64,000 nt of DNA, taken from assembly GCA_963753435.1 (NCBI GenBank), contig CAVWCF010000001.1:1152001-1216000 (forward strand), in the 5' to 3' direction. The notes under the pieces are model-generated. The model saw only the letters and a list, made by a program, of their open reading frames with translations, had not been told where the DNA came from and did no database searches. Made by a program: the position numbers and the translations under genes. Below, piece after piece: positions 1 to 64,000 of this stretch (its first letter is position 1; each line of letters starts with the position of its first letter). This DNA comes from an uncultured Actinomycetota bacterium. GTDB taxonomy: Bacteria; Actinomycetota; Actinomycetes; CAVWCF01.

Positions 1-1186
1 CGGTGGGACCGGATGACTCCAGCCCGCACTTGTCGGTTCGGCATCGGCCTCGGAGTCGGTCGCGTCGGTCCGCAGGCTGCGCGCCTCGAACGCGAACGAC
101 GCCGCCAGAGGCTCCGAGCACGACAACCGCAGCGGCGATCAGCCAGGTCTGGGTGTCCACGCCCTCCAACCGGAAGGCCCGCACGCCGGACACCAGCACG
201 ATCCAGCCCAGGGAGACCGGGATGAGCACCTTCCAGCCCAGCGACATGAACTGGTCGTAGCGGTACCGCGGCAGCGTTCCCCGCAGCCAGATGAACAGGA
301 ACACGAATCCGAACAACTTCAGCAGGAACCAGCCGAAGCCCAGCCAGCCACCGTCGGGCAGCCCGAACGGCGCCTGCCAGCCGCCGAGGAACAGGGTCGC
401 CGCCAGCGCGGAAACGGTGAGCATGTTCACGTACTCGGCCAGGAAGAAGACCGCGAACTTCAGCGAGGAGTACTCGGTGTGGAATCCGCCGACCAGTTCG
501 CCCTCGGCCTCGGGCAGGTCGAACGGCGCCCGGTTGGTCTCACCGACCATCGAGATCACGTAGATGACGAACGCCGGCGCCAGGGTGATGCCGAACCACA
601 GGTTGGCTTGGGCGTCCACGATGCCCGAAGTGCTCATCGTGGAGGCGTACAAGAAGACGGCAACGAACGACAGCCCCATCGCGATCTCGTAGGAGATCAT
701 CTGCGCGCTGGAGCGCAGGCTGCCCAGCAGCGGGTAGGTGGACCCGGATGCCCACCCGCCGAGCACGATTCCGTAGATGCCGATGGACGCGATCGCGACG
801 ATGTAGAGCACGGCGACCGGGAAGTCGGTCAACTGCAGCAGGGTCGACTCCCCGAAGATGCTGACCACACCGGCCAGCGGGATCACCGCGAAAGTAAGGA
901 AAGCCGCGATCGTGGAGATGATCGGGGCGAGGATGAATACGGCCTTGTTGGCCCCGGCCGGGACGATGTCCTCCTTGAACGCCAACTTGATGCCGTCGGC
1001 CAGACCCTGCAGCAGCCCGAAGGGGCCGACCCGGTTCGGTCCGACGCGCATCTGCATGCGGGCGACGATGCGTCGTTCCCCCCAGATGGTCAGCAGCACC
1101 GACACCACGAGGAACACGAAGACGCCGAGGGCCTTGACCAGCACCAGCCAGAACGGGTCGTCGTACAGAACAGTCAGGTCGGTCAT
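1..1186 (-). CDS. nuoH: NADH-quinone oxidoreductase subunit H (3' end runs off window)
   Basis: Manual translation from ATG at 1186: [60 protein letters not shown]...; ATGA overlap with nuoG stop; not in the ORF track because it has no stop in the window. Confidence 0.95.
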
Positions 1187-3597
1187 GACGCGCCTCCGAT
1201 CTGGACGACGTCGCCGGGCTGGGCGCCAATCGCGTTGATGCGGGACCCGGCGGAGTTGCCTGGCACCCAGACCACACCGTCTGCGGCTGCCACGATCTGC
1301 GCGGGCAAGGTGATCGCCCCGTTCGGCCCGGTGACGGTCACCTCGTCACCGTCGCCAACGCCGATGGCCGTGGCGGTGGCCGCGGACAAGCGGGCGCGAA
1401 CGTCGCGCTGCGTGCCGGCCAGGGCCGATTCGCCGCGCTGCAGCACGCCCTGGTCGAGCAACTGCCGCCACGAGGCCAGCACCACCTGGCCCGGTTCGAC
1501 GTCGGCCGCGGCCGACGCGGGCGCGGTCGGATCGGGTGCGCGCCCGCCGTCCCAGTCACCGAACTCCGCCAGCTCCGACCGCAGCGCGGACACGCTGCCG
1601 GGCCCGAACTCGACGCCGAGTTCGGCGGCCAGCAGTGCGAGCACGCGGCCGTCGGGCACCAGGTCGGACTGCAGCACCGTCTCGAACGGGCGCGGTCGTC
1701 CCTCCCAGTCGACGAACGTGCCGGACTTCTCCGGTGCAGCGGCCACGGGCAGCACGACGTCGGCGTGGTCGAGGACCTCCGAACCGGCAATCTCCAGGCT
1801 GACCACGAAGGCCCGCTGCAACGCCGTCCGCGCCAACTCCGGGTCGGGCAGGTCCGCGATCTCAACACCGCCGACAACCAAGGCCGCCAGGTCCCCGGCA
1901 GCAGCGGCGGCGAGGATTCCGGAGACGTCGCGACCGACCGTCTCCGGCAACGCTTCCGCGCCCCAGACCGCAGCCGCATCCACCCGCGCCGCCGCGTCTG
2001 CGACGGAACGGCCGCCGGGCAGCAGCCCGGGCAGCGTGCCGGCGTCGACCGCACCGCGCTCACCGGCACGTCGAGGCACCCAGGCGAGCCGGGCGCCGGT
2101 GGCATCAGCCAGCCGGATCGCTGCCGACAAGGCGCCAGGGCTAACGGCGAGACGCTCGCCGACGAGCAGGATGGCGCCCTCGGTCTGCAGCGCGTCACCG
2201 GCGGCGGCCGAAATCTCGTCGGCACCGCCGGTGCGCAACGAGTCCAGGACCTGGGCCTCGGTTCCGGGCACGGTCGGGAGCAGGGTGCCGCCGACGCGTC
2301 GCAGCGCGGGCGTTTCGGTGGCGGCGATGTCATAGACACGCAGGCGCCGCTTGCGGGCGGCCTTGCGCAGCCGCAGGAAGAGGATCGGCGACTCCTCCTC
2401 CGGCTCCAGGCCGACCAGGACGACGGCGGGCGCGCGCTCCAAGTCCGCGTAGGTGACGCCGATTCCGTCGCCGGCAACGCGCGCGGCGAGGAACTGCGCT
2501 TCCTCGTCGGAATGGGCTCGCGCCCGGTGGTCGATGTCGTTGGTGCCCAGCACCACGCGGGCGAACTTGCTGTACGCGTACGCGTCTTCAGCGGTCACCC
2601 GGCCACCGGGCAGCACCCCGACCTTGGCGGACTGCAGGCCTTCGGCGGCGGCAATCAGCGCCTCCGGCCAGGAGGCTTCGCGCAGTTCGCCGTCGCTGCG
2701 GACCAGCGGGGTGCGAAGTCGATCGGCGGCGGTCACGTAACGGAACGCGAACCGGCCCTTGTCGCAGTTCCACTCCTCGTTGACCTCGGGGTCGTCACCG
2801 GCCAGCCGGCGCATGACCTTGCCGCGGCGGTGATCCGCACGCAGGGAGCAGCCGGCCGCGCAGTGCTCACACGTCGTGGGGCTGCTGACCAGGTCGAACG
2901 GCCGGGCGCGGAACCGGTAGGCGGCGCTGGTGAGCGCGCCGACCGGACAGATCTGAATCGTGTTGCCGCTGAAGTACGACTCGAACGGGTCGTCCTCGTA
3001 GATGCCGACCTGCTGCAACGCCCCGCGTTCGAGCAACTCGATGAACGGGTCGCCGGCGACCTGGTTGGAGAACCGGGTGCAGCGCGCGCACAGGACGCAG
3101 CGCTCTCGGTCCAGCAGCACCTGCGAGGAGATCGGTACCGGCTTGTCGAACTCGCGCTTCTTGCCTTCGAAGCGGGACTCCGCCGGGCCATCGCTCATGG
3201 CCTGGTTCTGCAGCGGGCACTCGCCGCCCTTGTCGCAGATCGGGCAGTCCAGCGGGTGGTTGATGAGCAGCAGTTCCAGCACGCCGGTCTGCGCCTTGTC
3301 GGCGACCGGCGACGTCGCCTGCGTGCGCACGACCATGCCCTCGGACACCGTGGTCGTGCAGGAGGCCAGCGGCTTGCGCTGCCCCTCGACCTCGACGAGG
3401 CACTGGCGGCACGCGCCGACCGGCTCAAGCAACGGGTGGTCGCAGAAGCGCGGGATCTGCACGCCGATCAGCTCCGCGGCGCGGATGACCAGGGTGCCCT
3501 TGGGCACGGACACCGACACGTCGTCGATGGTCAGCGTGATGAGGTCCTGGGCGGGCAGGTCCGGCGTCCCGGCGTCGTTGGTGGCGATGACTGTCAT
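1183..3597 (-). CDS. nuoG: NADH-quinone oxidoreductase subunit G
   Basis: [39 protein letters not shown] and CDKGRF Fe-S motifs; operon position. Confidence 0.97.
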
Positions 3598-4898
3598 GCG
3601 GGCACCGCCTCGTCGGCGAAGACCGTGGACGCGGCCGGGTCGAACGGGCAGCCGCCGTGCTCGAAGTGGGCCAGGTACTCGTCGCGGAAGTACTCAATCG
3701 ACGAGGTGATCGGGCTGGTGGCGCCGTCACCCAGCGCGCAGAAGGACCGGCCGAGGATGTTGTCGCACAGGTCCAGCAACTTGTCGAGGTCCTCCTGGCT
3801 GCCGTTGCCGGCTTCCAGGCGTTCCAGGATCTGCACCAGCCACCAGGTGCCCTCGCGGCACGGCGTGCACTTGCCGCATGACTCGTGCTTGTAGAACTCC
3901 GTCCACCGCAGCACCGCCCGCAGCACGCAGGTGGTGTCGTCGAAGATCTGCAGCGCCTTGGTGCCGAGCATCGAGCCGGCCTCGCCGACGCCCTCGTAGT
4001 CCAGCGGGACGTCCAAGTGCTCCGCGGTCAGCAGCGGCGTGGACGAACCTCCCGGCGTCCAGAACTTCAGCTCGTGCCCCTCGCGCATGCCGCCGGCGTA
4101 CTCGAGCAACTCGCGCAGCGTGATGCCCAGCGGCGCCTCGTACTGGCCCGGCTTCTGCACGTGCCCGGACAGCGAGTACAGCGTGAAGCCCTTGGACTTC
4201 TCGGTGCCGAACTGGCCGAACCAGTCGACCCCGCCGCGCACGATGGCGGGCACCGAGGCGACGGACTCGACGTTGTTGACCACGGTGGGGCAGGCGTAGA
4301 GGCCCTCGACTGCCGGGAACGGCGGCCGCAGTCGCGGCTGGCCGCGGTAGCCCTCCAGCGAGTCCAGCAGCGCGGTCTCTTCGCCGCAGATGTACGCACC
4401 GGCGCCGGCGTGCACGACCAGTTCCAGGTCGTAGCCGGTGCCGAGGATGTCCTTGCCCAGGTAGCCGGCTTCGTACGCCTCGCGGACCGCGGCCTGCAGG
4501 CGACGCAGCACGTGCAGGATCTCGCCGCGCACGTAGATGAACGCCTGATGCGCGCGGATCGCGTAGGCGGCGATGACGATGCCTTCGACCAGCACGTGCG
4601 GGTTGGCCATCATCAGCGGGGTGTCCTTGCAGGTACCCGGCTCGGACTCGTCGGCGTTGACGACCAGGTAGTGCGGCTTGTCGTCGCCCTGCGGGATGAA
4701 GCCCCACTTCATCCCGGTCGGGAAGCCCGCACCGCCGCGACCGCGCAGCCCGGAGGCCTTGATCAGGTCGATGACGTCGTCGGAGTGCATGTTCAGCGCG
4801 GTGGACAACGCCTCATAACCACCGTGGCGGCGATAGCCGTCGATGGTGAACGAGTCCGGCTCATCCCAATGCGCTGAAAGGACGGGGGTGAGGTTCAT
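3594..4898 (-). CDS. nuoF: NADH-quinone oxidoreductase subunit F
   Basis: [53 protein letters not shown]. Confidence 0.97.
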
Positions 4899-5552
4899 GC
4901 GTCACCCCCGGGCATGGCCGGGGCGGTTTCGCCGCGTTCCTTGGCGATGCGCAGCCCGACCAGGCTGGCGTCACCGGCGGCAGGACCCTCGCCGGCCAGA
5001 CCGTCCTCGAACCCGGCCAGCACCCGGGAGGCCTGCTTCCAGGTGCACGACCGCCGGGCCGCGGGTGGACCGGACCTCTTCGTCGGACCGCAGTCGGTCG
5101 ACCAGCGCGCGGGCGCTGGCGGGGGTCTGGTTGTCGAAGAACTCCCAGTTGACCATCACCACCGGTGCGTAGTCGCAGGCGGCGTTGCACTCGATGTGCT
5201 CAACACTGACCTTGCCGTCCTCGGTGACGCCATCGTTGGGCAGGTCCAGGTACTCCTTGAGGTCGGCGAAGATCGCATCGCCGCCAAGCACCGCGCACAA
5301 CGTGTTGGTGCAAACGCCAACGTGGTACTCACCGACCGGGCGGCGCTTGTACTGGGTGTAGAAGGTGGCGACCGCGGCCACCTGCGCGGTGCTCAGGCCG
5401 AGTTCGTCGGCGATCACCTCGATGCCCTCGGGCGTGACGTAGCCCTCTTCGGCCTGCACCAGGTGCAGCATCGGCATGATCGCCGAGCGGCTGCGCGGGT
5501 AGCGCGCGATGATCTCGCGCATCTGCGTCCGGGTGGATTCCGTCAGTGCCAT
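4895..5552 (-). CDS. nuoE: NADH-quinone oxidoreductase subunit E (apparent frameshift near 5050)
   Basis: VATFY, VCTNTLC, ECNAACDYAPV. The expected C-terminus (CTWKQASRVLAGFEDG...GLRIAKERG...*) continues in another frame to a TGA at 4895 overlapping the nuoF ATG. Confidence 0.92.
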
Positions 5553-6952
5553 TACCGGTCAACACCGCCCATCACCGGGTCGAGGGAGGCCACGGCTGCG
5601 ATGACGTCGGCGACCTGGCCGCCCTCGCACATCGCCGGCACGGCCTGCAGGTTCGTGAAACTCGGGTCGCGGAAGTGCACGCGGTACGGCCGGGTGCCGC
5701 CGTCGCTGACGGCGTGCACGCCCAACTCACCGCGGGGGCTCTCCACCGCCGCATACGCCTGACCCGGCGGCACGCGGAAGCCCTCGGTCACCAACTTGAA
5801 GTGGTGGATGAGCGCCTCCATCGACTGACCCATGATCTTGCGGATGTGCTCGAGGCTGTTGCCGATCCCGTCGGCACCGAGCGCCAGTTGGGCCGGCCAC
5901 GCGATCTTCTTGTCCGCAACCATGACCGGACCGGGCTCCTTGAGTCGGTCCAGGCACTGCTCGACGATGTGCAGCGACTGGTACATCTCCTCCAGGCGCA
6001 CCCGGTAGCGCCCGTAGGCATCGGCGCTGTCCCAGGTGGCCACTTCGAAGTCGTACGTCTCATAGCCGCAGTACGGCTGCTCCTTGCGCAGGTCCCACGG
6101 GTAGCCGGTGGAGCGCAGCACCGGGCCGGTGATCCCCAAGGCCATGCAACCTTCGAGATCCAGGTAGCCGATGTCGACGGTGCGGCCCTTGAAGATGGGG
6201 TTGGCGTTCATCAGGTCGACGTAGTCACTCAGTCGCTGCCGCAGCAACTTCACCGCGTCGCTGATCTTGGCGCGTGCGTCGTCGGGCACGTCCTGGGCGA
6301 CACCGCCGGGGCGGATGAACGCGTGGTTCATGCGCAGGCCGGTGACGAGCTCGAACAGGTCCAGAACCACTTCGCGGTCGCGGAAGCCCGACGTCATCAC
6401 GGTCAGCGCGCCGATCTCCATGCCACCGGTGGCCAGCGCGACCATGTGGCTGGAGATGCGGTTCAACTCCATCAGCATCACGCGGATGACGCTGGCGCGG
6501 TCGGGGATCTGCTCGGTGATGCCGAGCAGCTTCTCCACCGCCAGGCAGTACGCGGTCTCGTTGTAGAAGGGCGACAGGTAGTCCATGCGCGTTACGAACG
6601 TGACGCCTTGCGTCCACGTCCGGAACTCCATGTTCTTCTCGATGCCCGTGTGCAGGTAGCCGATACCGCAGCGGGCTTCCGTGACGGACTCGCCTTCGAG
6701 TTCCAGGATCAGCCGCAGCACGCCGTGGGTGGACGGGTGCTGCGGGCCCATGTTCACAACGATGTGCTCGTCGCGAACCTCGCCCACGTCGCGGACCAGG
6801 TCGTCCCAGTCCTGCCCGCTGACGGTGAAGACACGGCCCTCAGTGGTCTCCGTCTGCGGCGCGTAGAAGTCCTGGCCCTCGGCGCCGTCGCTCTTGCCGG
6901 CGCCGTCGCCGGTGCCGTCGCCGGTGGATGTGAAGGTGATGTTCTCGCTCAC
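5552..6952 (-). CDS. nuoD: NADH-quinone oxidoreductase subunit D
   Basis: [33 protein letters not shown]-terminal DPVMGGVDR. Confidence 0.97.
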
Positions 6953-7707
6953 GCGTACCCCCTGCGCTGGTCCGGCGGCGGGATGGTTGCGCCCTTGTAC
7001 TCCACGGGAATGCCACCGAGGGGGTAGTCCTTGCGTTGCGGGTGGCCGACCCAGTCGTCGGGCATCTCGATGCGGGTCAGCGCGGGGTGCCCGTCAAAGA
7101 TGATGCCGAAGAAGTCGTACGTCTCGCGCTCGTGCCAGTCGTTGGTCGGCCACACCGAGACCACCGACGGCAGGTGCGGATCGGAATCGGGGGCAGCGAC
7201 GTCAAGGTTGACCCGGCGGTTGTGCGTGTACGACAGCAGCGGGTAGTGCCCGTGCAGTTCCCGGCCGGTTGACTCCGGGTAGTGCACGCCGGAGACCCCC
7301 ATGCACATCTCAAAGCGCAGGTCCGGGTTGTCCCGAAGGATCTGCGAAACCGGCAACAGGTGCTCACGGCGGATGTGCAGGGTCATGTCGCCGCGGTCGA
7401 TGACGACCTTCTCGACCACGTCGCCCCAGGTCATGCCGGCGGCTTCCAGGGCGGCGGCCAGGGCGTCGGCGACGGCGTCGAAGTAGCCGCCGTAGGGACG
7501 CTCGGACTCCGCGGGGAACACCACTTGCTGCTGCAGACCGCCGTAGCCGGAGGTGTCGCCACTGCCGCTGGCGCCGAACAGCCCGGTGCGCTCGGCGATG
7601 ACCTCACCCGGTTCCAGCGTGTCGGCGGGCACGGGCGCGGCCGCGGTGGTGTCGTCGGCCGCGGCTGCAACTGCGTCGGCCTGGACCGGCGGTGTCTGAT
7701 CGCTCAC
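6949..7707 (-). CDS. nuoC: NADH-quinone oxidoreductase subunit C
   Basis: [33 protein letters not shown]. Confidence 0.96.
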
Positions 7708-8264
7708 CGCAGCAGCCCCTTCATCTGGCTGGTGGGCAGCGCGGTCAGCGCCTCACGCTCGGCGGCCAGTTCGGCCTTGACCTTGTTGGGGCCCAGGGGC
7801 TCGTTGGCGATCTTCTCGTGCAACTTCAGGATCGCGTCGAGCAACATCTCCGGCCGCGGCGGGCAGCCGGGCAGGTACATGTCGACCGGCACGACGTGGT
7901 CGACGCCCTGCACGATCGCGTAGTTGTTGAACATGCCGCCCGACGACGAGCACACGCCCATCGCCAGCACCCACTTCGGCTCCGGCATCTGGTCGTAGAT
8001 CTGCCGCAGGACGGGGGCCATCTTCTGGCTGACCCGACCGGCCACGATCATCAGATCAGCCTGGCGCGGGCTGGCCCGGAAGACCTCCATGCCGAAGCGG
8101 GCCAGGTCGTAGCGACCGGCGCCCGTGGCCATCATCTCGATCGCGCAGCACGCCAGGCCGAACGTGGCCGGCCACAGCGCCGACTTGCGGGCCCAACCGG
8201 CGAACTTCTCCACGGTCGTCAGCAGGACCCCGCTTGGGAGTTTCTCCTCGATGCCCGTAGCCAT
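7704..8264 (-). CDS. nuoB: NADH-quinone oxidoreductase subunit B
   Basis: [30 protein letters not shown]. Confidence 0.97.
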
Positions 8265-8297
8265 CAGCGCGTCACCTCCTTGATACGTCCCACGCGA

Positions 8298-8657
8298 TCA
8301 GTCCCAATCCAGTCCGCCGCGGCGCCACACGAACACGTAGGCGACACCGAGGACCAGGATGAAGAGCAACATCTCGACGAACCCGAACAGCCCGAGGGAG
8401 TCGAACGCGACCGCCCACGGGTAGAGGAAGACGATCTCGATGTCGAAAACGATGAAGAGCATCGCCGTCAGGTAGTACTTGACCGGGAAGCGGCCGCCAC
8501 CGACCGGCTGGTCGGTGGGCTGGATGCCGCACTCGTAGGCGGCAAGCTTGGCCCGGTTGTAGACCCGCGGACCCGTGATCGCGCCGGCGACGATGGAGAT
8601 GAGCGCAAAGCCCGCGGCGATGACGCCGAGCACCACAATGGGCACGACCGGGTTCAT
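8298..8657 (-). CDS. nuoA: NADH-quinone oxidoreductase subunit A
   Basis: YECG, YYLTAMLFIVFDIE, GGLDWD. Confidence 0.97.
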   Translation of the reverse strand: MNPVVPIVVLGVIAAGFALISIVAGAITGPRVYNRAKLAAYECGIQPTDQPVGGGRFPVKYYLTAMLFIVFDIEIVFLYPWAVAFDSLGLFGFVEMLLFILVLGVAYVFVWRRGGLDWD

Positions 8658-8739
8658 GCTCCGTCTCGTCCCTTCCGTCGCGTCCCCCGTGGGCGCGGCA
8701 ATCCTAGGGGCCCGGCAGTGGTGCCCGAGCCGGGTCTGT

Positions 8740-10062
8740 TCAGGCGGCCGGGGCCACCCGCGCCAGGGCGCTGATCAGTTTGTCGTGGACGTCGCCGCCC
8801 TTGGGGTCGGTCAGGTTGGCCAGCAGTTTCAACGTGAACCGCATCAGGGCCGGGTGGCTGAGCCCGCGTTCGGTGGCCAGTTTCATCACCCGCGGGTCAC
8901 CGATCAGCTTCACGAACACGCGGCCGAGCGTGTAGTAGCCGCCCCATTCGACCTTGAGCCGCTGCGCGTAGTTGGCCAGGGCGCGTTCGCGGGCGTCGTC
9001 GGTGGTGCGGGCCAGCGCCTGCACGGCGGTTTCGGCGGCGATGCGGCCGGACTCCATGGCGTAGGCGATGCCCTCACCGTTGAACGGGTTGACCATGCCC
9101 CCGGAGTCACCGAGCAGCATCACGCCGCGGGCGTAGTGCGGGGTGCGGTTGAAGCCCATCGGCAGCGCCGCCCCGCGGATGGGCTCGGTCCGGTTGGCCT
9201 CGCGGTAACCCCAGTCTTCGGGGGTGTTGTCCAGCCACCGCCGCAGCAGTTCCTTGTAGTCGGTCGTCTGGAACGCGGGGGTGGTGTTGAGGATGCCCAG
9301 GCCGACGTTGCTGGTGCCGTCGCCCATGCCGAAGATCCAGCCGTAGCCGGGCAGCAGGTCGTCGCCGTCACGCAGTTCCAGCCAGGACTCCAGCCAGTCG
9401 TCGTCGTGGCGGGGGCTGTTGTAGTACGTGCGCACGGCGACACCCATGGGCCGGTCCGTGCGGGGGCGGCGGCCCAGTGCCAGCGCGAACCGGCTGGAGT
9501 TGCCGTCGGCGGCCAACACCAGCGGTGCGTGGAACTTCAGTTCGCCGTCGTTGTCGTCGGCGCCGGGGCCGTCCGGGGTCGCGCTGTGCTTGCCGGCCGG
9601 GCGGGCGTTGCCGGAGTTGCGAGCGGTCACCCCGATCACCCGGCCGGCCGCGTTGGTGATCGGACCGGTTACGGGGGTGCTGGTGAGCAGGTGCGCGCCG
9701 GCCTTCTCCGCGTGGCGGGCCAGCATCTCGTCGAAGTCGGCGCGACGGCGCACCAGGCCGTAGTCGGGGAAGCTGGCCAGGTCCGGCCACGGCAGGTGCA
9801 GCGTCTGCCCGCCGCCGCGGATCCGCAGCCCCTTGTTGCGCAACCAGCCGGCCTCCGGGCTGGTGTCGATGCCCATGGCGATCAGTTCGCGGGAGGCGCG
9901 GGGGGTCAGGCCGTCGCCGCAGACCTTGTCGCGGGGGAACTCCGTCTTCTCCAGCAGCAGGACGTCGAGCCCGGCCTGGGCCAGCCAGAAGGCGGCGGAT
10001 GAACCGGCCGGACCTGCGCCGACGACGATTACGTCGGCATCAGTGGTGGCGGTCACGGTCAT
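8740..10062 (-). CDS. menJ: Geranylgeranyl reductase family FAD oxidoreductase, probable menaquinone reductase
   Basis: DVIVVGAGPAG, FPRDKVCGDGL, GDSGGMVNPFNGEGI; lies between menG and nuoA. Start placed at ATG 10062 because the longer ORF start falls inside the Rex box. Confidence 0.85.
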   Translation of the reverse strand: MTVTATTDADVIVVGAGPAGSSAAFWLAQAGLDVLLLEKTEFPRDKVCGDGLTPRASRELIAMGIDTSPEAGWLRNKGLRIRGGGQTLHLPWPDLASFPDYGLVRRRADFDEMLARHAEKAGAHLLTSTPVTGPITNAAGRVIGVTARNSGNARPAGKHSATPDGPGADDNDGELKFHAPLVLAADGNSSRFALALGRRPRTDRPMGVAVRTYYNSPRHDDDWLESWLELRDGDDLLPGYGWIFGMGDGTSNVGLGILNTTPAFQTTDYKELLRRWLDNTPEDWGYREANRTEPIRGAALPMGFNRTPHYARGVMLLGDSGGMVNPFNGEGIAYAMESGRIAAETAVQALARTTDDARERALANYAQRLKVEWGGYYTLGRVFVKLIGDPRVMKLATERGLSHPALMRFTLKLLANLTDPKGGDVHDKLISALARVAPAA

Positions 10063-10151
10063 CCTCGGCTTCGGCGGTTCGGCTGCGGTTGCGGAGTTGG
10101 GCCGCTGGTTCTCGTTGGGCTGCTGGAGCCCATGAGCCCCCGGAATACGGC

Positions 10152-10169
10152 TTGTGAACGCATTCACTA
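10152..10169. promoter_or_regulatory. Rex operator (ROP) upstream of menJ-nuo
   Basis: TTGTGAA-CGCA-TTCACTA matches 13/14 specified positions of TTGTGAA-N4-TTCACAA; rex is in the window. Confidence 0.85.
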
Positions 10170-10264
10170 ACGGCTCGCCGAATCCTAACCCGCGCTGCGG
10201 CGTCGCCGCGCCCCGGTTTCGCGCTCGCTGACCGGCTTGCGACCTGATGCGTCGACGAGGTGAA

Positions 10265-10951
10265 TCAGGCGACGGCGCGGTGCAGGGCGACGATCCCGCC
10301 GCTCAGGTTGCGGTAGGCCGGTTGCGTCCACCCGGCCGCAGCGATCCGGTCCGCCAGCTCCTGCTGGTCCGGCCAGGCCTGGATCGACTCGGCCAGGTAC
10401 ACGTACGCGTCCGGGTTGCTGCTGACGCGGCGGGCGATGCCCGGCAGCGCACCCATCAGGTAATCGGAGTAGACGCGGCGGAACGGCGACCAGGTGGGGT
10501 GGGAGAACTCACACACGACCAGGCGCCCGCCGGGGCGGGTGACCCGGTGCAACTCGGCCAGGCCCGCGTCCGGGTCGTTGAGGTTGCGCAGCCCGAACGA
10601 GATGGTGACCGCGTCGAACGCGTCGTCGGCGAAGGGCAGCCGCAGCCCGTCCCCGGCCACGAACGCCAAGTCGGGCTGCCGCGAGCGGCCGACGCGCAGC
10701 ATCCCGAGGCTGAAGTCGCAGGGGACCACGTGGGCCCCGGCGTCGGCGAAGGGACGCGACGACGTTCCGGTGCCGGCGGCCAGGTCCAGCACGCGCTCGC
10801 CGGGTTCGGCGGCAACGGCCTTGACCACGGCCCGACGCCAGACTCGCGTCTGGCCGAGGGAGAGCACGTCGTTGGTGATGTCGTAGCGGTCGGCCACCTC
10901 GTCGAACATGGCCTGCACGTCGTCGGGCTGCTTGCCCAGGTCCGCCCTCAC
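10265..10951 (-). CDS. menG: Demethylmenaquinone methyltransferase
   Basis: [43 protein letters not shown]. Confidence 0.95.
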
Positions 10952-11045
10952 GCGCGCACCGCCCGGCGCGAGCGCGGGTGTGCAGCCCTGGCCCGGTTCA
11001 GCATGGCGTCATCCTGCCCGGTCGACGCCCCGGCAGGATGCGCGC

Positions 11046-11918
11046 ATGGCGACAGCGGCGCAGTGGTGGGCCGGCGCCCGCCCCCGCACGTTGCCCGCAG
11101 CGGTCGCGCCGGTGGTGGCCGGCACGGGGGCCGCGGCTGCCGTCGACGGCTTCGTGGCGTGGAAGGCCCTGCTTGCCCTGGTGGTGGCAGTGGCCCTGCA
11201 GGTCGGGGTCAACTACGCCAACGACTACTCCGACGGCGTGCGCGGCACCGACGCCGATCGCGTGGGGCCGATGCGGCTGGTCGGGTCCGGGGTGGCGGCG
11301 CCGACGTCGGTGAAACGCGCGGCCGGGGTCAGTTTCGCCGTGGCCGCCGTGGCCGGGTTCGTCCTGGCCGCCACCAGTGGGTGGTGGCTACTGCTCGTCG
11401 GCGCCGCCGCGATCGCCTCGGCCTGGCTGTACACCGGCGGCCCGCGGCCATACGGCTACGCGGGGCTGGGCGAGCTGTTCGTGTTCGTGTTCTTCGGCCT
11501 GGTCGCGGTGGCCGGGACCACTTACGTGCAGGCCGGGCGGATCACCGAACCCAGCGTGCTCGCCGCGATCGGCGTCGGCTTGTTCGCGGTGGCGATCCTG
11601 GTGGCCAACAACCTGCGCGACATCCCGTCCGACAGCCTTGCGGGCAAGCGCACCCTGGCGGTGCGACTGGGCGACCGCAGGACGCGCGCCCTCTACAGCT
11701 TGGCGGTGGTCCTTCCAGTGGGCCCGTTGCTGGGTCTGGCGTATTCGGACTACCCGTGGTTGTGGGCCGGGTTGGTCGCCTTCATCCCGGCGCTGATCGC
11801 TGATCGAGCCGTGCGCCGTGGCGCCGTCGGCGCGGACCTCATCCCGGTCCTGGTCAACACCGGGCGGGCGCTGCTCATCTACGGGATCGCGTTCGGCGTC
11901 GGGCTGGCCATCGGCTGA
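11046..11918 (+). CDS. menA: 1,4-dihydroxy-2-naphthoate polyprenyltransferase
   Basis: GARPRTL, NYANDYSDGVRGTD, YTGGPRPYGY, NNLRDIPSD..GKRTLAV. Confidence 0.95.
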   Translation: MATAAQWWAGARPRTLPAAVAPVVAGTGAAAAVDGFVAWKALLALVVAVALQVGVNYANDYSDGVRGTDADRVGPMRLVGSGVAAPTSVKRAAGVSFAVAAVAGFVLAATSGWWLLLVGAAAIASAWLYTGGPRPYGYAGLGELFVFVFFGLVAVAGTTYVQAGRITEPSVLAAIGVGLFAVAILVANNLRDIPSDSLAGKRTLAVRLGDRRTRALYSLAVVLPVGPLLGLAYSDYPWLWAGLVAFIPALIADRAVRRGAVGADLIPVLVNTGRALLIYGIAFGVGLAIG

Positions 11919-11979
11919 GCCCGGTCGATCGCGCCGGTCCGCTCGCCGCTGATGGCGGCGCCGCCTACGCTCACCGCCT

Positions 11980-13230
11980 GTGACGTCGATGCCCGCCGCC
12001 GCCACCTCGCTGGTCGCCCGCACGTGGGCGGTCGCGGACACCGACCCGCTGCTGACCCGGCTGCCCGCCCAGGGCGGCTTCGCCTGGGTCCACCACCACT
12101 CCGGGCTCGTCGGCTGGGGTGAGGTGGCGCGCCTGCAGGTGCGCGGTCCGGACCGATTCGCCCAAGCGCAGCGGTGGTGGCGGGAGTTGACCGCCCAGGC
12201 CGTCGTCCGCGACGAGGTCGGGGTCCCCGGTTCGGGGCTGCTCGCCTTCGGCTCCTTCGCGTTCGAGGACGCCGACGAGTCCGTGCTGGTCGTGCCCGAG
12301 GTCATCCTCGGTCGCCGCGACGGAATCACGTTCGTCACCGCGATCGCCGCCGGGGACCGGCTGCCGGCCCAGCCGGACCTGCCCGCAGTCGCCGAACCCG
12401 AAGCGCCCGCGGTCACGTTCTCCGACGGGACCCTGCCCGGAGCGGTCTGGGTGGGCATGGTCGCCGACGCGGTCGCCCGCATCGGCCGCGGTGACGTCGA
12501 CAAGGTGGTCCTGGCCCACGACGTGGTCGCCACGGCCGAGCAGCCGTTGGATTGGCGCTGGCCGCTGACCCGGCTGGCGCAGCGCTTCCCCGGCTGTTGG
12601 ACGTTCGCCGTGGACGGGTTGATCGGTGCCAGCCCGGAGATGTTGGTGCGGCTGGAACGCGGCCTGGTCACCTCCCGGGTGCTGGCGGGCACGATCCGCC
12701 GCACCGGCGACGACGCCGCCGACGCAGCGTTGGCCGGGTCGCTGGCCCGCTCGTCGAAGGACCTGGAGGAGCACGAGTACGCCGTCCGGTCCGTCGCCGA
12801 GGCGCTGGCGCCGCACTGCTCGTCGACGTCGCTGCCGGAGGCGCCGTACGTGCTGCACCTGCCCAACGTGATGCATCTGGCCACCGACGTGGCCGGGGTC
12901 ATCGACGACGGTTCGACGTCGCTGGAACTGGCCGCTTCGCTGCACCCCAGCGCGGCGGTGTGCGGGACGCCGACCGAAGCCGCCGCAGCGCTGATCGCGG
13001 AGTTGGAGGACATGCCCCGCGGCCGCTACGCCGGGCCGGTCGGCTGGATGAACACCGCCGGTGACGGCGAGTGGGCGTTGGCGCTGCGCTGCGGTCAGGT
13101 CGACGCCGCGGATCCGGCGCGGGTCCGGCTGTTCGCCGGCTGCGGGATCGTCGCCGGGTCGGACCCGGGCGCGGAGCTGGTCGAAGCCAACGCAAAATTC
13201 CTAGCTATGCGCGAGGCGCTCGGCGACTGA
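11980..13230 (+). CDS. menF: Isochorismate synthase
   Basis: KVVLA, GASPEML, LAGT, KDLEEH, HLAT, LHPSAAVCG, RGRYAGPVGW, FAGCGIV. Confidence 0.9.
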   Translation: MTSMPAAATSLVARTWAVADTDPLLTRLPAQGGFAWVHHHSGLVGWGEVARLQVRGPDRFAQAQRWWRELTAQAVVRDEVGVPGSGLLAFGSFAFEDADESVLVVPEVILGRRDGITFVTAIAAGDRLPAQPDLPAVAEPEAPAVTFSDGTLPGAVWVGMVADAVARIGRGDVDKVVLAHDVVATAEQPLDWRWPLTRLAQRFPGCWTFAVDGLIGASPEMLVRLERGLVTSRVLAGTIRRTGDDAADAALAGSLARSSKDLEEHEYAVRSVAEALAPHCSSTSLPEAPYVLHLPNVMHLATDVAGVIDDGSTSLELAASLHPSAAVCGTPTEAAAALIAELEDMPRGRYAGPVGWMNTAGDGEWALALRCGQVDAADPARVRLFAGCGIVAGSDPGAELVEANAKFLAMREALGD

Positions 13231-13242
13231 TAGACACGCGGG

Positions 13243-14142
13243 GTGAACCCCCGGGACGCCAGCCTCTTGGTGCTCCTGGCCGCGATCTTCGGTTCCTCGT
13301 TCCTGTTCATGCGGATCGCCGCGCCCGACGTCGGCCCGTTCATGGTGGCCGGTGTTCGCGTCGGCATCGCCGCTGTCGTACTGCTGGCCGTATTGGTGCT
13401 GCGGCGTGAGGTCGGCCGGCTCAAGGAGCACGCGCGTCCGCTGGCGATTGTCGGGCTGGTGTTCGTCGCCATCCCCTTCACGCTGATCTCCGCCGCCGAA
13501 CTGCACCTGACCGCTTCCCTGGCTTCGGTGCTGAACGCATTGGTCCCCGCCTGGGGAATCGTGGTCGCGGCGATCGCCTACTCCCAGCCGATAACCGCCA
13601 AACGGCTGCTGGGGGCGGCCAGCGGTCTGGTCGGCGTGGCGCTGGCCGTCGGGTTGGGCACCCTGGGGTGGTCCTGGGCGTCCGCGCTCGCGGTCGGGGC
13701 GATGCTGCTGGCGACACTCGGCTACGCGGTCGGCAGCGTCGCGGCGGCGCGACTGCTGTCCGGGGTGCCGCCGCAGGTGACGACGACCGGGTTGATGATC
13801 TCCGCGACCGCTTGGCTGGCGGTGCCGATGGCGCTCACCTGGCCGGACAGCCGACCGGAGACGGACACGATCTGGTCGCTCATCACCCTGGGCGTGCTGT
13901 GCACCGGGTTCGCGTTCGGGATCTTCTTCGTGCTGCTGGCGCGGATCGGGCCGGTGGGTTCGACGTCGGTGACGTTCCTGGCGCCGATCTTCGGGATCCT
14001 GTTCGGGGTTTTGTTCCTGTCGGAGCGGCTGAGCGCGGGCCTGTTCCTGGGCTTGCTGTTCGTGTTGACCGGCGTGGCACTGATCACGGACACCCGGTTG
14101 TCCACACTGCGCCCGACGGCCCGGCCGGGCGTTCCCGGCTAG
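13243..14142 (+). CDS. DMT/EamA family transporter
   Basis: ~10 hydrophobic segments; IFGSSFLFMRIA and LGVLCTGFAFGIFF..IGP...VTFLAP EamA repeat motifs. Confidence 0.88.
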   Translation: MNPRDASLLVLLAAIFGSSFLFMRIAAPDVGPFMVAGVRVGIAAVVLLAVLVLRREVGRLKEHARPLAIVGLVFVAIPFTLISAAELHLTASLASVLNALVPAWGIVVAAIAYSQPITAKRLLGAASGLVGVALAVGLGTLGWSWASALAVGAMLLATLGYAVGSVAAARLLSGVPPQVTTTGLMISATAWLAVPMALTWPDSRPETDTIWSLITLGVLCTGFAFGIFFVLLARIGPVGSTSVTFLAPIFGILFGVLFLSERLSAGLFLGLLFVLTGVALITDTRLSTLRPTARPGVPG

Positions 14143-14185
14143 CGGGAGCGGGTCACCGGCGGCAGGACCGCTTCGATCACCCGCA
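14128..14185. repeat. Left copy of 58-bp direct repeat (duplicated menD 3' end / DMT stop junction)
   Basis: 53/58 identical to 15478-15535; minus strand reads RVIEAVLPPVTRSR* versus menD RVIEAVLPPVTRAR*. Confidence 0.9.
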
Positions 14186-14260
14186 GGCTCGCAACGTTCG
14201 GCAAGCCGAGCCGCGTGAGAGTGCCTCGCAGCGCCTCCGACTGCAACGTTGCGGCGGAAA

Positions 14261-14317
14261 CGCAACATTCGGACCGGATCGCATCCCCTCCGGATGCGAT
14301 TGGGCTACACGGTTGCG
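14261..14317. repeat. 57-bp spaced palindrome, copy 1
   Basis: CGCAAC(14261)-N14-GCATCC(14281)-N5-GGATGC(14292)-N14-GTTGCG(14312). Confidence 0.9.
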
Positions 14318-14355
14318 TTCCGACCCTGGGGATTCACCAAGAAGCGGCCGGACAC

Positions 14356-15330
14356 TCACGCCGCCCGCCGCATCGCCGACCGGATCCGAGCGGCCACCGG
14401 CGCGAAGTCGCGATAGGCCTCATCCCAACCCCACCGGATCACGGTGAACCCCATGGCGCGCAAGTCGTCCTCACGCCGCTTCTCGGCATAAAGCACATCC
14501 GGGTCGTCGTACTTGCTGCGCCCATCGAACTCGCCGATGACGCCGCCGTCCCAAAGGAAGTCGACGCGGTACCGGCCTCGCGGCCCCTTGACCTCCACCT
14601 GCAGTTGCGGCGGTGGCAACCCCGAAGCCGCGATGGCCACCCGGCTCACGCTCTCCCCAGCGCTCTCGGCGAGCGGGCTGGCGAACGCGAAGGTTCGCCG
14701 GATCGCAGCGGCACCCTTGCCAAGCGGCTGGTCGCCCAACGAACTCCGCATAACTCGCTCGTGCAGTTGGTCCTGGCTGACGAGGCCGGCAGCGAGCAAC
14801 CCGTCAACGGTGACCACAGCCGCTCGAAGGTCACCCAGCCGGCTGACGTCGAGCGCTGTTCGCAGCGGGCTGGTCATGCGCACCGGACCATCGCTGACTT
14901 CGTCGTCGGCGAGATCGGCGCGGTGGAGGACTCGATACGGCTGACTGCGCACCCACGTGGGTCTCGTGACGTGTACTGGGCCGCCGTGGTGCAGCACCGG
15001 GACGCCGAGCAGTTCCGCGGCGCTGAAGTGGCTGGCCACCGTCGGGGCTCCGGTCACCAGCGTGACGGCGGCGATCCTGGCTCGGTGCCGCTCACCTAGG
15101 CCCCAGGCCACCCATTGGTCCGTCCCCACGTAGCCGCCGCGAACAATTGACGTCCAGTCGCCCCGGTCGACGTGCGACCTGACCTCCTTGGCGGTGAAGC
15201 CCACTGACATGGCCTGGCCGGCCGTAAACGCACCGAACTGCTGGGCGGCGATACCTGCGAGTAAGGGATCCACGCGCGCAGGCTGCCGCTGACGTGGGCT
15301 GAACGTTTCGGCCATCCACAGTCGCCGCAC
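14356..15330 (-). CDS. AbiEi-like N-terminal HTH plus C-terminal DUF559/VSR-like PD-(D/E)xK nuclease-domain protein
   Basis: IAAQQFGAFTAGQA..RGGY (AbiEi_4-like), ASHFSAAELLG, TSPLRTALD, AESAGES..GLPPPQLQ..RVDFLW..GEFDG..KY..EKRREDDLRAMGFTVIRW; family recognised by eye. Confidence 0.75.
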   Translation of the reverse strand: MRRLWMAETFSPRQRQPARVDPLLAGIAAQQFGAFTAGQAMSVGFTAKEVRSHVDRGDWTSIVRGGYVGTDQWVAWGLGERHRARIAAVTLVTGAPTVASHFSAAELLGVPVLHHGGPVHVTRPTWVRSQPYRVLHRADLADDEVSDGPVRMTSPLRTALDVSRLGDLRAAVVTVDGLLAAGLVSQDQLHERVMRSSLGDQPLGKGAAAIRRTFAFASPLAESAGESVSRVAIAASGLPPPQLQVEVKGPRGRYRVDFLWDGGVIGEFDGRSKYDDPDVLYAEKRREDDLRAMGFTVIRWGWDEAYRDFAPVAARIRSAMRRAA

Positions 15331-15345
15331 GACTCATGGGCCAAA

Positions 15346-15402
15346 CGCAACATGCGCTCCGAGAAGCATCCGGGCCGGATGCGATCTGGGGCCGCCGTTG
15401 CG
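15346..15402. repeat. 57-bp spaced palindrome, copy 2
   Basis: CGCAAC(15346)-N14-GCATCC(15366)-N5-GGATGC(15377)-N14-GTTGCG(15397); extra GTTGCG at 15416 and 15464. Confidence 0.9.
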
Positions 15403-15477
15403 GGTCAGCGGTGAGGTTGCGAATCGGGGGCCGCGGGTCAGCGGGTGCCGGGTCAGCGGGGAGGTTGCGAGACGGGA

Positions 15478-15535
15478 GGCGTGCCCGGCTAGCGGGCGCG
15501 GGTGACTGGCGGCAGGACCGCTTCGATCACGCGCA
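15478..15535. repeat. Right copy of 58-bp direct repeat (functional menD 3' end)
   Basis: Aligns to 14128-14185 at an offset of exactly 1350 bp. Confidence 0.9.
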
Positions 15536-17132
15536 ATCCGTTGCCCACCGAGTCCGACAGGGCCTTGGCCAGCGACTCCGCGTCAGTCACCGCCGTGTGC
15601 GCCCACCCGGTTGCCGCGCACAGCCCGCCGATGTCGACGCCGTGCGGGGTGCCGAACAGCCGGTCGAACGCCGCCGCGTGCTGCGGTGCGCCCTGCTCCA
15701 GCAGCTTGAACAGCCCGCCGCCGGCGTTGTTGGACACAACCACGACCAGGTCGGGCCTCGGCTCGTCGGGGCCGATCGCCAGGCCGGCGGCGTCGTGCAG
15801 GAACGCCACGTCGCCGACGTAGGCGGCTGCCGGTCCCCCGCCGCGGGCCTGCCAGGACAGGGCCGCGCCGACGGCCGTGGACGTGGTGCCGTCGATCCCG
15901 GCCGCGCCCCGGTTGGCGACGACCGTGACGCCGTCACGCAACTGCGCCCAGGCCAGGTCCCGCACCGGCAGTGACGAGGCCGCCACGAGCAGCGAGCCAG
16001 CCGGCAGTGCAGCCATCACTTCGGTGGCAACGATGCGTCCGTCCCACTCGTCCAGCGAATACCGCTCGGCGCGGGCGGCGTCCGCCTCCCGCCAGGCGTT
16101 CAGCCAGGCGTCGTCGTGCGGGTGGTGGTCGCCGGGGTGCGGCACCGCGGCGTGCACACGCGACGCCAGCCGGGGCGCGTCCGGCCACCAGGGGCTCGGG
16201 GAGGCGATCTCCACGGACACACCGGGTTCGCGCATCAACCGCTGCACCGACCGCCACAGCGTCGGACGGCCCACCACGATGATCCGGTCCGGGCGGTTGG
16301 CCGACAGCCAGCGGTGGTCGTCGATGAGCAGTTGTCCCAGGCGCAGTGCGTTCGGTCCGGTGCGCGCGTTGCCGCACGGTTCGGCGATCACCGGCCAGCC
16401 GCGGCCTTCGGCGAGCAGCACGGCCGCCTGACCCCACGCGGGCGGGCAGTCGCCGACGACGACCAGGGTGCGTTCGGGCCGCGGGTCGACCGCCGGGGGT
16501 TCGGCGATCGGCGCGGAGTCCACGACCGTCCAGCGGGCGCCGCCGTCGCGGCCGTCCAAGGATTCGATCCAGTCGCCGGAGTCCGGCACCAACGGCTCGC
16601 GGAACGGCAGGTTCAGGTGCACCGGCCCGGGGTCCAGGGTGCGAGTGCCGCGCGCGGCCGCCAGGGTCCGGCAGACCAGCGAGCGCCAGTACGCGACCGA
16701 CCCGACGCGCTCCTCCGGCACACCGACCTCGTGGAAGAACCGCACCTCCGAGCCGAACAGCTGCAACTGGTCCACGGTCTGGTTGGCGCCGGCGCTGCGC
16801 AGTTCCGGGGGCCGGTCGGCGGTCATGGCGATGATCGGCACCTCGGCGTAGGAGGCCTCGGTGATGGCCGGGTGCAGGTTGGCCGCAGCGGTGCCGGAGG
16901 TGGTGACGACGGGGACCGGGGTGTCGGACAACTTCGCCAGACCCAGGGCGGTGAAGGCGGCGGCGCGTTCATCCAGGCGCACGTGCAGACGCAGCCGTCC
17001 GGCCTTGTCGGCGTCGTGCAGGGCGTAGGCGATTGGGGCCGAGCGCGACCCCGGCGCGATGACGGCCTCGCGGACCCCGCCGCGGATGAGTTCGTCGACG
17101 AGGACGCGGGCCATGGCGGTGGCTCCGTTCAC
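15489..17132 (-). CDS. menD: SEPHCHC synthase (2-succinyl-5-enolpyruvyl-6-hydroxy-3-cyclohexene-1-carboxylate synthase)
   Basis: APGSRSAP, DERAAAFTALGLAK, TTSGTAAANL, TADRP, ANRGAAGIDG, GDVAFLHD, NNAGGGLF. Confidence 0.96.
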   Translation of the reverse strand: MNGATAMARVLVDELIRGGVREAVIAPGSRSAPIAYALHDADKAGRLRLHVRLDERAAAFTALGLAKLSDTPVPVVTTSGTAAANLHPAITEASYAEVPIIAMTADRPPELRSAGANQTVDQLQLFGSEVRFFHEVGVPEERVGSVAYWRSLVCRTLAAARGTRTLDPGPVHLNLPFREPLVPDSGDWIESLDGRDGGARWTVVDSAPIAEPPAVDPRPERTLVVVGDCPPAWGQAAVLLAEGRGWPVIAEPCGNARTGPNALRLGQLLIDDHRWLSANRPDRIIVVGRPTLWRSVQRLMREPGVSVEIASPSPWWPDAPRLASRVHAAVPHPGDHHPHDDAWLNAWREADAARAERYSLDEWDGRIVATEVMAALPAGSLLVAASSLPVRDLAWAQLRDGVTVVANRGAAGIDGTTSTAVGAALSWQARGGGPAAAYVGDVAFLHDAAGLAIGPDEPRPDLVVVVSNNAGGGLFKLLEQGAPQHAAAFDRLFGTPHGVDIGGLCAATGWAHTAVTDAESLAKALSDSVGNGLRVIEAVLPPVTRAR

Positions 17133-18082
17133 GACTCACCTCCGGTGAACGCCTGTACACGTATCAGTCTGTCCCGCCAGGCGGCTTCCGTCACCGGGTC
17201 TGGCGAAAGTTGTGCCAGAAGGCCCAGGTCCGGCTCGACCGGGCGCACACGCAGGACGCCGCCGGCCGGGACCAGGGGCTCGGGGGTCACGTCGGCGGCC
17301 AGCAGTGCCGCCGTGCCCAGCCCGCAGGCGAACGGCAGTTCCGGCAGCGCCGCCGCCAACGCCAGCCCGGCGGCGAGGCCGACGCTGGACTCCACCGCCG
17401 AGGACACCACGCACGGCAGGCCGATGCGTTCGGCCAGGTCCAGGCAGGCGCGCACCCCGCCCAGCGGGGCGACCTTGAGGACGACCACGTCGGCCGCGTC
17501 GAGCTCAGCCACGCGCAGCGGGTCGTCGGCGCGGCGGATCGACTCGTCCGCGGCAATCCGCACGTGCGTGTTGCGGCGCAGCGCGGCCAGCTCTTCGACG
17601 GTCGCGCACGGTTGTTCGGCGTACTCCAGGCCACCGGCAGCGCGGTCCAGGTCGCGCAGCGCGACGACCGCCTCCTCGACGGTCCACGCGCCGTTGGCGT
17701 CGACGCGGACCCGGCCGGTTGGGCCCACGGCGTCGCGCACCGCGGCCACGCGTTCGATGTCGGCGATGAGGGTCTGGCCGGGTTCGGCGACTTTGACCTT
17801 GGCGGTGGCACACCCGGCGTCGCGCGCGAGTTGCCGCGCGACCGCGGCGTCGACTGCGGGGACGATGGAGTTGACCGGCACCACGTCGCGGACCGGCTGC
17901 GGCCAGCCATCGAAAGCGGCCTCGTGCGCGGCCTGCCACCAGGGCACGCATTCGGCGTCGGCGTACTCGGTGAAAGGGGAGAACTCACCCCACCCGGCCG
18001 GGCCTTGGACCAGCACCCCTTCGCGCGCGGACAGACCCCGAAACGGCACCCGCATCGGCAGGCTGAACACGACCGGGGTCAC
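17129..18082 (-). CDS. menC: o-succinylbenzoate synthase
   Basis: GWGEFSPF, TAKVKVA, RVDANGAW, YAEQP, IAADES, VVSSAVES. Confidence 0.94.
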   Translation of the reverse strand: MTPVVFSLPMRVPFRGLSAREGVLVQGPAGWGEFSPFTEYADAECVPWWQAAHEAAFDGWPQPVRDVVPVNSIVPAVDAAVARQLARDAGCATAKVKVAEPGQTLIADIERVAAVRDAVGPTGRVRVDANGAWTVEEAVVALRDLDRAAGGLEYAEQPCATVEELAALRRNTHVRIAADESIRRADDPLRVAELDAADVVVLKVAPLGGVRACLDLAERIGLPCVVSSAVESSVGLAAGLALAAALPELPFACGLGTAALLAADVTPEPLVPAGGVLRVRPVEPDLGLLAQLSPDPVTEAAWRDRLIRVQAFTGGES

Positions 18083-18100
18083 CGCCGTAAGTTAGCGGCC

Positions 18101-19021
18101 GTGACCAGCAGCGTTTCGGAGATCTTCGACCCGTCGCAGTGGCGGGAGGTCGAGGGGTTCGACTTCACCGACATCACCTATCACCGGCATGTGCGCGACG
18201 GCGCGGACGCGGGCACGGTGCGCATCGCGTTCAACCGGCCGGAGGTGCGCAACGCGTTCCGCCCGCACACGGTGGACGAGTTGTATCGCGCGCTGGATCA
18301 CGCGCGGATGACGTCGGACGTCGGGTGCGTGCTGCTCACCGGCAACGGGCCGAGCCCGAAGGACGGCGGCTGGGCGTTCTGCTCCGGTGGGGATCAGCGC
18401 ATCCGCGGCCGCGACGGCTACCGCTACGCCGAGGGCGAGACCGCCGAATCCATCGACCCGGCGCGGGCTGGGCGGCTGCACATCCTGGAGGTGCAGCGGC
18501 TGATCCGGTTCATGCCCAAGGTGGTCATCGCGGTGGTGCCCGGTTGGGCGGCCGGCGGCGGGCATTCGCTGCACGTGGTGTGCGACCTGACGCTGGCCAG
18601 CGCGGAGCACGGGCGGTTCAAGCAGACCGACCCGGCGGTCGGTTCGTTCGACGGCGGCTACGGCAGCGCGTACCTGGCCAAGATGGTGGGGCAGAAGTTC
18701 GCTCGGGAGATCTTCTTCATCGGCGCGGAGTACTCCGCCGAGCAGGCGCACCACATGGGCATGGTCAACGCCGTCGTCCCGCACGCCGAACTGGAGTCGG
18801 TGGCGCTGGAGTGGGCCGATGCCGTCAACGCCAAGTCCCCCACGGGAATCCGGATGCTGAAGTACGCGTTCAACCTGACGGATGACGGAATGGTCGGTCA
18901 GCAGGTGTTCGCCGGGGAGGCCACTCGCCTGGCGTACATGACGGACGAAGCGGCCGAGGGCCGGGACGCGTTCCTGGAGAAGCGGGACCCGGACTGGTCA
19001 CCGTTCCCCTGGTACTTCTGA
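18101..19021 (+). CDS. menB: 1,4-dihydroxy-2-naphthoyl-CoA synthase
   Basis: FNRPEVRNAFRP, AFCSGGDQR, GGGHSLHVVCD, GSFDGGYG; start GTG 18101. Confidence 0.96.
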   Translation: MTSSVSEIFDPSQWREVEGFDFTDITYHRHVRDGADAGTVRIAFNRPEVRNAFRPHTVDELYRALDHARMTSDVGCVLLTGNGPSPKDGGWAFCSGGDQRIRGRDGYRYAEGETAESIDPARAGRLHILEVQRLIRFMPKVVIAVVPGWAAGGGHSLHVVCDLTLASAEHGRFKQTDPAVGSFDGGYGSAYLAKMVGQKFAREIFFIGAEYSAEQAHHMGMVNAVVPHAELESVALEWADAVNAKSPTGIRMLKYAFNLTDDGMVGQQVFAGEATRLAYMTDEAAEGRDAFLEKRDPDWSPFPWYF

Positions 19022-19067
19022 CCGCTGGCGTCCTGGCAGCCGTCAGCTTCGACGAGGAGGTCACGGC

Positions 19068-19535
19068 GTGGAGGTCAAGGAACTCGGCCACTTGGTGCTC
19101 TACGTGCGCGACCTGGATCGGTCGGTGCGCTTCTACCGCGACGTGCTCGGCTGGCGGCAGATCCTGGGCGGCGGGAACTCGCCGCTGCCGTTCCCGGCGG
19201 CGGCGTTCAACGCGCCGTCCAACCGCACCCATCACGAGTTGCTGTTGATCGAGGTGGGTGCCGACGCGACCGCGATTCCGGCGGGTCGCCGGGTGGGCAT
19301 GTATCACTTCGGGTTGAAGGTCGGCGACAGCGACGACGAGTTGCGCGAGGTGCTGGCGACGCTGCAAGCCAACGACGTACCGATCACCGGCGCCAGCGAC
19401 CACACGGTCACGCACAGCCTCTACATCGCCGACCCCGACGGCAACGAGATCGAGTTGTACGTCGACGTACCCGGTGTGGACTGGAAGTCCGATCCCGCGC
19501 TGATCGCGGCGCCGATCAGGCCGCTGCGGCTCTGA
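19068..19535 (+). CDS. VOC/glyoxalase family protein
   Basis: LGHLVLYVRDLDRSVRFY, HHELLL, YHFG, SLYIADPDGNEIELY. Confidence 0.88.
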   Translation: MEVKELGHLVLYVRDLDRSVRFYRDVLGWRQILGGGNSPLPFPAAAFNAPSNRTHHELLLIEVGADATAIPAGRRVGMYHFGLKVGDSDDELREVLATLQANDVPITGASDHTVTHSLYIADPDGNEIELYVDVPGVDWKSDPALIAAPIRPLRL

Positions 19536-19587
19536 CGCTGCGGTCTCGGCTATTGGTTGTCCGGGCATTTGTCCGTACAGTTCTCCC

Positions 19588-19866
19588 ATGGCCAAGACCG
19601 CCCGCCTTGAGGTGCGCCTGACCTCGGAGCTGAAGGCGCAGATCGAATCCCTGGCAGCCGAGCAGGGCGCGACGGCGAGCGACTTCGTTCGATCCGTCAT
19701 CGAGGAGCGGCTGGAGGAGTTGCTACAGCGCTCGCAGCGATACACGTTCGTCTCGCCGGAGTACTTCGACTGGCTGATGCGCTGGCTGGACGAGCCACCG
19801 GAACCCCTGCCGCCGACCATGCGCCGCGCGATGGAACGCTGGCGGCAGAACAACCCCGCCGACTGA
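19588..19866 (+). CDS. DUF1778/RHH antitoxin (TacA/AtaR-like)
   Basis: KTARLEVRLTSELKAQIE..A..G...SDFV..., LDEPPEP..TMRRAM; directly upstream of a GNAT gene. Confidence 0.82.
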   Translation: MAKTARLEVRLTSELKAQIESLAAEQGATASDFVRSVIEERLEELLQRSQRYTFVSPEYFDWLMRWLDEPPEPLPPTMRRAMERWRQNNPAD

Positions 19867-19869
19867 CGG

Positions 19870-20349
19870 GTGGCGACGACCAGTCCGCTGCGTCCCGATT
19901 GCGTGCTGCGGGGCTTCGATTGCGGCGTACCCGACCTGAACACTTGGCTGGTTGCGCATGCCGAAAGATCCGAGCGCGCCCGACAGAGCCGGACGTTCGT
20001 CGCTGAGTCCGGCGGCAGAGTCGTGGGCTACTACGCCCTTGCCGCCCATGCAGTCGCTGCCAGCGACCTCCCTGCTCGGTGGCAGCGAGGGGCGCCGCGA
20101 AGCGTCCCCGCCGTGCTGTTGGCGAAGCTGGCGGTAGACCTCTCAGCGCAGGGCCATGGTCTTGGCGCGGACTTGGTCGTCGATGCGTTTCAGCGAGTCC
20201 TGTCGGCCGCCGAACAGGTCGGTACTCGCGTGCTGGTCGTGGACGCCATCGACGACTCCGCGAAGAACTTCTACTTGCGGCTCGGCTTCGTCCGCACCTC
20301 ATCTTCGCAGCGCCTTATGCAGAAGCTGAGTTGGGCGGCTCAGCGCTAG
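19870..20349 (+). CDS. GNAT-fold toxin (TacT/AtaT-like)
   Basis: FDCGVPDLNTWL, VVGYYAL, VPAVLLAKLAVD..QGHGLGADL, VDAIDDSAKNFY..LGF. Confidence 0.85.
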   Translation: MATTSPLRPDCVLRGFDCGVPDLNTWLVAHAERSERARQSRTFVAESGGRVVGYYALAAHAVAASDLPARWQRGAPRSVPAVLLAKLAVDLSAQGHGLGADLVVDAFQRVLSAAEQVGTRVLVVDAIDDSAKNFYLRLGFVRTSSSQRLMQKLSWAAQR

Positions 20350-20361
20350 GCGACTAGAACA

Positions 20362-20682
20362 TCACCAGACCAGGCCGAGGGCGGCATGCAGGCCCTGCTC
20401 AACGCGGCGCATTGTGTCTCGCGAAACGGCGCCGGCCTCGCCGGTCACCTCGTGTCGGTAGACCACGCCGATCTCGTCACACAAGACCCGGCCCACTAGC
20501 GGGTCGAGTGGACCCAACTCGACGACAGAAGCGAGCGCGGGCTTTCGGCTCGTTGTGATCCGGACCGCGAGGAACGAGTCGAGAGCTCGATTGCGCTGAT
20601 TGCCCGATACGACCAGGAAGGGCTTGATCTCACCGACCTCGGCGATTCGGGCGAAGTAGCACCGCCCCCGAGTGGGGATCAC
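20362..20682 (-). CDS. PemK/MazF family endoribonuclease toxin
   Basis: RGRCY...KPFLVVSGNQRN...VRITT..., G.V...MRRVEQGLHAALGL. Confidence 0.82.
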   Translation of the reverse strand: MIPTRGRCYFARIAEVGEIKPFLVVSGNQRNRALDSFLAVRITTSRKPALASVVELGPLDPLVGRVLCDEIGVVYRHEVTGEAGAVSRDTMRRVEQGLHAALGLVW

Positions 20683-20981
20683 TCGGCATCGGCGAGGAAT
20701 CGACCGGCACGGCGGGCCATCGCCTCGCGGTAGGCGCGCTCCTCCGGGTCGGTTTCGTAGGAGACGGCCAACGCCGCGTACCCGTCGGCCAACATCTGTT
20801 GGTCGATCGCGCGCAGGCCGGCTCGGAAGACCGCGCTCAGGTAAGCGGCCTCGGATGTGCCCGGCAGTTCCCCCAGCAGTTCCTCAAGGGCGGCTTCGAC
20901 CGGCGATCCCCCGTCGCGAATGCGCGCCAGGTCGGACAGGTCCCGCTCAGTGAGGGGGATGGACTTGCGGACGGAGGCCAT
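20679..20981 (-). CDS. Putative antitoxin of the MazF-like toxin
   Basis: 100-aa ORF MASVRKSIPLTERD...GYAALA...; stop overlaps toxin start (GTGA). Confidence 0.7.
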   Translation of the reverse strand: MASVRKSIPLTERDLSDLARIRDGGSPVEAALEELLGELPGTSEAAYLSAVFRAGLRAIDQQMLADGYAALAVSYETDPEERAYREAMARRAGRFLADAE

Positions 20982-21081
20982 GCTGCAGATTGTGCAGCAG
21001 TTATTGTGGCAACGGCAAGGGGCGGGTAGTAATAGTGGACCGGGCCGCAGCCGGTTCGGTGGGCCCAGGCAGACTCCCGCC

Positions 21082-22238
21082 GTGGCAGACATCCGACCGG
21101 TCGACGCCGGTGACGCCAGCGCCCTCGCGGCGGCGCTGGCCGAGGCGCTGGACGGGTCCGGTCCGGCGGTGCTCCCGCTGCCACCGGGTCCGCGCCGGGA
21201 CACCGTGCTGGCCACCGCCGCACCCGAGCAGCCGCTCGAGGCCGACGGGATCGCCGCGGTCGTGGCCACCTCCGGTTCCACCGGTGAGCCGCGCCTGGTG
21301 CTGCTGCCCGGCCGATCGATGGTCGCCTCCGCGGAACTGACCGCCGAGCGGCTCGGCGGACCCGGGCATTGGTTGCTCGCCCTGCCAACCCACCACGTCG
21401 CGGGGTTGATGGTGCTGACGCGTGCGTTTGTCACCGGCTCCCAGGTGACCCAGGCCGACACCAGCGGCGGCTTCACCCCCGAGGCGTTCACCGCGGCGGC
21501 CGAGCAGTTGCCCGCGGGGCGCCGCTTCACCGCACTGGTCCCCACCCAACTCCGTTGGCTCCTGGAGGACGAAGCCGCGACCCAGGCGCTGGCCACCTTC
21601 GACGCGGTACTGCTCGGCGGGGCGGCCGCGCCCGGCGTGCTGTTGGGGCGGGCGGCCGAGGCCGGGGTCGACGTGGTCACCACCTACGGCATGACGGAGA
21701 CGTGCGGCGGCTGCGTCTACGACGGTTTCGGGCTTGACGGGGTGTCGGTGACCGTCAATGACGAGGACCGCGTCGTCCTATCCGGACCGACGCTGGCCGC
21801 CGGCTACCGGGGCAACCCCGGGGCGACGGCGGAGCACTTCACCGGCGCCGGGTTCGTCACCGACGACATCGGCGAACTCGACCCCGACACCGGGCGGCTG
21901 ACCGTTCTGGGCCGCGCCGACGACGTCATCAACACCGGCGGGGTCAAGGTCGCACCGGCGGTGGTGGAGGAGGCGCTGGCCGAGCACCCCGGCGTCGCGG
22001 ACGTGTGCGTCGTGGGTCGCCCGGACGACGAGTACGGGCAGGTCGTGGTGGCCGTCATCGAACCCCGCGACATCTGCCCAACCCACCCCGGCTGAACGAC
22101 CTGCGCACCTTCGCCTCGGAGTGGCTGGACGCCGCAGCGCTGCCGCGAGGCATGGTGGCGATCCGATCCCTGCCCATGTTGATCAGCGGCAAGCCGGACC
22201 GGGCCAAGATCCGGGCCGGGGTCGAGGGGCTGCAGTGA
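21082..22238 (+). CDS. menE: o-succinylbenzoate-CoA ligase (apparent frameshift near 22080)
   Basis: ATSGSTGEP, WLLALPTHHVAG, TYGMTET, GRADDVINTGGVKV; C-terminal LPMLISGKPDR in the next frame. Confidence 0.9.
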
Positions 22239-22660
22239 GCGAGGAGACGCCGCAGCGCAGAGGCGCGCAGCGGGGTTGTGGCCGCCATCACGGTGGGCGT
22301 GGTGGCGGTCGGATTCGTTGCCCTGCTGGTGGCCCGCGGGCCGGGCGAGGCCACCGTGACCCCGACGTCGTTCGCGGGGGAGGCCACCGACGGCACACCT
22401 CTGGACGCCAACCGGGTTCGCGTGGAGTTCACGGTGACGAACACCGGGCCGGTGGCGGGTGGTGGAGTTGCGTCGTTTCCGGCAGCGATTCGGCCTATCA
22501 GGTCTACCAAGGCGCGGCGACGGTGACCAAGCCCGCCGACGAGCCGCCGCTGCGCGCCGGCGAAACCGAGACCGCCGAGGTCATCCTGGACATCAACGAC
22601 GAGGGCGCCCGCTTCGTCAATCAGGTGCAGGTGCAGTGCGGCAACGCGGTGCGCGAGTAG
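22235..22660 (+). CDS. Small membrane-anchored protein with Ig-like extracellular domain (two apparent frameshifts)
   Basis: GTGA overlap with menE; TM segment VVAAITVGVVAVGFVALLV; VEFTVTNTG...PLRAGETETAEVILDI stitched from two frames. Confidence 0.55.
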   Translation: MSEETPQRRGAQRGCGRHHGGRGGGRIRCPAGGPRAGRGHRDPDVVRGGGHRRHTSGRQPGSRGVHGDEHRAGGGWWSCVVSGSDSAYQVYQGAATVTKPADEPPLRAGETETAEVILDINDEGARFVNQVQVQCGNAVRE

Positions 22661-22672
22661 CGCCCAACTGGT

Positions 22673-24406
22673 TCACCCCACGAGGGTGAACGTGATCGTC
22701 CCCTCGTACTGACCGGCAGCCAGGAACGGCGGCAACGAGGCCACGATGTCGCCGGTCACGTCCCATTCGCCGTTGGTGTTGCCACCGGAGGTCTGCGTGT
22801 CCTTGATGCACAGCGTCACGGTGCCGTCGAACGTCTGGTTGGGGTCGCCGGCGGTGGCTCCGGCAGCTGACCCAGGCAGTCCCTGACAGGTCGGCGAAAT
22901 CGACAGCACTCCCGAATCGACGAACGCGAGCAGGGGCGACTGCAGGTCCGTCGCGGTGGCGGTGAGCGACCAGCCGAAGGCGCTGCTGCGGTCATCGGTC
23001 ACGCGGATGCGGTTCAGCGGCGCGGTGACGGTGACGGGGGCCAGGCCGACGGTGGAGGTGGGCACCGTCACGGTCTCGTTGTCCGGGTTGGATCCGGTGG
23101 CGAAGGTCTGCATGGACAGCGCGCCCGCCGGTGGCGGCTCGGAGCCCGCGGGGATGGTGGAGAACGGCGTACTGGCCCGGTCGGTGGTGGGGTTGCCGTC
23201 CGGCGCGGTCTCGTAGGCGGCGATGTAGCGGGTGTCCTCGTCGTTGATCAGGTACGAACCGGAGAAGGAACCGGACCCAGACGTGGTCCCGGTGACCGCC
23301 GGGTCGGCCGTCTCGTTGCCGGCGGTGGGACCGGCGGCCAGGTAGCCGCGGACTTCGATGTCGGCGAGCGGGTCGAAGTTGGACCCGCTGACCGTGACCG
23401 ACGTTCCGGCCGCAGCCCCCGCCGGTGAGGTGGTGACGACCCGCTGACCCAGGACCGTGACAGGCACCAGGGCGATGGCGCTGCCGGTACTGATGCGCAG
23501 GCCCCGCACCCCGACTGTGGCCCCGGTGGGCACGGCCACCGTCCCGGACAGCGCGCCGCTGGCGTTGGCGGTCAGGGTCTCCGCAGCCGCGTCGCAGGGG
23601 GTGGCCCCACCGCTGGTGCACAACTGGGCGGTGAAGTCGGTTTCGTTGACGGGCCAGTCCTGGCCGCTGAGGGTGATGGTCTCGCCGGGGCGGGCGAATC
23701 CGGTGACGCCGGAGCGTTGCCCGCTGATTGCCGTGACCGAGGCGACTGGCCCGTTGATCGAGGCGGTGTAGCCGACCTCGCTTAGGACGGGGTTGTCCTT
23801 GGGGTTGGGGTTGGCCGGCAGCGGTGATCCGGTTCCGGACGCGGCCGGGTCGCTGCAGTACCGGTCGGTGTTGGTGCCGCTGCCGGTGCCGTACTTGCCG
23901 TCGTCGAAGACGATCTGGTTGACCGCCACCTGCAGCGCGCCAGCCAGCGAGGGCGAGTAGATGCCGGTGGCTGTCCACGGGCCGAGCGGGTTGCCGGCGG
24001 CCACCGCGGCTGCCGGGTAGTTGTCCACGCTGGTCGATGTGGCCAGTTCCACGCTGCCACCGATCGCTCCGGACAGGGCAGCGGTCGCGGTGACGGTGTA
24101 GGTGCCCGCCGCGGTCGTCGCTGCGGCCGTGGGCCCGTTGGCCGCAGCCAGCGTGACCGTGGTCGCCTGCGCGATGTCCGGTGTCGCCGGCGACTGCGAG
24201 AAGGTGAACGTGCCCGTGTAGGTGGTAGGTGTGGCCCCGGTCCCGGCGCCGCCGACGTAGTCACGGCACGAGAGTCCGACAGCTGTTGGTCCGAACGTGT
24301 TCGCCGGGTAGGTGTATGAGGCGGCCGGAGAGGCAACAGACAGCGTCGTCAGGAGCAGCGCGGCCAACGCGGCAGCAAGACCACGCCCACTGATGCGATC
24401 ACCCAC
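22673..24406 (-). CDS. Secreted protein with Cys-bounded beta domain, IPT/TIG-like repeats and C-terminal WxL-like domain
   Basis: Signal peptide (GLAAALAALLLTTLSVASPAAS); RVTDDRSSAFGWSLTATATD and YEGTITFTLVG* WxL-type motifs; GGGGAG RBS before GTG 24406. Confidence 0.75.
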   Translation of the reverse strand: MGDRISGRGLAAALAALLLTTLSVASPAASYTYPANTFGPTAVGLSCRDYVGGAGTGATPTTYTGTFTFSQSPATPDIAQATTVTLAAANGPTAAATTAAGTYTVTATAALSGAIGGSVELATSTSVDNYPAAAVAAGNPLGPWTATGIYSPSLAGALQVAVNQIVFDDGKYGTGSGTNTDRYCSDPAASGTGSPLPANPNPKDNPVLSEVGYTASINGPVASVTAISGQRSGVTGFARPGETITLSGQDWPVNETDFTAQLCTSGGATPCDAAAETLTANASGALSGTVAVPTGATVGVRGLRISTGSAIALVPVTVLGQRVVTTSPAGAAAGTSVTVSGSNFDPLADIEVRGYLAAGPTAGNETADPAVTGTTSGSGSFSGSYLINDEDTRYIAAYETAPDGNPTTDRASTPFSTIPAGSEPPPAGALSMQTFATGSNPDNETVTVPTSTVGLAPVTVTAPLNRIRVTDDRSSAFGWSLTATATDLQSPLLAFVDSGVLSISPTCQGLPGSAAGATAGDPNQTFDGTVTLCIKDTQTSGGNTNGEWDVTGDIVASLPPFLAAGQYEGTITFTLVG

Positions 24407-24448
24407 GCTGGGACTCCCCCTTACCACCGCGGGGTCAGGGTATCCGGA

Positions 24449-24863
24449 CTAGTCGGCCGCGTAGGCCGGGTTGTCTTCGCCGAACAGTTCAAGCACGTCG
24501 GCGTAGGCCTGCTCCCAGTCGGCGAAGGTCTCGTCACCTTCGCAGGACCCGCGGCGCACCTCTCGCCGTTCTCGTCGGCGAAGGTGAGTGCGAAGCAGCC
24601 GTTCTCTCCGTTGCGCACCACGGTGGTCGTCGTCCGCGGAGCGTCCGGGTCGTCCTCTTGGGGCGCCTGCAGGATCAGGAAGCCGCCATCGGCGCCGTCG
24701 GGCACCTGGTCGGCCGGCAGGAGCACGACCTCTTCGCCGCTGCTCAACGTCTGCGGGGTGGGCAGCGCCTCCGGTTCGCTGTTGGCACCGCCGCCGCAGG
24801 CAGAGCAGCCGCAACAGCTGACGGCACGACGATGGCGGCGGCCGGGAGGTGACTGGTGCGCAT
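24449..24863 (-). CDS. Putative lipoprotein (frameshifted)
   Basis: Stitched frames give MRTSHLPAAAIVV...SACGGGANSEPEALPTPQTL...NGCFALTF...GSCEGDETFADWEQAY...*; lipobox-like SA-C-GGG. Confidence 0.5.
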
Positions 24864-24897
24864 GGCGGGCAAGGGTACGTCCCTTCCTGGAGCGAAG

Positions 24898-24931
24898 CAG
24901 AGGGGGCGGACCTTGCGGTCCGCCCCCTCTG
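24898..24931 (-). terminator. Strong hairpin terminator after the large WxL-like gene
   Basis: Perfect 15-bp stem CAGAGGGGGCGGACC-TTGC-GGTCCGCCCCCTCTG, about 27 bp past the stop at 24959. Confidence 0.8.
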
Positions 24932-24958
24932 TGGAGCTTCTACTCGACTACGAGTGGA

Positions 24959-26997
24959 TCAGCCCACCAGGGTGATCGTCATCGTGGCCGTGTAGTCGGG
25001 GTCCGCAGCCTGGAACGCCGGAACGGTCAGGTCCAGAGCCACCGGCACGTTGTACACACCGGAGGTCGACTGGGTCGTCGCGTTCGTAGCAGTGGACTTC
25101 GTCGCCAGCGTGATGGCGACGGCGTTGTCCAGAGCACCGCCGGCACCAGCCGCGCAGTCCTCCTGCAGCGACCCGTCAACCGTGCCCAAGCACCGGCGGC
25201 AGAGCGTTCGGGTTGGTGTAGTTGGCGTAGTCGTAGATGTCGGTCGCGTCCCCACAGGTCGGGGTCGCGTCCAGCTGACCAGCGGCCACGGTGTAAGTAC
25301 CGGCGTCGAAGTCAGTCATCACTGCGGACAGGTTCCAGCCGAACTGGCCACCACGGTTGTCAGCGACCTGAATGGTGTTCAGGTCACCGGACAGGACCGT
25401 GTCGACGAACGGCACCGTGATGGCACCGAGGTCAACGATGGTCGCGTCGGTGTTGGCACCGGTGATGAACGCCAACTGGGTCAGGTTGCCCTCCAGAACA
25501 TCGAAGATGATGTTCTGGTTGGTGGCACAGGACCCGTGGTGTTCCCGGTCGCCGCCGTGCACTTGAAGGACGAGAACGTGAACGGCCGGCAGCGCGGACG
25601 GGTTGGTCGCCGCAGGCGGTCCACCGAGTGCCCTGGCATGGCGCACGATGGACGGCGTCGCCGAGTCGTTCACGGTGAAGCGTCCGGACACGGTTCCGGT
25701 GCCGCTGGCAGTGGCAGCGAGCCGTGGCGTCGTCAGTCGGGGCCGGGAGCGGACACACGGTCCTGGTCGACACCGCAGAGTAGCCGGTGATCAGCGGCGT
25801 TGAAGCCGGAGCCGGTGACGCTAACCGGACGGTGCCGCCGCCACCAGCGGCCGGGCTCAGCGTCACCGTCGGCGCGTCGAGGACCATGATCGGAACGAGC
25901 GGCGAGTTGCTGGCCCGTTGGTGATCGTCAGCTTGATCGCACGGGAACCGGTGGTGAGACGCCAGGGTGCCAGGCCGTCGGTGATCGGTGATGGCACCGG
26001 ACAGGTTGCCGAACCAGTCGGTCGTCAGACCGTTGGTAACGTGTTCGGCGGGCGCCGCGATCAGCGTCGCAAGTGGTGCCCGGCGACGTCGCAGAACTCG
26101 ACCGTGAAGCCACCGGCGCGACGTGGCGTTCCAGTGTCACCGTGCCGGTCACCGTCGACGGTGCACGCGTAGGCGGAACGCCAGACGACCTGCGGGTCAC
26201 GGACGGCCTGCACACCAGCGTTCTGACCGACGAAGTCGCGATCGTCGCGGTCGGGCCGGTGATCGGTCAGCGGACTGGGAGTGATGTAGTCCCGAGCGTC
26301 GGTCTGCGTGCGACCCGTCAACGGCCGCCAGCGACCGGTACCGAGCGGACGCGCGACGAAGTCGTCCATCGAGGTCAGCGTTCCGATCTGCGTCGAACGC
26401 GTCAGTAGTCAGGATGGTGCGCCGCCACGCTCCGGCACGTCGAGTAGTTGACGAAGGCCTTCAGCGACAGGACGTAGTACCAACGATCGCCGGGCCGAGG
26501 ATGGTCCAGCCGGAAGTCCCGGTCGGCGTACGAGCCGCCAGGTGAACGCGTCACCAGTGGTACCGGTGGCACCACGGCCGTGCTGTTGCCACGCCGTCGA
26601 CGAAACCGTCCAGGGTCGGCCTGGCACGATCGACGTGCACCGGGGCCGAGCGGCTCGTTCGCGGGCACGCAACAGGTAGCCGGACCGCCCACTCGATCGA
26701 TCGCGGCGATCGTCCGACCCGTCGTCGGCACGCGATGGCGGCCGGACCGTTGCGAAGCTCGAAGTCGCCAGCAACGGTGATCTCGACAGGGTCGTCTACG
26801 TTGGGCGAAGCTGGCGAAGACTGCCAGCGTCACGGTCGACGTTGACCGGACGATCGGCCACGCCAAGAGCAGTGTTGTTGATCTGGCTGTACAGAGTCAC
26901 CGGTGCGGCGCTAGCCGACCGCCAGACGCCGCAACCCCGAGCGTTGAAGCCGCGAGCGCGCCACAGCGCTACCCGCAATCAGCTTCTTTGCCTTCAT
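24959..26997 (-). CDS. Large secreted WxL-like surface protein (many apparent frameshifts; possibly pseudogene or sequence error)
   Basis: RBS plus MKAKKLIAGSAVA signal peptide at 26997; fragments VPIMVLDAPTVTLSPAAG, GDLNTIQVADNRGGQFGWNLSAVMTDF, DYTATMTITLVG* spread over several frames. Confidence 0.6.
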
Positions 26998-27082
26998 GAA
27001 TTCCCTTCCCCTCCGAGGAAGTCAGTCGCTCCCCCCTTGAGAGCAACTCCTTACATCTCGTCACCGAGGCCCAGCTGGGAGT

Positions 27083-27159
27083 TCTGTTCCACCCTTCGGA
27101 ACAGCGTTCCTCGGTTCCGTGACAGATCCCACACTCCCCGTGCCCCCAGCGACTGTCAA
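27083..27159 (-). promoter_or_regulatory. Putative promoter (-35 TTGACA) with downstream GAAC/GTTCC inverted-repeat motif
   Basis: Minus strand cccTTGACA at 27159-27154, then GAACGCTGTTCC-N7-GGAACAG; same layout upstream of 29797. Confidence 0.55.
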
Positions 27160-27285
27160 GGGTTTCCGGGAAGAAAGTCCCTAACGGGGAACCGGCGATG
27201 TCGCAACTGCGTCACAGGCCGTTCCGCCAGAGGCGGCAGCAAGGGTTTCTTGCGGAGACACGCAGGTCGGAGAGCAGTCGTCGCG

Positions 27286-29030
27286 CTACACACTCAGGCG
27301 GTGACGCCCGGCGCTGGGGCCAGCAACCCCAACCAGGGCCCGCCGGCTGCGCACGGCCACAACGAGCCCGGCCTGCAGGGCGACAAGTCCAGCGATCGCG
27401 GCGATCCAGGCGTCGCTGACACCGGTCGCGGCCAGCGTTCCGCCACCGGTCGTGTCGGTGCCGCCGCCGGTGTCCGTTCCGTTGCCTCCAGTGCCGCCGC
27501 CGTCAGTTCCACCCGTCACCGTGATGGTCGCCTGCAGGTTGAAATCGGCCCCGGTCGGGTCCTGGCCGAACAGGACCACGGTGTGCTCACCGTTGGTCGT
27601 GCTCGCCGGGATGGTCACTGTGGTGTTCACCGCACCAGTGGCGTCGGCCTGGACCTGACCGAGCAGGACAGGGACTGGAGTAGAGGACCACCTGCACCGG
27701 AGTGCTCGGCCCGAAGCCGGTCCCACTGACGGTCAGTTCGCCGCCGGCAGCGACGGTCGACGGGTTGGCCGTGGCCGGTCCATCCGCCGCCGGCGGCGTG
27801 GCCGGCAACTCGACGTAGGTGATCGGGATGGTGACCGTCGTCTGGGGCAGGCACTCGGTGTTGACATCCCCACCGAAGGACTCGTTCTGGGTGTCGTCGT
27901 AGTAGATGCGGGTGACCTCAACGGTGTCCGGAGACGCGGTCGCGGTGCCGGTGACACTGAACGCCGGGCTCGGGGTGCGCGGCGGGATCTCCGCGGGGTT
28001 CAGTCCACCGCTGAGTTCCTGCGGGGCACCGCCCGCGACCACGGTGATCAGCCGGTCATTGGTGCCCGCGGGGATCGGCACGGGGCCGGTCGTGGGGCCG
28101 GCGCCGACATCCAGTGCCAGCGCGTCGCCGCTGATGGACACGTCCAACTGAATGTCGTCGACGGTGTCCTCAGCGCCGGGGAACGGCACGTCGCCGGTGT
28201 AGAGGCTGCAGACGAACGTGCCCACGGCGCTGCCGGAACCGACGTTCACGCCCGGTGCGGGAGTTCCGGTGTCGGTCGGGGTCGGGGTCGGGGTCGCCGT
28301 GTCCGTCGGGGTCGGGGTCGGGGTCGGGGTCGGTGTCCGTCGGGGTCGGGGTCGGGCGTCGGGTGTCGCGTCGGGGTCGGGGTGCGCGTGTGCCGCCACC
28401 GACCGTCGCGGTGAGCGGACCAGATCGAAGATCGCAGTGGAGTCCTGCGCCGGAGTCGTCCCCGGTCGGCACAGCGAGTCGAACGGAGTCCGTCAGTGGC
28501 CGGCGTCGAGCTGCCCGTCATCGGAGTTGATCCAGAACTGTCTGCAACGTGGCCGTGACGCGACCGCTGACGCCGGCGCCGTGGTGTACTGCCGGTCGCG
28601 GTGAACCCACCCAGGCGAGATCACATCGGCGCGAGGCTCGAGTCGCGGGACCTGCGCAGCCGTTGGTCGGCGACTGCAAGCGCCACCGTCGCCGCCGCCT
28701 GCAGAAACGATGGCGTCGATTCGGGTCGAGCCCGCGGTCAGCGGCACCGCCGGACCGTTGCTCGGGTCCAGCCGTTGGAGTCCAAGCTCCCAGGTGATCG
28801 TGGCGCCCGCAGCTGGAGCAGCCGGGGTGGCCGTCAAGTCGAACGTGATCGGACCTGGTGTAGACGTCACCAGTCGGTCTGCAGCGACCTTCAAGTTGAT
28901 CTGGCAGTTGATGTTGGCGAACTGCTTGCTGGCCGGCTTCTGCGCCTGACCGCCCAGACAGGAGTGCGGCCGGTGCTGCCGCCACCGTCGCCAGTACCGC
29001 CGCGGCCAGTCCCGCGATTCCCCGTCGCAT
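27286..29030 (-). CDS. Sortase-anchored (LAATG) surface protein with two Cys-bounded domains and Pro/Thr linker (frameshifted)
   Basis: Signal peptide MRRGIAGLAAAVLATVAAAPAA; PT repeat; C-terminal GGTLAATG + hydrophobic helix + RSRR tail. Confidence 0.7.
28271..28385. repeat. Low-complexity (GTCGGG)n tract encoding a Pro-Thr linker
   Basis: Hexamer repeats translating as TPTPTPTPTDTATPTPTPTDT on the minus strand. Confidence 0.85.
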
Positions 29031-29042
29031 CTGTGCCCGCCC

Positions 29043-29797
29043 TCAGAACGCCGCGTGCCGCGGAGCTGCGTCCGGGTGCCGCTTCGTCCGGACCCAGACG
29101 ATGGCGCCGATCTGGAAGAGCAGCAGCGCTACTAGGGCCGACTTCCACCAGTCCTCCGGACCCGTCTTCGGCAGGGCGCCGGTGTCGGCAGTGGTTGCCG
29201 CGGACCCGGACTGCGTGCTCGCGCCCTGAGTGGTCGTCGAGCCCGAGCCGCTGGCCTTGGCACCACCGCGGTGTCGCTGGCAGCCGCGACGGTGAACGTC
29301 CCCGCCACGACGCTCGAAGTCGGGACGCAGTTGATGTCCACCGGGTTGTCGTCGAACACGATCTTGGTGATGGACATGTCCACCTTGCCGGACGCCGGTG
29401 CCTTGATGGAGCCGGTCATCGGGTTGACCTGGAACTCAGTCTCCACCGCGAGCGCGCCCTGCGGCTTGCCCACCAACTGCGTGGTGCCGCCGGTGTACTT
29501 GACGTCGGCCTTCGGGGTCATCGAACCGGCCGGTCGGGGAATCGGGCCGTTGACGTAGGGCGGGGTGCTGAGCGTGAGGTTCACCGTCGCGCCGGCGGCC
29601 GGGGAGGCCGGGTCCGCGGTGATGACGAAGTCGCCGTCGCTGCCGGGGGGCGTGCCCTTGTTCCAATCCAGGGTGGTGGAAAGCACGGTGCACTTGAACG
29701 CAACCTGCGCCGCTTGGGCGGGTGCGGCGGCAACCGACAGCCCCAGCATCACCAGAATGGCCGCTAGGGAAGCGGCCATTGCGCGCCGAAAACTCAT
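29043..29797 (-). CDS. Sortase-anchored (LPKTG) surface protein (frameshift near 29260)
   Basis: Signal peptide ending AQA; domain FKC...IVFDDNPVDINC; shifted frame gives GALPKTGPEDWWKSALVALLLFQIGAIVWVRTKRH...* ending at 29043. Confidence 0.75.
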
Positions 29798-29814
29798 CTC
29801 GTCCCTCTCCCCGA

Positions 29815-29893
29815 ACCGTTCCCCCCGGTGGAACGGCGTTCTGTTCTCGCGAACAGATACCCGTATGACACGCGCTGTTGGCCTTCCTGTCAA
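29815..29893 (-). promoter_or_regulatory. Putative promoter (-35 TTGACA) with downstream GAAC/GTTCC inverted-repeat motif
   Basis: Minus strand cccTTGACA at 29893-29888, then GAACGCCGTTCC-N7/8-GGAACGG. Confidence 0.55.
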
Positions 29894-29969
29894 GGGACTT
29901 GGCACAACTTGGGTCCCTGCTGACACGGACGTGTGATCTGCCGAGCCAGTTCCATGACCAGAGCCGGCC

Positions 29970-30680
29970 TCACCCGAAGGCCCCGGGCTTGATGACACCG
30001 AGTGCGGCGATCACGAACACGAGCACCCAGATGCCCAGCACGAACGGCACGGATCGTTGGATCGCACCGCCGATCCCGTCCTCCACCTCCGGGGTGGACC
30101 CGGTGGTCATCAGCGCCATGAACGACGGGCCGAACGGCTTGAGCCGGAACCGGATCGCCACCCCGAACAGCATGGCCACTGCGTAGAGCGCGACCTTGGC
30201 GCCCAGCCACTTCGGGTTGGTGGTCACCCCGAACGGGTCGGTGGCGATGACGGTGTAGAGGCCGGCGGCGAGCAGCCCGACGATCAGGGCCAACCTGATG
30301 TAGAGGTCGACGGTCTTGGCCTGCTGGCCGCGGGGCTGACCGGAGTAGTGGTGGTCGGCCCACACCAGGTACAGCCAGAACAGCGCGAACGCCCAGGTGA
30401 GGATCAGCGGCCAGCCGACCAGGTTGATCTGCCGGTCGAAGACGGTCACGTCGGAGTACTCACTCGCCGCCATCAGGCTCACGCCGGACGGCAGGAACAA
30501 CACCAGGGAGTACCGCGGGGCCATGTCCAGCCAGGCCATGATCTTCAGGGCGGTGGCGCGCGAACCCGGCTCCAGGTCCGGCTTGATGACATACCGGGAG
30601 GAGTAGAAGACCCCCAGGTCGGCGCCCAGCCAGTAGGTCAACAGCAGGATGTGGAAGAGGATCAGCACCTCAAGCGTCAT
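29970..30680 (-). CDS. Hypothetical polytopic membrane protein
   Basis: 236 aa, ~6 TM segments, N-terminal FHILLLTYWLGADLGVFY, WLGAKV, C-terminal GVIKP. Confidence 0.75.
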   Translation of the reverse strand: MTLEVLILFHILLLTYWLGADLGVFYSSRYVIKPDLEPGSRATALKIMAWLDMAPRYSLVLFLPSGVSLMAASEYSDVTVFDRQINLVGWPLILTWAFALFWLYLVWADHHYSGQPRGQQAKTVDLYIRLALIVGLLAAGLYTVIATDPFGVTTNPKWLGAKVALYAVAMLFGVAIRFRLKPFGPSFMALMTTGSTPEVEDGIGGAIQRSVPFVLGIWVLVFVIAALGVIKPGAFG

Positions 30681-30691
30681 GGTCGCGCACG

Positions 30692-30994
30692 CTATTCGGG
30701 GCGGTCTTGCTCCGGTTCGGCGGGTGGGTTGGCGCGCTGGTCCTGCTCGGCTCGGCGGGCGTCGTCGGCGGCGTCCTCAGCCGAGGCCCGCTCATCCACG
30801 GCCTGCTTGGCCCGGGTCACCTGCTCGCTCAGCGCATCGCGCTGCCGGCCCAGCGCGAACAGCGCCACGATGCCGGAGGCCACCAGCGCCACCAGCAGCA
30901 ACGTGATCCCGCGCAGGCCGACCAAATAGAGCAGTGCGGCGACGACGGCGAACACCGCCAGCCGGGCGACGGTGTAAACGAGTGCGGGCCTCAC
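30692..30994 (-). CDS. DUF4229 family membrane protein
   Basis: YTVARLAVF..., ALVASGIVALFAL..QRD pattern; usual neighbour of ccs/men genes in Actinomycetota. Confidence 0.78.
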   Translation of the reverse strand: MRPALVYTVARLAVFAVVAALLYLVGLRGITLLLVALVASGIVALFALGRQRDALSEQVTRAKQAVDERASAEDAADDARRAEQDQRANPPAEPEQDRPE

Positions 30995-31030
30995 CCGGCC
31001 AGTATCCCCGCCGCGACTTACGCTTGGCCC

Positions 31031-31372
31031 ATGGGCCGGGTGCTGCTGTTCGTCATCCCGATGGTGTTGGCCATCTGGGCGCTGATCGACTGCGCGGTCA
31101 CCCCGAAGCCGAGCGTGCGGAACCTGCCGAAGCTGCTCTGGTTCCTGGTGATCCTGGTCCCGGTGCTGGGACCGGTCGCCTGGGTCGGGTTCGGTCGGCC
31201 CGGTCGCGGTGGTCGCGGCAGCGGCGGCGGTACCGCGGGTCGTGGTCCGGGCAAGCCGTCGTTGCCGCCGGATGACGACCCCGACTTCCTGCGCCGCATC
31301 GACGAGGAGCGCTGGCTGCAGGAGCGGCGCAAGCAACGGGACGGGCGCAACGACCCGTCACCGGAGGCGTAG
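31031..31372 (+). CDS. PLDc N-terminal domain-containing membrane protein
   Basis: IWALIDC..TP...VRNLPKLLW...PVLGPVAW..GRP...PDDDPDFL. Confidence 0.85.
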   Translation: MGRVLLFVIPMVLAIWALIDCAVTPKPSVRNLPKLLWFLVILVPVLGPVAWVGFGRPGRGGRGSGGGTAGRGPGKPSLPPDDDPDFLRRIDEERWLQERRKQRDGRNDPSPEA

Positions 31373-31380
31373 GGCGCTGC

Positions 31381-31396
31381 CTGCCGAGCTCGGCAG
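31381..31396. terminator. Palindrome between convergent genes
   Basis: Perfect 16-bp palindrome CTGCCGAG/CTCGGCAG between stops at 31372 and 31399. Confidence 0.4.
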
Positions 31397-31398
31397 TG

Positions 31399-32927
31399 TC
31401 AGCCGAGCAGCGTGAACGTCAGCGTGGCCGGTAGTCGGTCGGCTTGCTGAACTGCACCGGAATCTCCAGCCGCAGATCCGCCGGCACGTCCCACACCCCG
31501 CCCGTGGTCTGGGTCAGCGGGCCGAGTTGAGCGTCCTTCGTGCACATGGTCACCGTCCCGGCGAAGGACTGATCCGCCGGTCCCGGCGTCACCCCGGGAG
31601 CCTGAACGTCGAGGTCCACTGCGCCCAAGGTCGGCGGCGGCGCGCTCGGGTCGGTGTAGGCGTCGAAGTCATACAGCGTGTTGGCGTCGACGCAGTCCGG
31701 TGTGATGAACAGGTTCTCTTTGGGCAGCACCCGGCCCTTGGAGTCACGGAAGTCGGTGGCGGTCGCCGTCAGCGTCCAACCGGTCTGTTCGCCGCGGTTG
31801 TCCGCCACCTGGATGGTGTTGAGGTCCCCGGTCAGGGTCTTGGCGGTGAACGGCGGGGCCAGCACCCCGAGGTCCACGATCGTCGCCGACGGGTTGATGC
31901 CGGTGATGCGCGCCAACTGGGTCAAGCGGCCAGCAGCAACGTCAAAGGTGATCTGCTGAGTGGTCGCACAGGACCCACTGGTGAACGTGGTCGCAGCGAC
32001 GCACGCGAAGTCGGTGTCTTCGGCCGCCGCGGGCTGGTAGCGCGGCTGAACCGGTGGCGGCATCAACCAGGTGTCGTAGGCGACCACGTCCAGGTCGGCC
32101 AGATCCAGATCGTGCATCCCGGTGCGGCCGTCGGTGGTGACGTAGGTGCCGTCACGGAAGTACTCAGCGGCGTTGCCGAAGTCATCGGCGACGACAACGC
32201 GGGACAGCCACGCCACCCCGTCGGCCCAGTCGCCGGTTACCGGGGTGGCCGCGCGACGACTGCGCGACGGCGCCGACAGCGTCTGCGCGTTGCCGGCGGC
32301 GTCCACCCATTCCATCGACACCGCGGTGAGCATGGACTCATCGGTCGCGGCCCAGGCGACCTGAATGCTCTCCCCACCCGCGTAGTAGCCCGGGCCGGTG
32401 AGAAGCACCGAAGTCAGATCAGGCGGGGTCTCGTCCGCGCCGGTGTCCACAGTCGTGAACCCCACCTCGTCGAATTGCAGGTCGTGCACGCCGTCGCCGG
32501 CCACGGAATCGCGCACGGTGCCATCGCTGCGGTATTCGGAGACGTTGCCCGCCCCGTCGGACAGCACCACGCGACTTAGGGATACCGGTCCGACCGCCCA
32601 GCCGTCATCGATGCGGGCTTTGGCCTGCGAGCCATCCGAGACAGTCTGCGAATGCGACCGGCCGGCGGCGTCCGTCCAGTCCAGGACGACGTACTCGACG
32701 CCGGATGCGTCAGTGGCGTCCCAGGAGAACTCGACGTCGTCACCGGCGGTGAAGGGCCCGGTTGCCGCGACGGACACGTCAAGCAGCGCCGGGGCGGAGT
32801 CATCGGGGCGGGACTGTTGCCAGAAGCCCGACATCAACAAGGCGGGGACGAGAATCAGAACACCCATGCGGGGGGCGAGTAACGAGTCGAGCACTCGGAC
32901 CCCTTCCCCCGTGGGGCGCTCCCCCAT
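31399..32927 (-). CDS. Exported protein with two tandem Ig-like repeats and C-terminal WxL-like domain (frameshift near 31430)
   Basis: GDLNTIQVADNRGEQTGWTLTATATDF nearly identical to the 24959 gene; shifted frame ends TDY-ATLTFTLLG* at 31399. Confidence 0.75.
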
Positions 32928-33031
32928 GAGCGGTGACCGCGAGCCTAGCGAGTTGATCTTGAGGCGGCGCGGTGACCACTACGACTGGGACATCGGCCCG
33001 AACCGGGTCGGCCCTGAGGGGAACGTCAGGC

Positions 33032-33973
33032 TCAGAGCCCGCCGTAGGAGTGCAGCCCGGGGATCCAGATGTTCACCCCGACGAAGTTGAAGACGAACGA
33101 GGCGAACCCGACCAGGGCGATGATCGCCGCCCGCTTGCCCCGCCAACCGGCGGTCGCGCGGGCGTGCAGGTACCCGGCGAAGATCAGCCAGGTGATGAAC
33201 GCCCAGGTCTCCTTGGGGTCCCAGCCCCAGTAGCGGCCCCATGCGGCTTCGGCCCAGATCGCACCGGCGATGACGGCGAACGTCCAGATCGGGAACGCGA
33301 ACGCCAGGGTTCGGTAGGAGATGCGGTCCAGGGTTTCGCTGGCTGGCAGGCGGCGCGCGAAACCGTTGGTGACGCCCGTCCGCTCCCAGCGGCTCTGCAG
33401 CAGGAACAGCGCGCTGGTGACCGCGCCGACGGTGAACAGACCGGCGCACAGCGTGGCCGCCGAAACGTGGATGACCAGCCACCAGGAGTGCAGCGCCGGG
33501 ACCAGGTCGCCGGCTTCGACGTAGAGAACCGTCACCGCCAGCCCCAGGAAAAGCAGCACCGGGCCGACGACGAACAGGCCGGCCCAACGCACATCGCGGC
33601 GGGTGGACCAGAACAGCCACACCCCCATCGCCGCCAACGTGCCGCCGAGGACGAACTCGTACATGTTGCCCAGCGGCATGCGCTCGGTGGCCAGGCCGCG
33701 AGCGACGAAAGCGGCCGCGTGCAGGCCGAAACCGAGCCAGGCCAGGGACAGCCCGATGCGACCGGCGCGGTCGGAGTAGCCAGCCGCGTCGTCGCCAGTG
33801 GTCGAGTCGGTGGCGAGGTCGGCGCCGCCGTCAGCGGTGACCGCAACCGTCTGCTTGGCCGGTGAACGGCCGCCGGCGAACTGCGCGGCGAAGGCGATGA
33901 GGGACAGCAGGTAGATCGTCATCGCGGAGTAGACGAGGCCGTCGCTGAGCGTGGCCAGGCTTTCCGACGTCAC
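33032..33973 (-). CDS. ccsB: Cytochrome c biogenesis protein CcsB/ResC (CcsA family heme lyase)
   Basis: PLGNMYEF, PALHSWWLVIHV, GAIWAEAAWGRYWGWDPKETW (WWD domain), GLHSY. Confidence 0.95.
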   Translation of the reverse strand: MTSESLATLSDGLVYSAMTIYLLSLIAFAAQFAGGRSPAKQTVAVTADGGADLATDSTTGDDAAGYSDRAGRIGLSLAWLGFGLHAAAFVARGLATERMPLGNMYEFVLGGTLAAMGVWLFWSTRRDVRWAGLFVVGPVLLFLGLAVTVLYVEAGDLVPALHSWWLVIHVSAATLCAGLFTVGAVTSALFLLQSRWERTGVTNGFARRLPASETLDRISYRTLAFAFPIWTFAVIAGAIWAEAAWGRYWGWDPKETWAFITWLIFAGYLHARATAGWRGKRAAIIALVGFASFVFNFVGVNIWIPGLHSYGGL

Positions 33974-35514
33974 GTGCTGCTCCTCTCGCCCTGCAGGTGG
34001 GCGGCCAACTCATCCACCTCGGGAAGGTCGGCGCCCTCGGTGCGGGTCAGGCCCGCCACCTCGACAACGGTAGCCCCGTCCGATTCGGTGGCGCGGACCC
34101 AGATGCGACGCCGGCGGATCGAGACGCTGAGCACGAGCCCGATCATCGCCGCCACCACGCCGATCAGCACCCACAACTGACCCGGATCCGACGCGATCTG
34201 GAACGACGCCCACTCGCGCACCTCGACGAACTCGATGCTGCCCAAGCCGTCGGGCAACTCCCACACGTCCCCCGGCGCCAACGAGTTGATGTCGACGCGT
34301 TCGAGGTCCTCGGTGTCGAGGGAGTAGACGTTCTGCGGTTTGCCGGTGTCCAACCCCAGGTCGCCGATCCACGCGGCCAGGAACAGGCGCGGGTCGTCGG
34401 CGGCCGGGTAGGTAGAGATGGGGCCGAGTTCGGGGTCGATGGACGCGGTGGGCAGGAACAGCCCGGTGAACGCGAGCTGCTCCGGGCGCGCATCCGGTGC
34501 CTTGATGACGCCGTCGGAGGTGAAGTCCGCGTCCACAGGCAGGAACGGCACCGGCCCGTCCACAACCACCCGCCCGTCGCCGTCGCGGACCCGGACGACT
34601 GGCGAGTATCCGTGCCCGATCAAGTACATGGAGGCGCCATCAACCCGCAGCGGCTGATTGACCTGCACCGTGACCTCGCGCTGTGGCTCGCCCGGTGCGT
34701 CGCGCACCAGCAGGTCCGCCTCGAACGAACTCGGCTGCCCGTCCTGGGAACCACCGCGGATGTATTCGGCGCGGAAGTCGGTCATGGTGAACGCGAACGG
34801 CGGCAGGTCTTCCTCATCCGCCCACCGCCCGGCGTCGAACTCGTCGTACTGCGGCACGGTGTTGGCGAAGCCTTCGCCTTCGGTGATCAGCGCCCCGCCG
34901 CGGGTGCTGAACAACGCGCCAACCGCAACGCCGACCAGGACCACGATCAGGCTCAGGTGGAACAGCAGGTTGCCGGTCTCCTTGGTGTAGCCCTTCTCCG
35001 CAGAGACCGAGTCGTCGCCGGGTTGGCGGGTCCGGATGCGGAACCCCATGTCGCGCAGTTGCGCCTCGGCGTCGTCGAGCACCAGCTCACTTGGTTGAGC
35101 GGCTTGCAGTTGCCGGTGCTCGGGCAGCCGGGCCAGGTTGCGTGGCGTGGCCGGCGGGGCGGCCCGCATCGCGCGGTAGTGCTGAAGCGCGCGTGGCAGC
35201 ACGCAACCGACGAGGCTGACCATGAGCAGCAGGTAGATGGCGGCGAACCACACCGAACCGAACACGTCGAACAGCCCGAGGGCGTCGTAGACATCGGCCA
35301 GCGTCGGGTTGGCCTGCTCGAACGCACGCACCTGGGCCGGGTCGACCGGGCGTTGCGGCAGGACGCTGCCAGGAATGGACGCCAACGCCAGCAGGAACAA
35401 CAGCACCAGTGCGGTGCGCATCGACGTCAGCTGCCGCCAGGCCCAGCGCAGCAGACCAACCGAACCGATGTCGGGCAGTTGCGGGTCGGTGCGCTCGCGC
35501 AGGTCGGCGCTCAC
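33970..35514 (-). CDS. resB: Cytochrome c biogenesis protein ResB/Ccs1
   Basis: LTSMRTALVLLFLLALASIPGSVLPQR, SLVGCVLPR, GNLLFHLSL, VNQPL, RRRIWVR. Confidence 0.94.
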   Translation of the reverse strand: MSADLRERTDPQLPDIGSVGLLRWAWRQLTSMRTALVLLFLLALASIPGSVLPQRPVDPAQVRAFEQANPTLADVYDALGLFDVFGSVWFAAIYLLLMVSLVGCVLPRALQHYRAMRAAPPATPRNLARLPEHRQLQAAQPSELVLDDAEAQLRDMGFRIRTRQPGDDSVSAEKGYTKETGNLLFHLSLIVVLVGVAVGALFSTRGGALITEGEGFANTVPQYDEFDAGRWADEEDLPPFAFTMTDFRAEYIRGGSQDGQPSSFEADLLVRDAPGEPQREVTVQVNQPLRVDGASMYLIGHGYSPVVRVRDGDGRVVVDGPVPFLPVDADFTSDGVIKAPDARPEQLAFTGLFLPTASIDPELGPISTYPAADDPRLFLAAWIGDLGLDTGKPQNVYSLDTEDLERVDINSLAPGDVWELPDGLGSIEFVEVREWASFQIASDPGQLWVLIGVVAAMIGLVLSVSIRRRRIWVRATESDGATVVEVAGLTRTEGADLPEVDELAAHLQGERSST

Positions 35515-35568
35515 TCGGGCACCGTGGGGGTCGCGACGGATACGGCTGACGTCATGGGCGTTTCCATG

Positions 35569-36333
35569 TCACAGCGCCGGGGTGAAGCCGGAGATCCAAG
35601 TGCGCATCTGCACCGCCAACTCCCCCCACAGCCCGGTCACCAGCAGCACGCCGAGCAGCATGAGCATCCCACCACCGATGCGCATGATCAGTGCGTAGTG
35701 CTGCTTCACCCAGTCGATCGCACCGGCGGCGCGACGCACCCCGACGGCGATCAGGATGAACGGCAGCCCCAACCCCAGGCAGTAGAAGGCGGTCAGCAGC
35801 GCGCCACGGGCGGCGCTGGCCTCGGTCACCGCCAGGGCCTGGACGGATGCCAGCGTGGGGCCGATGCACGGCGTCCACCCCAACCCGAACAGCACGCCCA
35901 GCAGCGGGGCGCCCACCCAGCCGACGACCGGGACCGTGTGCACACGCAGGTCCCGGTTGAAGCCGGGCAGGATGCCGACGAACGCCAGGCCCATCGCGAT
36001 GGTGAGCAGACCGAGGACCACCTCGAGCTGGCGGGAGTACTCCAGCAGCCAGGAGCCGAGCTCGCCGAACAGGGCGCCGTAGGAGACGAAGACGGCGGTG
36101 AACCCGAGGACGAACAGCAACGTGCCGGCGAGCATCCGGCCGCGGCGGGGTTGATCCAGGTCCAGGCCGGTCAACCCGGTGACGTAGGACAAGTAGGCGG
36201 GAACGAGCGGGAGCACGCACGGCGACAGGAACGACACCACGCCGGCGGCCGTGGCGATCGGGATCGCCAACAGCAGCGACCCGGACGTGACCGTGCTGTC
36301 CTCAGTGAGCAGTGCTGCCCAGGCCAGGCTCAC
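35569..36333 (-). CDS. ccdA: Cytochrome c biogenesis protein CcdA
   Basis: SFLSPCVLPLVPAYLSY, FGLGWTPCIGP. Confidence 0.95.
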   Translation of the reverse strand: MSLAWAALLTEDSTVTSGSLLLAIPIATAAGVVSFLSPCVLPLVPAYLSYVTGLTGLDLDQPRRGRMLAGTLLFVLGFTAVFVSYGALFGELGSWLLEYSRQLEVVLGLLTIAMGLAFVGILPGFNRDLRVHTVPVVGWVGAPLLGVLFGLGWTPCIGPTLASVQALAVTEASAARGALLTAFYCLGLGLPFILIAVGVRRAAGAIDWVKQHYALIMRIGGGMLMLLGVLLVTGLWGELAVQMRTWISGFTPAL

Positions 36334-36908
36334 GCCAGGACCTGGTCGAGCAGTTCGCGCAGCCGGACCTCGGTGATGGGTCCGATGACGCGCGCGGCGA
36401 TACCCCCGTCGGCGTCGATGATGAGCGTGGACGGGATCGCCTGCGGCGGCAGCGTGCCGCGGAACTGCAGCAGCAACTCACCGTCAGGATCGATCAGGCT
36501 CGGGTAGGTGACCCCGGTGTTCTCCAGGAACGCGATCGCCGCCGCTTCGTCGTCGCGGGTGTCGATCCCGACGAAGCCGACGTTGCGTTCGGCGTAGTCC
36601 TCGCTGACCCGCTGCAGCCCCGGCATCTCCGCGCGGCACGGGGCGCACCAACTCGCCCACACGTTCAGCACCACCGTGCTGCCCCGCTGCTCGGCCAAGG
36701 AGTAGGTGCCGCCGTCCAGCGTGGGACCGGAAATGTCCGGCGCGGGCTCGCGCTCCCCCTCGGGAACCAAGGTGGTCGTGCCGGCCCCCTCGACGAACCC
36801 GGTGTCGCCGCCGACGACCTCACCGGCGCCGGAGGACCCGCACGCGGTCAACGCCAGCGCGGCTGCGCCCAGGAGCGCCGCGATTCGCAGTCGTCGATAG
36901 GAGGCCAT
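36330..36908 (-). CDS. TlpA/ResA-like thiol-disulfide oxidoreductase lipoprotein
   Basis: Lipobox LTAC; [17 protein letters not shown]; start ATG 36908. Confidence 0.9.
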
Positions 36909-37057
36909 GGTGAGGATCAGACGGTACGCGGGCGGCTGAGGTTGCCCGGACTCCGGGCGCCGGGAACGGGCGAACCGATTGCGGCGCGAACTCCCAAGGG
37001 ATGGAATGGGCGGACCGGCCGGACCCGGCTGGTTCACCGCCACTGCGGAGGCGCCCG

Positions 37058-37885
37058 ATGCGCGCAGCACTCGTACAGACCGACTGGACCGGCGACAAAG
37101 AGTCGATGATCACCGCCCACGAGGGCTACGCCCGCGACGCGGCCGCGGCCGGGGCGCAGATCGTGTGCTTTCAGGAGTTGTTCTACGGCCCGTACTTCTG
37201 TCAGGTGCAGGACGCGGCGTTCTACGAGTACGCCGAGACGGTCCCCGGGCCGACCATCGAGCGGTTCCAGGCACTGGCCGCCGAACTGAACATGGTCATG
37301 GTCCTGCCGGTGTACGAGGAGGAGCAGCCCGGCTTTCTCTACAACACCGCAGCGGTCGTCGACGCCGACGGCAAGTACCTGGGCAAGTACCGCAAGCACC
37401 ACATCCCGCACGTGAAGGGCTTCTGGGAGAAGTTCTACTTCCGCCCCGGCAACCTGGGCTTCCCCGTCTTCGACACCGCGGTCGGCCGCGTCGGCGTCTA
37501 CATCTGCTACGACCGGCACTTCCCCGAAGGCTGGCGAGCGCTCGGCCTCAACGGCGCGCAGATCGTGTTCAACCCCAGCGCCACCTCGCGCGGGCTGTCC
37601 AGCTACCTGTGGAAGCTCGAACAGCCGGCGGCGGCCGTCGCCAACGAGTACTTCATCGGCGCGATCAACCGCGTCGGCATCGAGGACCTAGGTGACGACG
37701 ACTTCTACGGGACGAGTTACTTCGTGGACCCCGAAGGCAACTTCGTCGGCGACGTCGGTGACCCGAGCAAACCGGAACTGATCGTGCGCGACCTGGACAT
37801 GGACCTGCTGCACGAGGTGCGCAACCGTTGGGCGTTCTACCGGGACCGTCGGCCGGACGCCTACGACGACCTGGTTCAACCATGA
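37058..37885 (+). CDS. Nitrilase-family hydrolase, probable beta-ureidopropionase
   Basis: CFQELF, YRKHHIP, FWEKFYF.PG, ICYDRHFPE (E-K-C triad); adjacent to hydA. Confidence 0.88.
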   Translation: MRAALVQTDWTGDKESMITAHEGYARDAAAAGAQIVCFQELFYGPYFCQVQDAAFYEYAETVPGPTIERFQALAAELNMVMVLPVYEEEQPGFLYNTAAVVDADGKYLGKYRKHHIPHVKGFWEKFYFRPGNLGFPVFDTAVGRVGVYICYDRHFPEGWRALGLNGAQIVFNPSATSRGLSSYLWKLEQPAAAVANEYFIGAINRVGIEDLGDDDFYGTSYFVDPEGNFVGDVGDPSKPELIVRDLDMDLLHEVRNRWAFYRDRRPDAYDDLVQP

Positions 37886-37918
37886 GCAGTTCAACCATGA
37901 GCAGTTCAGCCGTGAGGA
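37874..37918 (+). repeat. 15-bp tandem repeat x3 across the stop codon
   Basis: GTTCAACCATGAGCA, GTTCAACCATGAGCA, GTTCAGCCGTGAGGA. Confidence 0.8.
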
Positions 37919-37928
37919 CGGTTCGGCC

Positions 37929-39344
37929 ATGACCACACTCATTCGCGGCGGAACGGTCATCGGACCCGTCAGCGCCCAACTGCTGGACGTACTCATCGAC
38001 GGCGAACGGATCGTCGCCCTGCTGACCCCCGGCGACCACTCCCTCGGCGTCGACGTCGCCGCGTCCGCGGACACGGTCATCGATGCGACCGGCAAGTACG
38101 TCGTCCCCGGCGGCGTGGACGGCCACACCCACATGGAATTGCCGTTCGGCGGCACGTTCGCCTCGGACACGTTCGAAACCGGCACCCGGGCCGCCGCGCA
38201 CGGCGGCACCACCACCATCGTCGACTTCGCGGTGCAGCGCACCGGCGAACGGGTTCAGGACGGTCTGGCCGCCTGGCACGACAAGGCCGCCGGGCAATGC
38301 GCCATCGACTACGGCTTCCACCAGATCGTCGGCGGGGTGGACGACGAGTCGCTGAAGGCGATGGACGAACTCGTTGACGAAGGCGTCACCAGCTTCAAGC
38401 TGTTCATGGCCTACCCGGGCGTCTTCTACTCCGACGACGGCCAGGTGCTGCGCGCCATGCAGACCGCGGCCAACAACGGCTCACTCATCATGATGCACGC
38501 CGAGAACGGCATCGCGATCGACGTCCTCGTGGCCCAAGCCCTGGCCCGCGGCGACACCGCCCCGAAGTACCACGGCCTGACCCGACCCTGGGAGACCGAG
38601 GAGGAGGCGTCGCACCGCGCGATCATGTTGGCGCGCATCGCCGGGGCGCCGCTGTACATCGTGCACATGTCCGCCAAGCAGGCTGTTGAAGCGGTCGCGG
38701 TCGCGCGCGGTGAGGGCTGGAACGTCTTCGGCGAGACCTGCCCGCAGTACCTGTACCTGTCGCTGGAGGAACACCTGTCCAAGCCAGGATTTGAGGGCGC
38801 CGGGTATGTCTGCTCCACGCCGCTGCGATCCATGGCGGAGGGCCACCAGGAGGAACTGTGGCGCTACCTGCGCACCGGTGACCTGTCCGTCGTGAGCACC
38901 GACCACTGCCCGTTCTGCATGAAGGAGCAGAAGGAACTCGGGCTGAACGACTTCTCCAAGATCCCCAACGGCATCGGCGGCGTCGAGCACCGCATGGACC
39001 TGCTGTACCAAGGCGTCGTCGACGGGCGCATCTCGTTGAGCCGGTGGGTGGAGTTGTGCTGCACAACGCCGGCCCGGATGTTCGGGCTGCACCCGCGCAA
39101 GGGCGAGATCGTTCCGGGCGCGGACGCCGACGTGGTGATCTACGACCCGACCGCGCGCACCCGCATCTCCGTGGACACGCACCACATGAACATGGACTAC
39201 TCCGCGTACGAGGGCATCGAGATCGCCGGTGGCGTGGACACCGTGCTGTCCCGAGGTTCAGTGGTAATCGACTCCGGCGAGTACGTCGGGCGCAAGGGGC
39301 ATGGGCAGTTCCTCAAGCGCGGTCTGTCGCAGAACCTGATCTGA
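37929..39344 (+). CDS. hydA: Dihydropyrimidinase
   Basis: PGGVDGHTH, GGTTT, SFKLFMAY, HAENG, ETCPQYL, STDHCPF, IPNG. Confidence 0.93.
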   Translation: MTTLIRGGTVIGPVSAQLLDVLIDGERIVALLTPGDHSLGVDVAASADTVIDATGKYVVPGGVDGHTHMELPFGGTFASDTFETGTRAAAHGGTTTIVDFAVQRTGERVQDGLAAWHDKAAGQCAIDYGFHQIVGGVDDESLKAMDELVDEGVTSFKLFMAYPGVFYSDDGQVLRAMQTAANNGSLIMMHAENGIAIDVLVAQALARGDTAPKYHGLTRPWETEEEASHRAIMLARIAGAPLYIVHMSAKQAVEAVAVARGEGWNVFGETCPQYLYLSLEEHLSKPGFEGAGYVCSTPLRSMAEGHQEELWRYLRTGDLSVVSTDHCPFCMKEQKELGLNDFSKIPNGIGGVEHRMDLLYQGVVDGRISLSRWVELCCTTPARMFGLHPRKGEIVPGADADVVIYDPTARTRISVDTHHMNMDYSAYEGIEIAGGVDTVLSRGSVVIDSGEYVGRKGHGQFLKRGLSQNLI

Positions 39345-39354
39345 GGGAGCGACC

Positions 39355-40374
39355 ATGGATTTCGGTGTCGTCTTGCAGTGCAACCCGCCGGCTTGGCGCG
39401 TCGTCGACCTGGCGAAGAAGTCGGAGTTGGCGGGGTTCCGCTACGTGTGGACGTTCGACTCGCACCTGCTGTGGCAGGAGCCGTACGTCATCTACAGCCA
39501 GATACTCGCGGCCACGCATCGGGTGACCGTCGGGCCGATGGTGACCAACCCGGCCACGCGCGACTGGACGGTGACCGCATCCACGTTCGCGACGCTCAAC
39601 GAGATGTTCGGCAACCGCACGGTGTGCGGGATCGGCCGTGGCGACTCGGCGGTGCGCGTCACCAATGGCAAGCCGGTGCGGTTGGCGGAACTGCGTGAGT
39701 CCATCGGCGTGATCAGCGACCTGGCCAACGGGCGGCCCACTGAATACAAGGGCAGCACGCTGCAGTTCCCGTGGAGTTCCGACAGCCGTCTGGAGATGTG
39801 GGTGGCCGCGTACGGGCCGAAGGCGTTGGCGTTGGCCGGCGAAGTCGGTGACGGGTTCATCCTGCAGTTGGCCGACCTGTCCATCGCGGAGTGGAGCATC
39901 AACGCGGTCCGCGAAGCTGCTGCCGCCGCCGGGCGCGACCCGGACTCGGTGACGATCTGCGTGGCTGCACCGGCGTATGTGGGCGAGGACCTGGCGCACC
40001 AACGCGACCAGTGCCGCTGGTTCGGCGGGATGGTCGGCAACCACGTGGCCGACATCGTCGCCCGCTACGGCGCCGATGGCGCCAACATCCCGCAGGCGTT
40101 GACCGACTACATCGCCGGCCGATCCGGCTACGACTACAACGAGCACGGACAGGTGGGCAACACGCACGCCGACTTCGTGCCCGACGACATCGTGGACCGC
40201 TTCTGTTTGCTCGGCCCGCCCGAAGCGCACATCGACAAGCTCATCGCGCTCAAGGAACTCGGCGTGGACCAGTTCGCCGTCTACCTGCAGCACGACGCGC
40301 AGGAGGCGACGCTGGCCGCGTACGCCGAGCACGTCATCCCGGCACTGACCGAACACGCCCGCGCCAAGTCCTAA
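39355..40374 (+). CDS. LLM class F420-dependent oxidoreductase (TIGR03842-like)
   Basis: MDFGVVLQ, WTFDSHLLWQEP, VTNPATRD, GIGRGDSA, YDYNEHG. Confidence 0.85.
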   Translation: MDFGVVLQCNPPAWRVVDLAKKSELAGFRYVWTFDSHLLWQEPYVIYSQILAATHRVTVGPMVTNPATRDWTVTASTFATLNEMFGNRTVCGIGRGDSAVRVTNGKPVRLAELRESIGVISDLANGRPTEYKGSTLQFPWSSDSRLEMWVAAYGPKALALAGEVGDGFILQLADLSIAEWSINAVREAAAAAGRDPDSVTICVAAPAYVGEDLAHQRDQCRWFGGMVGNHVADIVARYGADGANIPQALTDYIAGRSGYDYNEHGQVGNTHADFVPDDIVDRFCLLGPPEAHIDKLIALKELGVDQFAVYLQHDAQEATLAAYAEHVIPALTEHARAKS

Positions 40375-40436
40375 GCAGGGGCGGCGCTGAGCGGCCTGGT
40401 TCCGGCCAAGCGCTATGAGAGCGGCTCTGTGCGGGG

Positions 40437-41081
40437 TTAGGCGCCGGGCGGGCCGGCGTGCTCGGGCAGCAGGTGCTTGCACGGCTCGGAGTAGCCGACG
40501 CTGACCAGCCGGTCACCGTCGTACTCCAACGTCGTCACGCTGGCCAACGAACACTGCCGCCGCCGCGGGTCGTGGTACAGGTGCCGACCCTCAAGCAGGT
40601 TGCGCACCGCCCAGATGGGCGACTGGTGGCTGACCAGCACCGCCTCGCGCCCCGCCGCGGCCCACCGCGCATCGCCAACGGCCGCCAGCACCCGTCGGGC
40701 CTGCGCCACGTACGGCTCACCCCACGACGGCCGGAACGGGTTCACCAACTGCGCCCAGTGCTTCGGCTGCTTCAACGAGCCGTCACCGACGCCGAACGTC
40801 ATGCCCTCGAAGTAGTTCTCCGCCTCGATCAAGCGGGCATCGCGACCGACGGCCAACCCCAGAGCGGCCGCGATCGGTGCGGCTGTCTGCTGCGCCCGGT
40901 CCAGCGGCGAGGCGATGACGGTGGCGATGTCCGCGCCGGCGAAGTGCGCGGCCAGACACTCGGCCATCTGTTCGCCGCGCTCGGACAACACGTACCCGGG
41001 CAGGCGGCCGTAGAGGATGCCTTCGGGGTTGTGCACCTCACCGTGGCGGACCAGGTGGACCTGAGTGTGCGCGTCGCTCAT
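40437..41081 (-). CDS. Histidine phosphatase family protein
   Basis: LVRHGEVHNP, SPLDRAQQTA, VSHQ; usual position between hemL and resA. Confidence 0.9.
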   Translation of the reverse strand: MSDAHTQVHLVRHGEVHNPEGILYGRLPGYVLSERGEQMAECLAAHFAGADIATVIASPLDRAQQTAAPIAAALGLAVGRDARLIEAENYFEGMTFGVGDGSLKQPKHWAQLVNPFRPSWGEPYVAQARRVLAAVGDARWAAAGREAVLVSHQSPIWAVRNLLEGRHLYHDPRRRQCSLASVTTLEYDGDRLVSVGYSEPCKHLLPEHAGPPGA

Positions 41082-41093
41082 TGGCTCATCCTG

Positions 41094-42430
41094 TCAGTCC
41101 GCCGTCGCGGCCGCGGCGGCACGAGCAGCCGCCGGCAGGGCGTCGGCGATGCGCGCGATGGCGTCGTCGTCGTGCGCGGCGGAGACGAACCAGGCCTCGT
41201 AGGCGCTCGGCGGCAGGGACACCCCGTCCGTCAGCATCGAGTGGAAGAAGGGCGCGTACCGGAACGTCTCGCTGCTGCGGGCCGCGTCGTAGTCCGACAC
41301 GGGCTCCTCGGCGAAGAACACGCTGAACAAGTTGCCCGCGGTTTGGAGTTGGTGCGCCACGCCCTCCGCGCGAGCGCCTTGGTCACCAGTTCGCCGACCT
41401 GCGCCGCGGCATCGTTCACGCGCGCATAGACGTCATCGGTGGCCAGCCGCAACGTGGTCAGCCCAGCCAGGGTGGCGATCGGGTTCCCGCTCAACGTGCC
41501 TGCCTGGTACACCGGACCGGCTGGCGCCAGGTGCCCCATCACGTCGGCGCGACCGCCGAACGCCGCGGCGGGCAGACCACCGCCCATCACCTTGCCGAAC
41601 GTCATCAGGTCCGGCGCCACACCCTCAAGGCCGAACCAACCCGCGCGGTGCACCCGGAAGCCGGTCATCACCTCATCAGAGATGAACAGCGCCCCGTGCG
41701 CCCGGCACAGCTCGGCCAGTCCGGCGGTGAAGCCGGGATGCGGTGGCACCACTCCCATGTTCGCCGCGGCCGCCTCGGTGATGACACACGCGATCTCGGC
41801 GCCGTGCAGTTCGAACGCCTTGGCCACCGCGGGCAGGTCGTTGTAGGGCAGCACGATCGTGTCCGCCGTCGTCGCCGCGGGGACGCCCGGGGAGTCCGGC
41901 AGCCCCAGGGTGGCGACCCCGGACCCGGCCGCGGCCAGCAGCGGGTCGGCGTGACCGTGGTAGCAACCGGCGAACTTCACGATCTTGCTGCGGCCGGTGA
42001 AACCGCGCGCCAACCGGATGGCCGACATGGTCGCCTCGGTCCCGGACGACACGAACCGGATCTGCTGGACCGGGTCGACGCGGGCGACGATCTCCTCAGC
42101 CAACTCCACCTCGGTCGCCGAGGGCGCACCGAACCCGAGGCCGCGCGGGACCGCCTGCTGCAGCGCTTCGGTCACGGCCGGGTGCCCATGCCCGAGCAAC
42201 ACCGGTCCCCACGAGCACACCAGGTCCACGTACTCGATGCCGTCGGCGTCCAGGACGTACGGGCCGTGGCCGGCGACGAAGAAGCGCGGGGTGCCGCCGA
42301 CGGCCCGGAAGGCTCGTACCGGCGAGTTCACGCCCCCGGGCGTCACCACTTGGGCGCGGTGGAACAGCGCCGCCGAAGTGGGGGTCTGGGAGTCGGGGGC
42401 CAGGCCGCCGGTCACATTTGGATGAGTCAT
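41094..42430 (-). CDS. hemL: Glutamate-1-semialdehyde 2,1-aminomutase (apparent frameshift near 41365)
   Basis: [55 protein letters not shown]; tail [11 protein letters not shown] in next frame. Confidence 0.93.
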
Positions 42431-42548
42431 TGCCGCCAATTCTCGCACCCCCGCCCGTGCCGCCCGTTTCGGCAAGTGGAACGGGGTTTCGTTGATAGCG
42501 GCGGTGGTGGCACTCTCCTCCTCCCCAGCCGAAGGAGGTGAGCAGCGA

Positions 42549-43734
42549 ATGGCCGGTAGGCATCGAATCCGCAAGAACCACTTACGCGAGACCCCACCCA
42601 TGCGCCACCCTGTGGGTCGACACCGGGCTACTCAACTTCCCCAGGAGCCCCACGTGAACCGTTCCCCGTTGCTGCGCCTGCAGCCGCGCTGGGTTGCGGC
42701 ATCGGCGGCCGGCACGCTGCTCGTGGGTTCGCTGCTGGCCCCGGCGCTGGCGATTCAGCCGCCCGCCGAGGACCCGATCACCTTCGTCGCGCTTGCCGAT
42801 GTCGCCGACGCAAACGACCGCGCCGTCATGACCGGCCGCAACCTGAACCGAGCACCGGTCGAAGTGGAGGAGCCGCCCCCCGCGGCGGCGATCGCCGCAC
42901 CGGCAGCGCCCGCGGCCCCGCTGACCGTCGTCGCGGCGGACCTGACCCCATCGAAGCTGACGGCGTCCGGCATCCCGTCGGTGGCGCTTGAAGGCGTACA
43001 AGCGCGCGACCAAGCGCATCAACTCCGCCGACTCCCAATGCCACATGCGCTGGGAGTTGCTGGCCGCCATCGGGCGCATCGAGAGCAACCACGGTCGCAG
43101 CGGTGCGTCGGTGATGACGGTCACCGGTGAGGCGATGCCGCCGGTGCTGGGTCCGGTGCTGGACGGGGCCGGGCCGGTCGCGCTGATCCGTGACACCGAC
43201 GGCGGGACGATGGACGGCGACACCGAGTTCGACCGTGCGGTCGGTCCGATGCAGTTCATCCCCAGCACTTGGGTGAACATCGCGCGCGACGGTGACAAGG
43301 ACGGCAAGAAGAACCCGCACGACATCGACGACGCGGCACTGGCCTCGGCCGCGTACCTGTGCGCCGGCAAGGGTGATCTGCGTGACGCCGAGGACCTCGC
43401 CTACAACATCTACCGGTACAACCACTCCGACTCCTACGTCGAACTGGTGCTCAAGGTGATGGAGGCCTACGGCGCCAACCCGCCGCGCGTGGTCGCCGAT
43501 TCACCGGTGCCGCCGAGCCCGGCCCCGACGCCGACAGTGGCCGCCAAGTCACCGACACCGACGAGCACGCCGAAACCGAGCCCCAAGCCGAGCCCGAAGC
43601 CGTCCACATCGACGTCGCCGTCACCGGGCACCTCGCCCACCCCGACGCCGACCGCGAGCGGATCACCGACTCCAACCGACAGCGCGACGTCGCAGCCGGA
43701 TCCGACTCCCACCACTAGCGAGCCGCTGCCGTAA
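42549..43734 (+). CDS. Lytic transglycosylase domain protein with Pro/Ser/Thr tail (apparent frameshift near 42990)
   Basis: AGGAGG RBS, MAGRHR start; [35 protein letters not shown]. Confidence 0.85.
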
Positions 43735-43829
43735 CGCAACCTCCCGACCGAACCGCAACATCGCGCCGGAATCGCATCCGGCGCGGATGCAGATCAGGCC
43801 GCCTGTTGCAGAACGGTCCGCAGGTTGCG
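43735..43829. repeat. Spaced palindrome, solo copy 3, with extra outer arms
   Basis: CGCAACCT(43735); core CGCAAC(43754)-N14-GCATCC(43774)-N5-GGATGC(43785)-N14-GTTGCA(43805); AGGTTGCG(43822). Confidence 0.9.
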
Positions 43830-43855
43830 AAACCCAGCCACCAACTTGAATGCGC

Positions 43856-43882
43856 CACTCAGGCGACCTAGTCGTGTGAGTG
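43856..43882. terminator. Possible hairpin after hemB
   Basis: Imperfect stem CACTCA.GCGAC-CTA-GTCG.TGAGTG between convergent stops. Confidence 0.35.
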
Positions 43883-43888
43883 CGGCAG

Positions 43889-44857
43889 TCAGGCCAAACG
43901 GGGGGCCAGCGAAGTGGCCGCGTAGGTGAGGATGAAGGACGCCCCGGCGCGCTTGATGCCGGTCAACGCCTCCAGGTGCGCCCGCTCCCGGTCCAGCCAC
44001 CCGTTGGCGGCAGCCGCCTCGATGGCCGCGTACTCGCCACTGACCTGATACGCCGCCACCGGCACGTCGACCATCTCAGCCACCCGCGTCAGCACATCCA
44101 GATACGGCCCGGCCGGTTTGACCATGACCATGTCCGCGCCCTCGGCCAGGTCCAACGCGACCTCGCGAAGTGCCTCATCGGCGTTGGCCGGATCCATTTG
44201 GTACCCGCGCCGGTCACCGACTGCCGGCGTCGACTCGGCCGCGTCCCGGAACGGCCCGTAGTACGCCGACGCGTACTTGGCCGCGTACGACAAGACCGCC
44301 ACGTCGGCGAAACCGGCTGAGTCCAGCGCCGCCCGGATGGCGGCCACCTGACCGTCCTGCATGCCCGACGGCGCGACGACGTGGGCGCCGGCCTCCGCCT
44401 GGGCCACGGCGACCTGCGCGTAGCGGGCCACGGCCGCGTCGTTGTCCACCGAACCATCGGCCAGTAGCGGCCCGCAGTGCCCGTGCGCGGTGTACTCGCA
44501 CAGGCACACGTCGCCGATCAGTACCGCCGCGTCACCGACCTCGGCTACCAGGTCGCGCAGTGCCGCCTGGGTGATCCCGTCGGGATCGGATGCGGCCGAA
44601 CCGACGTCGTCCTTGTCGGCGGGCACCCCGAACAGGATCAGCCCGCCGACTCCGGCCTCGACCGCGGACGCGGCCGCCTTGCGCAGGGAGTCCCGGGTGT
44701 GCTGGAACACCCCGGGCATCGAGGCGACCTCGACCGGCTCGGTCAGCCCCTCCTTGACGAACAGCGGCAGCACCAGGTCCGCCGGCTGCAGCGTCGTTTC
44801 GGCCACAAGCCGACGCAGCGCCGCGGTGCGACGCAGACGACGTGGCCGCTCGATCAC
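43889..44857 (-). CDS. hemB: Porphobilinogen synthase
   Basis: RPRRLR, DVCLCEYTAHGHCG, SYAAKYASAYYGPFRDA, MVKPA, AYQVSGEY. Confidence 0.97.
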   Translation of the reverse strand: MIERPRRLRRTAALRRLVAETTLQPADLVLPLFVKEGLTEPVEVASMPGVFQHTRDSLRKAAASAVEAGVGGLILFGVPADKDDVGSAASDPDGITQAALRDLVAEVGDAAVLIGDVCLCEYTAHGHCGPLLADGSVDNDAAVARYAQVAVAQAEAGAHVVAPSGMQDGQVAAIRAALDSAGFADVAVLSYAAKYASAYYGPFRDAAESTPAVGDRRGYQMDPANADEALREVALDLAEGADMVMVKPAGPYLDVLTRVAEMVDVPVAAYQVSGEYAAIEAAAANGWLDRERAHLEALTGIKRAGASFILTYAATSLAPRLA

Positions 44858-46473
44858 TTGGCCTTGGCCTTCTTCGAACGTGCCGCCGGTCGGGCCTTGC
44901 GCTTGCTGGGACGCCAGTCGTCGGTGCCGGTCTCGGCGGCCTCATCGCGCAGCCCCGCGCCGTGGGCGGCCAGGGCCTCGACCAGCGCGGCCATGTTCGG
45001 CTCCGGGCTGAGCACGTCCACGCGCAACCCGTGCTCCTCCGCGGTCTTGGCCGTCTGCGGGCCAATGCACGCGATGACGGTGGAGGTGTGCGGCTTGCCC
45101 GCGATGCCGACCAGGTTGCGCACTGTCGAGGACGACGTGAACACGACCGCGTCGAAGCCACCGGTCTTGATCGCGTCGCGCACCGGAGCGGCCGGCGGCG
45201 CGGCCCGCACGGTGCGGTAGGCGGTGATGTCGTCGACCTCCCAGCCCAGTTCCACCAGGCCGGCGGACAGCGTCTCGGTGGCGATGTCCGCGCGCGGCAG
45301 GAACACCCGGTTGATCGGGTCGAGCACGTCGTCGAACTCCGGCCAGTCCTCCAACAGACCGGCCGTGGACTGCTCACCGGACGGCACCAGGTCCGGCTTG
45401 ACGCCGAACGCCACCAGCGCGGCCGCCGTCTGCTCGCCCACAGCGGCCACCTTCAGACCGGCGAAGGCACGGGCGTCGAGGCCGTACTCCTCGAACTTCT
45501 CCCTGATCGCGCGCACCGCGTTGGCCGAGGTGAACGCCACCCACAAGTACCGGCCGGAGACCAGGCCCTGCACCGCGCGGTCCACCTGCTGCGGGTTGCG
45601 CGGCGGCTCGACGGAGATCGTCGGGACCTCCTCCGGCACTGCCCCGTAGCGGCGCAGCTGCTCGCTCAACGCACCCGCCTGGTCCTTGGTGCGCGGCACC
45701 AGGACCCGCCAGCCGAACAGCGGCTTGGTCTCGAACCAACTCAACGCGTCGCGCAGGCCGACCACCGTGCCGATCACGGCCACCAGCGGGGCCTCCAACT
45801 TCTCCTTGGACAGTTCCCCGGCGACGTCCTGCAGCGTCGACACGATCGTGCGCTGCGACGTCGTCGTCCCCGAGGACGTGACTGCCACCGGGGTGTCGCC
45901 CGGGCGACCGGCGTCCATCAAGCCGTCAGCCGCTTCGATGACGCGCTTGCCGTCACCGGGGACGACCACGGTCACCAACTCGTCCACGTGCATGTGCCAG
46001 TCGGGCTTCTTCGCGTGCGGGCTGACGATGTTGAAGCCCGTCGAAGACGCGGAGTTGACCGGGATGCCGGCGTAGGCGGGGATCGACGTCGCGCCCGGAA
46101 CTCCCGGCACGATCTCGAACGGCACGCCGGCCTTGGCGCAAGCCTTGGCCTCCTCGGCGAACCCGACCGTGCCGGCCGCGTCGCCGTCCATCAGCCGGAC
46201 CACGTGCGCGCCGGCCTTGGCGTGCTTGACCAGCAACCGGGCCCGCTGGGCGTAGGTGAGGTCGTGCCCCTTGTCGTCACGGAGGCCGTCGACGATCTCG
46301 ACCTCGGCGCGGCAGTGCTGCAGGTGAATGGGGCTGGCCACGCGATCCAGCACAACCACGTCGGCACCGGACAACAGGGTCATGCCGCGGACGGTGATGA
46401 GCCCGGGATCACCGGGGCCGGCACCGACGAAACGGACGGAACCCATGACGGTCTTCTTGCGCGTACTGCTCAC
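44854..46473 (-). CDS. hemD: Bifunctional uroporphyrinogen-III C-methyltransferase/synthase (CobA-HemD)
   Basis: VGAGPGDPGLITVRG; WFETKPLFGWRVLVPRT; FTSANAV; FTSSSTV. Confidence 0.92.
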   Translation of the reverse strand: MSSTRKKTVMGSVRFVGAGPGDPGLITVRGMTLLSGADVVVLDRVASPIHLQHCRAEVEIVDGLRDDKGHDLTYAQRARLLVKHAKAGAHVVRLMDGDAAGTVGFAEEAKACAKAGVPFEIVPGVPGATSIPAYAGIPVNSASSTGFNIVSPHAKKPDWHMHVDELVTVVVPGDGKRVIEAADGLMDAGRPGDTPVAVTSSGTTTSQRTIVSTLQDVAGELSKEKLEAPLVAVIGTVVGLRDALSWFETKPLFGWRVLVPRTKDQAGALSEQLRRYGAVPEEVPTISVEPPRNPQQVDRAVQGLVSGRYLWVAFTSANAVRAIREKFEEYGLDARAFAGLKVAAVGEQTAAALVAFGVKPDLVPSGEQSTAGLLEDWPEFDDVLDPINRVFLPRADIATETLSAGLVELGWEVDDITAYRTVRAAPPAAPVRDAIKTGGFDAVVFTSSSTVRNLVGIAGKPHTSTVIACIGPQTAKTAEEHGLRVDVLSPEPNMAALVEALAAHGAGLRDEAAETGTDDWRPSKRKARPAARSKKAKAK

Positions 46474-47393
46474 TGCGGTGTCTCTTCCATGAGGGTGCGT
46501 GCCCCGTCCGCAAGCAACCGATCGGCCAGCCGACGACCCAGACCTTCGGGGTCATCGACTGAACCGGTGTCGGTTCCACGCACGGACGAGTTCCCGTCAC
46601 CGGATGCGGCGACGGCGGTCAAGGTGAGCCGGGCATCGACGTTGGCCAGCGCGCCGACCGGTGCGGTGCACCCGGCCTCCAACGCGGCCAGCAACGAACG
46701 CTCGGCCAGTACTGCGGCTCTTGCGGCAAGAACGTCCAACGACGCAAGCGCGGTGAACGTGTCCGCGTCATCGGCACGGCACTCCAGCGCCAACGCCCCC
46801 TGGCCGGGGGCGGGCAGCATGACGTGCGGCTCGAGCACCTCGGTGGCTTCGGCGGCGCGACCCAGGCGACGCAGTCCGGCGAACGCGACCACAACCGCGT
46901 CCAGGTCGCCGTCGCGGACGCGCTGCAGCCGGGTGTCGACGTTGCCGCGAAGCCCAACGATGTTCCAGTCGGTGCCGGTGGCCGCGGCGACCATGTGCAG
47001 TTGGGCCGCACGGCGCGGCGAGCCGGTGCCGATGACCGAACCGCCCGGCAGCGTGGTCAGCGTGTGTTCGTCGCGCGCCACGAGCGCGTCGCGGGGGTCC
47101 TCCCGCTGCGGCACCGCGGCCAGGGCGATGCCTTCGGCAGGAGCCGTGGGCAGGTCCTTGAGCGAGTGCACCGCCGCGTCGACCTGACCATCCAGGACCG
47201 CGCTGCGCAGCGCCGTGACGAACACCCCGGTGCCGCCGATCTCAGCCAACGGTTCGGTGGTCTCATCGCCGCGGGAGGAGATGGGGACCAGTTCGACGGC
47301 TCGGCCGGTGCGCTGCGTCAGCGCCTCCGCCATTGCGGTCGCCTGCGCCATCGCCAGCGCCGATCGGCGCGTACCCAACCGCAGCGCGCTCAT
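46470..47393 (-). CDS. hemC: Hydroxymethylbilane synthase
   Basis: GTRRSALAMAQ, AVHSLKDLP, GTGSPRR, LRGNVDTR, PAPGQGAL, LEAGC. Confidence 0.97.
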   Translation of the reverse strand: MSALRLGTRRSALAMAQATAMAEALTQRTGRAVELVPISSRGDETTEPLAEIGGTGVFVTALRSAVLDGQVDAAVHSLKDLPTAPAEGIALAAVPQREDPRDALVARDEHTLTTLPGGSVIGTGSPRRAAQLHMVAAATGTDWNIVGLRGNVDTRLQRVRDGDLDAVVVAFAGLRRLGRAAEATEVLEPHVMLPAPGQGALALECRADDADTFTALASLDVLAARAAVLAERSLLAALEAGCTAPVGALANVDARLTLTAVAASGDGNSSVRGTDTGSVDDPEGLGRRLADRLLADGARTLMEETPQ

Positions 47394-48760
47394 GGCTTGG
47401 GCTCCGCATCGGCGTCCAGTCCGGCGTCCGCCACCTCGGGCTCCAGCAATGCCGACCCCTCGCGTTCCACGAGTGCGGCTTCGCTGATGACATCCACTAC
47501 CTGTGGGTCCAGGTCGAACAGCCGGTGCAGCGCCTCGGCGTACGAACCAACTGGTGGCTGCTCGGCCAACTCCTTGACCCGCACGGTCGGCGTGTGCAGC
47601 AACTTCTCGACCACCCGGCGGACCGTTTGCTCCAACTCCGCGCGCTGCATGACGTCGAGGTCGGGCAACCGCCGTTGCAGTCGCTGCAGTTCGGCCGCCA
47701 CGACGGCGTCGGCGCGATCGCGCAGAGCCACGACAACCGGCGCGACCGCGTCGGCGCGCAACGCGGCCACGTGCGCGGCGATCTCGTCGGCGACGATGCG
47801 CCGAGCGGACTCGATCGCGGCAAGGATCGCGTCATCGGTCATCAAGTCGCCGAGGTCCTCCATGTCGACCAGCGACACGTTCGGCAGCGCCAACACGGCC
47901 GGGTCGATGTCGCGCGGCAACGCCAGGTCCAGCAGAACCAGTGGCTGTTCGCCGCGTGCGGCACGGGCGGTGGCCACGGCCTCGGCGGTGACCACGAAGC
48001 CGGTGGCTCCGGTGCACGACACCACCAGGTCGGCGTCGGCGAGCACGCTGGACAGTTCGTCCATCGGGTACGCCGCAGCGTCGACCTGCGCGGCCAGCCG
48101 CTCGGCCCGGTGCGGGGTCCGGTTGACGATGCTGATGCGGCCGACACCGGCGCGCTGCAACTGGCTCGATGCCAACGCGGCCATGGAGCCCGCCCCGACC
48201 ACGACAGCGGTCCGGCCGGTGAGACCGCCCAGCGAACTGGCGGCGGTCGCCAGCGCCACCGACACGACCGAGACCCCGGCCTTGTCGATGCCGGTTTCGG
48301 CGTGGGCCCGCTTGCCCGCGCGCAGCGCCCGCTGCAGCGCTTCGTTGAGCACCCGGCCTACCGACTGCGACTCCTGGGCCTGCGTCAGCGCGTTGCGGAC
48401 CTGGCCGAGGATCTGGGACTCACCGACGATCATCGAGTCCAGCCCGGCGGCGACCTCGAAGATGTGCTGCACCGCGCGGTCTTCGAAGTGCACGTACAGG
48501 TGCGGGTGCAAGGCGTCGGCGGTCACCGAGGTGTGCCGGGCCAGCAGCTCGGTCAGTTCGGCCACGCCGCCGTGGAAACGGGTGACGTCGGCGTAGACCT
48601 CCACCCGGTTGCAGGTGGACAGAACGGCCGCTTCGGCAACAGATGGGCTGCCGCGCAGGTCGGTCAGCAACTTGGCGCGGGCGGCCTCGTCCAGGACGGC
48701 GCGTTCCAGCAGCGGCAACGAGGCGGTCCGGTGGTTGAGGCCGACAACCAGAAGGCTCAT
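47390..48760 (-). CDS. hemA: Glutamyl-tRNA reductase
   Basis: MSLLVVGLNHRTA, LSTCNRVEVY, GLDSMIVGESQILGQV, VGAGSM. Confidence 0.96.
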   Translation of the reverse strand: MSLLVVGLNHRTASLPLLERAVLDEAARAKLLTDLRGSPSVAEAAVLSTCNRVEVYADVTRFHGGVAELTELLARHTSVTADALHPHLYVHFEDRAVQHIFEVAAGLDSMIVGESQILGQVRNALTQAQESQSVGRVLNEALQRALRAGKRAHAETGIDKAGVSVVSVALATAASSLGGLTGRTAVVVGAGSMAALASSQLQRAGVGRISIVNRTPHRAERLAAQVDAAAYPMDELSSVLADADLVVSCTGATGFVVTAEAVATARAARGEQPLVLLDLALPRDIDPAVLALPNVSLVDMEDLGDLMTDDAILAAIESARRIVADEIAAHVAALRADAVAPVVVALRDRADAVVAAELQRLQRRLPDLDVMQRAELEQTVRRVVEKLLHTPTVRVKELAEQPPVGSYAEALHRLFDLDPQVVDVISEAALVEREGSALLEPEVADAGLDADAEPKP

Positions 48761-49455
48761 GCGCTGGCCTCCGTCATGTCGGCCCGCCCAGTGCGGCGCT
48801 GCTCGTGGAAGGCCAGGATCTGCAGTTCGGTGGCGAGGTCGACCGTGCGCACCTCGACGTCGTCCGGCACCGATAGCGGGGCCGCGGCGAAGGACAGGAT
48901 GTTGCGAACGCCGGCGGCCACCAACCGGTCCGCGACCGATTGCGCGGCCTGGGCTGGGGTGGCGATGACGGCGATCGCCGGGCGGGTGCGTTCGATCATC
49001 GCTTCGAGTTCGGCCATCGGCTGCACCTCGAGGTCCCCGACGAGTTCGCCGACCGTGGCCGGATCGGCGTCCACCAGCCCCACCACGGAGAACCCGCGCG
49101 AGGCGAAACCGCCGTACTTGGCCAGGGCGTGGCCAAGGTTGCCGGCGCCGACGATGACGACTGGCCAATCCTGAGCGAGCCCGAGCGCGCGGGCGATTTG
49201 GTAGATGAGGTACTCGACGTCGTAGCCGACCCCGCGGGTGCCGTAGGAGCCGAGGTAGGAGAGGTCCTTGCGCAGCATGGCCGAACTCACGCCGCTGGCC
49301 TGCGCGAGCGCCTCGGAGGAGACGGTGGCCAACCCCGATGCCGCCATAGCGGACAACACGCTGTGATATCCGGGGAGGCGGGCCACGGTGGTCTCTGGGA
49401 GCACGTCTCGGCGACGGCGCGGCTCACGCAGTCGCGGCGTGTGCTCCGGGCTCAC
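48757..49455 (-). CDS. rex: Redox-sensing transcriptional repressor Rex
   Basis: TVARLP.Y, LRKDLSYLGSYGTRGVGYDV, VGAGNLGHAL; AGGAGG before GTG 49455. Confidence 0.96.
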   Translation of the reverse strand: MSPEHTPRLREPRRRRDVLPETTVARLPGYHSVLSAMAASGLATVSSEALAQASGVSSAMLRKDLSYLGSYGTRGVGYDVEYLIYQIARALGLAQDWPVVIVGAGNLGHALAKYGGFASRGFSVVGLVDADPATVGELVGDLEVQPMAELEAMIERTRPAIAVIATPAQAAQSVADRLVAAGVRNILSFAAAPLSVPDDVEVRTVDLATELQILAFHEQRRTGRADMTEASA

Positions 49456-49500
49456 CGGACCTCCTGGCAGGGGGATGGGTGCGGCCGTGAGGCTACGTCC

Positions 49501-49518
49501 TTGTGAACGTGTGAACAA
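49501..49518. promoter_or_regulatory. Rex operator upstream of rex-hemACDB
   Basis: TTGTGAA-CGTG-TGAACAA matches 12/14 specified ROP positions, about 45 bp upstream of the rex start. Confidence 0.75.
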
Positions 49519-49592
49519 AATCCGCGATCTGCGACCGTCTCGGATGTTGGAACGTGGTGTCCCGCTCTACGGAATCACCGTCTGGACCGGTG

Positions 49593-50018
49593 TTAGCGGA
49601 TCGCGCGCTTGAGCAGCGTGCGAATCTGCTTCTCCACGGCCTCGGTCATTTCGATCAGCGCGTAGGCGGTCGGCCACATCCCGGCCTTGTCGAGGTTGGC
49701 CTGACCGCTGAAGCCGAGGGTGCAGTAGCGCTCCTCGAACTTGGCCGCGCCCTGAAAGAAGCAGAGCACCTTGCCGTCCTTGGCGTACGCGGGCATGCCG
49801 TACCAAAGGCGGGGCGTGAGGTCCGGTGCGACTTCGCGGACAAGTTCGTGAACACGCTGGGCCAGGACCCGGTCGGCCTCGGGCATCTCGGCGATCTTGG
49901 CGAGCACTTCCGGCTCCAGGTCGGCCTTGGCGCCGCGCTTCTTGGTGGTCTTGAGTTCGGCCGCCCGCTCCTTCATCGCCGCGCGCTCGGCGGCGGAGAA
50001 GCCCGACTTCTCAGCCAT
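49593..50018 (-). CDS. DUF1801 domain-containing protein
   Basis: [38 protein letters not shown]. Confidence 0.85.
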
Positions 50019-50253
50019 TCAGGGCCGCCCGCAAGCGGTCCGCTTCGATGCGCCAGTAGCCGCGCTGTTCGCCGTCAACAAGCACTACAGGTAGTTCATC
50101 GCCCCAGCGGATGAACAACTTCGGGTCTTCGGTGACGTCTACTTCGACCCACTGCTCGCCGGTCTCGGCCGCGACCGCCGCCACGACGTTGCGGGCGTCC
50201 TCGCACAGATGGCAACCGGGCTTGGTGAGCAACTGGATGCGGGGCTGCGTCAC
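50011..50253 (-). CDS. Glutaredoxin-like protein (DUF836)
   Basis: [15 protein letters not shown]; own GTG right after the acyl-CoA ligase stop at 50256. Confidence 0.85.
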
Positions 50254-50255
50254 CG

Positions 50256-51789
50256 CTACGCCTGCTCCCGCAGCACCCGCTTGGAGACCTTGCCCGTCGG
50301 TGAGTGCGGCAGCCGCTCGACGACCACGATCTCCTTCGGCTGCTTGAAGCGGGCCAGCCACTCCTCGCAGTGCGCTTGCACGGACGCCACCGACAACTGC
50401 CGTGCCCGGCATGGCCACGACGAACGCCTTGACGGCCTCACCGGTTTCCTCGTCGGGGATGCCCAGGGCGGCCGCCTCGGCGACCTGCGGGTGCGCGGCC
50501 AGCACCGACTCGATCTCGCGCGGGTAGACGTTGAAGCCGTTGACGATGATGAGCTCGCGGGTGCGGTCGACGAGCACGAAGTCCCCGTCGACGTCGCGAT
50601 AGCCGACATCGCCGGTCGCCAACCAGCCGTCGTCGTCCGGCCCGCCGGAGCCGTCCGGCCAGTAGCCGCTGAACAGGTTGTCGCCGCGGATCGACAGTTC
50701 CCCCGGCCCCTCCTCCGGGTCACCGTCGCCGTTTGGTTCGAACTCGAAACCGCCGACGTCCACGAGCCGGACCTCGACCCCGGGCAGCGGGCGGCCGATC
50801 GAGCCGGGCTTCGGTGCACCGCCGACGAACGTGAGCGTGACCCCGGGTGCCGCTTCGGTCAGCCCGTAGCCCTCAAACACGGGCACTGCGGCGGCTTCGG
50901 AGAACGCCGTGGCCAACTCCGCGCTGAGCGGCGCCGCGCCGGACAGCACGTGCCGGACACCGCTGAACCCGGCACGCAGGCTGTCCGCCGGCACCTGCAG
51001 GAACGCCTGCAGCATCGACGGGACCACCGGGATGTGGGTGACCGACCGTTGCTGGATCGTCTGCAGGATTGCGGCCGGGTCGAACCGGTCGACAAGAACG
51101 ACCGTCGCGGCCTGTCGGGCGACTTGGGCCACCGACCCGTTCAGGCCGTAGACGTGGAAGAGCGGCAGCACCAGCAGCACCACGTCATCCGGAGTGATCG
51201 GCAAGTCCGGTAGCGACGCGACCTGTTCGACATTGGCCATCAGCGCGCGGTGGGTGAGCATCGCGCCCTTGGGCAGCCCGCTGGTGCCGGACGTGTACAG
51301 CAGCAGGGCCAGGGACTCCGGGTCCACCTCGGGGAACTGGTCGGAGTCACCGCGGCCGCCGGCCACGAGCGCGTCGAAGGACATGACCCGGATGCGCGAC
51401 AGGTCGGAAACGGCCTGGTTGACGAGCCCGGCCTGCGCCTCACCACGAACGACGAGCCGGACCCCGGCATCGGCCAGGACGGCAGCAAGCTCGTGACTGG
51501 TCAGGGTGGGGTTCAACGGGACGGCGACCAGGCCGGCCCGGGCGATGGCCGCGTACAAGGCGACGAACTCGACGCTGGAGCCCATGACGAGGGCGACCCG
51601 GTCCCCGTGCTCCTTGGCACCACCGGAGGTCAGCCCCAGGGCGTTGAGCGAGTGGGCCGCAGCCGAGACCAGTGCGTCCAGAGAGGCCCAGGTCTCGGTG
51701 CGGTTGCCCGAGATGACGGCCGGGTGGTCTGGCCGGGCCTGGGCGGCATGCGAAACCAGTTCGGCGACGGTGCTGGCTCGCTGCGACAT
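50256..51789 (-). CDS. Long-chain fatty acid-CoA ligase (apparent frameshift near 50400)
   Basis: YTSGTSGLPKG, EGYGLTEAAP, TGDVG, IIVNGFNVYPREIE; proper end LARFKQP..LPHSPTGKV* in another frame. Confidence 0.88.
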
Positions 51790-51823
51790 GTGCGAATTCT
51801 CCCACGCTCGCTAGCCTTCGGGC

Positions 51824-52814
51824 ATGTCCAGCACGCCACCCACATCCGTTCCGGTCGAAGCCGATGTGCCGATCGACGAGTCGGATGCGGCGCTGGCAAG
51901 CGGAGAGGCGCAAGACGCGCCCGCACCTGAGGAAGCCCCGACCCCGCCACCGATGACGCCGTGGGCGGCCGACGCCCCCGCGGTGCTCGCCGGTAAGGCC
52001 GCCGCCGCGGCTGCAGAGGTGGCGCAGGCGCTACGCACCGAGCCGGACCCGACGGCCGCGGCCTTCTTCGACATCGACAACACGCTGGTGCGCGGCGCGG
52101 CCATGTTCCACCTGGCGCGCGGCCTGGCCCGGCGCGGCTTCTTCAGCGCCGCCCAGGTGAACCGGTTCCTACGCGACCAACTGGCGTTCCGCGCCCGCGG
52201 GGAGAACCTGGAAACGATGGGCGACATCACCGAGGTGGCGCTGTCGTTCGTGGCGGACCGGACCGTGGACGAGATCGTCCATGTGGGCCGGGAGATCTTT
52301 GATGAACGCATCGCCGGCAAGTTGTACGGCGGGGCGTTGACCTTGGCGCGTCAGCACGTCGACTCCGGGCAGCGGGTGTGGCTGGTGTCGGCCGCACCGA
52401 TGGAACTGGCCTCGATCATCTCCCAGCGACTGGGGCTGACCGGCGCGCTGGGCACCGTTTCTGAGACCGAACGCGGCCGCTACACCGGCAAGCTCGTGGG
52501 ATCGCCGTTGCATGGAGCCGCCAAAGCCGAAGCGGTGCGCGCGCTGGCCGCACGCGAAGGTTTGGACCTGAGCCGTTGCACCGCCTACTCCGACTCGGTC
52601 AACGACGTACCGATGCTGTCCTTGGTCGGCAACCCGGTGGCGGTCAACCCCGACCGGGCCCTGCGGCAGGCACGCCAACGACCTCGGCTGGGCCATCTAC
52701 GACTTCCGCACCGGTCGCCGCGTGGCGATGGTGGGACTGCCCGTTGCGGGTGCTGCGCTACTCCTGGGCGCAGTGGCAGGGGCCGCCATCGTTTGGGACC
52801 GACGCCGCCGCTAA
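51824..52814 (+). CDS. HAD-IB family hydrolase (SerB-like; apparent frameshift near 52670)
   Basis: AFFDIDNT, AYSDSVND.PML, AVNPD; shifted frame gives GWAIYDFRTGRR + TM + RRRR* at 52814. Confidence 0.85.
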
Positions 52815-52829
52815 CCGCACTCGGCAGGT

Positions 52830-53837
52830 CTAGAAGAAGACGCTGCGGCGCTGCATCAGCAGTCGGTACAAGGACTGCTGGATCGTCTCGCGGACCCGGT
52901 CGGTCAGGTCGAACACGAACATCGGGTCCTCAGCCGCCTCGGGGCCGAACTCCGTGGTGTCGATCGGCTCACCGAACTCGATGATCCACTTGCTCGGCAG
53001 CGGGATCATCCCGAGCGGCCCCAGCCACGGGAACGTCGGCGTCAGCGGGAAGTACGGCAGCCCCAGCACGCGTGCGATCGTCTTGGCGTTGCCCAGCATC
53101 GGGTACGTCTCCTCCGCACCCACGATGGCCGCCGGCACGATCGGAACCTGCGCCTTCAACGCCGCCCCGACGAAGCCGCCGCGGCCGAACCGCTGCAACT
53201 TGTACCGCTCCGAGTACGGCTTGCCGACGCCCTTGAACCCCTCCGGCCAAACCCCGACGACCTCGCCGGAATCAAGCAACCGTTCGACGTCCTCGCTGCA
53301 AGCCAACGTGTGCCCGGCCTTGCGAGCCAACTCGCCCAACCACGGCATGGCGAACACCAGATCCGCGCCGAGCATGCGCAAGTTGCGTCCGGCCGGATGG
53401 TGGTCGTGAATCGCCACCTGCGTCATCACCGAGTCCACCGCGATGGTGCCGGAGTGGTTGGCCACAACCAGCGCGCCGCCGGTGTCCGGGATGTTGTCCA
53501 GTCCGTGCGCGTCCACCCGGAACCACTTGTCGTACAGCGGTCGGACCATGTTCAGCAGCACCCGGTCGGTCAACTCCGGCTCGAACCCGAAGTCGTCGAC
53601 CACGTAGTCCCCGGTCATCCGCCGCCGCACGAAGGCCAGGGTCTCGGCAACCCGGCGGTCCCAGTCGGAGCGATCCGGAGCGGGCTCCGCAGCCGGCTCG
53701 GCGTTGGCGCTGTCGGCCGGGTCGGCGAGGTCGCGAACCGCATCCGGCACGTCGTCGAAGGCCACGGGCTGCGGCCGACGGGCCCGGCGTCGGGGACCGT
53801 CCTCGCCGTCGATCGGAATGACCTTTGCCTCAGCCAT
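52830..53837 (-). CDS. Lysophospholipid acyltransferase family protein
   Basis: VVANHSG, WPEGFKG, RFGRGGFV, VGAEE. Confidence 0.9.
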   Translation of the reverse strand: MAEAKVIPIDGEDGPRRRARRPQPVAFDDVPDAVRDLADPADSANAEPAAEPAPDRSDWDRRVAETLAFVRRRMTGDYVVDDFGFEPELTDRVLLNMVRPLYDKWFRVDAHGLDNIPDTGGALVVANHSGTIAVDSVMTQVAIHDHHPAGRNLRMLGADLVFAMPWLGELARKAGHTLACSEDVERLLDSGEVVGVWPEGFKGVGKPYSERYKLQRFGRGGFVGAALKAQVPIVPAAIVGAEETYPMLGNAKTIARVLGLPYFPLTPTFPWLGPLGMIPLPSKWIIEFGEPIDTTEFGPEAAEDPMFVFDLTDRVRETIQQSLYRLLMQRRSVFF

Positions 53838-54855
53838 CCGCACCGCCCGTCAACGTGTCCACCAACTTCTCCTCCACCGACCGTACGGCGTCGTGCGGGA
53901 TAAGTGGAGTCACCTGGGCGGCCAGGTAGTCATCAAACGCTGCAATGGTCGAGTAGGCAGGTTGCCAGCCCACGTCAACGGCCAACCGCTCGGTGTCGAC
54001 GACCCGGCCGTAGCGGAGCAGTTGCACCTGGTCGGGGCTGAAGTCCACCAGTCCGGCGCGGCGCACCCAGCGACCCGTGCTGGACATCAGCGGCGCCGGC
54101 AGCGGCAGGAACGGCTTGCCGGCCCGCGCGATCGCCTGACCCAGTGTGACGATGCCGGACCCGGCGGCATTGAACGTGCCGGTGTGCGACTCCAGGGTCA
54201 TCGACTTGAGCAGCTCCAAACAGTCGTCCTCGTGGATGAACTGCAGGCGCGGGTCGTAGCCCATGACCGTCGGGATCACCGGCAGCCGGAAGTAGGAAGT
54301 GAATGCGGTGGTGATGCCCGGCCCGACCACGTTGGCGAAGCGCAGTTGCACCACGCCGACGTCGGGTCGGCGACGCGCGAACCCGCGTACGTAGCTTTCG
54401 ACCTCCACGCTGTCCTTGCCGTAGCCGGACCGCGGCAGCGATTTGGGGTCCATGGCTTCGGTGAACATGCCCGGGTCCTTGGGACCGGAGCCGTAGACAG
54501 CCGTGGAGGACTTGACCACCAGCCGCTTGACCGACCCGGCGCGCTGGCAGGCGGCCAACAACTGCATCGTCCCGATGACGTTGATTTCCTTCATCGACGC
54601 CCGGCCGCCGACCGAAACCGGCGTGGCGATCACGTTCATGTGAACGACGGTGTCGACCTCCGCGGCGGCGATGACCTTGGAGATGATCGGGTTACGGATG
54701 TCGGCACGGACGAACTCGACGTCGCCGAGGTCTTCGTCAGGTGAAACGACATCGACGCCGACGACGCGGTCCACGTCGGGGGCGTCCAGAAGCATCCGGG
54801 CCAGGCGTCCGCCCAGGTAGCGGGCTACCCCGGTGACCAGAACTACCCGGCCCAT
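53830..54855 (-). CDS. NAD-dependent epimerase/dehydratase family protein
   Basis: VLVTGVARYLG, NVIGTMQL, KSSTAVYG, YDPRLQFIHEDD. Confidence 0.9.
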   Translation of the reverse strand: MGRVVLVTGVARYLGGRLARMLLDAPDVDRVVGVDVVSPDEDLGDVEFVRADIRNPIISKVIAAAEVDTVVHMNVIATPVSVGGRASMKEINVIGTMQLLAACQRAGSVKRLVVKSSTAVYGSGPKDPGMFTEAMDPKSLPRSGYGKDSVEVESYVRGFARRRPDVGVVQLRFANVVGPGITTAFTSYFRLPVIPTVMGYDPRLQFIHEDDCLELLKSMTLESHTGTFNAAGSGIVTLGQAIARAGKPFLPLPAPLMSSTGRWVRRAGLVDFSPDQVQLLRYGRVVDTERLAVDVGWQPAYSTIAAFDDYLAAQVTPLIPHDAVRSVEEKLVDTLTGGADG

Positions 54856-54858
54856 GGA

Positions 54859-54957
54859 TTACTTCTTGTTGCGCCGCTGGTGACGGGTCTTGCGCAGCAG
54901 CTTGCGGTGCTTCTTCTTCGCCATCCGCTTGCGCCGCTTCTTGATGACCGAGCCCAC
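54859..54957 (-). CDS. 30S ribosomal protein bS22 (AURKAIP1/COX24-like)
   Basis: Manual translation (M)GSVIKKRRKRMAKKKHRKLLRKTRHQRRNKK*; below the ORF track cutoff. Confidence 0.93.
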   Translation of the reverse strand: MGSVIKKRRKRMAKKKHRKLLRKTRHQRRNKK

Positions 54958-55097
54958 GCCGGTGCCTTCCGATCGAGATCTGAGTTGTTCAGCCTACCCG
55001 CGCCCAAGCGCTGGGTTTCACCGCGAGCCCGCGGCCACAATGCGGCATTGCGGCGACCTATTGGCCACAAAGCCGCATTCAAGGCGTGCAGCCAGGT

Positions 55098-55298
55098 TCA
55101 GCCGGCCTCGTAGAACGAGTTGCGCAGGTACTCGGTGACCGCGTCCTGCGGCACGCGGAACGACCGGCCCACGCGTACGGCGGGCAGCGTCCCGGCATGC
55201 ACCAGCCGATAGACGGTCATTTTGGATACCCGCATGGCCTCGGCCACTTCGGCGACGGTCAGGAACTTCACGTCCCCCAACCCAGGTCCAGACGCCAT
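55098..55298 (-). CDS. Excisionase-like helix-turn-helix DNA-binding protein (Rv0500A-like)
   Basis: FLTVAEVAEAMRVSKMTVYRLVHAGTLPAVRVGRSFRVP; GGAGG RBS. Confidence 0.92.
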   Translation of the reverse strand: MASGPGLGDVKFLTVAEVAEAMRVSKMTVYRLVHAGTLPAVRVGRSFRVPQDAVTEYLRNSFYEAG

Positions 55299-55447
55299 GG
55301 CACACCTCCGGTCCCAGGCTTCCGCTCGGCTTCCCCGCCGACGGTTCCCGGGACAATCGGTGTGATCGTAGTTACCACCGTGACGCGTGGGTAGTGGAAT
55401 TCCGGAATCTGCACCTGGCCACCACCCGTTCGGGCTAGTCAGGTGCC

Positions 55448-56620
55448 CTACCCAGGCTCCAGGCCGAAGTGGCCGAACACCGCCCGTTGGGTCTCCAGAA
55501 TGGCCGCGTCCACGGGGTCGGCCGGGTCGAACCCGTCCACGAAACGACGAAACGTCGGCGTCACCCCGTCGGTCATCCGCCCGGGCGCCTGCCGGCCCAG
55601 CCGCTCGGCCACGTACTCCCGCCAGCCCGCCGGGATGGCCGTCGTCGGCTCCACCGGGTGACCGGATGCGATCCCGACCAGGTGCGCCCAGGCCCGCGGC
55701 ACCACCTGCACCCACTCGTACCCGCCGCCGCCGGTGGCCACCCAGCGTCCGTCGCAGACCTCGTGGGCCAGGGAATGCAATGCCTGCATGGCCGCACGCT
55801 GCCCGTCGATGGACAGCGCCAGGTGGGCCAGTGGGTCCTGCGCGTGGGAGTCGACACCGTGCTGGCTGACCAACAACTGCGGCTTGAAGGCACGCAGTAG
55901 CGGCGGAACGATCGCGTCGAACGCGCGCAGCCACCGCGCGTCGTCGGTTCCGGCCGGTAGCGCCACGTTGGCAGCGCTGCCGCCGCCGGCCGCCCTCCCG
56001 GTCTCGCTCGGGTAGCCGGTGCCGGGGAACAGCGACTCCGGCGACTCGTGCAACGAGATGGTCAGCACCCGGGGGTCGTCGGCGAACACCTCCTGCACGC
56101 CGTCGCCGTGATGAACGTCCACGTCCACGTAGGCGACGCGTTCGGCGCCGTGGTCCAGCGCCCACTGGATGCCGACGGCGAGGTCGTTGTACAGGCAGAA
56201 GCCGGACGCCGATCCGGGCATGGAGTGGTGCAAACCGCCGGCCAGGTTGACCCCATGCAGTACTTCCCCGGACCACACCCCCTGCACCGCGGCCAGCGTC
56301 GCGCCAACCACGCGGACGGCCGCGTCGTGCATGCCGTCGAACGCCGGATTGTCCGGCGTGCCAAGGCCGTGCTCCAGGTCCTGCGTTGCGCCCGTGGCCG
56401 CCTTCATCGCGTCGATGAAGTGCTGCTCGTGGACGGCGGCCAGCACCTCGGGCGCGACGTCCACCGGCAGCACCGTCCGGATGCGGTCGGGCTCCAGCAG
56501 TCCCAGGTCGCGGGCCAGCAGCATCGCCAACTCAACGCGGATCGGGGCCAACGGGTGCCCGGGCCCGAAGTCGTACGCGCGCAGGCGGTCATCCCAGACG
56601 AACAACGCCGGACCGCTCAT
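55448..56620 (-). CDS. acuC: Acetoin utilization protein AcuC / HDAC-family deacetylase
   Basis: GHPLAPIR, AGGLHH, ASGFCLYND, DVDVHHGDG, SLHE, FPGTG, GGGGY. Confidence 0.9.
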   Translation of the reverse strand: MSGPALFVWDDRLRAYDFGPGHPLAPIRVELAMLLARDLGLLEPDRIRTVLPVDVAPEVLAAVHEQHFIDAMKAATGATQDLEHGLGTPDNPAFDGMHDAAVRVVGATLAAVQGVWSGEVLHGVNLAGGLHHSMPGSASGFCLYNDLAVGIQWALDHGAERVAYVDVDVHHGDGVQEVFADDPRVLTISLHESPESLFPGTGYPSETGRAAGGGSAANVALPAGTDDARWLRAFDAIVPPLLRAFKPQLLVSQHGVDSHAQDPLAHLALSIDGQRAAMQALHSLAHEVCDGRWVATGGGGYEWVQVVPRAWAHLVGIASGHPVEPTTAIPAGWREYVAERLGRQAPGRMTDGVTPTFRRFVDGFDPADPVDAAILETQRAVFGHFGLEPG

Positions 56621-56696
56621 ACCGCGACGCTATCCGCTGCGTGGACGCGCTGCTCGGGAGTGGTCGGCGAGCGCGCGCCGACCCGACTGCGAGTTG

Positions 56697-57881
56697 TCAC
56701 TCCATCCGCAACGCGACGACCGGATCGAGCCGACCGGCTCTGCGGGCCGGGAAGACACCGAAGAAGACCCCGACCCCGGCGGACACCCCGAAGGCCAGCA
56801 GCACTGACCACCAAGTGACCGCGGCCGGCAACGGGGATACCGCCGCGATCAGCAACGCGCCCCCGACGCCGATGGCGATGCCGAGCGCGCCGCCGATCGT
56901 GGTCAGCAGCACCGCTTCGGTCAGGAACTGCGTGAGGATGTCCCGTTGCCGCGCGCCCAGGGCCTTGCGCAGGCCGATCTCCCGGGTTCGTTCGCGCACG
57001 CTGACCAACATGATGTTGGAGACACCGACACCACCGACCAGCAGCGAGATGGCCGCGATCGCGGCCAGCACCAGCGTCAGCAACCCGAGGATGGTGCCGA
57101 GCGTGCCCAGGATCTGCGTCTGCGTTACCGCGGAGAACTCATCCCCCGGGTACTTGTCCTGCAACGCCTCAACGATCTCTTCCTGCAGCGGCTCCACCGA
57201 TGCCACCGTGGGCGCCTTGACGGCGAGGGCGTCGACGCGGTCCACGCCGAACAGTCGCTGTGCCGCGGTGACCGGCACATGCACTTCTTCGTCGCGGCTG
57301 ACGCCGAACGTGGAGCCCACTTCGGCGAACACTCCGATGACCCGGAACCGGACGCCGGCCACCTGCACCTGCCGACCCAGCGGGTCCAACTCGCCGAACA
57401 GGGTGTCCGCCAGCCCACTGCCGAGCACGGCGACGCGGCGCCTGGTGTCAACGTCGGAACCGCTGATGTAGCGGCCGCGGTCAAGTGGGCGGTCGAAGAC
57501 GTTGGGGACGTTCTCGTTGGTGCCGTTGATGGTGACGAACAGGCTCTGGTTGCCGACCCGCACCTCTTCGCCGCTGGACACCGTGGTCGCCACCGCGGCC
57601 TCGTTGCCGAGCACCCGGCCGATGTACGCCACGTCCTCGTACTGCAGGCGACTGACGCTGGGGGCGGCGCCGAACTCGAACGTCCCGGGCACCACGAGGA
57701 TCAGGTTGGAGCCCAGGCCCTGAACCTGCTTCTCCACCTCGGCCTTGGCGCCGTTGCCGATGGCGACCAGGAGCACGACCGCGGCGACTCCGATGATGAC
57801 GCCGAGCATCGTCAGCAGGCTGCGCAGCCGGTTGGCACGCAGGGCGTCGACGGCGACGCGGAAGGACTCCGACCCGCTCAC
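56697..57881 (-). CDS. MacB/FtsX-like ABC transporter permease
   Basis: RSLLTMLGVIIGVAAV, VGGVGVSNIMLVSVRERTREIGLRKALGA, PARRA..LDPV.AL. Confidence 0.92.
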   Translation of the reverse strand: MSGSESFRVAVDALRANRLRSLLTMLGVIIGVAAVVLLVAIGNGAKAEVEKQVQGLGSNLILVVPGTFEFGAAPSVSRLQYEDVAYIGRVLGNEAAVATTVSSGEEVRVGNQSLFVTINGTNENVPNVFDRPLDRGRYISGSDVDTRRRVAVLGSGLADTLFGELDPLGRQVQVAGVRFRVIGVFAEVGSTFGVSRDEEVHVPVTAAQRLFGVDRVDALAVKAPTVASVEPLQEEIVEALQDKYPGDEFSAVTQTQILGTLGTILGLLTLVLAAIAAISLLVGGVGVSNIMLVSVRERTREIGLRKALGARQRDILTQFLTEAVLLTTIGGALGIAIGVGGALLIAAVSPLPAAVTWWSVLLAFGVSAGVGVFFGVFPARRAGRLDPVVALRME

Positions 57882-57906
57882 GCCGCACCACCGGCGCGCC
57901 GATTCC

Positions 57907-58635
57907 TCATGCTGCGGAGTCCTCGACGATCAGGCCGTCGCGCACGGTGATCTGACGACGGGCGTGGGCGGCGATCTCCAGTTCGTGGGTCACCAGGGCG
58001 ACGGCGACGCCGCGGTCGTCGTTGAGCCGCTGCAGGATCTCCATCACCTCAGCACCGCTGCGGGTGTCCAGGTTCCCGGTCGGCTCATCGGCCAGCAACA
58101 ACTCCGGTTCACCGACGAGGGCGCGCGCGATGGCCACCCGCTGCTGCTCGCCGCCGGACAGTTGTGCGGGCCGGTGATCGAGCCGGTGCCCCAGCCCGAC
58201 CGCCGTCAACGCCTCCTGGGCACGCTCGCGGCGCTCCGCCTTGGGAACGCCGCGGTAAATCAGCGGCAACTGCACGTTGTCCAAGGCGCTGGTGCGCGCC
58301 AGCAGTTGGAACGACTGGAAGACGAAGCCGATGGTTTGGTTGCGCAACTGCGCGAGCTCGGAGTCGGACAACTCTGAGATCTCCCGACCGTCGATCCGCA
58401 GCGATCCCGACGTCGGTCGATCCAGGCAACCGAGCAGGTGCATCAACGTCGACTTGCCGGAACCGGACGGACCGACGATCGCCAGGAACTCACCGGGATG
58501 AATCCGCAATGAGACACCGCGCAGGGCCGGAACGGTCAGGCCCTCCATCGGGTATTCGCGGGTGACGTCGATGGCTTCGACGATGGGGGCTTCGACGATG
58601 CGCTCTGCTTCTGGCTCGTCCGGCTCGGCGGTCAC
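57907..58635 (-). CDS. ABC transporter ATP-binding protein (LolD/MacB-like)
   Basis: GPSGSGKST, LSGGEQQRVAIARAL, LADEPTGNLD. Confidence 0.95.
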   Translation of the reverse strand: MTAEPDEPEAERIVEAPIVEAIDVTREYPMEGLTVPALRGVSLRIHPGEFLAIVGPSGSGKSTLMHLLGCLDRPTSGSLRIDGREISELSDSELAQLRNQTIGFVFQSFQLLARTSALDNVQLPLIYRGVPKAERRERAQEALTAVGLGHRLDHRPAQLSGGEQQRVAIARALVGEPELLLADEPTGNLDTRSGAEVMEILQRLNDDRGVAVALVTHELEIAAHARRQITVRDGLIVEDSAA

Positions 58636-59978
58636 TGCTCTGTGGCCGTCTCACCCTCGACGACCGTCTGGCCCTCGACGACGCGGTCCGCGCCGGAGAC
58701 GACGATGCGCTGACCCTCCTTGAGCCCGTCGAGGATCTCCACGGAGTCCGCCCCCTGCGCGCCCACCCGAACCGGTGCCCGTTCCGCCCGCCCGGAGGCG
58801 TCGACCGCCCAAACCGCGTCCGTGCCCTCGTCGCGGAACACCGCGGTCGCAGGGACTGCCAGCACATCCTCAGCGTTGCGAACCTGAAGCCGCGCCACCG
58901 CGGACATCCCGGCGCGCGGCGCCGGTGCCGGGTCCCCGAACTCGTCCGTGCCGCCGCCGAGCGTGAGCCGCACGCCATAGGACACCGCGCCCGCGCCGGC
59001 GCCCGTCGGCGTCGGATCGACCGAGGCGACCTCGCCGGTGTAGCGGGCACCGGGCACCGCGTCCAGTTCGATCTCGGCCGTAACGCCGGGGGTGACCAGG
59101 AAGACGTCGGTCTCATCCACCTGCGCGGCAAGGGTGAGCACCGCGGCATCGACGATGGACGCCACCACGTCCCCGGACTGCACCGGGCTGCCCACGCTCA
59201 ACGTTCCGGTGGTGCTTGCGCCGCCACCGCCGCCACCGAAGAGGCTGGCTACCCCACCGAGCGATGACGGCAACTGGTCGGCCAGATCCGATGACCCGGA
59301 CCCGCCGGCACCACCAAGGGTGACTACGCCGGCGATCGGGGCCACGACCGTCAGCGCATCCACCGTGGACTGCGCCGCCGCGACCGCGGCCTTGGTCTGC
59401 ACGCGCTGCGCGCCCGCCAACGCAGACGCCGTGTCGCCGAGTGCGGACAGCCCCCGCTCCAACTGGGCGGCGGCCTGCTGGCCCTGGGCCCGGGCGGCGG
59501 CGTACTGCGCCTCCGCGGCGGCGATTCGCGCCAGCGCCTCCTGCTTGATGGTCTCGTCCGGGATCTGCTCGGCCGCCTCGCGCGCGGCGGCGAATGCGGC
59601 CTCAGCCGCGTCGTCGGCCTGCGCGCCGAAGCCGCCGAGGTCCAGGTCCACCTCCGGGCTGCGGGCTGCCTGCGCGGCCTGCCGGTCGGCCTCCCTGGCC
59701 TGTTGCAGCGCCTGTTCGGCGCCCGGGGATTTGATGCGCAGCAGTTCCTGTCCCGCCCGCACCGTGGCGCCATCGGCGACCGAAAGCGAAGCCACCGAGC
59801 CGTCGGCGGCCGCGGTCAGGGAAGCGCTGGCGCGAGCCGTGACCGTGGCCGGCGCCTCGACCACCTCAACGACGGTGTCCCGGCCCACCTCGCCGACGAC
59901 GATGCCGTCATCGGTGCCGGAACTGCACGCGCCAAGCAGCAGCGCCGCACCGGCGACCGCGAGCAGGCGTGCTTTCAC
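58632..59978 (-). CDS. Efflux periplasmic adaptor / HlyD-like lipoprotein
   Basis: Lipobox LGAC, biotinyl-lipoyl-like halves around a coiled coil, VDETD, PRAGMSA, VEILDGL. Confidence 0.85.
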   Translation of the reverse strand: MKARLLAVAGAALLLGACSSGTDDGIVVGEVGRDTVVEVVEAPATVTARASASLTAAADGSVASLSVADGATVRAGQELLRIKSPGAEQALQQAREADRQAAQAARSPEVDLDLGGFGAQADDAAEAAFAAAREAAEQIPDETIKQEALARIAAAEAQYAAARAQGQQAAAQLERGLSALGDTASALAGAQRVQTKAAVAAAQSTVDALTVVAPIAGVVTLGGAGGSGSSDLADQLPSSLGGVASLFGGGGGGASTTGTLSVGSPVQSGDVVASIVDAAVLTLAAQVDETDVFLVTPGVTAEIELDAVPGARYTGEVASVDPTPTGAGAGAVSYGVRLTLGGGTDEFGDPAPAPRAGMSAVARLQVRNAEDVLAVPATAVFRDEGTDAVWAVDASGRAERAPVRVGAQGADSVEILDGLKEGQRIVVSGADRVVEGQTVVEGETATEQ

Positions 59979-60030
59979 GTATTCATCGTAAGTTCACGCA
60001 ACGACCCCGGCAGTACGGCGATATGCGCCG

Positions 60031-60831
60031 TCAGCTGCCCGTTGCCAGTTCGTGGCTGCGGTTGCGGGCCGCCTCCATCGCCGAAAGGAACGCGGCGCGC
60101 ACCTTGTGGTCGTCCAGGACCCGAAGTGCCGCCACGGTCGTGCCGGCCGGTGAGGACACGTTCTCCCGCAGCACCGAGGGGTGTTCGCCGGTCTCCTTGA
60201 GCATCTTCGCGCTGCCCACCAGCGTCTGGATCGCCAGTTCGCTGGAGACCGCCCGCGGCAGCCCGAGGAGGACGCCGGCCTCGATCATCGCCTCGATGAC
60301 GTAGAAGACGTAGGCGGGGCCGGACCCGGAGATCGCGGTGACCGCGTCCTGGTACTTCTCCTGCACCCGGACGACGTGGCCGACGCTGCGCATCAGCTTC
60401 TCCGCCTGCTCCAGGTGCTCGTCGTCGCAGTGCGCACCTGCGGAGATCGCCGACATCCCCTCGTCGACCAGGGCCGGGGTGTTCGGCATGACCCGCACCA
60501 CCGGCACTCCGGCCGGGGTGCGGCTTTCCAGGGTCTCCGTCGTGATGCCCGCCGCCAGGGAGATGACCAGCGACTCGTGGGAGACGTGCGGCGAGATCTC
60601 AGCGAGTAACCCGTCCATGTCCTGCGGCTTGACCACGAGGATCAGCGTGTCGGCCGCCTCGGCGGCAGCGGAGTTGTCGAGGACGGCGACGCCGTAGGTC
60701 TCGGTCAGTTCAGCGGCGCGCTCGGCACGGCGCTCGGCAACCACGAGCTCGTCGGCGGCGTGTCCAGCGCGAAGCAGCCCCGACAGGATGGCTTCGCCCA
60801 TCACCCCGCCACCGAATACTGCGATCGTCAT
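60031..60831 (-). CDS. proC: Pyrroline-5-carboxylate reductase
   Basis: GGGVMG, VKPQD, RVMPNTP, SGSGPAY, SSPAGTT. Confidence 0.96.
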   Translation of the reverse strand: MTIAVFGGGVMGEAILSGLLRAGHAADELVVAERRAERAAELTETYGVAVLDNSAAAEAADTLILVVKPQDMDGLLAEISPHVSHESLVISLAAGITTETLESRTPAGVPVVRVMPNTPALVDEGMSAISAGAHCDDEHLEQAEKLMRSVGHVVRVQEKYQDAVTAISGSGPAYVFYVIEAMIEAGVLLGLPRAVSSELAIQTLVGSAKMLKETGEHPSVLRENVSSPAGTTVAALRVLDDHKVRAAFLSAMEAARNRSHELATGS

Positions 60832-60883
60832 GCAGTCCCCTCCTCGCCGTACATGCCACTGCGTCGCCGCTGGCCCTGATGAC

Positions 60884-61811
60884 TCAACTACTTGATGCCA
60901 CTGCCCGCAGGAACAACGCCAGGTTCGCGGGTTTCTCAGCCAGGCGCCGGACCAGGTACGCCCACCAGTCTTCACCGTAGGGGACGTAGACCCGCACTCG
61001 CTCCCCCTCGGCGACGAGTCGGCGCTGTTCGTCCGAGCGCACGCCGAAGAGCATCTGGAACTCGTACTCGCCCGGTGCCCGGCCGTGGCGGATGGCCAGG
61101 GCGGCGGCGATGTCGATGAGTCGCGGGTCGTGGGTGGCGATCATCGGGTAGGTGGAACCGCTCAAGAGCAGGTTCAGGCAGCGGACGTAGGCGCGGTCGA
61201 TGTCGCGACGCCGGGTGTACGCGACCGACGCCGGCTCCTCATACGCCCCCTTGCACAGCCGGACCCGAACCCCACGGTCGGACAGATTGCGGCAGTCGCG
61301 TTCGGTCCGGAACAAGGCCGACTGCAGGACCACGCCGGTGTCGGGGAAGTCCGGCCACAGGTCGTTCAAGAGTTCGCAGCGTCGCTTCGGTGGTGGTGTG
61401 GTCTTCCATGTCGACGGTGACGGTGGTCCCCATGCCGGCGGCCTGGGCGCAGATCCGCCGCGCATGCTCGGTGCTGATGGCCGAACCGTCGGGCAAGGCC
61501 TGACCGAGCGCGGAGAGTTTCACCGACACCTCGACGGAGTTGCTCAGACCGGCGCCGGCGATCAGGTCCAGCAGCGACAGGTACGCCTCCGTCGCGGCCT
61601 CGGCCCGGCCGGGGTCGGTGGTGTGCTCACCGAGGTGATCGACGGTTGCGGTCAGCCCGTCGTTGGTGAGTGCGCGCACGGCGACCAGCGCGTCGACGAC
61701 GCTCTCGCCGGCCACGAAGCGCTCAACCACCCCGGCCGTTACCGGGCTGGCCATGACGGCCCGGCGCAGGTCATCGCTGTCCGACATGGCGATCAGGGCG
61801 TGCCGCAGCAT
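60884..61811 (-). CDS. Monofunctional proline dehydrogenase (apparent frameshift near 61375)
   Basis: RFVAGE, DHLGE, SVKLSALG, VDMED / GVVLQS, RLCKGAY, IATHD, EFQMLFG, YVPYG. Confidence 0.9.
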
Positions 61812-61846
61812 GTCCTCAGGCTAGGCCGCTCCTCTACATCTCGATA

Positions 61847-61903
61847 TGCAACCTGGACGCCCGAACGCATCCGCGGCGGATGCGATTCAGCTGCAGTGTT
61901 GCG
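61847..61903. repeat. 57-bp spaced palindrome, solo copy 4
   Basis: TGCAAC(61847)-N14-GCATCC(61867)-N5-GGATGC(61878)-N14-GTTGCG(61898). Confidence 0.9.
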
Positions 61904-61963
61904 GATCGAGTGCGGTGTCCGGCCGGGCGCGGTGTCCGTTCCGACCGGCCGCCGCGACGAGAT

Positions 61964-62764
61964 TCACCCGATGGGTGTGTGCAGGTGCAGTCGCGCGAAC
62001 GCCAGCGCCTCCGCCAAGTCGCCCTCCCGCTCGTGCCGGGATGCGGCCTTGCGGGTGGACACCTCCACCACCACGATCCCGTCGAAACCGCGGGCCGAAA
62101 GCGTGTCGAGCAACTCCCCGCACGGCTGCTGGCCACGCCCAGGAACCAGGTGCTCATCCCGGTTCAACCCGGTCCCGTCGGCCAGGTGCACGTGCGTGAG
62201 GCGGTCACCGAGTTCGTTGGCCATGTGCATGGCGTCCGAGCGCGACACCGACGTGTGCGACAGGTCCAACGTGACGTTCGGGAAGTCCTCCTCGAGCGGG
62301 TTCCAGACCGGCGCGTACGCCTGCATCTCCCGTTTGCCGGCTCGCCAGGGGTACATGTTCTCCACGGCGAACCGCACATCGGTCACGCCCTGCATCCGCT
62401 CCAAGCCGACCGTGAACGCGCGGGCGTACTCCCGCTGCCAGCGGAACGGTGGGTGCACCACGACGGTGCCGGCGCCGAACATCTCCGCCGCCTCCCGCGC
62501 GCGCACCAACTTCGCCCACGGGTCGGTGCCCCAGACCCGCTGGGTGATCAGCAGACACGGTGCGTGGATTGCCAGCACGGGCACCTCGTACTGCTCCGAC
62601 AACTGCCGAACGGCGTCGGGGTCCTGCGAGACATCGTCGGTGAAGACCATCAGTTCGACACCGTCGTAGCCGAGACGGGAAGCCATCTCGAACGCAACCG
62701 AAGTGGGTTCCGGGTACACCGACGCTGTTGACAGCGCCACGCGCGGCTCCACCGGCGACCTCAC
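61964..62764 (-). CDS. Sugar phosphate isomerase/epimerase (AP endonuclease 2 TIM barrel)
   Basis: STASVYP, GYDGVE, HAPCL, AVENM, TLDLSH, HVHLADG..DEHL.PGRG. Confidence 0.88.
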
Positions 62765-62773
62765 GCCACGAGA

Positions 62774-63727
62774 CTAGACGTGCCAACTGGCCGCTTCGGC
62801 GACCCCGAGTTGGTCGATACGCCGCAGGATGACGCCCTCACGCAGCGCCCACGGGCAGATCTGCAGTTCATCGAGCTCGAGCAAGTCCATCGTCGCCTCG
62901 GCGACCACGGCACCGGCGAACAACTGCACGGAGCGACCGGCCGATACCCCCGGCAGTCGGCACCGCTCGGCGTCGTCCATGGTCGCCAGTTTCGGCACCC
63001 ACTCAGCCAGCGTCTCGCGCTGCAGCACCCGCCGCACGTACGGGCCCTCACTGGACGGCGCCGCCCCACCCAGCCGCGCCAGGGACCGGAAGGTCTTGGA
63101 GGTCGCCACCGCCAGATCCGGCTGCCCGGCGCGGCGGACGCGACCCAGATCGCGGGCCACCTCCCGGCGCACATGGCTGCGCAACTCCGCGGCCTCCTCG
63201 GCCGTGGGTGGGTCGTTCGGCAGCAGCGCCGAGGTGAGACGGCCGGCACCGAGCGGCACGGAGAAGGCGGCGCTGGGTTCCTCGTCCTGGCCGACGGCCA
63301 CCTCCAGCGACCCGCCGCCGATGTCCAGGACCAGCAGTTGCCCCGACGACCAGCCGAACCAGCGTCGCGCCGCGAAGAAGGTCAGCCGGGCCTCATCACT
63401 GCCCGAAAGCGTGACCAGGTCCACCCCGGCCTCGGTCCGGACCCGGCTCAGCAGCGCCTCGGCGTTGCTGGCGTCACGGATCGCCGACGTCGCGAAGGCG
63501 ACTATGTCCTCGGCGCCCTTCTCCTCGGCCAGGGTCCGCGCCCGCGAGATCGTTTCGACGAGTCGGTCAGCGCCGTCCGCACCGATGGAGCCATCGGCGT
63601 CCAGCAACTGCGCCAGCCGCAGGTAGGTCTTGTCCTTGAAGGCCGGGGTGGGCGGGGCACCCGGGTGGCCGTCAACCACCAATAGATGCACGGTGTTCGA
63701 CCCGACGTCGAGAACCCCCAAGCGCAC
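62774..63727 (-). CDS. ppx: Ppx/GppA exopolyphosphatase
   Basis: [36 protein letters not shown]. Confidence 0.92.
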
Positions 63728-63776
63728 GGACGGACGCTATCGCGGCACCAGGCGCGGTGGCGCATACGCTGACCCG

Positions 63777-64000
63777 GTGGCCGAGGTCTCCCTGGATTTT
63801 CCGCGTGCGTGGGTGGAGTTTCACGATCCCGACGACGTCAACGAGTGGTTCCGGTGCGATCTGACCTGGCTCACGTCCAGGTGGACCTGCATCTTCGGCA
63901 ACGGCTGCAAGGGCATCTACGCCAGCCGACCCGACGACGGCTGCTGCACGCTGGGGGCGCACTTCTCCGAGAAGGCCGACGAGAAGCGGGTCAAGCGCTG
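63777..64000 (+). CDS. Conserved Cys-rich actinobacterial protein (Rv0495c-like), partial
   Basis: Manual translation (M)[16 protein letters not shown]....[23 protein letters not shown]...[11 protein letters not shown]; divergent from ppx; runs off window. Confidence 0.75.

Follow-up and report, generated by a model that had tools for sequence, protein, structure and literature searches.

A predicted AbiEi-like/Vsr-like nuclease gene and its own dispersed palindrome in an uncultured actinobacterium

Why does a predicted nuclease gene lie between two copies of a palindrome that also occurs alone elsewhere in the same genome? The question arises in a window of 64,000 nucleotides (the whole stretch of DNA analyzed here) from the 2.17-Mb, 98% complete genome of an uncultured Actinomycetota bacterium. 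The sole AbiEi-like/Vsr-like nuclease gene of this genome, present in one copy, is located between two copies of a 57-bp palindrome. Since relatives of the gene across the actinobacteria are each accompanied by a palindrome of their own, gene and repeat likely form a hitherto undescribed enzyme-plus-repeat partnership. In the mostly open-access literature searched (main texts), no description of repeats associated with this gene family was found.

A predicted nuclease gene between two copies of a dispersed palindrome

The gene occupies the gap between two host genes, with the following features (window coordinates):

13243 to 14142, + strand: EamA/DMT transporter gene of the host (Pfam); its last 15 nt fall within the left copy of the 58-bp repeat
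14128 to 14185: left EamA/menD junction copy, comprising the real EamA end and a non-coding copy of the menD 3' end (91% identity to the right copy)
14188 to 14195, + strand: outermost GCAAC box on the left, earlier read as the left terminal inverted repeat
14202 to 14237, - strand: 36 nt of grpE-like coding DNA between the two outer boxes, 33/36 identical to the host grpE (E 3e-8; GrpE match)
14242 to 14260, + strand: extra 19-bp unit on the outer side of the downstream palindrome
14261 to 14317: downstream palindrome with two 26-bp arms and a 5-bp centre (motif match)
14356 to 15273, - strand: gene for a predicted AbiEi-like DNA-binding module plus a Vsr/I-Bth0305I-like nuclease domain, 305 aa if translated from the probable start
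15280 to 15285, - strand: putative -10-like hexamer, lying 6 nt upstream of the probable leaderless start (CAnnnT consensus from 31 homologue promoters)
15312 to 15320, - strand: DnaA-box-like 9-mer, 47 nt before the likely start
15346 to 15402: upstream palindrome, 57 bp (motif match)
15403 to 15471, - strand: extra 19-bp unit (15403-15421) and outermost box (15464-15471), the latter earlier read as the right terminal inverted repeat
15478 to 15535: right junction copy, comprising the real menD 3' end and a non-coding copy of the EamA end (91%)
15489 to 17132, - strand: menD-like host gene for a TPP enzyme of the menaquinone cluster (ORF list and Pfam)
43735 to 43829: solo palindrome (core 43754-43810) with one extra 19-bp unit per side, in the gap between a lytic transglycosylase-like gene and hemB
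61847 to 61903: solo palindrome in the gap between a proline dehydrogenase-like and an isomerase-like gene

The initial annotation had placed one copy of the motif on each side of the gene and two solo copies elsewhere in the window, and all four are exact (14261-14317, 15346-15402, 43754-43810, and 61847-61903). The genome-wide scan that it proposed yielded nine copies (eight full and one partial), two at the gene and seven solo and intergenic, the solo copies being positioned behind the stop codons of unrelated housekeeping genes. A chance origin of the motif was refuted by 100 dinucleotide shuffles, in which no match with at most two mismatches occurred (mean 0.00, maximum 0). The motif was found in none of 40 other genomes, and a reversed-pattern control gave no match in 41 genomes. 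One match is present on a metagenome contig as a perfect hairpin between convergent genes; the nuclease gene is absent from the 1063 bases of this contig, and the match is likely due to chance.

An earlier likening to the REP/RAYT layout with another enzyme holds for the flanking and dispersed palindromes and for the non-HUH enzyme, but not for hairpin upkeep: the fixed boxes of the arms are kept, and in the source genome the spacers match equally well within a copy (6.1/14) and between copies (6.0; p 0.48). Within-copy spacer pairing was also not found in the repeat family of genome G019 (p 0.31). Another repeat family, with 17 copies in G157, has some within-copy symmetry (20.4 versus 19.75 of 24, p 0.0015), which leaves room for hairpin or arm-to-arm copying there. 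Because the spacers of the motif do not pair, single-stranded hairpins are the less likely substrate, and the motif is predicted from its letters to act as a double-stranded binding site. A hairpin or RNA reading was rejected, as the spacers show no covariation and an Rfam search over 13900-15800 (E up to 1) gave no match. The eight full copies in the source genome have only 34-43 of 57 letters in common and thus give no sign of recent copying.

The whole unit had been described as transposon-like, with 8-bp terminal inverted repeats inside a target duplication. The 8-mers CTCGCAAC at 14188 and GTTGCGAG at 15464 are present, but the genome contains 24 and 30 copies of them, respectively, and they appear to be outer binding units rather than terminal inverted repeats. 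Likewise, the 58-bp direct repeat (14128-14185 and 15478-15535) is real, at 91% identity, but is not a target duplication common to the family. Among 59 loci screened, duplication of a host gene end is evident at the source locus alone, with a 40-bp candidate case at one other locus (L023); none was found at the seven solo copies of the source genome, and the orthologues tested are stationary. Four of the five differences between the junction copies are synonymous in the relevant frame and one is Ala/Ser. The repeat looks like a one-off copy of the EamA/menD junction, resembling another allele.

In a related strain (sequencing run X1), the left junction, the palindrome, and the gene lie together on one contig, with 12 other letters in place of the 36-nt grpE-like piece. 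This piece and the junction copy were seen in one assembly only, and from this one locus it would appear that filler DNA is sometimes captured. Compared with strain X1, the gene has five synonymous and six non-synonymous codon changes versus 22 and 2 in menD plus EamA (shallow contigs, partial lists), which may reflect either relaxed or diversifying selection. A search for empty sites in relatives, suggested previously, recovered no empty menD/EamA allele from two same-family genomes or from sequencing runs (15212-15479 without read cover); in both genomes menD is followed by a different 40-bp palindrome and then menG, with EamA absent from the stretch read. Among the sequencing runs listed as matching the locus, none was of RNA.

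The predicted protein and its promoter

The longest frame of the gene (14356-15330, - strand) exists as annotated and encodes 324 aa, but the promoter spacing in homologues indicates that the true start is probably the GTG at 15273, yielding 305 aa. Pfam matches of the product to AbiEi_4 (E 0.004) and DUF559 (E 0.001) both lie slightly below the curated cut-offs, NCBIfam has no family for it, and its best protein match has 50% identity. At least nine distant loci came from a genome-collection scan for relatives. The AlphaFold model (pLDDT 94.9) agrees with the earlier call of an HTH part plus a VSR-type PD-(D/E)xK domain. Residues 13-213 resemble AbiEi (6y8q; Z 10.4, rmsd 5.2, 178 aligned), while residues 217-319 resemble 3hrl (Z 11.9, rmsd 2.6, 89 aligned), I-Bth0305I (3r3p; Z 11.5, rmsd 2.7, 95 aligned), and Vsr (1cw0; Z 9.6, rmsd 2.9, 100 aligned). 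The transposon nuclease TnsA has the same fold class (Z 6.9), and the model contains no strand-transfer domain. A sequence search of solved structures returned 3hrl only (E 0.5). Residues D252, E262, and D264 are invariant in 120/120 homologues, and 119/120 carry Lys where EDxHD enzymes have histidine (position equated from the sequence motif). In this prediction, one part of the protein binds DNA and the other cuts it.

The DnaA-box-like 9-mer is found upstream of the gene at 57/67 loci, versus 1/67 behind the stop codon and 3/188 far windows, and 31 of 37 forward 9-mers lie 45-50 nt before an in-frame start. The 9-mer of the window differs in three of nine letters from the consensus TTGTCCACA given in PMC4285127. 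By its fixed position, the 9-mer is a putative feature of a DnaA-regulated promoter.

Pairing and dispersal across the gene family

The gene family is present in 36 of 41 genomes sampled across the class of the source genome, under the database names ‘AbiEi antitoxin,’ ‘very-short-patch-repair endonuclease,’ or hypothetical protein. A matching repeat, almost always the locus's own, was found on both flanks at 38/52 homologue loci (scores above the 99th percentile of 2652 mismatched pairs), with no detectable pair at the other 14. The same holds for 14/19 further gene-bearing loci (one being a repeat of an earlier locus) and for 20/30 loci in another family. The expected enrichment beside the gene family is present in the form of each locus's own repeat. 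Repeats also co-vary with the protein, as anticipated, being common to 10 of 11 pairs above 70% protein identity and to about 3% of 169 pairs below 60%.

Dispersed copies number 14 in G007 (three at the gene), 26 in G019 (two at the gene, the single gene framed by that repeat), and 10 in G005 (two at the gene), while the G027 repeat occurs at its gene only (exact pattern; 69% complete genome). Two of the G005 repeats lie 1.1 kb apart with no such nuclease gene between them. Within one family of 121 genomes, a repeat is commoner with its gene than without: it is present in 5/5 genomes with its close orthologue versus 6/116 without, a co-occurrence among kin in two genera. Three genomes contain 4-14 repeat copies without a close orthologue. 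PF01797 (Y1/RAYT/IS200 enzyme) was not found in the source genome (control positive in 6/14), in line with repeats that do not track a RAYT or IS. The AbiEii toxin (PF08843) was not found in this 98% complete genome either, the gene neighbours being EamA and menD, which bears out the reported absence of a toxin partner; Ku is present.

Up to 12 paralogue matches occur per genome, mostly with different repeats. Paralogues are located at unrelated sites, and the closest pair compared in relatives has 76% DNA identity over the gene and unrelated flanks; in a quick tree with many forks open, they have reached new sites on a long time scale. The same neighbour gene lies beside all five close orthologues examined from a relative, across two genera. 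Solo turnover is slow: of 36 such loci examined across three congeners, 22 are shared. One solo is an insert of about 60 bp compared with empty sites in three congeners, with no target duplication seen. Different repeat families replace one another at one site, and the sites of the two window solos hold full gene-plus-repeat units in other genomes (43735-43829 in G027, 61847-61903 in G001). One site (L193) in G086 carries a 1.1-kb insert unrelated to the nuclease family. The family has 0 phage records and four plasmid-collection records.

A possible mechanism and its relation to known systems

The best reading would be a resident partnership like that of RAYTs and their repeats, but with an unrelated nuclease as the enzyme. 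In concrete terms, a resident gene would keep its own scattered palindrome; its protein probably recognizes this sequence in double-stranded form and would multiply it via cutting and host repair, a proposal that we see as evenly balanced between right and wrong. One protein would sit on each 26-bp arm through the AbiEi-like module, in the manner of AbiEi itself, whose operator has two 23-bp inverted repeats with 3 bp between (PMC7319586), and more copies may occupy the outer 19-bp units. The Vsr-like domains would then meet and nick or break the DNA at or near such sites; I-Bth0305I is described as a dimer on about 60 bp of pseudo-palindromic DNA (PMC3239194, PMC2677866). Cutting would be infrequent and would probably be coupled to replication by the DnaA-box-like promoter element. 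The break would be mended by end joining or recombination, which on occasion would insert a copy of about 60 bp between two genes elsewhere. In rare cases repair would relocate or duplicate the gene, and at times it would leave filler DNA, of which the junction copy and the grpE piece would be examples. Gene and repeat would drift together, so that each paralogue ends with its own sequence.

A free-standing homing cassette is an unlikely alternative, in which the nuclease cuts an empty allele of its own intergenic site and recombination with DNA from a relative brings in a copy of the gene, with palindromes as operators and solos as scars of cassette loss by recombination between two repeats. 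It would agree with a nuclease domain closest to a homing endonuclease domain (PMC3239194), with orthologues that remain at one site, and with a junction copy resembling another allele. Both window solo sites hold full units elsewhere (about 2/18 hand-picked syntenic sites, rough chance 0.002-0.007), but those units have different repeats and distant proteins, and empty sites are plain gaps. In addition, the 26 G019 copies with one framed gene would require two dozen separate losses. The downstream repeat copy at most loci argues against a host regulator or chromosome organiser, which we consider quite improbable; here, the AbiEi-like module would use the palindromes as operators or anchors, selection would maintain the solos as a regulon or as terminators, and the nuclease would serve repair or be idle. 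Solos that follow the stop codons of unrelated housekeeping genes, the many paralogues with mostly different repeats, the swapping of repeat families at one site, and the invariant acidic residues also speak against it. In its favour are the operator-like conservation of the motif, solos often shared by different species, the promoter 9-mer (57/67 loci), the role of AbiEi proteins as repressors (PMC7319586), and a true AbiEi-AbiEii pair among the matches (L031), which has a long palindrome upstream only.

We regard an autonomous transposon with 8-bp terminal inverted repeats, a 58-bp target duplication, and solos as MITEs as very unlikely, even though inverted boxes and a direct repeat bound the unit, paralogues reach unrelated sites (two 76% alike), and TnsA shares the fold class. 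The genome holds one copy, such a duplication is not evident at other loci or the seven solos, the two junction copies differ like alleles under selection, orthologues stay in place, and the model lacks a strand-transfer domain. A chance repeat or assembly artefact is scarcely credible: the DNA is GC-rich, and the grpE piece and junction copy come from one assembly only, but shuffles and the reversed-pattern control were empty and a single contig of strain X1 carries this left junction together with the palindrome and the gene.

If the RAYT-like partnership is true, it would explain a large set of actinobacterial intergenic palindromes, imply two origins, from unrelated enzymes, of the design that couples a repeat with a caretaker enzyme, and offer a testable path from toxin-antitoxin operator to selfish repeat. 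With a presumed binding site beside each gene, the family would offer many natural protein-DNA pairs with long sites, suited to studies of specificity evolution, and possibly compact (about 300 aa) site-specific nucleases. A wider version, tentative and rather doubtful, is that of phylum-wide intragenomic replicators derived from a toxin-antitoxin module: AbiEi and its operator would have lost the toxin and acquired a nuclease of the homing type and a promoter timed to replication, spreading protein-bound double-stranded palindromes by break-and-repair without transposase chemistry, capturing relatives' DNA at breaks, and forming hundreds of orthogonal protein-site pairs.

Insertion sequences with MITEs have terminal arrays of short binding units, and integrative elements that replace a gene's 3' end leave both host genes whole through a duplicated gene end, both as here. 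The present unit differs in having no transposase or integrase, and the duplication was not seen in other family members.

The first ~210 residues share the two-domain fold of the AbiE/MenAT systems (AbiEi, Rv2827c; PMC7319586; bioRxiv 10.64898/2026.01.19.700257), and both have long inverted half-sites around a short centre (23+3+23 there, 26+5+26 here; PMC7319586). In contrast, an extra nuclease domain is present here, no nucleotidyltransferase toxin was found, and the repeat also occurs downstream and genome-wide. The catalytic-domain fold, the N-terminal position of a DNA-binding part, and the ~60 bp covered, which is the size of our motif, are in common with the EDxHD homing endonuclease I-Bth0305I (PMC3239194, PMC2677866). 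However, the motif here is E-F-D-G-x-x-K-Y, an AbiEi-like module replaces the NUMODs, and the gene, with no phage match, is intergenic between its presumed binding sites rather than in an intron, intein, or fractured gene.

REPIN-RAYT systems differ in their HUH/Y1 partner, replaced here by an AbiEi-like plus Vsr-like protein, and in their distribution, being from Proteobacteria rather than actinobacteria (the main text of PMC3733652 does not use the latter word). The repeats here have neither covarying stems nor a GTAG/CGTC tag, many paralogues per genome each have their own repeat with only 9-26 copies per family, and a DnaA-box-like promoter is present. RAYT genes are mostly stationary and nearly absent from phages and plasmids, as the present gene may be. 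What both systems share is a chromosomal gene that lies between cognate palindromes found in other intergenic regions as well and changes together with its repeat (bioRxiv 10.1101/2021.07.10.451892; PMC3733652).

The palindrome and its gene in the window and the genome

The positions that the initial annotation gave for four palindrome copies, a 58-bp direct repeat, two 8-mers and the open frame were all confirmed.

14128-14185 and 15478-15535: 58-bp direct repeat at the EamA/menD junction
14188 and 15464: the two 8-mers
14261-14317 and 15346-15402: 57-bp palindrome (two 26-bp arms, 5-bp centre) framing the gene
14356-15273, minus strand: family gene from its likely start (longest frame from 15330)
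43754-43810 and 61847-61903: solo palindromes, with no family gene beside them

The motif is beyond chance; dinucleotide shuffles gave 0 matches in 100. The whole-genome scan suggested earlier yields eight full copies and one partial copy in the source genome, G000 (2.17 Mb, 98% complete), all intergenic judging by long GC3-rich frames, and found none in 40 other genomes, which include no congener. Beside the solo at 43754 lies a member of a second palindrome family (TTGAATGCG..., 43846-43893) with two to three further copies in G000 (C1:1586030, 1222833 and partial 1365975). No gene of the AbiEi-like/Vsr-like family neighbors the window copy, and this palindrome family may have been orphaned when a paralogue was lost. 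A proline dehydrogenase-like gene (60884-61811) is divided between two overlapping frames, which is a frameshift or an assembly error. The menaquinone gene region (19588-20682) contains a TacA-like antitoxin and GNAT toxin pair, with a PemK/MazF-like gene on the opposite strand.

Searching G000 with tblastn and phmmer, with Pfam DUF559 and with a profile of 120 sequences turned up one gene of the family. Its product is modelled (pLDDT 94.9) in three parts, a winged helix and an AbiEi C-terminal domain followed by a Vsr-like nuclease domain, so that the AlphaFold model and its structural matches uphold the earlier call of an HTH plus VSR-type nuclease. The AbiEi-like portion matches 6y8q (Z 10.4, rmsd 5.2, 178 aligned) and Rv2827c (Z 7.6), and the nuclease domain 3hrl (Z 11.9), I-Bth0305I (Z 11.5) and Vsr (Z 9.6). 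D252, E262 and D264 (319-aa numbering) are unchanged in 120/120 homologues, while the position taken as the EDxHD histidine is Lys in 119 of the 120. An AbiEii toxin partner, reported as lacking, was not found elsewhere in G000 either.

Pairing of gene and repeat across the family

Across 16 arms, positions 2-6 (GCAAC), 14, 17-18 and 21-26 (GCAYCC) are conserved, and agreement between the variable letters of opposite arms is no higher within a copy (6.1/14) than between copies (6.0/14; permutation p 0.48). Most motif sites have extra GCAAC units 19-20 bp farther out, and the 8-mers, previously read as terminal inverted repeats, are instead the outermost of these. Fixed boxes, variable letters without within-copy pairing and outward GCAAC units together point to a site that a protein would bind as double-stranded DNA. 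A second repeat family (20 copies) has no excess within-copy symmetry either (p 0.31); a third shows it weakly (17 of 21 copies, p 0.0015).

The single-protein search recovered homologues from 30 of the 40 other genomes, and a profile did so from 36/41 genomes. Upstream and downstream flanks share a repeat in 38 of 52 loci (window locus included), with a score exceeding the 99th percentile set by 2652 mismatched pairs, and in 37 of these 38 the best match is the own partner flank; the match at locus L017 may be GC-rich chance. Two 5'-truncated and two partial loci, one same-species duplicate, the true AbiE pair and one locus without a frame were dropped before scoring. Without the unpublished genomes G008 and G032 (4 of the 38 loci) the count is 34/48, and further locus sets gave 14/19 and 20/30. 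At the other 14 of the 52 loci no repeat pair was detected.

Three repeats tested for genome-wide dispersal have 14 copies in G007, 26 in G019 and 10 in G005 (reversed control, 0); the G019 pattern recurs as three related copies in G001 and one in G017. Among 121 genomes of G005's family, its repeat is present in 5/5 with an orthologue of at least 65%, adjoining the gene each time, and in 6/116 without one, a co-occurrence that rests on kin within two genera. Occurrence is not equal in genomes without a close orthologue; three of the six carriers among them retain 4, 5 and 14 copies. Repeat similarity tracks protein identity, though common ancestry of the locus alone would produce the same. 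A word resembling CGACACGCC is shared among the repeats of unrelated units (gene plus flanking repeats) L012, L013, L066, L090 and L093.

Of 67 loci, 57 have TGTGGAY or its reverse no farther than 150 nt from the 5' end, compared with 1/67 behind the stop, 3/188 distant windows and 2.4% of windows drawn at random; it is also present in 15/16 loci added after the pattern was first noticed. For 31/37 forward boxes the distance to an in-frame start with a CAnnnT hexamer is 45-50 nt, and this spacing in homologue promoters makes GTG 15273 the probable start of the window gene. The box matches the actinobacterial DnaA box TTGTCCACA (PMC4285127, in part), and similar words cluster before dnaA in G000. 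DnaA is active at promoters such as nrdAB (PMC8203912, in part), and we infer that it may control the family promoters.

Junctions of the window locus

The 58-bp repeat spans the overlapping EamA and menD stop codons, so both genes remain intact. The two copies differ at five positions, of which one gives Ala/Ser and four are silent in the affected gene (post hoc chance about 0.03); this suggests a pair of alleles and not a duplication that has decayed. No comparable junction duplication was evident at other screened loci or at solos. At L023, a 40-bp, 90% direct repeat, found ~400 nt upstream of the gene and directly behind it, could be repeat or host duplication.

A small inverted word, GCAA-N4-TTGC (15533-15544), contains the edge of the duplicated menD segment; its resemblance to the motif's outer box is weak, such words being common. 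A 36-nt grpE-like piece between two outer boxes is identical to host grpE at 33/36 positions, with conservative changes; for comparison, 9/600 random 75-mers have any second match. A related strain in sequencing run X1 shares the junction, palindrome and gene, with 12 other letters replacing this piece. The junction copy and the grpE-like piece may be filler taken from the DNA of a relative when a break was repaired, a reading based on one assembly. Codon differences from X1, counted on partial lists from shallow contigs, are 5 synonymous/6 non-synonymous in the family gene and 22/2 in its neighbors (p 0.006).

Mobility, competing readings and known systems

The tested gene appears stationary over genus-level time, with five orthologues retaining the same downstream neighbor. 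Over longer time it appears to move, given lineage-specific expansions at unrelated sites in a quick tree and a paralogue pair with 76% identity over the gene and unrelated flanks. Neither a Y1 transposase nor a RAYT was found in G000, Ku was found there, and the window protein has 4 matches in 72,556 plasmid records and none in 50,697 phage records. That the unit is a true transposon is very improbable; a homing cassette that leaves solos as scars is somewhat less improbable, if still unlikely. Solo turnover is slow, as 22 of 36 loci examined (46 copies counted) are common to at least two of three congeners. A comparison covering two solo sites found one solo to be a ~60-bp insert relative to empty sites in three congeners, with no visible duplication, and another site to carry different repeat families in different species. 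Locus flanks mapped to G000 gave a match in 95/139, and full units occupy both window solo sites (in G027 and G001) and the menD site (in G005), the repeat being a different one each time.

Units also occupy identical host sites in different families (L004, L007, L028; L053, L058, L090; L083, L091); one recurrent site lies behind a gene, presumably aldolase-like, in both orientations, and two further sites are shared. At L075 (G005:C15:498483-499659), two G005-repeat copies 1.1 kb apart surround an unrelated stretch without a family gene, possibly other cargo. L071 and L069 (in G001 and G002, of the same family as G000) have another palindrome behind menD, 40 bp long and with an invariant middle of 24 nt; it also occurs elsewhere in both genomes, and no partner gene was found near four exact copies.

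In its arrangement of long inverted half-sites the motif is similar to the AbiE operator, where one monomer binds each of two 23-bp inverted repeats separated by 3 bp (PMC7319586, in part); L031, the true AbiEi-AbiEii pair among the homologue matches, has a comparable palindrome upstream only. That the protein is a host regulator ranks between the cassette and the transposon in probability. The literature searched, supplements being outside its scope, contained no description of this gene family paired with repeats. The available part of PMC3733652 does not mention actinobacteria, and that of PMC3424549 lists DUF559 only with Vsr and a homing enzyme; further background came from parts of PMC2677866 (EDxHD homing endonucleases) and bioRxiv 10.64898/2026.01.19.700257 (AbiE/MenAT antitoxins).

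We put at about even chances a resident gene-repeat partnership, with binding and cutting as predicted activities, that works like REPIN-RAYT (bioRxiv 10.1101/2021.07.10.451892, in part). The REP/RAYT parallel drawn in the initial annotation would hold to this extent but not for membership, because the HUH enzyme and the covarying hairpin belong to REPIN-RAYT only. The putative site is comparable in length to the footprint of I-Bth0305I, whose dimer spans about 60 bp (PMC3239194, in part).
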